Origin: Pseudodesulfovibrio mercurii
Lineage (GTDB): Bacteria > Desulfobacterota > Desulfovibrionia > Desulfovibrionales > Desulfovibrionaceae
Length of the DNA: 32,000 nt
Reading direction: 5' to 3'
Assembly (NCBI RefSeq): GCF_000189295.2
Contig: NC_016803.1
Coordinates: forward strand, 1,140,001 to 1,172,000
The position numbers were made by a program, and so were the translations under genes. Positions 1 to 32,000 of this stretch are shown here, one piece after another; positions within the stretch are counted from its first letter, which is position 1; each line of letters starts with the position of its first letter. The notes below the pieces were generated by a model. That model saw only the letters and a program-made list of their open reading frames with translations, was not told where the DNA came from and made no database searches.

Positions 1-1686
1 CCCGACCACCTCCTCGAACCTGTGCCCCCTGGAGCGCTCCTCGTCGAACCCGAACAGGGCCTTGGCCGCGTTGTTGGAGGTGATGATCGACAGGTCGGAG
101 TCCACGGTCAGGATGGCGTCCGGGATGGAGGCGAAGGTGGCCTCCAGGTTCAGGCGGTACTGCTCCTTCTCCTCGGTGGCCAGGGCCAGGGCGCTCTCGG
201 CGGCCTTGTGCTCGGTCTCGTCGCGGCCCACGGCCTGGATCTCCACCACCCGGTTGCGGTCGTCGAGCACGGCCCGGTGGGTCCAGGAGATCCAGCGCTC
301 CTCCCCGTCCGAGCGGACCTGGCGGACCTCCCGATCGAACACGGGCCGCGCGGGATCGAAATGTTCCAGCCATTCGCCCAGGGCCCGGCGGTCCATGGAG
401 CCCAGAAAGTCGAAGACCTCCCGGCCCAGAATCTCGTCCTCGTCCAGACCGGCGAACCGTTCGAAGGCGTTGTTCACGAAGGTCAGCCGGCCGTCCATGC
501 CGTAGCGGCAGATGAGCTCGGTCTGGTCCTCGACCACGGCCCGGTACAGCCGCGCGCCCTCGCGCAGGGCCTCCTCCACGATCTTGCGCCGGGAGATGTC
601 CTGGGCGTAGAGGATGCACACCTCCCGGCCCGCGTTGGTGAAATGACTGATGGACAGCTCCACCGGGAAGGAGGTGCCGTTGCGGCGCTTGAGATAGTCG
701 TAGGAGACCCGATCCCCGCCGTGGGTCATGGCCGACAGGACCTGCTCCGGGTGGGCCACCAGCCCCCGGATGGACACGCCGCGCATCCCGCCCGGCTCAT
801 AGCCCAGGGCGCGGGCGGCCGCGTCGTTGCACTCCATGACCGCACCGGCCTCGCGGTCCACCAGGATGATGGCGTCCGTGGCCCCGGCGAACACGCTGCG
901 GTACTGCTTCTCGCTCTCGGCCAGGCCGACCTCGCTGCGCCGCCGGGCCGTGATGTCGCGCAGGGAGACCACGAACCCGGACAGGATGTCGCCCCGGAAC
1001 ACGGGCCGCACCCGGGTCTCCAGGACCATGCCGCCCCGGTGCTCCTCGAGCCGGGCCGCCTCGCCGGTGGTCCGGGCCTTGGCGATGGCCCCCTCGTGCA
1101 GGTTCATCACGGACTCCGGGAAGAGCGACGGATAGGCCCGGCCGGCGCATTCGCCCACGTCCCGGCCGAGCAGGCTCTCCAGCGGGCCGCTGCACTCGAT
1201 GACCGAGGCGGTCTCGTCCAGCAGAAAGGTGACGCCCTCGTCGGCGTCGAGCAGGGAGCGCAGGAATGCCTGGGCGGTGGACAGCCGGGCCTCCTGCACC
1301 AGGGCCGTGGAGCGCAGCTCGTTCTCGGCCAGGCCGAGGCGGGCGAGCATCTCCAGCTGGGCGCGGACCACGGGCTTCTGCACGTAGGCCATGGCACCGC
1401 AGTCCCTGGCCAGGCGTCCGGGGTTGTCGATGGCCGCGGAGATGAGCAGGATGACCGGCGTGACCAGGCCGAGCCGGGCGGCCTCGTGCACCAGGGAGCC
1501 GCCGTCCTCGTCCTTGCCGTGGGCGGCCAGGACCAGGGCCGGTCCGCGCCGGGCCATGAGCGCGGCCGCGGAGGCCGGGCTGGAGGCGGTCTCCACCTCG
1601 TATCCCCGGGCTTCGAGGATGTCCTTGATCAGGGCGCGTATGGAAGCGTCGCCGTCGGCGACAAGGATGGTCGAGCTCACCGGCAT
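1..1686 (-). CDS. Sensory protein with an N-terminal CheY-like receiver domain followed by three PAS-like modules. Partial: the C-terminus lies beyond the left window edge.
   Basis: The minus-strand frame is open from ATG 1686 to position 1 with no stop, so it is absent from the ORF track. AGGAG lies just upstream; GTG 1680 is an alternative start. My translation is MPVSSTILVADGDASIRALIKDILEARGYEVE..., a receiver fold. PAS-like segments follow, e.g. ESEKQYRSVFAGATDAIILVD, EGARLYRAVVEDQTELICRY and EEKEQYRLNLEATFASIPDAILTVD. Confidence 0.7.
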   Translation of the reverse strand, partial: MPVSSTILVADGDASIRALIKDILEARGYEVETASSPASAAALMARRGPALVLAAHGKDEDGGSLVHEAARLGLVTPVILLISAAIDNPGRLARDCGAMAYVQKPVVRAQLEMLARLGLAENELRSTALVQEARLSTAQAFLRSLLDADEGVTFLLDETASVIECSGPLESLLGRDVGECAGRAYPSLFPESVMNLHEGAIAKARTTGEAARLEEHRGGMVLETRVRPVFRGDILSGFVVSLRDITARRRSEVGLAESEKQYRSVFAGATDAIILVDREAGAVMECNDAAARALGYEPGGMRGVSIRGLVAHPEQVLSAMTHGGDRVSYDYLKRRNGTSFPVELSISHFTNAGREVCILYAQDISRRKIVEEALREGARLYRAVVEDQTELICRYGMDGRLTFVNNAFERFAGLDEDEILGREVFDFLGSMDRRALGEWLEHFDPARPVFDREVRQVRSDGEERWISWTHRAVLDDRNRVVEIQAVGRDETEHKAAESALALATEEKEQYRLNLEATFASIPDAILTVDSDLSIITSNNAAKALFGFDEERSRGHRFEEVVG

Positions 1687-1829
1687 ATCTCCTGGAATGA
1701 CCCATACATCACTTGTCCCGCGAAAACCAGCCCCGTACCGATACACCTCCTTTTTGACTGTTCATTTCCCTTTTCAGGGTGTATAGCCCCACATATGGTG
1801 GAGCCTTATCCATAACTCAGGAGGATTGT

Positions 1830-2072
1830 ATGTCATCTTTTACCGAAGCCGATCTGCCCGTTGACGTCCATCATGGGGAAATGATTACTCTGGCGGACGG
1901 GACCACGGTCAGGTTCGAATCCAACGGAGAAGCCAAGGACATTATGGTCAACGACGGGTTCGCCCCGGCCTGCACCCTGTTCCCCGGCAACGATTTCGTC
2001 GTCGAAACCGGCGACGGCAATTACCAGATTACCTGTGAATTCGGCGATGTAATGCACATCAAGAAGATCTGA
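1830..2072 (+). CDS. Hypothetical small protein (80 aa)
   Basis: ATG 1830 is preceded by GGAGG (about 1819-1824). It lies in ORF 1779..2072. The product MSSFTEADLPVDVHHGEMITLADGTTVRFESNGEAK... has no family I recognise. A GC-rich hairpin follows the stop. Confidence 0.5.
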   Translation: MSSFTEADLPVDVHHGEMITLADGTTVRFESNGEAKDIMVNDGFAPACTLFPGNDFVVETGDGNYQITCEFGDVMHIKKI

Positions 2073-2240
2073 TTTCCCGGCCGCGCCCGCCCCGGCGGAC
2101 GCGGCCAACCCCCTCCCCTCCTTCCCCGACCCATTATTTTCCATGCGGAACAATTCTAACGCCGATGACACGGTGTGGGTTGTCTGCTATGCCTTCGGTA
2201 CGTCCGCACAGTCGCACGCCGCGCAACCAGGAGGGGAGCC

Positions 2241-2627
2241 ATGGCCAAGATACTGATCGCCGAGGACGACCGCATTTCCCAGAAACTCGCCGTCAAGATC
2301 GTCGAGGAACTCGGGCACACGGCCTTTGTCAGCCCGCACGGCAGGCACGCCTATGAATCCCTCATGGCCAACAACGACTTCGAGCTGCTCCTGACCGACA
2401 TCATGATGCCCGAGATGGACGGCCAGCAACTGATCAAGACACTGCGCGGCGACCAGCAGTTCGACGACCTGCCGATCATCATCATGTCCGCCGTGGTCGG
2501 CATCAACGACATCTCCAACCTGCTCAAGCTCGGGGCCACCCTGTTCCTGGCCAAGCCCCTGGAGCGCGAGGAGCTTCAGGACTACATCACCCGCTGCCTG
2601 GGGCCAGGCAAGACCTGCCGCAACTGA
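2241..2627 (+). CDS. Single-domain CheY-like response regulator
   Basis: ATG 2241 follows AGGAGGGGAG. The product MAKILIAEDDRISQ...LLLTDIMMPEMDG...IIIMSA...LAKP has the receiver signature residues (DD, D, S/T, K). Confidence 0.85.
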   Translation: MAKILIAEDDRISQKLAVKIVEELGHTAFVSPHGRHAYESLMANNDFELLLTDIMMPEMDGQQLIKTLRGDQQFDDLPIIIMSAVVGINDISNLLKLGATLFLAKPLEREELQDYITRCLGPGKTCRN

Positions 2628-2745
2628 CCGGCCCGCGCGGAAAACCGGGCGCGCCGCTTCCCTTCCCCGGCGAAAATCGCTACACCCGTATGGACGCGGC
2701 GCGGCAACGTTGCGCCCAACCTCCAACACAACCCACGGGAGCGAA

Positions 2746-3291
2746 ATGAAAAGCCTGCTGCAATCCCTCTTTGTCTGCGCCCTGCTCGTCCTGACGGTCT
2801 GCCCGGCCGCCCTGGCCCAGGACCTGGAAAACACCCTGTACCTGGATCTGGCCTCCGGCCGGGTGGTCATCGAGATGCGACCGGACCTGGCCCCCAGACA
2901 CGTGGCCCGAATCAAGGAGCTGGCGCGCATGAAATTCTATGACGGCATCGTCTTCCACCGGGTCATCGACGGGTTCATGGCCCAGACCGGCGACCCCACC
3001 GGCACCGGCCGGGGCGGTTCCGGCATGACCCTGCCCGCCGAATTCAGCAACGCCCCGTTCCAGCGCGGCACCGTGGGCATGGCCCGCGCCTCGGACCCGG
3101 ACAGCGCGGACAGCCAGTTCTTCATATGCTTCGCGCCCGCCCCGTTCCTCGACGGCCAGTACACCGTCTGGGGCCAGGTCGTCTCGGGCATGGAGTTCGT
3201 GGACCAGATCAAGAAGGGGACCGGCCAGAACGGCATGGTCAGCAACCCCGACAAGATCATCAGCCTGCGCGTGGCCGCCGACGCGCAGTAG
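2746..3291 (+). CDS. Periplasmic cyclophilin-type peptidyl-prolyl cis-trans isomerase
   Basis: ATG 2746 follows GGGAG. The product has the signal peptide MKSLLQSLFVCALLVLTVCPAALAQ. Cyclophilin motifs are present: FHRVIDGFMAQTGDPTGTGRGGS and SQFFICF. Confidence 0.9.
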   Translation: MKSLLQSLFVCALLVLTVCPAALAQDLENTLYLDLASGRVVIEMRPDLAPRHVARIKELARMKFYDGIVFHRVIDGFMAQTGDPTGTGRGGSGMTLPAEFSNAPFQRGTVGMARASDPDSADSQFFICFAPAPFLDGQYTVWGQVVSGMEFVDQIKKGTGQNGMVSNPDKIISLRVAADAQ

Positions 3292-3306
3292 CCTCCACGG
3301 CGTAAC

Positions 3307-3344
3307 AAAAAGTCCCCGGCTCCCAACGGAACCGGGGACTTTTT
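3307..3344. terminator. Bidirectional rho-independent terminator between convergent genes
   Basis: AAAAAGTCCCCGG (3307-3319) pairs with CCGGGGACTTTTT (3332-3344) around a 12-nt loop. An A-run and a T-run flank the stem, so it can serve both strands. Confidence 0.7.
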
Positions 3345-3386
3345 CGTCCTTCTGCGCATGGAGCGGACCGGACGCCCCTCCGGACG

Positions 3387-5279
3387 CTACTGGTCGGTGT
3401 ACAGGAACCGCTTGATCTTCTGGGTGGGCGTCTTCTCGAAGGGTTCGACCTGTTCGACCACGCGGTTCAGCCGGGCGAAGGTGGAGACCTTGGCGTTGAC
3501 CTCCTTGTGGAGGTCGTCGAGGATCTTGCGGACCTTGTCGCGCACCTCGGACTCGATCATTTTGCGCACGTCGAACTGCTCGTCCAGGACGTCGTAGTTC
3601 AGGTGCACGCGGGCCACCAGCCGACCGGCGGATTCGTAGACCAGGGATTCCAGGACGTAGTCGCTGGCGTTGATGACCGACTCCACCTCTTCGGGGTAGA
3701 TGTTCTCCCCGCTGGGCCCGATGATGACGTTCTTGAGCCGCCCCTTGAGCCACAGGTAGCCGTCCTCGAACTTGCCCAGGTCGCCCGTACGCAGCCAGCC
3801 ATCCTCGGTAAAGGTCGCCTCGGTGTCCTTGGGGGCCTTGTAGTACTCGCGCATGACGTTGGGCCCCTTGGCCAGGATCTCGCCCTCGCCCGTGGCCGGG
3901 TCCGGGTCGTCGATCTTCAGCTCCACGCCGGGAATGGCCGGGCCGATGACCCGGAAGCGCTGCTCCTGCATGTTGATCCCGGCCAGGAGCGGCGCGGTCT
4001 CGGTCATGCCGTACCCCTTGGCGTAGGGCACCTTGGCGTCGATCAGGAAGAGCTCCACCTCCGGGGCCAGGGGCGCGCCGCCGATGCACAGGCAGCGCAG
4101 TTCGCCGCCGAAGGCCTCGATGAGCTTTTTACCCGCCACCTGGGAAAGCTTGCGCCGGGTCAGGCCGATCTTCATCAGCCCCCGCGCCACGCCCGAGCCG
4201 GTCAGCTTCTTCTTGATCCGGCTGCGGTAGATCTTCTCGATGATCAGGGGGACCACGTTCATGATCGTGGGCTTGACCTGCTGCATGGCGGGCAGCAGGG
4301 TCTTGGGGGTCGGGGGCTTTTGCAGGTAGTAGACCGCGCTGCCGGACAGGATGGGGATGAGCAGGCCCACGGTGCACTCGTAGGTGTGGGCCATGGGCAG
4401 CACGGACAGGAAGCGGTCGGTGGCCAGGACCTCGATGGTCCCGACCCCGGAAATACAGTTCTGGACCAGGTTGCGGTGGGTCAGGACCACGCCCTTGGAG
4501 TGGCCGGTGGTGCCCGAGGTGTAGAGGATGGCGGCCACGTGATCGGCGGTCAGCTCGAAGGGCGCGCCGGTCTTCCGGTCGATGAACCGGCGGGCCGAGG
4601 CGCTGAACCACTCCACGGGCCTGCGGGCCGTGTCCGAAAAGCGCTCCACGGTCTCCTTGTAGGAATCGGAGAACTTCTCCATCTTTTCCCGGGCGGTGTC
4701 GCTGAACCGGTTCATGCGCTCACGGGCCGTCTCGGGCAGCTTGTCGCGGGCCGCCTCGCCCAGGTGTTCCACCCGGTCCAGGGCGGCCTCGGCGAACTGC
4801 TCGATGCGCCCTCCCGCATTGTCCAGGGCCTCGCGGAAGGTGGTCCGGGTCCCCTCCCCGTCCTCCATGGAGAAGTCGTCCATGACCATGACGATCTCGA
4901 CAAAGGACTCGTCCTCGCCCTCGACCTTGTCCATGTAGCGGCGGGAGGCGATGACCATGCGCGCCTCGGAGTGGCGCAGGATGTGCTGCACCGCGCTGGG
5001 GTGGAACTCCTGGAGGATGGGCACCACGACGGCCCCCATGGTGGTCACGGCGAAATAGCTGACGGCCCAGTTGGGCATGTTCTCGCCGATGAGGGCGACC
5101 TTGTCCTCGGGCTTGATGCCCAGCCCGCGCAGCACGGTCTGCAATTCACGCACGTTCCGGCCGAACCGGGCATAGGTCATGGGCTCGCCGCCCACGAAGG
5201 CCAGGGCGATGCGGTCCGGGAACCGTTCCACGGAACGATCCAGCAAATCCTTCAAGGTCATGTCGGCAGTATCGCTCAC
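3387..5279 (-). CDS. AMP-dependent acyl-CoA synthetase (long-chain-fatty-acid--CoA ligase family) with an internal 11-mer repeat insertion
   Basis: It lies in ORF 3387..5333. GTG 5279 follows GGAGG with a 4-nt spacer; ATG 5261 is an alternative start. The P-loop YTSGTTGHSKGV, GYGMTET and the LRTGDLG motif are present. Confidence 0.85.
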   Translation of the reverse strand: MSDTADMTLKDLLDRSVERFPDRIALAFVGGEPMTYARFGRNVRELQTVLRGLGIKPEDKVALIGENMPNWAVSYFAVTTMGAVVVPILQEFHPSAVQHILRHSEARMVIASRRYMDKVEGEDESFVEIVMVMDDFSMEDGEGTRTTFREALDNAGGRIEQFAEAALDRVEHLGEAARDKLPETARERMNRFSDTAREKMEKFSDSYKETVERFSDTARRPVEWFSASARRFIDRKTGAPFELTADHVAAILYTSGTTGHSKGVVLTHRNLVQNCISGVGTIEVLATDRFLSVLPMAHTYECTVGLLIPILSGSAVYYLQKPPTPKTLLPAMQQVKPTIMNVVPLIIEKIYRSRIKKKLTGSGVARGLMKIGLTRRKLSQVAGKKLIEAFGGELRCLCIGGAPLAPEVELFLIDAKVPYAKGYGMTETAPLLAGINMQEQRFRVIGPAIPGVELKIDDPDPATGEGEILAKGPNVMREYYKAPKDTEATFTEDGWLRTGDLGKFEDGYLWLKGRLKNVIIGPSGENIYPEEVESVINASDYVLESLVYESAGRLVARVHLNYDVLDEQFDVRKMIESEVRDKVRKILDDLHKEVNAKVSTFARLNRVVEQVEPFEKTPTQKIKRFLYTDQ

Positions 5280-5404
5280 GCACCCTCCCCGATGATCATG
5301 AGACAAAAGCGGGCCCCAGCGGCGCGCCAACATGCCATATCACGTTACGGGCCCGCGTCAAGCACGGGATGGGGATGCGGGACCGAAGGCCGGGCCGGAC
5401 CGGA

Positions 5405-6094
5405 TCAGTCCAGGGCCGCCCGGACCACGGTCTCGGCGTGGATGCGGCAGGTGTCCAGGGTGGGCACGTCGGTGTCGCCGGGCCGGACCAGCAGGCCGAT
5501 CTCGGTGCAGCCGAGGATGACCGCCTCGGCCCCGCGCGCGGCCAGTTCCTCGATAATGCGCAGGAACTCGGCGCGTGAGCCGTCCAGGAACTCGCCCCGG
5601 CACAGCTCGTCGAAGATGACCCGGTCCACGAGTTTGCGGTCCCCGGCCTCGGGCACCAGGACCTCGAAGCCGTGGTCCTGGAGACGCCCCACGTAAAAAT
5701 CGTCCTCCATGGTGAAGATGGTCCCGAGCAGGGCGACCCTGGCATAGCCGCCCGCGCGGGCGGCCTCGGCCGTGGCGTCGGCGATGTGCACCAGGGGCAC
5801 GGAGACCGCCTCGGCCACCCGGTCGGCCACCTTGTGCATGGTGTTGGTGCCGATGACCATGAGTTCGGCCCCGGCCGACTCCAGGGTGCGGGCCGCGTCG
5901 GCCAGCCGATTGCCCACCCCCGCCCAGTCGCCCGCGCACATCAGTTCGCGCAGGGGGGCGAAGTCCACGGAGTTCATGAGGATGCGGGCCGAATGCAGGC
6001 CGCCCAGCTCCGCCTTCACCGCCTGGTTCATGACCCGGTAGTATTCCAGGGAGGATTCCCAGCTCATGCCGCCGATGAGTCCGATGGTCTTCAT
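5405..6094 (-). CDS. Aspartate/glutamate racemase family protein
   Basis: The 229-aa product starts MKTIGLIGGMSWESS and contains LGCTEIGLL, the two conserved catalytic-site regions of the Asp/Glu racemase family. AGGAG lies 6 nt upstream and overlaps the azlD stop. Confidence 0.85.
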   Translation of the reverse strand: MKTIGLIGGMSWESSLEYYRVMNQAVKAELGGLHSARILMNSVDFAPLRELMCAGDWAGVGNRLADAARTLESAGAELMVIGTNTMHKVADRVAEAVSVPLVHIADATAEAARAGGYARVALLGTIFTMEDDFYVGRLQDHGFEVLVPEAGDRKLVDRVIFDELCRGEFLDGSRAEFLRIIEELAARGAEAVILGCTEIGLLVRPGDTDVPTLDTCRIHAETVVRAALD

Positions 6095-6103
6095 GATGCG
6101 CTC

Positions 6104-6430
6104 CTATGCGAGGAAGTAGCGGCCCGCCGCCACCAGAATCATGCCCAGGGCCACGGTGCCGAAAAAGGACCTGGTCCGCCAGGCCAGCAGGAAGGCCGGG
6201 ACCGCGGCCCACAGGAAGTAGTTGTCGAGGGACACGTCCACCCTGCCGTCCCGGAGCAGCAGGGCCGGGAAGAGCATGGACGACAGGACCGCCGCCGGGA
6301 CGTAGGACAGCCAGCGGACCACGGATTCGGGCAGGGTCCGGGAGGCCAGGGCCACCAGCGGGACCATGCGCGGGATGTAGGTCACGGCGAGCATGCCGAC
6401 GATGGTCAGGAAGACTATTTTCTGGTCCAT
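6104..6430 (-). CDS. azlD: AzlD-family branched-chain amino acid transport protein (108 aa)
   Basis: The internal ATG of ORF 6104..6808 gives MDQKIVFLTIVGMLAVTYIPRMVPL..., a small hydrophobic AzlD-like protein. It overlaps the azlC end by 16 nt. Confidence 0.8.
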   Translation of the reverse strand: MDQKIVFLTIVGMLAVTYIPRMVPLVALASRTLPESVVRWLSYVPAAVLSSMLFPALLLRDGRVDVSLDNYFLWAAVPAFLLAWRTRSFFGTVALGMILVAAGRYFLA

Positions 6431-7158
6431 GATTCCACTCCCGCGCCGAAGGTTGCGCCGATGACCGTGGCCAGGATGACCGACCACTGGGCCGCGCCCG
6501 CCTGGTTCAGGACCAGGGCGAGCAGCCCGCTGAACCCGGCCACCAGGACGTGCAGGCCGTTCTTCATCTGCATGACCAGGAGGGCGATGAACATGGCGGG
6601 CAGGGCGTAGTCGATGCCCAGCGGCTCCACGCTCGGGATGGACGCCCCGGCGAAATAGCCCGCGAACGAGGCCAGCACCCAGGAGACCTGGGCCAGGCCG
6701 TTGATGCCAAAGCAGGTGGTCTTGTTCAGGTCGCCGCGCGCGAAGCGCACCGAGTGCACGGCGAAGGACTCGTCCGTGACCTCGTAGGCGAACAGGGCCA
6801 GCTCCCACTTGTTCCAGGACTTGAGGTTCGGGGCGAGCGAGGCGCTCATGAGCAGGTGGCGCAGGTTGACCACGAAGGTGGTGGCGATGATGGACACCGG
6901 GTTGAGGCCCGCCGCGAACATGGCCACGGCGATGAGCTGGGCGGACCCGGCGTAGACCAGGACCGACATGAGCACGGTGTTGAGCAGGGACAGTCCGGCT
7001 TGCTGGGCCAGGACGCCGTAGGCCGCGCCCACGGGCAGGTAGCCCATGACGATGGGCGCCACCTGGCGGGCGGCGGACAGCATGGGCGAGCCGGGCTGCT
7101 CCCCGGCAAGGGCTTGGGTGGTCATGACAAGCGTCTCTCTGAGCGTTTTTCGGGCCAT
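6415..7158 (-). CDS. azlC: AzlC-family branched-chain amino acid permease subunit
   Basis: The 247-aa polytopic protein contains PIVMGYLPVGAAYGVLA and YAGSAQL, typical of AzlC. The start is uncertain (ATG 7158 or ATG 7125); both have weak SD sequences. Confidence 0.8.
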   Translation of the reverse strand: MARKTLRETLVMTTQALAGEQPGSPMLSAARQVAPIVMGYLPVGAAYGVLAQQAGLSLLNTVLMSVLVYAGSAQLIAVAMFAAGLNPVSIIATTFVVNLRHLLMSASLAPNLKSWNKWELALFAYEVTDESFAVHSVRFARGDLNKTTCFGINGLAQVSWVLASFAGYFAGASIPSVEPLGIDYALPAMFIALLVMQMKNGLHVLVAGFSGLLALVLNQAGAAQWSVILATVIGATFGAGVESWTRK

Positions 7159-7264
7159 GGCCCGGTTAATCTGCTGTATCCACGCCTTGCAGTAAAGCCG
7201 AAAATCTGTAATCGGTACAGATACAGTTCAAACAAAAATCATACGAAACAGATTCCGGGGAACC

Positions 7265-8689
7265 ATGGACACCTACCGCTACCGCACCGTGGAAAAGAAC
7301 GTCATGACCATGATCGACGCGGGCGCGCTGGCGCTGGGCGACAAGCTGCCCTCCCTGCGCTCCCTGAGCGTCAAGCTCGGCGTGTCCGTGTCCACGGTCA
7401 ACCAGGCGTACCTCGAACTGGAACGCAAGGGGGTCATCGAGTCCCGGCCCCGGTCCGGGTTCTTCGTGCGCCGGGAGTCCCGGCGGCTGCCGCGCACCGA
7501 GACCGCGCCCACGCCCATGAGGCAACCGAGGCCGGTGACGCGCATCGGGCTCATCCAGACCGTGCTCGAATCCGTGGGCGCGGCGGACCGCGTGGCGCTG
7601 GACGTCATCGCGCCCGGCCCCCAGCGCATGCCGCTACGCGAGCTGGGGCGGATCACGGCGGCCATGGTCCGGGCCGAGCCCGAGCGGGCCATGGGCTACG
7701 CGCCCATCCCCGGCGACCCCAAGCTCATCCGGCAGATCGCCTACCGCTCCATGGAGTTCGGCATCCCGGCCGAGCCCGACGACCCGCTGATCACCGCCGG
7801 GTGCATGGAGGCCCTGTACCTCTCCCTGCGCTCCATCTGCCGCCGGGGCGACACCGTGCTCATCCAGTCGCCCACCTACTACTGCTTCCTCCAGCTGCTC
7901 GAAACCCTGGGGCTGCGGACCATCGAGGTGCCGTCCGACCCGGAGCGCGGGGTCGCGCCCGAGGAGCTGGCCCGCGCGCTCAAGACCTTCGACATCGCGG
8001 CCTGCGTGCTGGCGCCCAACTTCAACAACCCGGACTCAAGCCTGACCCCGGACGAGGCCAAGGCGGAGATCGTGGCCATGCTGGCCGAGCGCGACATCCC
8101 CCTGGTGGAGGACGACGTGTACACGGACCTGCACTTCGGCCCGAAGCGGCCCGGCACCTACAAGCAGTTCGACCGGAAGGGGCTGGTCCTGCTCTGCTCC
8201 TCCTTTTCCAAGACCATAGCGCCCGGCTACCGGGTGGGCTGGATGCTGCCCGGCCGGTACCGGCAGAAGGCGCTCGAGATCAAGGCCACCACCAACGTGT
8301 CCAGCTCGGCCCCGGCCCAGATGGCCATCGCCGAATACCTGCGCCAGGGGCGGCTGGAACGGCACCTGAAGCGGCTGCGCACGGACCTGGAGCGGCAGAT
8401 GGACACCATGCAGCTCCACCTGGGCCGCCATTTCCCGGCCGGGACCCGCGTGACGCACCCGGTGGGCGGCGCGGTCCTGTGGTTGGAGCTGCCCCGGTCC
8501 GTGGACGGGGCGGAGCTGTTCTTCCAGGCCCGGGCCGAGGGCGTGGGCATCGCACCGGGGGCCATATTCTCCACCCAGGACAAGTTCGCCAACTACATCC
8601 GGCTGAGCTGCGGCTGCCCGTGGACCGACGAACTGGAACAGGGCGTGCGCACCCTGGGCCGCCTGGCCGGGTCCATGTGCGCGTCCTGA
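7265..8689 (+). CDS. MocR/GabR-type regulator: GntR winged-helix DNA-binding domain fused to a class I aminotransferase-like (PLP) domain
   Basis: The 474-aa protein has an N-terminal LPSLRSLSVKLGVSVSTVNQAYLELERKGVIESRPRSGFFV. Its C-terminal aminotransferase fold carries the SFSKTIAPGYRVGW lysine motif. It is divergent from azlCD. Confidence 0.85.
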   Translation: MDTYRYRTVEKNVMTMIDAGALALGDKLPSLRSLSVKLGVSVSTVNQAYLELERKGVIESRPRSGFFVRRESRRLPRTETAPTPMRQPRPVTRIGLIQTVLESVGAADRVALDVIAPGPQRMPLRELGRITAAMVRAEPERAMGYAPIPGDPKLIRQIAYRSMEFGIPAEPDDPLITAGCMEALYLSLRSICRRGDTVLIQSPTYYCFLQLLETLGLRTIEVPSDPERGVAPEELARALKTFDIAACVLAPNFNNPDSSLTPDEAKAEIVAMLAERDIPLVEDDVYTDLHFGPKRPGTYKQFDRKGLVLLCSSFSKTIAPGYRVGWMLPGRYRQKALEIKATTNVSSSAPAQMAIAEYLRQGRLERHLKRLRTDLERQMDTMQLHLGRHFPAGTRVTHPVGGAVLWLELPRSVDGAELFFQARAEGVGIAPGAIFSTQDKFANYIRLSCGCPWTDELEQGVRTLGRLAGSMCAS

Positions 8690-8769
8690 TCGGGGCCATC
8701 ACGTTTTCCGACTTTACCGCCAGGGCCTCCCCGAGTATCTTCGCGCTTCCGAAACCCCGAGAGGAGACC

Positions 8770-9702
8770 ATGCGCCCCATCGACCCGAAACAGACATCCT
8801 ACGGCTTCGCCGCCGCCCTGGCCGCCTTCCTGGGCTGGGGCCTCCTGCCCGTCTACTGGAAGGGCCTGATCACCGTGAACCCCTTCGAGATCCTCTGCCA
8901 CCGGGTGGTCTGGTCCCTGGTCTTCATCGCGGTCATCCTGACCCTGCGCCGGGGGTGGGGCGAGACCTTCTCCCCGCTCAAGTCGCCGCGCGACCTGCTC
9001 ATCCTGACGGCCAGCTCGCTCATGATCGGCTGCAACTGGCTGCTGTACATCTGGGCCGTGAACACCGACCACGTGCTCGAGACCAGCCTGGGCTATTACA
9101 TCAATCCCCTGGTCAACGTCCTGCTCGGCTTCGTCTTCTTCCGCGAGCGGCTGCGCCCGCTCCAGACAGTGGCCATCGGCCTGGCCGCCCTGGGCGTGGC
9201 CAACTCGGTCATGGCCCACGGCGAGCTGCCGTGGATCTCCCTGGCCCTGGCCGTGAGCTTCGGCCTGTACGGGCTGCTGCGCAAGATCGCCTCAGTGGAG
9301 TCCCTGCCCGGCCTATTCCTCGAGACCATGGTGCTGGGGCCCTTCGCCCTGGGCTACATCCTCTGGCTCCAGGCCCACGGCGCGTCCGCCCTGTTCCACC
9401 AGGGGCTCTCCGTGGACCTGCTGCTCCTGGGCGCGGGCGTGGTCACGGCCTCGCCGCTCATCGGCTTCGCCTACGGGGCCCGGCGGCTGCAACTGACCAC
9501 CCTGGGGCTGCTCCAGTACCTCTCCCCGTCCATCGCCTTCCTGCTCGGCGTGTACGTCTACAGGGAGCCGTTCACCCCGAGCCACCTGCTGACCTTCGCC
9601 CTGATCTGGGCAGGGCTGATCGTCTACACCGTGGAATCGGTCCTGACCATGCGCCACCAGCGCCGCCTGCGCCGCCCGGCGGCTCCCCGGCACGCGGCCT
9701 GA
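8770..9702 (+). CDS. rarD: RarD / EamA (DMT superfamily) transporter
   Basis: ATG 8770 follows GAGGAG. Close motif matches to E. coli RarD are present: ILCHRVVWS, GCNWLLYIWAVN, LETSLGYYINPLVNVLLG and LGLLQYLSPS. Confidence 0.85.
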   Translation: MRPIDPKQTSYGFAAALAAFLGWGLLPVYWKGLITVNPFEILCHRVVWSLVFIAVILTLRRGWGETFSPLKSPRDLLILTASSLMIGCNWLLYIWAVNTDHVLETSLGYYINPLVNVLLGFVFFRERLRPLQTVAIGLAALGVANSVMAHGELPWISLALAVSFGLYGLLRKIASVESLPGLFLETMVLGPFALGYILWLQAHGASALFHQGLSVDLLLLGAGVVTASPLIGFAYGARRLQLTTLGLLQYLSPSIAFLLGVYVYREPFTPSHLLTFALIWAGLIVYTVESVLTMRHQRRLRRPAAPRHAA

Positions 9703-9733
9703 CGGCCCGGTCCCGCGCCCCGTCCCCGCACCG

Positions 9734-9762
9734 TTGACAACCGCAGCTTCATCGCCTATCGT
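9734..9762 (+). promoter_or_regulatory. Putative sigma70 promoter of arsR-hgcAB
   Basis: TTGACA (9734-9739), a 17-nt spacer, then TATCGT (9757-9762). The predicted TSS is about 9769, only 2-3 nt before ATG 9772, which implies a near-leaderless arsR. Pattern match only. Confidence 0.35.
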
Positions 9763-9775
9763 CGATGTACGATGA
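9749..9775. promoter_or_regulatory. 27-bp dyad (candidate ArsR operator) overlapping the -10 element and the arsR start codon
   Basis: The sequence is TCATCG-cct-ATCG-T-CGAT-gta-CGATGA, symmetric about position 9762. Twenty of 26 positions are self-complementary. Confidence 0.35.
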
Positions 9776-10116
9776 AAGAGACTGAAGACGCCATGCAGAC
9801 CAACCCCACGGCCCGGACCGACGACGAGACGTTCCTTGCCGACGTGTGCAAGGGGTTGGCCCATCCGGCGCGCGTCAGCATCCTCCGGCGACTGCTTGCC
9901 GAGGACCGCTGCGTCTGCGGCCGCCTGGTCGAAGGGCTGCCCCTGGCCCAGTCCACGGTCAGTCAGCATCTCAAGATTCTCAAGAATGCCGGTCTGGTGC
10001 GCGGTGAGGTGGAAGGTCCCAGGACCTGCTATTGCATCGACCGCGAGACCCTGGCCCGCTTTGCCCCCCTCGTCCGCTCCCTGCTTCGCGCAGGACTCGC
10101 CAAGGAGGCGTCATGA
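9772..10116 (+). CDS. arsR: ArsR/SmtB-family metalloregulator
   Basis: The 114-aa product contains LAHPARVSILRRLL, a wHTH region QSTVSQHLKILKNAGLV, an alpha3 Cys-Val-Cys (DRCVCGRL) like the As(III)-type sensing site, and an additional CYC near the C-terminus. Confidence 0.85.
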   Translation: MKETEDAMQTNPTARTDDETFLADVCKGLAHPARVSILRRLLAEDRCVCGRLVEGLPLAQSTVSQHLKILKNAGLVRGEVEGPRTCYCIDRETLARFAPLVRSLLRAGLAKEAS

Positions 10117-10223
10117 AAGGACTCGACGACAAGCCCCTGACCGGGACCACCCCCGAGCCCCTCGAACCCCTGGCCCTGATGGCCCCGCCGGACGTTCCGG
10201 CCCGAGACGACGCGCCCTGTTGA
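10113..10223 (+). CDS. 36-codon upstream ORF in frame with hgcA, ending at a single TGA. It may be a leader peptide or the N-terminal part of a UGA-recoded HgcA.
   Basis: ATG 10113 overlaps the arsR stop (ATGA). It is preceded by AAGGAGG (10102-10108). G/C third-position bias is maintained. It shares a reading frame with the hgcA ORF 10275..11303. Confidence 0.35.
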   Translation: MKGLDDKPLTGTTPEPLEPLALMAPPDVPARDDAPC

Positions 10224-10274
10224 GGGCCCAGGCCCGACCCCCGTGCCGGGGTCTTCGAAAAGCCGGGCTACGCC

Positions 10275-11303
10275 GTGGAACCCTTTGTGGACGGCTTCGC
10301 CAGGACGGCGGCCGGTCCGGTGCCGCGCGTGCGCACCTATCTGCGCCGCGACGACCGCGTGGGCGATCTGCGCGCCCGCCTGGGCACCAACCGCCACGAC
10401 TTCAAGGTGGTGCCTGGCCTGTACTGCGTGGGCGAGCCCGACCGGACCTCGCCGGTCCTGGTCACCGCCAACTACAAGCTGACCTTCGACACCCTGCGCG
10501 AGCGGCTGACCTCCATCGACGCCTGGCTGCTGGTGGTGGATACGCGCGGCATCAACGTCTGGTGCGCGGCGGGCAAGGGGTTGTTCACCGCTTCCGAGGT
10601 GGCCTTCAGCGTCAACGCGGTCCGGCTGCACCAGGTGGTCGAGCACCGCGAACTGATCCTGCCCCAGCTGGCCGCCACGGGCGTGGCCGCCCGCGAGGTG
10701 GAGCGCATCTGCGGCTTCAAGGTCCTATGGGGCCCCATCCGGGCCAGGGACCTGCCCGCCTTCCTGCGCAACGGCAACAAGGCGGACGAGGCCATGCGCG
10801 GCGTGACCTTCACCTTACGCGAACGGGCCGCGCTCATCCCGGTGGAACTGTACCAGCTGCGCAAGCCCCTGTTCGCGGCCATTCCGCTGCTCTTCCTGCT
10901 CTCCGCCCTGGGGCCGGACCTCTTTTCCCCGCCCGCCCTGTGGCAGCGGGGCATCTCGGCCGTCACGGCCACCCTGGTCGGCGCGCTGGCGGGCAGCGTG
11001 CTGGTCCCCCTGTTCCTGAACAGGCTGCCCTGGCGGCAGTTCTGGCCCAAAGGCGCGCTGGTCGGCGGGGCCGCCGGGACCCTGGCGGCACTGTACCTGC
11101 CCGTGCACGGCTGGGCCGACCCCCTGGCCCTGACGCTCTGGGCCACGGCCGTGGCCTCCTGGCAGGCCATGAATTTCACGGGCTCGACCCCCTACACCTC
11201 GCCCTCGGGCGTGGAAAAGGAAATGCGCCGGGGCATGCCGCTCCAGGCACTGGCCGCGCTGGCCGCCGCAGGGCTGTGGCTGGCCGGGCCGTTCCTCGGT
11301 TGA
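10275..11303 (+). CDS. hgcA: HgcA, the corrinoid protein of the mercury methylation system
   Basis: The 342-codon ORF starts at GTG 10275; in-frame GTG 10287 gives 338 aa. The diagnostic cap-helix motif is GINVWCAAGKG, with the Cys codon at 10563-10565. The C-terminal half has about 5 predicted TM helices. hgcB follows 14 nt downstream. Neither GTG has a clear SD (see findings). Confidence 0.9.
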   Translation: MEPFVDGFARTAAGPVPRVRTYLRRDDRVGDLRARLGTNRHDFKVVPGLYCVGEPDRTSPVLVTANYKLTFDTLRERLTSIDAWLLVVDTRGINVWCAAGKGLFTASEVAFSVNAVRLHQVVEHRELILPQLAATGVAAREVERICGFKVLWGPIRARDLPAFLRNGNKADEAMRGVTFTLRERAALIPVELYQLRKPLFAAIPLLFLLSALGPDLFSPPALWQRGISAVTATLVGALAGSVLVPLFLNRLPWRQFWPKGALVGGAAGTLAALYLPVHGWADPLALTLWATAVASWQAMNFTGSTPYTSPSGVEKEMRRGMPLQALAALAAAGLWLAGPFLG

Positions 11304-11317
11304 CCGGGAGACTGATG

Positions 11318-11605
11318 ATGAAGGATTTCCGCTATATCGACGGCGTGTCCAGCCTGGCGCTCGACACGGACAAGTGCGTGGGCTGCGGGTCCTGCGTGGA
11401 CGTCTGCCCGCACCGCATCCTGGCCGTGCGGGAGCGCAAGACGACCATCCTCGACTTCGACGCCTGCATGGAGTGCGGGGCCTGCGCCCGCAACTGCCCG
11501 GTGGAGGCGATCACCGTCACCCCCGGCACGGGCTGCGCCGCCTACCTGGTCTCGGTCTGGCTGCACCGGCTGACCGGGCGCAAGATCGACGCCGCCTGCT
11601 GCTAG
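11318..11605 (+). CDS. hgcB: HgcB, the 2x[4Fe-4S] ferredoxin partner of HgcA
   Basis: GGGAG lies 7 nt upstream; ATG 11315 is also possible. The 95-aa product has two CX2CX2CX3C motifs (CVGCGSCVDVC, CMECGACARNC), an extra Cys73 and a C-terminal Cys94-Cys95. Confidence 0.9.
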   Translation: MKDFRYIDGVSSLALDTDKCVGCGSCVDVCPHRILAVRERKTTILDFDACMECGACARNCPVEAITVTPGTGCAAYLVSVWLHRLTGRKIDAACC

Positions 11606-12156
11606 TCCGCGAGCAGGGCGGGCAGCTCGGCCACGGTCAGGACCCGCGCGTAGGCCGCGCCCAGGGCGGCCAGAAACGCGCCGTGCACCTGGCCCGCCGG
11701 GATGGTCCGCCCGGCGAAGACGAGGTCGCGGGTGGCCGAGGCATCGGCCAGGACCAGGCAATCGAAGCCGAGGTCCGCGGCCGCGCGTACCCCGGCGTCC
11801 AGGCACATGTGGGTCATCATTCCGGCCACGGCCAGCCGTTCCACCCCGGCCGCACGCAATTGCGCGAGCAGGTCCGTGTCCCGGAAGCTGTTGGGATAGT
11901 GCTTGGTGATTACGGACTCCCCCTCCAGCGGGCGGACCGACCCGTGGATGGCCGCGCCCTCGGTGCCGGGCAGGAAGAAGGTCGCGCCCTCGTACGTGGA
12001 TTCGTGGCGGACGTGGTACACGGGCAGGCCGCGCTTCCGGAACAACGCGAGAGCCTCGGCCGCGCGGGCCGAAGCCTCCGGGCCGCCGACGAGTTCCATG
12101 CGTCCGCCGGGGAAATAGTCGTTTTGCAGATCGATGAGCAACAGCGCCGTGAGCAT
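11602..12156 (-). CDS. Isochorismatase-family cysteine hydrolase
   Basis: The 184-aa product contains LLLIDLQNDYF and the catalytic-Cys region VAGMMTHMCLDA. Its stop overlaps the hgcB stop by 4 nt (CTAG), in convergent orientation. Confidence 0.85.
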   Translation of the reverse strand: MLTALLLIDLQNDYFPGGRMELVGGPEASARAAEALALFRKRGLPVYHVRHESTYEGATFFLPGTEGAAIHGSVRPLEGESVITKHYPNSFRDTDLLAQLRAAGVERLAVAGMMTHMCLDAGVRAAADLGFDCLVLADASATRDLVFAGRTIPAGQVHGAFLAALGAAYARVLTVAELPALLAD

Positions 12157-12261
12157 GTGGGCCTCCGTTTTTTTTCGTCACGGTACCCGCCTCGCCGCGA
12201 CGGGGTCCAATCGCTTTCCCCGATGTGCCCTTTCGAATATCCGATTTCCTAATCTGAAGGC

Positions 12262-12290
12262 TTGCCCGAACGTTGGCCCTGCGCTATACA
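12262..12290 (+). promoter_or_regulatory. Putative sigma70 promoter for the DsrE-like gene
   Basis: TTGCCC (12262-12267), a 17-nt spacer, then TATACA (12285-12290). Pattern match only. Confidence 0.3.
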
Positions 12291-12343
12291 ATTAAGAATC
12301 GGACAAGTACCCGAACATAAACCCTGTTGCCCCGGATTCGACC

Positions 12344-12697
12344 ATGACCGACCTGCCCGCGCACGATTCCCTGTGCGTCGTCTGGACCTCCTCCGACCCC
12401 GAAGTGGCCGACAACCTGGCCTTCATGTATGCGCACAACGCCCTGCGCGAGGGGTGGTGGGAACGGGTCCGGCTGATCATCTGGGGACCCTCGGCCGCCC
12501 TGGCCGCCCGTGACGGACACATCCGGGCGCGGATCACGGAGATGCTGGACGACGGCGTGGAGGTCTGGGCCTGCCGGGCCTGCGCAGAGAACTACGGCGT
12601 GGTCGACTCCCTCGAAGCGCTGGGCGCACACGTGCTCTACGTGGGCAAACCCTTCACCGACATGCTCAAGGGCGGCTGGACCCAGCTGACCTTCTGA
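12344..12697 (+). CDS. DsrE/DsrF-like family protein (117 aa)
   Basis: The size, alpha/beta pattern and the segment VEVWACRACAENYG resemble DsrE-like sulfur-relay/peroxiredoxin-like proteins. The assignment is from memory of the family and is not verified. Confidence 0.55.
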   Translation: MTDLPAHDSLCVVWTSSDPEVADNLAFMYAHNALREGWWERVRLIIWGPSAALAARDGHIRARITEMLDDGVEVWACRACAENYGVVDSLEALGAHVLYVGKPFTDMLKGGWTQLTF

Positions 12698-12738
12698 GGC
12701 GGGCCGACGCAGGAAACGGGTACAGAGCGGAGACACAG

Positions 12739-13167
12739 GTGAACGACACGCAGCGCCATACGACCCACGCGCCGGACAACCCCGTGCACATCCTCGTCGC
12801 CGAGGACTCGGAGAGCAACCAGATGCTCCTCTCCCTGTACCTGAACGATTCCGGCTACGCCCTGGACTTCGCCATGAACGGCCGCGACGCCGTGGAACGC
12901 TTCAAGAGCGGCTCCTACGGCCTGGTGCTCATGGACATCTTCATGCCCGTCCTGGACGGGCTGGACGCCACCCGCGAGATCCGCGCCTTCGAAAAGGAGC
13001 GGGGGCTCGCCCCGGTGCCCATCGTGGCCGTGTCGGCCAACGCCTTTGACGAGGACAGGAAGCGCTCCATGAAGGCGGGCTGCTCCGATTTCCTGGCCAA
13101 GCCCATCCGCAAGATTCCGCTGCTCAAGTTTCTCGCCGACACCCTCGGCAAAAAACCGCTGCCATGA
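12739..13167 (+). CDS. Single-domain response regulator
   Basis: GTG start. The product contains ILVAEDSESNQ, LVLMDIFMPVLDG, VAVSANA and LAKP. Its stop overlaps the start of the downstream kinase (ATGA). Confidence 0.8.
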   Translation: MNDTQRHTTHAPDNPVHILVAEDSESNQMLLSLYLNDSGYALDFAMNGRDAVERFKSGSYGLVLMDIFMPVLDGLDATREIRAFEKERGLAPVPIVAVSANAFDEDRKRSMKAGCSDFLAKPIRKIPLLKFLADTLGKKPLP

Positions 13168-15215
13168 CCCGCGCAGCCCTCCTCCGCAACATCCTCAAAC
13201 TACAGGAACCGGAAGCCGCACTGGCCTGCCGGACGGAGGGGGGACCGCCGGGCGAGGCGCGCATCATCGAGGCCAACGAGGCCGCCAGCGCCCTGCTCGG
13301 CCTGAGCCGGGAGGAACTGCTGGACCGGACGCCCGGCGAGGTCATCACCAATTTCGCGGCCCTGGCCGGAGACGCGCCCGCCTTCGAGACCGGCTCCCAG
13401 CGCATCGAGCACACCCTGTGCGGCAAAGGCCGGGCCACGCCCGTGGAGATCCGCTCCCACGGCCTGGACCTCGACGGCGATCCCCTCTTCGTCCTCATCC
13501 TCCGGGACATCACCGTGCGGCGACGGCGGGAGATGAAGAACGACCTGGACGAACAGCGGTTCAAGACCCTGTACAGCCTGTCGCGAATGATCAACCGACC
13601 CGAAGAGCACATCCTGGACTACGCCCTGGTGCAGAGCGTGTACATGACCGACAGCCGCATGGGCTACATCGGCTTCCTGGACGAAACCGAGTCCCGGCTG
13701 CTCCTGCGCCCCTGGACCGTGCCCGGCCTGGGCGAGTGCACCGTGAAGGACAGATCGCGGGTCTTCGCCATCGAAGGGGCCGGGCTGTGGGCCGAGGCCG
13801 TGCGCCAGCGCCGACCGATCATCACCAACGACTACGCCTCGGCCCCGAACAGGCGGGGCACCCCCGAAGGGCATGTGCCGCTCGTCCGACACATGAACGT
13901 CCCGGTCATGGACAACAACCGCATCCGGATGCTGGTCGGCGTGGCCAACAAGGACGAGGACTACACCGAATCCGACGTGGTCCAGCTCTCCCTGATCATG
14001 GAGGGGGTCTGGCACATCATCCAGCGCAAGCGCATGGAGGCCGACCTGATCCGGGCCATGCGCGAGGCCCGCCAAGCCGACCGGGCCAAGAGCCAGTTCC
14101 TGGCCAACATGAGCCACGAGCTGCGCACCCCCCTAAACGGCATCATGGGCATGACCCAACTCCTCCTGGGCAGCGGGGGGCTGACCGAGGAACAGCGGGA
14201 ATACCTGTCCCTCAGCCTGGAATCGAGCATCAACCTGTCCGGGGTGCTGACCTCCCTGCTCGACCTGTCGAGCATCGAATCCGGCGGCACCGGGCTGACC
14301 CGGACGGACTTCGACCTGCCCGACGTCATCCGGTCCGCCGTGACCCCCCAGCTCCCCCAGGCCGAACTCAAGGGGCTGCAACTCGCCTGCCGCCTGGACG
14401 GCTCCGTCCCGGCGCGGGCTCACGGCGACGGGGAAAAACTGCGTCAGATCATCGTCAACCTGGTGCACAACGGGGTGAAGTTCACCCAGGAGGGGTTGGT
14501 CACGGTGACCGCCTCCTGCGCGCCGCGCGAGGACGTCCCGGACGGGATCACACTGTCCGTCTCGGTGGCGGACACCGGCGTGGGCATCCCCGAGGACAAG
14601 CGCGAGGCCGTGTTCGAGAGCTTCATGCTCGGCGAGGAGTACATGACCAAGCGGTACAGCGGCCTGGGCCTCGGCCTGACCATCTCCCGCAAGCTGGCCG
14701 AACTCATGGGCGGAACCCTCGAACTCGAACACCACACGGGCAAGGGGTCCGTGTTCACCCTGAAGGTGCCCCTGCTGCGCCGGACGAACTGGACCGAGTT
14801 CCCTGCCCCGGACGAAACGACCGACCCGAAGCTGAACATCCTGGTGGCCGAGGACGAGGAGATCAACGCCCTGGCCACCTCGCGCCTGCTGCGCACGCAG
14901 GGCCACGCCGCCATCGTGGTGGACAACGGCCAGCGCGCCATCGACGCCCTGATGCGGGGCGGTTTCGACATGGTCCTCATGGATGTGCAGATGCCGGTCA
15001 TCAACGGCCTGGAGGTCACGGAGATCATCCGTTCGGGCGCGGCCGAGGGCATCGACGCGGGCATCCCGATCATCGGCCTGACCGCCTTTGCCGACGAGGG
15101 AGACCGCGCCCGGTTCCTCGACGCGGGCATGGACGATGTCGTGACCAAGCCCTTCGACGCCCACCGGCTCCTGGACGCCGTGCGCCTGGTGGCCCGGACC
15201 CGCGGACGCGTCTGA
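13164..15215 (+). CDS. Hybrid sensor histidine kinase (PAS-GAF-HisKA-HATPase-receiver)
   Basis: The 683-aa product has the H-box FLANMSHELRTPLNGI, N/G boxes (NLVHNGVKFT, DTGVGIP, GLGLGLTIS) and a C-terminal receiver (ILVAEDEEINA, MVLMDVQMPVINGLE, TKP). Confidence 0.9.
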   Translation: MTRAALLRNILKLQEPEAALACRTEGGPPGEARIIEANEAASALLGLSREELLDRTPGEVITNFAALAGDAPAFETGSQRIEHTLCGKGRATPVEIRSHGLDLDGDPLFVLILRDITVRRRREMKNDLDEQRFKTLYSLSRMINRPEEHILDYALVQSVYMTDSRMGYIGFLDETESRLLLRPWTVPGLGECTVKDRSRVFAIEGAGLWAEAVRQRRPIITNDYASAPNRRGTPEGHVPLVRHMNVPVMDNNRIRMLVGVANKDEDYTESDVVQLSLIMEGVWHIIQRKRMEADLIRAMREARQADRAKSQFLANMSHELRTPLNGIMGMTQLLLGSGGLTEEQREYLSLSLESSINLSGVLTSLLDLSSIESGGTGLTRTDFDLPDVIRSAVTPQLPQAELKGLQLACRLDGSVPARAHGDGEKLRQIIVNLVHNGVKFTQEGLVTVTASCAPREDVPDGITLSVSVADTGVGIPEDKREAVFESFMLGEEYMTKRYSGLGLGLTISRKLAELMGGTLELEHHTGKGSVFTLKVPLLRRTNWTEFPAPDETTDPKLNILVAEDEEINALATSRLLRTQGHAAIVVDNGQRAIDALMRGGFDMVLMDVQMPVINGLEVTEIIRSGAAEGIDAGIPIIGLTAFADEGDRARFLDAGMDDVVTKPFDAHRLLDAVRLVARTRGRV

Positions 15216-15228
15216 GCCCGGCCCGCGC

Positions 15229-15258
15229 AAAAAAGGCCGCACCCTCGCGGGCACGGCC
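15229..15258 (-). terminator. Probable rho-independent terminator downstream of etfA
   Basis: GGCCG...CGGCC plus an inner CCC/GGG hairpin (15235-15258). It is followed on the minus strand by a T6 run (A-run 15229-15234 on the plus strand). Confidence 0.45.
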
Positions 15259-15283
15259 TCAATCATGCATCCATGAGCCCGGA

Positions 15284-16291
15284 TCAGCCGAGCAGTTCGT
15301 TGACCTTCTTCATGACCGCGAAGGCGTCGGCCACGTAGAGCACGTCGCACTTGCCCTGGGCCCAGCCGCAACCGGCGTCCAGGTTGATGGCCCGGCGCTC
15401 CTTGATGAAGCGCCAGCCGACCACGTGTGGCTCCTCGCCGTGGCAGCAGGTGGACAGTCCCTTGGGATGGCGCGGGGTCGCGCCGGTCTGCCCCACCTGG
15501 TGCATGTGCGTCAGGAACGAGATGACCGCGCCGCCCTCGCCCGAGATGTCCACCAGGGACTTGGATGAGCCGAGCGACGACTTGGTGGCGTCCAAGAAGG
15601 ACAGGATGGTCGATTCGGCCACGTCCACGTGGGTCGCGCCGTCGGCCTGCTTCTTGGTCCAGCCCGCGCCCGCGACGAAGAGCAGCGCCGCGTCCGGACG
15701 GATGGTCTGCTGGTCCTCGGAGGCGCACTCCATGCCCGCCACCCTGGTGCGCGAGGCCACGGCCACGTCCAGGGTCTCCACGTCCGCCGCGCCCGCGCCC
15801 TCGAAGGGTTCGGCGCAGCCGGAATCGAGGGTCAGGACCCAGGGCCGCTCGTCGCGGGTCAGGGTGCCCTCCATGCGCTGGCGGTAGAACCAGCGTTTGG
15901 CCACGGGCTTGCCGTCCTCCACGGACAGGCCGGACAGGTGGGTGTCCACCCGGCCGCCCAGGCGCACGGCCAGACCCGGCAGGGCGCGGCTGAAGCGCGA
16001 GGTGGCCGGGGCCACGACGATCTCGGCGCTGCACGCCTTGGCGATGGCCTCCGCGGCCGCCAGGTCCGAGGCGTAGCGCCCGTCCGCGAAGTCCGCGCCG
16101 GACACCGCGTATAATTTGGCGTTGCAGCCGCCGATGGTCCCGGCGGCCTCGGCAACGTCCGCGCCGATCAGGCCCACGGCCAGCTCGGCACCCAGGCCGT
16201 CGGCCAGCGCCTTGGCGGCGGTCAGGACCTCAAGGGCCGACTTGTGCAGGGAATTGTCGCATTCCGTGTGTGCAAGAAACAAAACAGTCAT
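15284..16291 (-). CDS. etfA: Electron transfer flavoprotein alpha-subunit-like protein (divergent)
   Basis: ATG 16291 follows GGGGG. The protein has the EtfA two-domain layout. Its C-terminal FAD-binding region reads ...GLSTCCHGEEPHVVGWRFIKERRAINLD..., recognisable against the canonical GISGAIQH..G......AIN signature but divergent from it. Confidence 0.8.
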   Translation of the reverse strand: MTVLFLAHTECDNSLHKSALEVLTAAKALADGLGAELAVGLIGADVAEAAGTIGGCNAKLYAVSGADFADGRYASDLAAAEAIAKACSAEIVVAPATSRFSRALPGLAVRLGGRVDTHLSGLSVEDGKPVAKRWFYRQRMEGTLTRDERPWVLTLDSGCAEPFEGAGAADVETLDVAVASRTRVAGMECASEDQQTIRPDAALLFVAGAGWTKKQADGATHVDVAESTILSFLDATKSSLGSSKSLVDISGEGGAVISFLTHMHQVGQTGATPRHPKGLSTCCHGEEPHVVGWRFIKERRAINLDAGCGWAQGKCDVLYVADAFAVMKKVNELLG

Positions 16292-16302
16292 GGCGATACC
16301 CC

Positions 16303-17112
16303 CTAGCCCTTGATCCATTCGACGATTTCCCTGGCCATCTCCTCCACCGGCACGTCCTTGACGATGCGGGTCTCGCGGCGCTGCCTGGGCAGCTCCACCG
16401 AGGAGAATTTCAGGCTGGTGCCGGACAGGTCGGCGGGCTTGGCCTGCATCAGGGCGGGCATGTTCTTCTGCATGTTCTGCATGCCCACCTGCGGGTTGTT
16501 CGGCGGCTCGGGCAGCTCGCCGGTGGCCCAGCCGAAGGCGGCCGGAGCGCCGTCCACCACGGACTTCTGGTACGCACCGCCCTCCACGCGCTCAAGCACC
16601 TCCAGGGAGCCGTCGTCGCCCACGGTGAGCCTGTCCACGCCCTGGAACTGCTCGGTCACGCCGAGCATCTCGCCGACCATCTGGATGACCGCGCCGGAGC
16701 CGCGCGAGGCGGACTGCCAGCCGCCGAAGAGCAGCAGCCTGGACTTGTCCAGCCCGCCGATGCCCTCGATGGTCGCGGCCAGGACCTTGGCGGTCTCGTA
16801 GGCGTCGGTGAAGCCCGAGGCGGAGCCGTCGGCCACCACCAGCTGGAACGGGACCTTCTGGGCCACGGACATCATGACCTGCTGCAGCTTGGCCTTGGGG
16901 CCGAGGCTGACCAGCCAGACCTGGCTGCCCGGATTCTTGGCGGCCAGGCTCGCGGCCTCGTACAGGGCGTGCCCGGCCCACGGGTCGAGCACGGCGGGGA
17001 GCATCATCTCGTTCTTCAGGGACGGCCCGGCGGGCCCGTCCTGGGGCGCGAGCGTCTGGAGCGGGTCCGGAACGATGGACCCGCAGACCACGATGTGGAA
17101 TTCACTACCCAT
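16303..17112 (-). CDS. etfB: Electron transfer flavoprotein beta-subunit-like protein
   Basis: The 269-aa product begins FHIVVCGSIVPDP, the EtfB N-terminal beta-strand. LLLFGGWQSASRGSGAVIQMVGEMLG corresponds to the EtfB D.....G motif region. AAGGAG lies upstream of ATG 17112. Confidence 0.8.
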   Translation of the reverse strand: MGSEFHIVVCGSIVPDPLQTLAPQDGPAGPSLKNEMMLPAVLDPWAGHALYEAASLAAKNPGSQVWLVSLGPKAKLQQVMMSVAQKVPFQLVVADGSASGFTDAYETAKVLAATIEGIGGLDKSRLLLFGGWQSASRGSGAVIQMVGEMLGVTEQFQGVDRLTVGDDGSLEVLERVEGGAYQKSVVDGAPAAFGWATGELPEPPNNPQVGMQNMQKNMPALMQAKPADLSGTSLKFSSVELPRQRRETRIVKDVPVEEMAREIVEWIKG

Positions 17113-17193
17113 GCATTGTTCTCCTTAGATTAGCGGCGGCAATCGCATTTCTCATGCCGTCCATTTACCGCCTTCGGCGAATGCCTCCGGCGG

Positions 17194-17223
17194 CTTAAGA
17201 ACCTTTTGAAAAAGGTTCTTAAG
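17194..17223. repeat. Perfect 30-bp AT-rich palindrome (14-bp arms, 2-bp centre) in the ETF-QO/etfB intergenic region
   Basis: The sequence is CTTAAGAACCTTTT-GA-AAAAGGTTCTTAAG, read directly from the window. Confidence 0.9.
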
Positions 17224-17397
17224 AATCTCCAAAACTTATTGGCGCCGCTTCGCGGGGTTGGCCGCGAATATCTGGCTCTTTTTTAATGAACTATTTCGCC
17301 GAAGGCGACAGCGGGACTCCAAAGGGCTCGCCCTTTGGCCGCCGGAGGCGAAATCACCTGTCGCATTCGCCGCAGGCGATTCCACCCTGTCTTTATC

Positions 17398-19239
17398 CTA
17401 ATTCTCCACGGAATGCAGCCCGCCGGAGCCCGCGCGGAACTGGACGTTGGTCCGTTCCGGGTCGTTCGGGTCGGACTTGCTGCAATTCCACAGGCACGCC
17501 CCGCAGTGCACGCACTTTTCGCGATCGAAGAGCGGCGCGCCGCCGTCCGGGTTGGTGTAGATGGCCTGGCCCGAGCAGGCCTCGATGCAGACCTGTTCGC
17601 GGCAGGTCGCGCACCGGGCCGGGTCCGCGAAGCGCACATGGTCGGCGTAGCCGGGGTTGGCCTGGACCTTGCCGCCCATGAGCAGGGCGTCCTGGTGGGA
17701 GACCAGCAGCTGTCCGTCCAGGGGGATTTCCGGCCAGCCCGCGCGGTCCATGAGCGCGTCGTGCAGGGACTTGCCCTGCTTGGCGCAGTCCGCGCGGATG
17801 GCCGCGATCTCGCCCGCCGGGATGACGTCGCGGTAGTAGTCCTCCACGGACGGGATGCGCTCCTGGGGGCGCAGTGCCTTGCCCGGCATGTTCAGCAGGC
17901 CGTTGGTCAGCCCGGTCAGCCCCATGCCGAGGAAGCCGGAGAGGACGGACCGGGTGAAGCCGTCGCGGGACTTTTTGGCCACCTCGGCCTCCTTTTCGAC
18001 CCAGGAGGCGCGGCGGCGGGAAACATAGGTGTTCTCGAGATTTTCCTTGGTGAAGGCGCGGCCGGACTTGAGCAGTTCCAGCACGGCCTCGCCGAGCTGC
18101 ACGCCCGTGGCCCAGGCCTCGTCCACGCCCGAGCCGGTCAGCACGTTGGTGGAGCCGGACCCCTCGCCAATGCGCGCGAACCCGTCGCCGCACAGGATGG
18201 GCTCGCCGTGCTTGCCCGACTCGTTCAGGGACTTGGCTCCCCAGGAACGCAGGGTGCCGCCCTGAAGGCGCTTCCACAGGTAGGGATGGAGCATCCAGTG
18301 CTGCATGTAGCGGTAGGCCGTGCGCACCGGGTTGTCGAACCAGGACGGCACGAAGATGCCCAAACTCGCCACGTTGCCGGGGTAGACGTACAGGAAGCCG
18401 AAGATCTCGGGCTCGGGGTAGCCGATGGTGTGCAGCACGGTGCCGGGCTGCCAGTCGCAGCCCTCGGGCAGCTCGACCACGCACTTCATGCCCACGGCCC
18501 ACTCGCGCTGGCAATTGTCGCCGGGCATGCCCAGCCTGCGGTTGAGCTCCCGTCCCACCGGCCCAACCGGGCCGTCGGCCACCACGGTCAGGGCGGCCTT
18601 CATGTCCATGCCCGGCATGTAGCCCGCGTTCGGGGTGCCGTCCTTGTCCACGCCCTGGTCGGCCATGCGCACGCCCTTGACCGCCGTGCCCTCGACCAGG
18701 GGCTCGGCCACCGGGCTGGACGGCCAGATCTGGGCCAGGCCCGTGCCCATCAGGTTCGCGCCCACCCACTGGTTGAGCTGGCCGATGGAAAACAACATGC
18801 CGGGATGTTTTTCCAGAAATTTCGGGATGTACGGCAGCTCATACGCGCCGTCCTTCATGAACCCGCCCAGGATCTTGTCGGCCAGCCTGAACAGCCCCGG
18901 CCTGCGGCTCGCGCCCACCGGATCGGTCAGGAACAGGACCTTCTCCTCCCGGACCTCGCAGGCCATGGGAATCTGGGACAGGTCCAGGTCCGGGAACGTG
19001 GCCCGGATGGAGCGGCCCTTGGTGACCACGCCCGACACGCCGAAGCCGATGTCGTCGGCGCGCTCGTAGCAGATGACCTGGGGCGGCATGCCCGGCATGA
19101 CCTTGGATTCGGCCGCGAAGGTGCCGTCGTCGTTCATCAGCCCGCGCGTCAGGGTCGTCAGGAACCCGCCCGCGGCAGGGCCGAAGCCCACACATACAAT
19201 ATCCGTCTCCATCTCGACACGCGGCATCTCGTCGCTCAT
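17398..19239 (-). CDS. Electron-transferring-flavoprotein dehydrogenase (ETF-QO / FixC-like) with a C-terminal ferredoxin-like Cys-cluster domain
   Basis: The 613-aa product has the N-terminal FAD dinucleotide fold DIVCVGFGPAAGG. ETF-QO-like core motifs are present (GYPEPEIFGFLYVYP, GDGFARIGEGSGSTN). The C-terminus has CATCREQVCIEAC and CVHCGACLWNC. GGGGGAGG lies upstream. Confidence 0.85.
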   Translation of the reverse strand: MSDEMPRVEMETDIVCVGFGPAAGGFLTTLTRGLMNDDGTFAAESKVMPGMPPQVICYERADDIGFGVSGVVTKGRSIRATFPDLDLSQIPMACEVREEKVLFLTDPVGASRRPGLFRLADKILGGFMKDGAYELPYIPKFLEKHPGMLFSIGQLNQWVGANLMGTGLAQIWPSSPVAEPLVEGTAVKGVRMADQGVDKDGTPNAGYMPGMDMKAALTVVADGPVGPVGRELNRRLGMPGDNCQREWAVGMKCVVELPEGCDWQPGTVLHTIGYPEPEIFGFLYVYPGNVASLGIFVPSWFDNPVRTAYRYMQHWMLHPYLWKRLQGGTLRSWGAKSLNESGKHGEPILCGDGFARIGEGSGSTNVLTGSGVDEAWATGVQLGEAVLELLKSGRAFTKENLENTYVSRRRASWVEKEAEVAKKSRDGFTRSVLSGFLGMGLTGLTNGLLNMPGKALRPQERIPSVEDYYRDVIPAGEIAAIRADCAKQGKSLHDALMDRAGWPEIPLDGQLLVSHQDALLMGGKVQANPGYADHVRFADPARCATCREQVCIEACSGQAIYTNPDGGAPLFDREKCVHCGACLWNCSKSDPNDPERTNVQFRAGSGGLHSVEN

Positions 19240-19470
19240 GGGTGCGCCTCCCCCGGACCCCCAGCCCCTCTTCCCTCCTGAACTTTTTATGTCGCTACGC
19301 GAAAATCGGGGGGAGTGACCAGGCGTTTTCCTTCCCGGTACGCCTGGGGGGTGGGTGGGTTGAAGTTATCGTTCGGGGCGGGGATTCGGCCCCTGCCCTC
19401 CACGCCGCCCGACCGGGCCTGCCTATCCTGCACCCTTCCCGGCGGCGTGGCGACAAAAAGTTTTGGAAGG

Positions 19471-19514
19471 GAAAACGCGGGAGGGAAGCCTTTCGAAAAG
19501 GCCTCCCTCCCGCG
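19471..19514 (-). terminator. Rho-independent terminator after the acyl-CoA dehydrogenase gene
   Basis: CGCGGGAGGGAAGCC (19476-19490) pairs with GGCCTCCCTCCCGCG (19500-19514) at 14 of 15 bp around a 9-nt loop. A TTTT run follows on the minus strand. Confidence 0.65.
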
Positions 19515-19528
19515 TGGTCGTCGTTTTG

Positions 19529-21697
19529 CTAGCCCTGCGGGTAGTCGAGGGCCTCGGGAATCATCACCTCGGCCAGGGCGTTGCCCGCGCGGTCCTTGGC
19601 CAGGCGGCAGCCCGCCAGGCACATGTCCACGGTGGCCTTGAGTTCGCGGAACCGGATCAGGTCCGGGCGCGCGCACTTGGACTGGTCGCCCAGGGTGCCG
19701 TCCTCGGCGCATTCGGCCTTGGACTTCAGCTCGGGCTCGCACTTCTCGGCGATGCCGCCGTCCGGGGTCGGACAACGGTTCCAGTTGTACCCGTAGACCA
19801 GTTCTGAACAGATGCGGGCCACTTCACCGGCGGCGCGGGCGGCCTGGACGTGGCACAGGTCCTTGTAGAACCCGGTCAGGTCGTCGATTCCCTCGGCCAG
19901 GGTCATGGACAGGGGGCCCTTCTCGATGAGCTCCAGGACGTCGGAGGCCAGGTGGTAGGCGCCGAGAATCCAACCGAGCGCGTCGGCCATGGGGAAGGTC
20001 ACGCCCTGCCGCTTGTTGTGGTAGAGCTTGCGGCCGTCCTGGTCCACGGCCTCCTGGAGGTGGCCCAGGGTCCACTGCCACAGCTCCATGGCTGCGGCCA
20101 GAACGTAGCCGCCCAGGCCGGGCACGTCGCGGCCCGCGCGGCGCATCTGCGCGATCCAGTTCTCCATGATGCAGCCGAAGATGTCGGAAGTCATGGTCAT
20201 GGTCAGGTGGCGGCGCTGCACGGCCTCGGGGCCCTCGTAGGTGGCCTCGAGCTGGCAGTCGGTCCACTTCTGCATGAGGAAGCCGGGGCAGTCCTCGGTG
20301 ATGCCGTAGCCGCCGACCAGGGCCACGGCCTCGCGCATCTTGTTGGCGCCCTCGCCCGTGTTCCAGAGCTTCACGCCGGGGTTGAGGATGCCCGCCAGGG
20401 CCTCCATGTAGGCGTACTGGACCAGGGTGTCGTTCGAAAGTTCGTTGTACCGGGCCTCGTCGCGCTCGGCCGGGGCCGAGTATTCCAGCCTGATGAATTC
20501 GCGGACCTGGTCGTGGAGCTTGCGCAGGGCGGCCATCTGCTTGCGGATGGAGGTCACGCCCTCGGCCTCGAAGTGAGCCTCCTTGGCCTTTTCAATGGGG
20601 TCGAAGCGGTCGGCCAGGCGCGCGGCGCCCAGGGCCAGGGAACAGCCCGCCTCGCCCGCGGCCCAGACGTCCACCAGGCGTTGCAGGGCGTCCTCGTTGA
20701 TCTGGAGGCCCTTGTCGTAGCGCGGGGAGCCTTCCTTGCAGGCGTCGCCGCCCCGGAAGCGGTTGCGGTGGTAGCGGATGACCGGCTCCACGGCGGAGAG
20801 CAGCTTGGCCGAGGTCATCAGCCCCACGGGGATGCGGGTGCGGTGGAAGACCGCGCCGATGATCTCGGAGTGGTTGTACTTGGGCACGATCACGCCGTCC
20901 ACGACCTCGTAGCCGCCGATGATGCGGGAGGCGGGCACCTTGAGGTTCAGGACGGGGTCGCGGGTGGAGGAAAGCTGGTGGACCATCTTCAGGGTGGGCG
21001 CACCCCGGTCGAAGACGCCCTCGTCGCCCTCTTCGAGGATGACCATGAAGGTCCCCTTGATGCGCTCGTCCTTGGACTCAACGGCGGCGGTGACGAAGTT
21101 GGCGAAGTCCATGTTGGTGATGAACCGACCGCGCTTGTCGATCTGAAGCATGGGCTCCTCGCCCTCGTTCCACTCGGCCACGGCGGCCTTGCCGCAGAGC
21201 ACGCCGGTGTCCACGCCCACGTAGGGCAGGGGCTCGGTCAGGGCGAAGGCCCCGCGCCAGATGGTCCGGTCCTCGCCCGGCTGGGGCGGGACGCAGGCGG
21301 ACATGTACTTGTCGCGCTGCTCAGGGGTGCCCTTCTCGTGGATGGGGGCGAGCGCCAGGCAGGAGGCCAGGGAGGAGGTGGCCGCACCGGCATCGACCCA
21401 GGCCAGCTCGAAGGCGACCAGGGCCAGCGCCAGATTCTTGGGGCCCTCGATGAAGCCGCCCTGGTGGGGGTCCATGAACAGGGCGGTCAGCCCGGACTGG
21501 TCGAAGGCGGCCAGGAGCTCGTTCTTCTGCTCGGTCCACTCATGGGTGTTGCGCGCGCCCCCGGCCACCAGCTTGGCTACCGTGGAGCGGGCGATGGACC
21601 GGGCGCTCTGCACGGACATCTGGAGGTCGAAACGCTCGGCAAAACGCCACATGATCTGCCGGACGTCGTCTCCCGGAAGAGTACGAAGAGTATACAT
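19529..21697 (-). CDS. Large acyl-CoA dehydrogenase family protein (722 aa) with a long C-terminal extension
   Basis: N-terminal, middle and C-terminal ACAD domain features are present (GAFALTEPLPYVGVD, TNMDFANF, QLEATYEGPEAVQRR). An extra roughly 230-aa helical tail ends in a Cys-containing segment (NRCPTPDGGIAEKCEPELKSKAECAEDG...KCARP...MCLAGC). Confidence 0.85.
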   Translation of the reverse strand: MYTLRTLPGDDVRQIMWRFAERFDLQMSVQSARSIARSTVAKLVAGGARNTHEWTEQKNELLAAFDQSGLTALFMDPHQGGFIEGPKNLALALVAFELAWVDAGAATSSLASCLALAPIHEKGTPEQRDKYMSACVPPQPGEDRTIWRGAFALTEPLPYVGVDTGVLCGKAAVAEWNEGEEPMLQIDKRGRFITNMDFANFVTAAVESKDERIKGTFMVILEEGDEGVFDRGAPTLKMVHQLSSTRDPVLNLKVPASRIIGGYEVVDGVIVPKYNHSEIIGAVFHRTRIPVGLMTSAKLLSAVEPVIRYHRNRFRGGDACKEGSPRYDKGLQINEDALQRLVDVWAAGEAGCSLALGAARLADRFDPIEKAKEAHFEAEGVTSIRKQMAALRKLHDQVREFIRLEYSAPAERDEARYNELSNDTLVQYAYMEALAGILNPGVKLWNTGEGANKMREAVALVGGYGITEDCPGFLMQKWTDCQLEATYEGPEAVQRRHLTMTMTSDIFGCIMENWIAQMRRAGRDVPGLGGYVLAAAMELWQWTLGHLQEAVDQDGRKLYHNKRQGVTFPMADALGWILGAYHLASDVLELIEKGPLSMTLAEGIDDLTGFYKDLCHVQAARAAGEVARICSELVYGYNWNRCPTPDGGIAEKCEPELKSKAECAEDGTLGDQSKCARPDLIRFRELKATVDMCLAGCRLAKDRAGNALAEVMIPEALDYPQG

Positions 21698-21759
21698 AGG
21701 TGTCTTCCCCGAAAGGTTGATTTTGGACTGAGATTATCAGTTATCAATAATAGTCGGGG

Positions 21760-21788
21760 ACGATAGGCCATTGTCCCTGGTGAGTCAA
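21760..21788 (-). promoter_or_regulatory. Putative sigma70 promoter of the acyl-CoA dehydrogenase gene
   Basis: On the minus strand: TTGACT (21788-21783), a 17-nt spacer, then TATCGT (21765-21760). This is the same -10 hexamer as the arsR candidate promoter. Pattern match only. Confidence 0.3.
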
Positions 21789-21971
21789 AGTGTTTTTATC
21801 CCTTAAACAAGCGTTTCAGCGGCTTCCCGGGCGGTTCCGGGCCGTTTTCCCCTCCCCGGAAACGGTCCGTCCGGGGGGCTCAACAAATGCCGTTTGCCAG
21901 GACAGGAATCCCGCTTTGACTTCGCCCCCGATTCCCTGCACTATCGCGCCATCCAAAAGGCGGCAGCGGTG

Positions 21972-24900
21972 ATGAGCCAAGAGATTCCGAACATACGCAC
22001 ACTGGCCACGGCCATGGAGACCCTTGCCCAGGGGCGCGCCCCGAGCGGCGGGCCCGGCATCGGCGGCCTGGCCGTGGAGTTCCTGGAATGGTGCGACCGC
22101 ACCCCGCGCCCGGCCCATGCCGAGGCCGTCCTCCTGGCCGAGGCCGTGCTGGCCATGTACCGCCTGGCCGCCAACTCCGGCGACATCCACACCATCCAGA
22201 CCTGCTTCCAGGCCCTGGTCCGTTCGGGACGGTTCGGGCGGACCCTGTGCGCCCGCCTGATCACCGCCCGCAACGCGCCCCTGGCCCGGCTGGACCCCAA
22301 AGTGGCGGCCTGGCCCGCCCGCGACCGGCTGACCCTGGTCCACGAGATGCTCCTGGACCTGCCCGGCGACAAGGACAAGGAACTGCTGACCTGGCTCGAA
22401 GGGGTGCTCAAGCCGCTCATGGGCACGGACCCAGAGGAGCTGGTCCCGTTCGTGGCGCGGCTCGGCGAACAGGGCGAGCTCCTGGCCTTTCCGGTCCGCC
22501 AGGTCATCGTGGGCGGGCTGTTCGGCCGGTTCATCAACTCCCAGCTGACCAACGGCGTGGCGGGCACGGACCTGGAACAGCTCTGCCGGGTCATCCGGGG
22601 CATGGGCGACGCGGCCTATGCCGAGGCCCTGGCCAAGGCCGTGTCCCTGGGCCGGATCAAGGCCGACGTCGAGGTCCTGCGGACCGTCGCGACCGTGGGC
22701 GAGGCGGGCAACAAGACCATCCTGGCCATGCTCCTGAACATCCTGCCCAAGGCGGACGCCAGGCTGGCCGGGGCGTGCCTGGACGCGCTCATCAGCCAGG
22801 ACCATCCGGCCATGGGCAAGGTCCTGGCCTCCATCCGCTCGCGCATGCCGGCCCTGCGCGCCGCCGCCGTGTCCCGCGCCCCGCTGCTCGGGGACATCGG
22901 CCTGGTCCAGTATCTTTCCTCCCTGCCCGAGGAGCGCCGCGACGACGCCCTGCTGGAGATGTTCGGCGTGCTCGAGACGATCGCCCCGGACTTCGTACGC
23001 AACGCGGCCGGCGCCTGCCCGCCCCGGGGCACGAACTCGCCGCGCGCCCGCGAGGGTTCGACCCCGCCTCCACAGCCCGGAGAAGAGCCCGAACCGGCCA
23101 GGACCGGCTTCTTCAAGGGATTGTTCAAGTCCCGGCCCAAGACCCTCCAGGAGCTGCTGCCCAAGCCGGGAAACATCCGCGATATGGACCTGCCCGGCTC
23201 CATGGTGGACGGCGAACAGCTGGAAAACCGCGAGCTGACCGGCCTGGGGCTGGCCGGAACCGCCTTTGTCCGGACCAGCTTCTTCCGGGGCAAGGTGGGC
23301 GACGCCGACCTGACCGGCGGGCTCTTCCGCGACTGCGTCCTGTCCGGCACGGAGTTCCGCGAGGTCCGCTTCAACGGCGCGGAGTTCGCGGACACCCGGT
23401 TCGAGGAGTGCGTGTTCACGGACTGCGTCTTCACCGGCGCGGTCTTCTCAGGCTGCACCTTCGAGGGATGCCGCTTCCGCTCCTCGGTCTTCAGCGAGGC
23501 CTCCTTCCGCGACGTCCGGCTGACGGGCACGGACCTGACCGCCTGCTCCCTGGCGGGCAGCGCCCTGCACGGCTGTTCCCTGCGCGCCGTCAGGTTCGAG
23601 GCCTGCGACCTGTCCTTCGCCGAGCTCGTCGGCGACGACTGCCGGGGCGTGGAGCTGCGCCAGACCTGCCTGCACGGGCTGTACATACGGGACTGCGTGC
23701 TGCTGTCCATGGAGCTGCCCGGCTCGCTCGTGACCCGGTCCGTGATCAAGAATTCCGACGCCGGGCACCCGCAGTTCCTGGCCAACCGGCTACGCCAGAT
23801 GACCCTGTTCGCCCGCGAGGCGGAGAAGGGGGGCATGCCCGGCGGCCGGGAGACCGACCCCTTCACGGCCCGCAAGGCCCTGACCGCCTGGTCGCGCGAG
23901 CTGACCTTCATGCGCCGGGAACGGCGCATGCTCGACAACAACCGCCAGCGCATGCACCGGGCCATGGGCACACTGTCCCGCGACCAGCAGGCCTTCCTGC
24001 GCATGCTCCCCCTGCTCCTGGACTGCGACGTGTTCGAGCGGCGCTACAACTTCGGCAACATCCCCTCCTGCCGGGTCTGGGGCTACTACCCCTGCCTGAG
24101 CGACCTGGAGCTGGTCCGCGAGCGGCTGGACATGGAGCCCGAGCCCGACCCCTCGCCCGAGGTGCGCATCCTGGCGGTCTACGCCATGGGCAGTCTTGGC
24201 ACCGTGGCCCAGACGTCGAGTTCGGACCTGGACTGCTGGGTCTGCTACGACGGCGACGTGACCATGACCATGGAGCACGGCCTGACGCGCAAACTCAACG
24301 CCATGGCCCTGTGGGCGGAGAGCGAGTACGGGCTGGAGGTCCACTTCTACCCCATGCGCATGGACGACGTGCGCGACAACCGCTTCCTGTCCGGGGACGA
24401 GGAGAGCTCGGGCTCGGCCCAGGTCCTGCTGCTCAAGGAGGAGTTCTACCGCACGGCGCTGAAGCTGGCGGGCAAGAACATCGCCTGGTGGGTCATCCCG
24501 GCCGGGGCCAGCCGCAAGATGTACGAGTCGTGCATCCGCGCGGCCCGGCGCTACCCCCTGTGCGGCAAGCCGCGCCTGGAGGACTTCGGCCACCTGGCCG
24601 AGGTGCCGCCGGACGAATACTTCGGCGGCTCCCTGTGGCAGATGGTCAAGGCCGTGCACGCGCCCTTCAAGTCCGTGCTCAAGCTCGGCCTGCTCGAGAC
24701 CTACGCCGCACCCGGCGCGTCCGCCCTGCCCCTGTGCGACCGCATCAAGCGCAACCTGATCCGCAACCGCCAGGGCAAGCTCGACACCGACCCGTACACC
24801 GCCCTGTACTCCACCCTGCACGACTACTACAGCGGGCGCGGGGAGGACAACGCCGCGGCCCTGCTCAAGGAGTCCTTCCGGCTCAAGGCCAACCTGACGG

Positions 24901-25814
24901 ACATCCCGCTGTTCATGAACCTGCCCACCCGGCCCGAGGACGAATCCCTGATCTCGGTCCTGTTCGGCTCGGGCTACGTGGAACCGGGCAGGCTGGCCGA
25001 GACGCACCGCACCTGGCCCTTCGACAAGTCCCTGCGCATGGGCTCGCACGTGCGCCGCTACATGGTCGATACCTACCGGCGCATCCAGGAGGGGCTGGCC
25101 GCCGGCGGCCGCTCCACGGGCCGGACCAAGGCGCTGATCAACCCCGAGGACCTGACGCGCATGGGCCGCCGCATCGCCGCCAACTTCGCCTCCAAGCCGA
25201 ACAAGATCCTGCGCGTGCCGTTCATGGACACCAGGGAGAACGGCTTCCCCATCCTGCACTTCGCCGCGGAAAAGACGCCGGGCAAGCCGCCCGCCTGGAC
25301 CGTGCGCGGGGGCGAGCGGGTAGAGGCCAAGCAGTCCGCCGTGCATCTCCAGCTGCTGCACCGCAACCAGGACCCGGTGCACCTGCTGGCCTGGCTGCTG
25401 GCCAACCGCATCTACCACCCCAAGAGCCTGCTCCAGGCGGACCGGACCATCGCGCCCATCGCCCTGGCCGACCTGCAGCGGCTCATGGGCTCCCTGCACG
25501 AATTCTTCCCCTTTGCCGAGACCTTCGAGCCGGACATCAACGAGGGGCTGCGCGCCGAGACCGTGCTGCGGGCCTTCTTCATCCTCAACCTGGCCTCCCC
25601 GCCCGAGACCGGGCGCATCGAGCAGGCCGCCGTGATCTACGCCACCAACTGGGGCGAGATGTTCTGCCGCACCTTTGTCCGGCCCGGCCAGCTGTTCGAA
25701 CACAGCCCGGCCCGGTTCCTGTCCGAAAAGATCGGCCAGCCCCTGGCCGAAGCCGCGCAACTGGGCCTGTTCGCGCCCAAGGGGTCCCAATGCCGACGCA
25801 TCAGCCTGACCTGA
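21972..25814 (+). CDS. cyaA: Class I (CyaA-type) adenylate cyclase with a roughly 650-aa N-terminal extension (helical-repeat region, Pro-rich linker and pentapeptide-repeat domain)
   Basis: ATG 21972 lies within ORF 21894..25814; the track start is TTG. Clear matches to E. coli CyaA catalytic-domain motifs: [25 protein letters not shown] vs [42 protein letters not shown] vs LLLDEFYRTAVRLAGK, and [31 protein letters not shown] vs [31 protein letters not shown]. Pentapeptide repeats span about 23220-23757. Confidence 0.85.
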   Translation: [1280 protein letters not shown]

Positions 25815-26110
25815 AGACGCCCTGCTGGGCCGTGATCTTCACCTCCGTGCGCACGGACGCCGACAACGGCTACGCCGAGACCGCCGGACGCATGCTCGAA
25901 CTGGCCCGGTCCATGCCCGGCTTCCTGGGCGTGGATTCCGCCCGCGAGGAGGTCGGCATCACCGTGTCCTACTGGGAGAGCCTCGACGCCATCAGGGTCT
26001 GGCGCGAGCACCCCGAACACCGGACCGCCCAGGCGCGCGGCCGCCGGGAATGGTACGCCTCCTTCACCACCCGCGTCTGCCGGGTGGAGCGGGAGACCCG
26101 CTTCCCCTGA
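25790..26110 (+). CDS. Antibiotic biosynthesis monooxygenase (ABM) domain protein (106 aa)
   Basis: ATG 25790 is in the tail of shadow ORF 22088..26110. The product MPTHQPDLKTPCWAVIFTSVRT...GFLGVDSAREEVGITVSYWESLDAIRVWREHPEHRTAQ is typical of the ABM ferredoxin-like fold. It overlaps the cyaA 3' end by 25 nt. Confidence 0.7.
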   Translation: MPTHQPDLKTPCWAVIFTSVRTDADNGYAETAGRMLELARSMPGFLGVDSAREEVGITVSYWESLDAIRVWREHPEHRTAQARGRREWYASFTTRVCRVERETRFP

Positions 26111-26287
26111 TCCGGGCTGAAAAAATTCCTTTTTTTGGCAATTCGTCAGCGGTTGATGGCTTCTTACCATCGACAAAATCTGATGAATGATATACGCCCT
26201 TTCCCCACCGAAGCGGCATACAATTTTGTATGATCGCGTAGATTCCGTTTTTTTCACGCTCCACGAGCCAATTTCAAAGGGAAGTTC

Positions 26288-27985
26288 ATGCGCAATATTC
26301 TCATCCTCTCGGCCGTCTGCCTGGCGGTCTCGCTCCTGCCCGCCTCCGCCCCGGCCGCCGATGCCGCCACGGCCGTCGCCAACGCCGAACAATGGGGGCT
26401 GCTGACCCTGATCCCGCCGCTCCTGGCCATCGCCCTGGCCTTCGCCAGCAAGAACGTGGTCCTGTCGCTGTTCATCGGCGTGTTCTCGGGCTGCTTCATG
26501 CTCGAACTCAAGGGCTGGGACGTGTACCACGCCATGATCGGCGGCTTCCTGCACCTGTCGGGCCAGGTCCTCTCCTCCCTGGCCGACCCGTGGGACGCGG
26601 GCATCGTCCTCCAGGTCCTGGCCATCGGCGGGCTCATCGCCCTCATCTCCAGGATGGGCGGGGCCCAGGCCATCGCCGAGGCCATCTCGCGCTGGGCCCG
26701 AACGCCCAGGTCCTCCCAGCTGGCCGCCTGGTGCATGGGGCTGTTCATCTTCTTCGACGACTACGCCAACTCCCTGACCGTGGGCCCGATCATGCGCCCG
26801 GTCACGGACCGGCTCAGGGTTTCGCGCGAGAAGCTGGCCTTCATCATCGACGCCACGGCCGCGCCCATCGCGGGCATCGCGCTGATCTCCACCTGGGTGG
26901 CCTACGAGGTCGGACTGATCCGCGACGGCTACCAGGCCATCGGCATCACCGGCAACGCCTACGGCATCTTCGTCCAGACCATCCCGTACCGGTTCTACAA
27001 CATCTACATCCTGCTCTTCATCCTCCTGGCCGTGTGGCTCAAGCGCGACTTCGGGCCCATGTACGCGGCCGAGCACCGCGCCCGAACCGAGGGCAAGGTC
27101 CTGGGCGACCACGCCGTGCCCATGGCCTCGGACGAGGCCACCACCCTGGAGCCCGCCGCCCACGTCCGGCCCTCCGTGTGGAGCGCCATCCTGCCCATCG
27201 GCACCCTCATGGTCGCCGCGTTCCTGGGCTTCTACTTCAACGGCTACGCAAACCTCGACGACCCGGCCATGCTCGCGGCCGTGAACGCCTCGCCCCTGTC
27301 CTTCACATCCATGCGCATCTGCTTCGGGGCCTCGGACGCCTCGGTGGTCCTGTTCCAGGCCGCCCTGCTCGCCGCCCTGGTGGCCACCGCCATGGCCGTG
27401 TTCAAGAAGATCATGCCCCTGAAGGACGCCATCGAGACCTTCGTCACCGGGATCAAATCCATGAACATCACCGCCGTCATCCTGCTCCTGGCCTGGTCCC
27501 TGTCCGGGGTCATGAAGGAGCTGGGCACGGCCACCTACCTGGTGGGCACCCTGTCCGACGCCCTGCCCGCCTACCTGCTGCCGTCCATCATCTTCATCCT
27601 CGGCGCGATCATCTCCTTCGCCACCGGCACGTCCTACGGGACCATGGGCATCCTCATGCCCCTGACCATCCCCTTGGCTTACGCCCTGAACCCGTCCCCG
27701 GACTTTGTGGTCCTGGCCGTGGGCTCGGTCCTGACCGGGGCCATCTTCGGCGACCACTGCTCGCCTATCTCGGACACGACCATCCTGTCCTCCATGGGCG
27801 CGGGCTGCGACCACATCGACCACGTGCGCACCCAGCTGACCTACGCCCTGGTGGTTGCCGGCCTGGCCGTGGTCACCGGCTACCTGCCCGCCGGCCTGGG
27901 GCTGCCCGTGTCTTTGACCCTGCCGCTGGGCATCCTGGCCACGGCCCTGATCATCCGCTTCGCGGGCAAGAAGGTGGACGCCTAG
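26288..27985 (+). CDS. NhaC-family Na+/H+ antiporter-like transporter
   Basis: The 565-aa polytopic membrane protein has a cleavable-looking N-terminal signal (MRNILILSAVCLAVSLLPASAPAADA) and an NhaC C-terminal-domain-like segment (FFDDYANSLTVGPIMRPVTD, DHCSPISDTTILSS). AAGGGAAG lies upstream. Confidence 0.8.
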   Translation: MRNILILSAVCLAVSLLPASAPAADAATAVANAEQWGLLTLIPPLLAIALAFASKNVVLSLFIGVFSGCFMLELKGWDVYHAMIGGFLHLSGQVLSSLADPWDAGIVLQVLAIGGLIALISRMGGAQAIAEAISRWARTPRSSQLAAWCMGLFIFFDDYANSLTVGPIMRPVTDRLRVSREKLAFIIDATAAPIAGIALISTWVAYEVGLIRDGYQAIGITGNAYGIFVQTIPYRFYNIYILLFILLAVWLKRDFGPMYAAEHRARTEGKVLGDHAVPMASDEATTLEPAAHVRPSVWSAILPIGTLMVAAFLGFYFNGYANLDDPAMLAAVNASPLSFTSMRICFGASDASVVLFQAALLAALVATAMAVFKKIMPLKDAIETFVTGIKSMNITAVILLLAWSLSGVMKELGTATYLVGTLSDALPAYLLPSIIFILGAIISFATGTSYGTMGILMPLTIPLAYALNPSPDFVVLAVGSVLTGAIFGDHCSPISDTTILSSMGAGCDHIDHVRTQLTYALVVAGLAVVTGYLPAGLGLPVSLTLPLGILATALIIRFAGKKVDA

Positions 27986-28004
27986 CCCCCCTTCCGAAAC
28001 GACG

Positions 28005-28042
28005 AAAAAACGCCCGGATCGGTTTGCCGATCCGGGCGTTTT
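28005..28042. terminator. Bidirectional rho-independent terminator
   Basis: CGCCCGGATCGG (28011-28022) pairs with CCGATCCGGGCG (28027-28038) as a perfect 12-bp stem with a TTTG loop. An A6 run lies upstream and a T4 run downstream. Confidence 0.75.
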
Positions 28043-28063
28043 CCGTTGCGGGCGGGCGCAACG

Positions 28064-28543
28064 CTAAAACCGGTAGCGGTAGTATTTGACGTCCACGTCC
28101 ATGAGCGGGACCAAGGCCGGGACCCCGCTCCTCGGGACCTCTACGAAGCCGGACTTCTCGTAGAAGCGGTGCGCGGCGTGGTACACGTCCACGGTGCCGA
28201 GAAAGATTTCGCGCACGCCGTGGGCCCGCGCGTGGTCGAGCAGGGTGCGCATGAGCCGGGCGGCCACGCCGCGCTCCCTGCCGCGCCACGCCTTTTTCAC
28301 GAACATCTTGCGCAGGGCGCAGACCCCGTCCCCCACGTCCTTGAGGGCGATGGTCCCGATGAGTTCGTCGCCCTCGAAGGCGAGCCAGAAATTGCCCGCG
28401 CCGTATTGGTAGTAGTCCGGGATGGTGCGCAGGTCCGGCTGTTTTTCGGCCGAGGTGGCCACGCCGAATTCCGCGATCTGGATGGTGGTGATCAGCTCGA
28501 CGATGGGTTCGGGGTCGTGCCCCGCGTATTCGAGGATGCGCAC
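28064..28543 (-). CDS. GNAT-family N-acetyltransferase (159 aa)
   Basis: GTG 28543 lies 2 nt after the holB stop. The acetyl-CoA binding motif region is LRKMFVKKAWRGRERGVAARLMRTLLDHARAHG, followed by FYEKSGF. The rest of ORF 28064..29194 is an off-frame shadow of holB. Confidence 0.8.
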   Translation of the reverse strand: MRILEYAGHDPEPIVELITTIQIAEFGVATSAEKQPDLRTIPDYYQYGAGNFWLAFEGDELIGTIALKDVGDGVCALRKMFVKKAWRGRERGVAARLMRTLLDHARAHGVREIFLGTVDVYHAAHRFYEKSGFVEVPRSGVPALVPLMDVDVKYYRYRF

Positions 28544-28545
28544 GG

Positions 28546-29385
28546 TCAGGCCATGCGGGTGGCGACCCAGTCCAGGACCATGGTCGGGTTGACCGGCACC
28601 TGGGTGTTCAGGGCGTCCTGGGCCTGTTCCAGGACCAGGCCGATGCGCCGCAGGTCCGCCGGACCGTAAATCTTGGCCATGCCCGCCGAGAGCGGGGTCC
28701 CGCAACTGCCGGACAGGGCCTCGCGCAGCTCGCGCTGCATGCCGACGACCACGCTCATGGCCAGGTCGCGGTCCACGGCGCCGCGCACCTGGGTGCGCTC
28801 GAACCAGCCCCGTCCGGTCTGCCAGAAATGGACCAGGGCCGTGGTCCACTCGGTCACCTCGGGCGGGTTCACGCGCACGTCCGGCCAGGCCAGGGTGACC
28901 ACCCAGGAGCGCGAGACCAGGGTCTCCAGCAGCCGCTCGCGCTGGGGAGCGGCCAGGACGAAGACGTTGCCGGGCCGGGGCTCCTCCAGTGACTTGAGCA
29001 GGGCGTTGGCCGCCTCGGTCATGAACATCTGGGCCTCGGCGAAGATGGTCACGCGGTAGCCGTCGCCGTGGGGCGGCTGGCCCCAGGTGGAGCGCTTCTC
29101 GCGCACGGAGTCCACCTTGATGAGCCCCTCGCGGCCGTCGAAGAACAGGAGGTCGTTGAAGGCCAGGTCCGCGATCTGTCGGCAGGCCGGGCACTGGCCG
29201 CAGGGGACCGAACCGGACGCGCAGTTCAGGCGCATGGCCCAGTACAGGGCGAGGGCGACGCGGGCATCCGCGTCGCCCCCCTCTATGACGATGGATTGTG
29301 GCGGGTCGTGGGCGATGGCGTTGAGCCGCCGGACCGCATGTTCCTGCCCCTTGAGGGCGGCCAGCGGGTCGTCGTGCAACGTCAT
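28546..29385 (-). CDS. holB: DNA polymerase III delta-prime subunit-like protein
   Basis: The 279-aa product has a degenerate P-loop region, the Zn-module-like CGQCPACRQI, and ALLKSLEEPRPGNVFVL plus TLVSRS (the sensor-1 SRC-like motif), all typical of the clamp-loader delta-prime subunit. Confidence 0.65.
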   Translation of the reverse strand: MTLHDDPLAALKGQEHAVRRLNAIAHDPPQSIVIEGGDADARVALALYWAMRLNCASGSVPCGQCPACRQIADLAFNDLLFFDGREGLIKVDSVREKRSTWGQPPHGDGYRVTIFAEAQMFMTEAANALLKSLEEPRPGNVFVLAAPQRERLLETLVSRSWVVTLAWPDVRVNPPEVTEWTTALVHFWQTGRGWFERTQVRGAVDRDLAMSVVVGMQRELREALSGSCGTPLSAGMAKIYGPADLRRIGLVLEQAQDALNTQVPVNPTMVLDWVATRMA

Positions 29386-29395
29386 GCCGCGCTCC

Positions 29396-30658
<1,263 letters not shown>

Positions 30659-30770
30659 TGTTAGCTCCTTGGAAATACCGGGATTGCGGCCCCCGGCCGG
30701 GAAAGCGCGCACAAACGGTTATGTTCCGTAAATATAAACGGGTGTCCGTGTCAACCGGAGGATGCCCCGA

Positions 30771-31166
30771 TCACTTGCCGTTCTTGGGGGTCAGGGTCAG
30801 CAGCTTGCCGCGCCGGTCCTTCTTGTCCGGCTTGTGTCCGGCGCCGGGACCGTCGCCGTTGACCAGGGTGCCGTCCACGGGGCCGACCGGCTTTTCCGGC
30901 GCGGTCAGGGCCGCCAGGTCGATCTCCACCGGGCCCTCGCCGGGGTGGCGGGACTGGGCCCAGTTGTAGTTGAAAAGCTGGTTTTTCAGGCGGGTGGACT
31001 GGATGAGATTGAAGACCAGAACCGCTTCCTCCCACCGCTTGGTGGGCTCGAAATGGCGCACCTTCTCCGCGTATTTTTCCCACAGGCTCATGAGCGAGGC
31101 CTCGTCGTAGGCATTGATCTGACGGGCGAGCTTCAAGAGCGCCTTTTCCATGTAGCTTTCTGACAT
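30771..31166 (-). CDS. Hypothetical protein (131 aa) with a helical N-terminal half and a Gly/Pro/Lys-rich tail
   Basis: ATG 31166 follows AAGGA. It lies in ORF 30771..31217. I do not recognise the family. Confidence 0.55.
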   Translation of the reverse strand: MSESYMEKALLKLARQINAYDEASLMSLWEKYAEKVRHFEPTKRWEEAVLVFNLIQSTRLKNQLFNYNWAQSRHPGEGPVEIDLAALTAPEKPVGPVDGTLVNGDGPGAGHKPDKKDRRGKLLTLTPKNGK

Positions 31167-31261
31167 CGATGTTCCTTGATAGGTGAAAAACGCATGCCGG
31201 GAGTCTTTGCATAGCAAATATCAGCCCGGCCCGCCAAGGCAAAATCACGCTCCGCTCCGGA

Positions 31262-31291
31262 CAAAAAGGCCGCCCGAAAAATCGGGCGGCC
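31262..31291 (-). terminator. Rho-independent terminator after the MCP gene
   Basis: GGCCGCCCGA (31268-31277) pairs with TCGGGCGGCC (31282-31291) around an AAAA loop. A T-run follows on the minus strand (A-run 31262-31267 on the plus strand). Confidence 0.7.
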
Positions 31292-31318
31292 CTGTGGTTC
31301 GTGTTGCGCGCAACGGCG

Positions 31319-32000
31319 TCAGAAGCGCTCGAAATCGGTGTCGTCCACCTCGCCCATGTCGAGGTCCATGCCGCCCCTGGGCGCATTCCCGGCCGCACCG
31401 GGCGGCACCGGCCTGGGCTTGCCACCGGCGAGCTTGGGCCTGCCCCCGGCGAGCCTGGGCCTGGCGGGCTCGGCCACCTTGACCTGGACGGGCGGGACGT
31501 AGCCGTCCGCATCGAGCCTGAAGAAGCTGATGGTCTTCTGCAACTGCACGGCCTGGGACGAAAGCTCCTCGGCCGTGGAGGCGACCTCCTCGGAGGCGGC
31601 CGCGTTCTGCTGGATGACCTTGTCCATGTCCTGGATGGCCGCGTTGACCTGGGAGCCGCCCTCATTCTGCTCGTTGGTGGCGGCGGAGATCTCCTGGACC
31701 AGTTCGGCGGTCTTCTGGATGTCCGGCACGATCCGGGCCAGCAGGTTGCCCGCCTCCTCGGCCACCTCCACGCTGGACGAGGACAGCTCGCTGATCTCGG
31801 CCGCGGACGCGCCGCTACGCTCGGCCAGCTTGCGCACCTCGGCCGCGACCACGGCGAATCCCTTGCCGTGTTCCCCGGCCCGGGCCGCCTCGATGGCCGC
31901 GTTCAGGGCCAGGAGGTTGGTCTGCCGCGCGATCTCCTCGATGATGGAGATCTTCTCCGCAATCTGCTTCATGGCCTCCACGGTCTTGGCCACGGCCCGG
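31319..32000 (-). CDS. Methyl-accepting chemotaxis protein. Only the C-terminal signalling domain is present; the N-terminus lies beyond the right window edge.
   Basis: The highly conserved MCP hairpin region [41 protein letters not shown] is present. The frame is open to position 32000. Confidence 0.85.

Follow-up and report, generated by a model that had tools for sequence, protein, structure and literature searches.

An in-frame UGA that is probably read as selenocysteine, and a SECIS-like stem-loop, in hgcA of Pseudodesulfovibrio mercurii ND132

Introduction

HgcA is the enzyme that produces neurotoxic methylmercury, and Pseudodesulfovibrio mercurii ND132 is the main model organism. In the original GenBank annotation of this strain, a 36-codon ORF encoding a "hypothetical protein" (DND132_1055) is listed as a separate gene between the arsR-family regulator gene (DND132_1054) and hgcA (DND132_1056). 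This ORF ends at a TGA and lies in the same frame as hgcA. The question raised by the locus is whether this TGA is a stop codon, or a selenocysteine (Sec) codon within a longer hgcA. We addressed this question in a 32-kb window (the whole stretch of ND132 DNA that was analysed; coordinates are positions within it). The original prediction, made from the same DNA, favored a 396-aa HgcA starting at ATG 10113, with Sec37 forming part of an adjacent Cys-Sec pair, and considered this to be undescribed.

On the latter point it was mistaken. The selenocysteine extension of HgcA is already known: Haft and Gwadz (bioRxiv 10.1101/2022.07.06.499078; J Bacteriol 2023, 205:e00259-22) published it in 2022/2023 for DND132_1056 along with 19 further HgcA proteins. 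In that work, the extension for DND132_1056 is given as MAPPDVPARDDAPCUGPRPDPRAGVFEKPGYAVEPFV, with an invariant PCUGP motif and HgcA lengths of 363-400 aa, and Sec machinery is reported to be encoded by all 20 species examined, including ND132. A 2026 review includes HgcA (NF040863, CU motif) among selenoproteins. The literature searched yielded no report of selenium in the HgcA protein, whether by mass spectrometry or by 75Se labelling. The present analysis adds a conserved SECIS geometry, a control comparing Sec-type with Cys-type loci, and an argument for the start site.

Results

Gene organization of the hgcA locus

The features of the locus are listed in Table 1. Every coordinate and sequence statement of the original prediction (the Shine-Dalgarno (SD) sequence, the ATG overlapping arsR, the TGA, the GTG codons lacking an SD, and the hairpin) was reproduced. 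The arsR stop codon (TGA, 10114-10116) overlaps ATG 10113 as ATGA. The SD sequence AAGGAGG is present as a single copy within the arsR-hgcAB locus, and occurs 12 times in the whole window, compared with 3.8 expected. The 36 codons of the extension (MKGLDDKPLTGTTPEPLEPLALMAPPDVPARDDAPC) end with Cys36 (TGT, 10218-10220), and the 17 codons following the TGA (GPRPDPRAGVFEKPGYA) contain no ATG, GTG or TTG. GTG 10275 is an alternative candidate for the start of a short form, and neither this codon nor GTG 10287 is preceded by a recognizable SD. No sel genes or tRNAs were found in the 32-kb window.

Table 1. Coordinates of features in the arsR-hgcAB locus (positions within the window)
Feature	Position	Strand	Basis
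arsR-family regulator gene (DND132_1054)	9772..10116	+	ORF; NCBIfam NF033788 ArsR/SmtB, E = 1e-20; exact match EGB14267.1 / WP_014321695.1
Shine-Dalgarno sequence AAGGAGG	10102..10108	+	4 nt upstream of ATG 10113
Full hgcA CDS as read here	10113..11303	+	396 codons + stop, putative Sec at codon 37
N-terminal extension, 36 codons (formerly separate gene DND132_1055)	10113..10220	+	exact match EGB14268.1
In-frame TGA, read here as selenocysteine U37 (motif PC-U-GP)	10221..10223	+	homologous TGA / TGC / TGT codons in other loci
Conserved coding segment GPRPDPRAGVFEKPGYAVEPF, from Sec codon to previously annotated start	10224..10286	+	aligns with G.P.GP.S…EKPGY.L..F of Cys-type homologs
SECIS-like upper stem-loop	10236..10253	+	6-bp stem GACCCC/GGGGUC, loop CGUGCC
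GTG, former hgcA start (338-aa form, Cys93 numbering)	10287..10289	+	exact match EGB14269.1, DND132_1056
hgcB ferredoxin gene	11315..11605	+	NF040864, E = 9e-36; directly downstream of hgcA

The HgcA family (NF040863) is defined by a corrinoid-binding domain with a cap-helix motif, a C-terminal membrane domain and a neighboring hgcB. The profile matched residues 70-394 of the extended protein (E = 6e-131, 436 bits, cut-off 275), the cap-helix motif N(V/I)WCA(A/G)GK is present as INVWCAAGKG, and hgcB is adjacent. Since the profile begins at residue 70, the match has no bearing on the extension.

Conservation of the protein on both sides of the TGA

For comparison, we used the best 80 of about 600 hgcA loci, all from other species. 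TGA was present at the homologous codon in 20 of these 80 loci, within the motif PC*GP[KR]P[ED]PR[SA]G..E[RK][PA]GY, and these loci together with ND132 make up the 21 Sec-type sequences, which come from several orders. At least 30 of the 80 loci contain TGC or TGT at this codon (Cys-type), within the motif ..CCG[SP]P.GP.S...EKPGY, and about 19 of this best 80 of about 600 have no CC or CU motif whatever. The Sec-type share of 25% in the best 80 of about 600 loci differs from the "great majority" stated by Haft and Gwadz.

The two types share the protein pattern …DxxPC[U/C]G…EKPGY..xFV.xF, which flanks the TGA on both sides. In the protein alignment, C36, C37 and G38 are invariant (C37 among 29 Cys-type proteins), and P51, G52, V59, F62, T65, G68 and V70 are conserved at 90% or more. 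The same pattern was observed in metagenome proteins. Thus, as in bacterial selenoproteins, homology extends on both sides of an in-frame UGA, and homologs with Cys (TGY) align to the UGA. The EKPGY segment, whose conservation had been proposed as a check, is conserved.

On the upstream side, no stop interrupts the hgcA frame over at least 29 codons in 21/21 Sec-type loci, compared with 13/21 and 9/21 for the other two frames. Neither a broken upstream frame nor the lack of a Cys/Sec alignment, both of which would have spoken against a Sec codon, was seen. The motifs L.PL.LMAPP and DDAPC are common to ND132, the Sec-type locus L001 and Cys-type homologs; the upstream peptide is otherwise weakly conserved, save near the CU motif. 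Open frames are common in a 68% GC genome.

Predicted structure of the N-terminal region

No structure of HgcA itself has been solved. In an AlphaFold2 model of the part following the UGA, the confidence climbs from 51 to 95 across 10224..10286 and is already rising through EKPGY. The codon of the former start, GTG 10287, corresponds to the first residue of a predicted beta-strand (pLDDT ~95). The N-terminal extension is disordered in the predicted model of a Cys-type homolog, and these models place the CU pair of HgcA in a disordered, cytoplasmic N-terminal arm.

The CFeSP large subunit (PDB 4DJD / 2H9A) is homologous to the cobalamin-binding domain of HgcA (E = 4e-11). The homology begins about 60 residues beyond the Sec, and both the CU arm and the EKPGY…VPRV segment are HgcA-specific.

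A position-conserved hairpin accompanies the TGA

The ND132 hairpin, GACCCC-CGUGCC-GGGGUC, starts 12 nt past the TGA. Numbered from the U of UGA, its stem extends from +16 to +33 and its loop (CGUGCC) from +22 to +27, where +23 is G and +24 is U. Among the Sec-type sequences, hairpins with a stem at about +16 to +34 and a loop at +22 to +28 were found in 19/21. The loop contains GU in 15/21, with GGUC as the commonest form. The stem sequence varies by lineage while the pairing is kept: GACCCC/GGGGUC, GAACCCC/GGGGUUC, CCAC/GUGG (four loci), CCGAGGCC/GGCCUCGG and CCCCUG/CAGGGG.

Viewed within the window by itself, statistical support for the hairpin is weak. A single-sequence fold of the 76-nt region 10215-10290 was no better than shuffles (z = +0.36), about 4% of 26-nt stretches in the window fold equally well, and 3.7% of TGA triplets precede an equal hairpin. 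Scanning 9500-11000 against Rfam with a permissive E-value yielded no SECIS family, and the matches obtained were all at chance level. Only when other hgcA loci are compared does the feature stand far beyond chance. In fixed columns of the codon-anchored alignment, observed covariation values were barely above those of slid controls, and RNAalifold gave 2 pairs. The weak fixed-column signal is attributable to the hairpin register, which slips by ±1 nt between lineages. Per-sequence hairpin energies, with the Cys-type loci as control, and a synonymous-recoding test were used in place of column-wise covariation.

Over the same 26 nt, the mean ΔG was -10.2 kcal/mol for the 21 Sec-type sequences versus -3.9 kcal/mol for 30 Cys-type sequences (Mann-Whitney p = 2.6e-7, a value that overstates independence since the Sec-type loci are phylogenetically related). 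The median synonymous-recoding rank of the hairpin was 0.069 for Sec-type and 0.48 for Cys-type sequences (ND132 alone, 0.074), indicating that codon choice favors the hairpin in Sec-type loci. The hairpin is thus position-conserved and specific to TGA-bearing hgcA loci, which agrees with the placement of a putative SECIS upper stem-loop at 10236-10253 in the original prediction.

The SECIS of E. coli fdhF contains a bulged U17. The hairpin geometry matches that of fdhF, in which UGA140 is decoded by SelB and the apical loop GGUC of the verified SECIS lies at +22 to +25; the HgcA Sec-type loops occupy +22 to +28 and contain mostly GGUC or GU. In HgcA the stems consist of GC-rich C4/G4 helices, in which an equivalent of the bulged U is not evident, and the ND132 loop reads CGUGCC rather than GGUC; recognition of the ND132 hairpin by SelB is a prediction. 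In the accessible text of Haft and Gwadz, an HgcA SECIS is not shown and SECIS server runs are said to have failed; here the hairpin was defined and tested against Cys-type loci.

Start codons upstream and downstream of the TGA

Three Sec-type loci (L008, L011 and L040) contain no ATG, GTG or TTG within the 60 codons 3' of the TGA. In L003, L004 and L013 the first downstream start codon is at +36, within the conserved VPRV core, and in other loci start codons occur only at +33 or +36. Several relatives lack the in-frame GTGs that ND132 and L001 carry 18-22 codons past the UGA; at the position matching GTG 10275, L001 has GTC, a non-start codon. Among 50 downstream start candidates listed, 3 are preceded by a weak, poorly spaced AGGA or GGAG, and none by a strong SD. 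The lack of a downstream start codon in several Sec-type loci excludes re-initiation as a general route.

On the upstream side, an in-frame ATG or GTG is located 29-41 codons before the TGA in every Sec-type locus except L040, which has TTG at -34 or ATG at -59. In L001, L003 and L015 the upstream start likewise overlaps the arsR stop by 4 nt, and in L051 and L068 the two are separated by a 7-nt gap. GGAGG or GAGG occurs at the equivalent SD position in L001, L015 and L051. These comparisons favor ATG 10113 as the hgcA start, giving 396 aa, over Met23 (ATG 10179), from which Haft and Gwadz give a "minimal" extension only.

Discussion

On this comparative evidence, we consider it highly probable that UGA 10221-10223 is a Sec codon within hgcA, with translation starting at the SD-led ATG 10113, the stem-loop at 10236-10253 serving as SECIS element, and a 396-aa product containing Cys36-Sec37. 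The 396-aa protein with a Cys-Sec pair, as first proposed from the DNA of this locus, is supported by every computational test made here, among them the TGA and TGY codons at the same position and the conserved arsR overlap in relatives. Translation would begin at ATG 10113; given that this SD-led start overlaps the arsR stop, it is likely to be coupled to arsR translation on the arsR-hgcAB transcript, co-transcription of these genes having been published. After 36 codons, the ribosome would meet the UGA, and the stem-loop would recruit SelB-GTP-Sec-tRNA(Sec). Insertion of Sec would allow translation to run on into the corrinoid domain, producing an HgcA of 396 aa (~42.9 kDa) that exceeds the annotated form by 58 residues and bears Cys36-Sec37 on a flexible N-terminal arm. 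The CU pair would likely function in the binding or hand-off of a soft metal, Hg(II), near methyl-cobalamin and the C-terminal Cys-Cys of HgcB (C94/C95); a Hg(II)-capturing role for the arm is also voiced by Haft and Gwadz.

Two alternatives treat the UGA as a simple stop. The upstream ORF could be a separate small gene, leader peptide or uORF (DND132_1055) ending at the UGA. GTG 10287 or 10275 would then be the sole start of HgcA, perhaps used through termination-reinitiation. This would agree with the original annotation of two separate genes, and with the catalytic competence of the 338-aa protein: lysates of E. coli expressing the short, 37-kDa HgcA together with HgcB produce methylmercury, which indicates that the core chemistry can proceed without the extension. 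We nonetheless regard this explanation as very unlikely, because Cys-type homologs retain the stretch between UGA and GTG at the protein level, the GTGs lack an SD (with one of them replaced by GTC in L001), and relatives either have no start codon within 60 codons or have one only within the conserved core. No conserved restart codon with a ribosome-binding signal was found near the stop of the uORF. In addition, the old start sits inside a confidently predicted strand, and the upstream peptide, unlike a functional leader, is little conserved except near the CU motif. Alternatively, the N-terminus could be a pseudogenised relic, in which an ancestral Cys codon became TGA, a dispensable arm was cut off, and the GTG took over as start. 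The lineages with neither a CC nor a CU motif (about 19 of the best 80 of about 600 loci) do suggest that the arm can be lost, but TGA occupies the same codon in 21 sequences of several orders with flanks and frame intact, it is accompanied by a hairpin that codon choice favors, and the frameshifts and extra stops expected of a decaying region were not seen. This makes a relic the least credible of the explanations considered. Conservation across the TGA, the hairpin found with it, the intact frame and the missing downstream starts led us to reject the pure leader-peptide and relic models, both of which had been offered as alternatives in the original prediction.

The remaining alternative retains Sec insertion and adds a second output. 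With sufficient selenium, 396-aa Sec-HgcA would be made; with selenium or SelB limiting, translation would terminate and the 36-aa peptide would be released. For ND132 in particular, GTG 10275 or 10287 may then give rise to some short HgcA, so that the amount or form of HgcA would depend on selenium. Bacterial Sec decoding competes with RF2 termination, and the in-frame GTGs of ND132 and L001, the activity of the short form in lysates and the extremely low reported abundance of HgcA (~0.0004% of protein) would all accord with such a dual output. Against it, the GTGs lack an SD, and a start codon at this position is not conserved across Sec-type loci; we view the dual output as possible but rather doubtful. 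The same tentative standing applies to the wider proposal that the UGA and SECIS control mercury methylation, and that the Cys-Sec arm captures Hg(II) at picomolar to nanomolar Hg. If it were correct, the arm would raise affinity or turnover at environmental Hg levels, and under selenium limitation the stop after 36 codons would leave little HgcA, or only the short form from the weak GTGs. The low abundance of HgcA would then be explained by inefficient decoding of Sec together with coupling to arsR translation via the ATGA overlap, and in vitro work on the 37-kDa construct would have been a study of a truncated enzyme.

Returning to the preferred reading of UGA 10221-10223 as a Sec codon, if native HgcA carries the Cys-Sec arm, the reference in use since 2013 (338 aa, Cys93 numbering) is 58 residues short at its N-terminus, and the Co-binding Cys93 becomes Cys151. 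Any structural model or heterologous construct derived from it would then lack a probable metal-binding site, and methylation capacity could depend on selenium supply. The extension provides a concrete proteomics target, the peptide DDAPCUGPR, with further peptides from MKGLDDKPLTGTTPEPLEPLALMAPPDVPAR.

Adjacent Cys-Sec residues with a link to organometallic compounds or mercury are also described by Haft and Gwadz for the CU selenoproteins of the SAO system (SaoL, SaoB and SaoC) and for CU-type MerT-like proteins. These have unrelated folds, with the CU near the C-terminus or extracytoplasmic, whereas that of HgcA would lie in an N-terminal arm. The HgcB of ND132 contains Cys, and not Sec, at the position that is occasionally Sec according to Haft and Gwadz.

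The in-frame TGA and its Cys counterparts

The original prediction placed a possible selenocysteine (Sec) at a TGA upstream of hgcA, in an N-terminally extended HgcA. Its description of the locus was borne out by the sequence: an ATG preceded by AAGGAGG overlaps the arsR stop (ATGA) and opens 36 codons in the hgcA frame, the 17 codons after the TGA contain no ATG, GTG or TTG, neither GTG 10275 nor GTG 10287 has a Shine-Dalgarno (SD) sequence, and the predicted hairpin is present. HgcA and HgcB match NCBIfam NF040863 and NF040864, respectively; the former match begins only at residue 70 of the extended HgcA and is therefore uninformative on the extension. By exact-sequence look-up the window belongs to Pseudodesulfovibrio mercurii ND132. 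The Cys93 numbering of HgcA derives from the 338-aa EGB14269.1. AAGGAGG occurs 12 times on both window strands, versus 3.8 expected from shuffles, consistent with frequent long-SD use in this genome; within the arsR-hgcAB locus it is found only at 10102.

Features of the window and start/stop overlaps in related loci
Feature	Position	Strand	Remarks
arsR-family ORF, DND132_1054	9772-10116	+	stop TGA 10114-10116
AAGGAGG Shine-Dalgarno	10102-10108	+	precedes ATG 10113
36-codon ORF	10113 to TGA 10221-10223	+	deposited as "hypothetical protein DND132_1055" (exact-sequence look-up)
In-frame TGA	10221-10223	+	frame of hgcA; preceded by Asp-Asp-Ala-Pro-Cys
Hairpin GACCCC-CGUGCC-GGGGUC	10236-10253	+	sequence and folding
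GTG start of 338-aa HgcA	10287		EGB14269.1, DND132_1056 (exact-sequence look-up)
Isochorismatase-family gene	11602-12156	-	Pfam PF00857
117-aa ORF	12344-12697	+	GC3 0.90, strong coding type
1306-aa ORF	21894-25814	+	coding-type composition
4-nt overlap, window	10113-10116
4-nt overlap, L001	2824-2827
4-nt overlap, L003	2836-2839
4-nt overlap, L015	2839-2842

When the first 158 residues, carrying Cys at the TGA, were used as a protein query, numerous HgcA fragments from metagenomes were retrieved whose alignment spans the TGA position, with the pattern …D/E-x-(V/A/P)-C-C-G-(S/P)-P-x-G-P-x-S…E-K-P-G-Y-x-L-x-x-F-V-x-x-F-x-x-T-P-x-G-P-V-P-R-V. When 29 such proteins were aligned with ND132, C36, C37 and G38 were invariant, and the positions PGY…V…F…T..G.VP were at least 90% conserved. 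The 80 best-matching hgcA loci, sampled at one genome per species, were translated in frame upstream. TGA stands at exactly this codon in 20 of them (25%), in the motif PC*GP(K/R)P(E/D)PR(S/A)G(V/I)xE(R/K)(P/A)GY, and at least 30 of the 80 are of strict Cys-Cys type, with TGC or TGT at the homologous codon. The motif is absent in about 19 of the 80, for example in the Desulfobacula and Desulfotignum types, which have one Cys before EKPGY.

In all 21 Sec-type sequences (ND132 and the 20 other TGA loci) the frame upstream of the TGA stays open over 29 codons or more; the other two frames do so in 13/21 and 9/21. The original prediction had named a broken upstream frame and a lack of Cys/Sec alignment as grounds against it; the frames proved open and the TGA and TGY codons aligned. 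This homology, the flanking conservation and the open frame together make up the signature by which selenoproteins are usually recognised computationally.

In addition to the conserved CCG, many Cys-type homologs (P0001-P0031 and others) have a second CC or CxC 25-35 residues ahead of it, near the extreme N-terminus (e.g. QKxxCC, MTSCC); this second motif is missing from the ND132 extension.

A SECIS-like hairpin conserved in Sec-type loci

Within the window alone, the hairpin is not beyond chance: the fold of the 76-nt region is no more stable than that of its dinucleotide shuffles (z = +0.36), some 4% of the 26-nt windows in this 68% GC sequence fold as stably as the hairpin, an equally good hairpin lies downstream of 3.7% of TGA triplets in the window, and an Rfam search gave no match. 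The case depends on comparison across loci. With one or two exceptions, Sec-type loci have the hairpin at a constant spacing from the UGA, its stem at about +16 to +34 (counted from the U of UGA). Of the 21 Sec-type sequences, 19 place the apical loop at +22 to +28 and 15 have GU within the loop, most commonly as GGUC. In the ND132 loop, G falls at +23 and U at +24; E. coli fdhF (reference sequence 3' of the Sec codon checked against 5,419 E. coli genomes), folded identically, has loop GGUC at +22 to +25.

Over the same 26 nt the mean energy was -10.2 kcal/mol in Sec-type versus -3.9 kcal/mol in Cys-type loci (Mann–Whitney p = 2.6e-7, the loci being phylogenetically related and p-values therefore not fully independent). 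Ranked against synonymous recodings of its own peptide, the median was 0.069 for Sec-type and 0.48 for Cys-type loci (ND132, 0.074), so RNA structure shapes the Sec-type peptide (…(E/D)PR(S/A)GV…) as well as the codons that encode it. Pairing is kept though stems vary by lineage (GACCCC/GGGGUC, GAACCCC/GGGGUUC, CCAC/GUGG, CCGAGGCC/GGCCUCGG, CCCCUG/CAGGGG). In a column-wise covariation analysis, the hairpin register shifted by ±1 nt between loci.

Start codon and decoding of the UGA

HgcA could instead be made by re-initiation downstream of the TGA, the 36 codons serving as a leader peptide. Three Sec-type loci (L008, L011, L040) lack any ATG, GTG or TTG in the 60 codons 3' of the TGA, and in three others (L003, L004, L013) the first candidate start comes only at +36, within the conserved VPRV core. 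Just 3 of the 50 listed downstream candidates have an AGGA or GGAG, weak and poorly spaced, and a strong SD is absent from all 50, so HgcA cannot in general be made by re-initiation. On the 5' side, an in-frame ATG or GTG stands 29-41 codons before the TGA in all Sec-type loci but L040, which has only a TTG at -34, or an ATG at -59. With TGA/TGY homology, a conserved hairpin and no downstream start in several relatives, the predicted Sec reading is supported, and UGA 10221 is very probably decoded as Sec in vivo.

Among loci with arsR upstream, ND132, L001, L003 and L015 share a 4-nt overlap (ATGA or GTGA) between the arsR stop and the extended start; in L051 and L068 this start lies 7 nt past the stop. 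The segment L-x-P-(L/F)-x-x-M-A-P-P, 5' of the internal Met23, also recurs in relatives. Because of this overlap and segment, sequence comparison favours ATG 10113 as the probable start (396 aa, 42.9 kDa) over the "minimal" Met23 start of Haft and Gwadz. The conserved overlap suggests that translation of regulator and enzyme may be coupled, which is plausible since hgcAB is co-transcribed with arsR (published). An arsR homolog lies directly 5' of hgcA in about 30 of the 80 loci, spanning Sec, Cys and other types.

Predicted structure of the extension

In an AlphaFold2 model of the exact post-UGA translation, pLDDT rises from 51 (residues 1-10) through 65 (11-20) to 95 (21-40), and a beta-strand starts at residue 22, the old GTG 10287 start. 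In the Cys-type homolog P0004, residues 1-34 are disordered, the stretch just after the CC motif has confidence of about 72 and no regular secondary structure, and confidence is high from the FV segment onward. These models suggest that the extension is a flexible arm and that the folded domain begins upstream of the old start. No solved HgcA structure was found; the closest is the CFeSP large subunit, with homology beginning about 60 residues after the HgcA Sec.

Relation to published work

The original prediction was unaware of an earlier description, but Haft and Gwadz (bioRxiv 2022; J Bacteriol 2023) published exactly this for DND132_1056, and the present result is a rediscovery for this exact gene. 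They examined DND132_1056, GSU1440 and 18 further HgcA genes, each of which continues upstream across one UGA and has the invariant PCUGP, and they give the ND132 extension as MAPPDVPARDDAPCUGPRPDPRAGVFEKPGYAVEPFV. They state Sec machinery for all these species, propose a heavy-metal-binding role for the CU pair, and report updated PGAP reference data, by which RefSeq annotates these hgcA genes as selenoproteins. No sel genes or tRNAs lie within the 32-kb window. Our Sec-type share (20/80) falls short of the preprint's "great majority are selenoproteins", the two samplings being different. HgcA (NF040863, CU) also figures in a 2026 review's list of prokaryotic selenoproteins; the literature searched yielded no experimental demonstration of Se in HgcA. 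A 2024 PNAS study of HgcAB, which cites Haft and Gwadz, used E. coli to express HgcA as the 37-kDa (338-aa) form, which produces methylmercury in lysates; the N-terminal arm is therefore nonessential for the core chemistry. Beyond the published work, the present analysis contributes the conserved SECIS geometry, with Cys-type loci as control for the Sec type, the case against re-initiation and the ATG 10113 start.

Other features of the window

The hgcB stop (TAG 11603-11605) overlaps the 3' end of the convergent isochorismatase-family gene by 4 nt (11602-11605), leaving no space for an intervening terminator. The 117-aa ORF, with no Pfam match at E <= 1e-5, is closely followed by a paired response regulator and hybrid histidine kinase (12739-15215).
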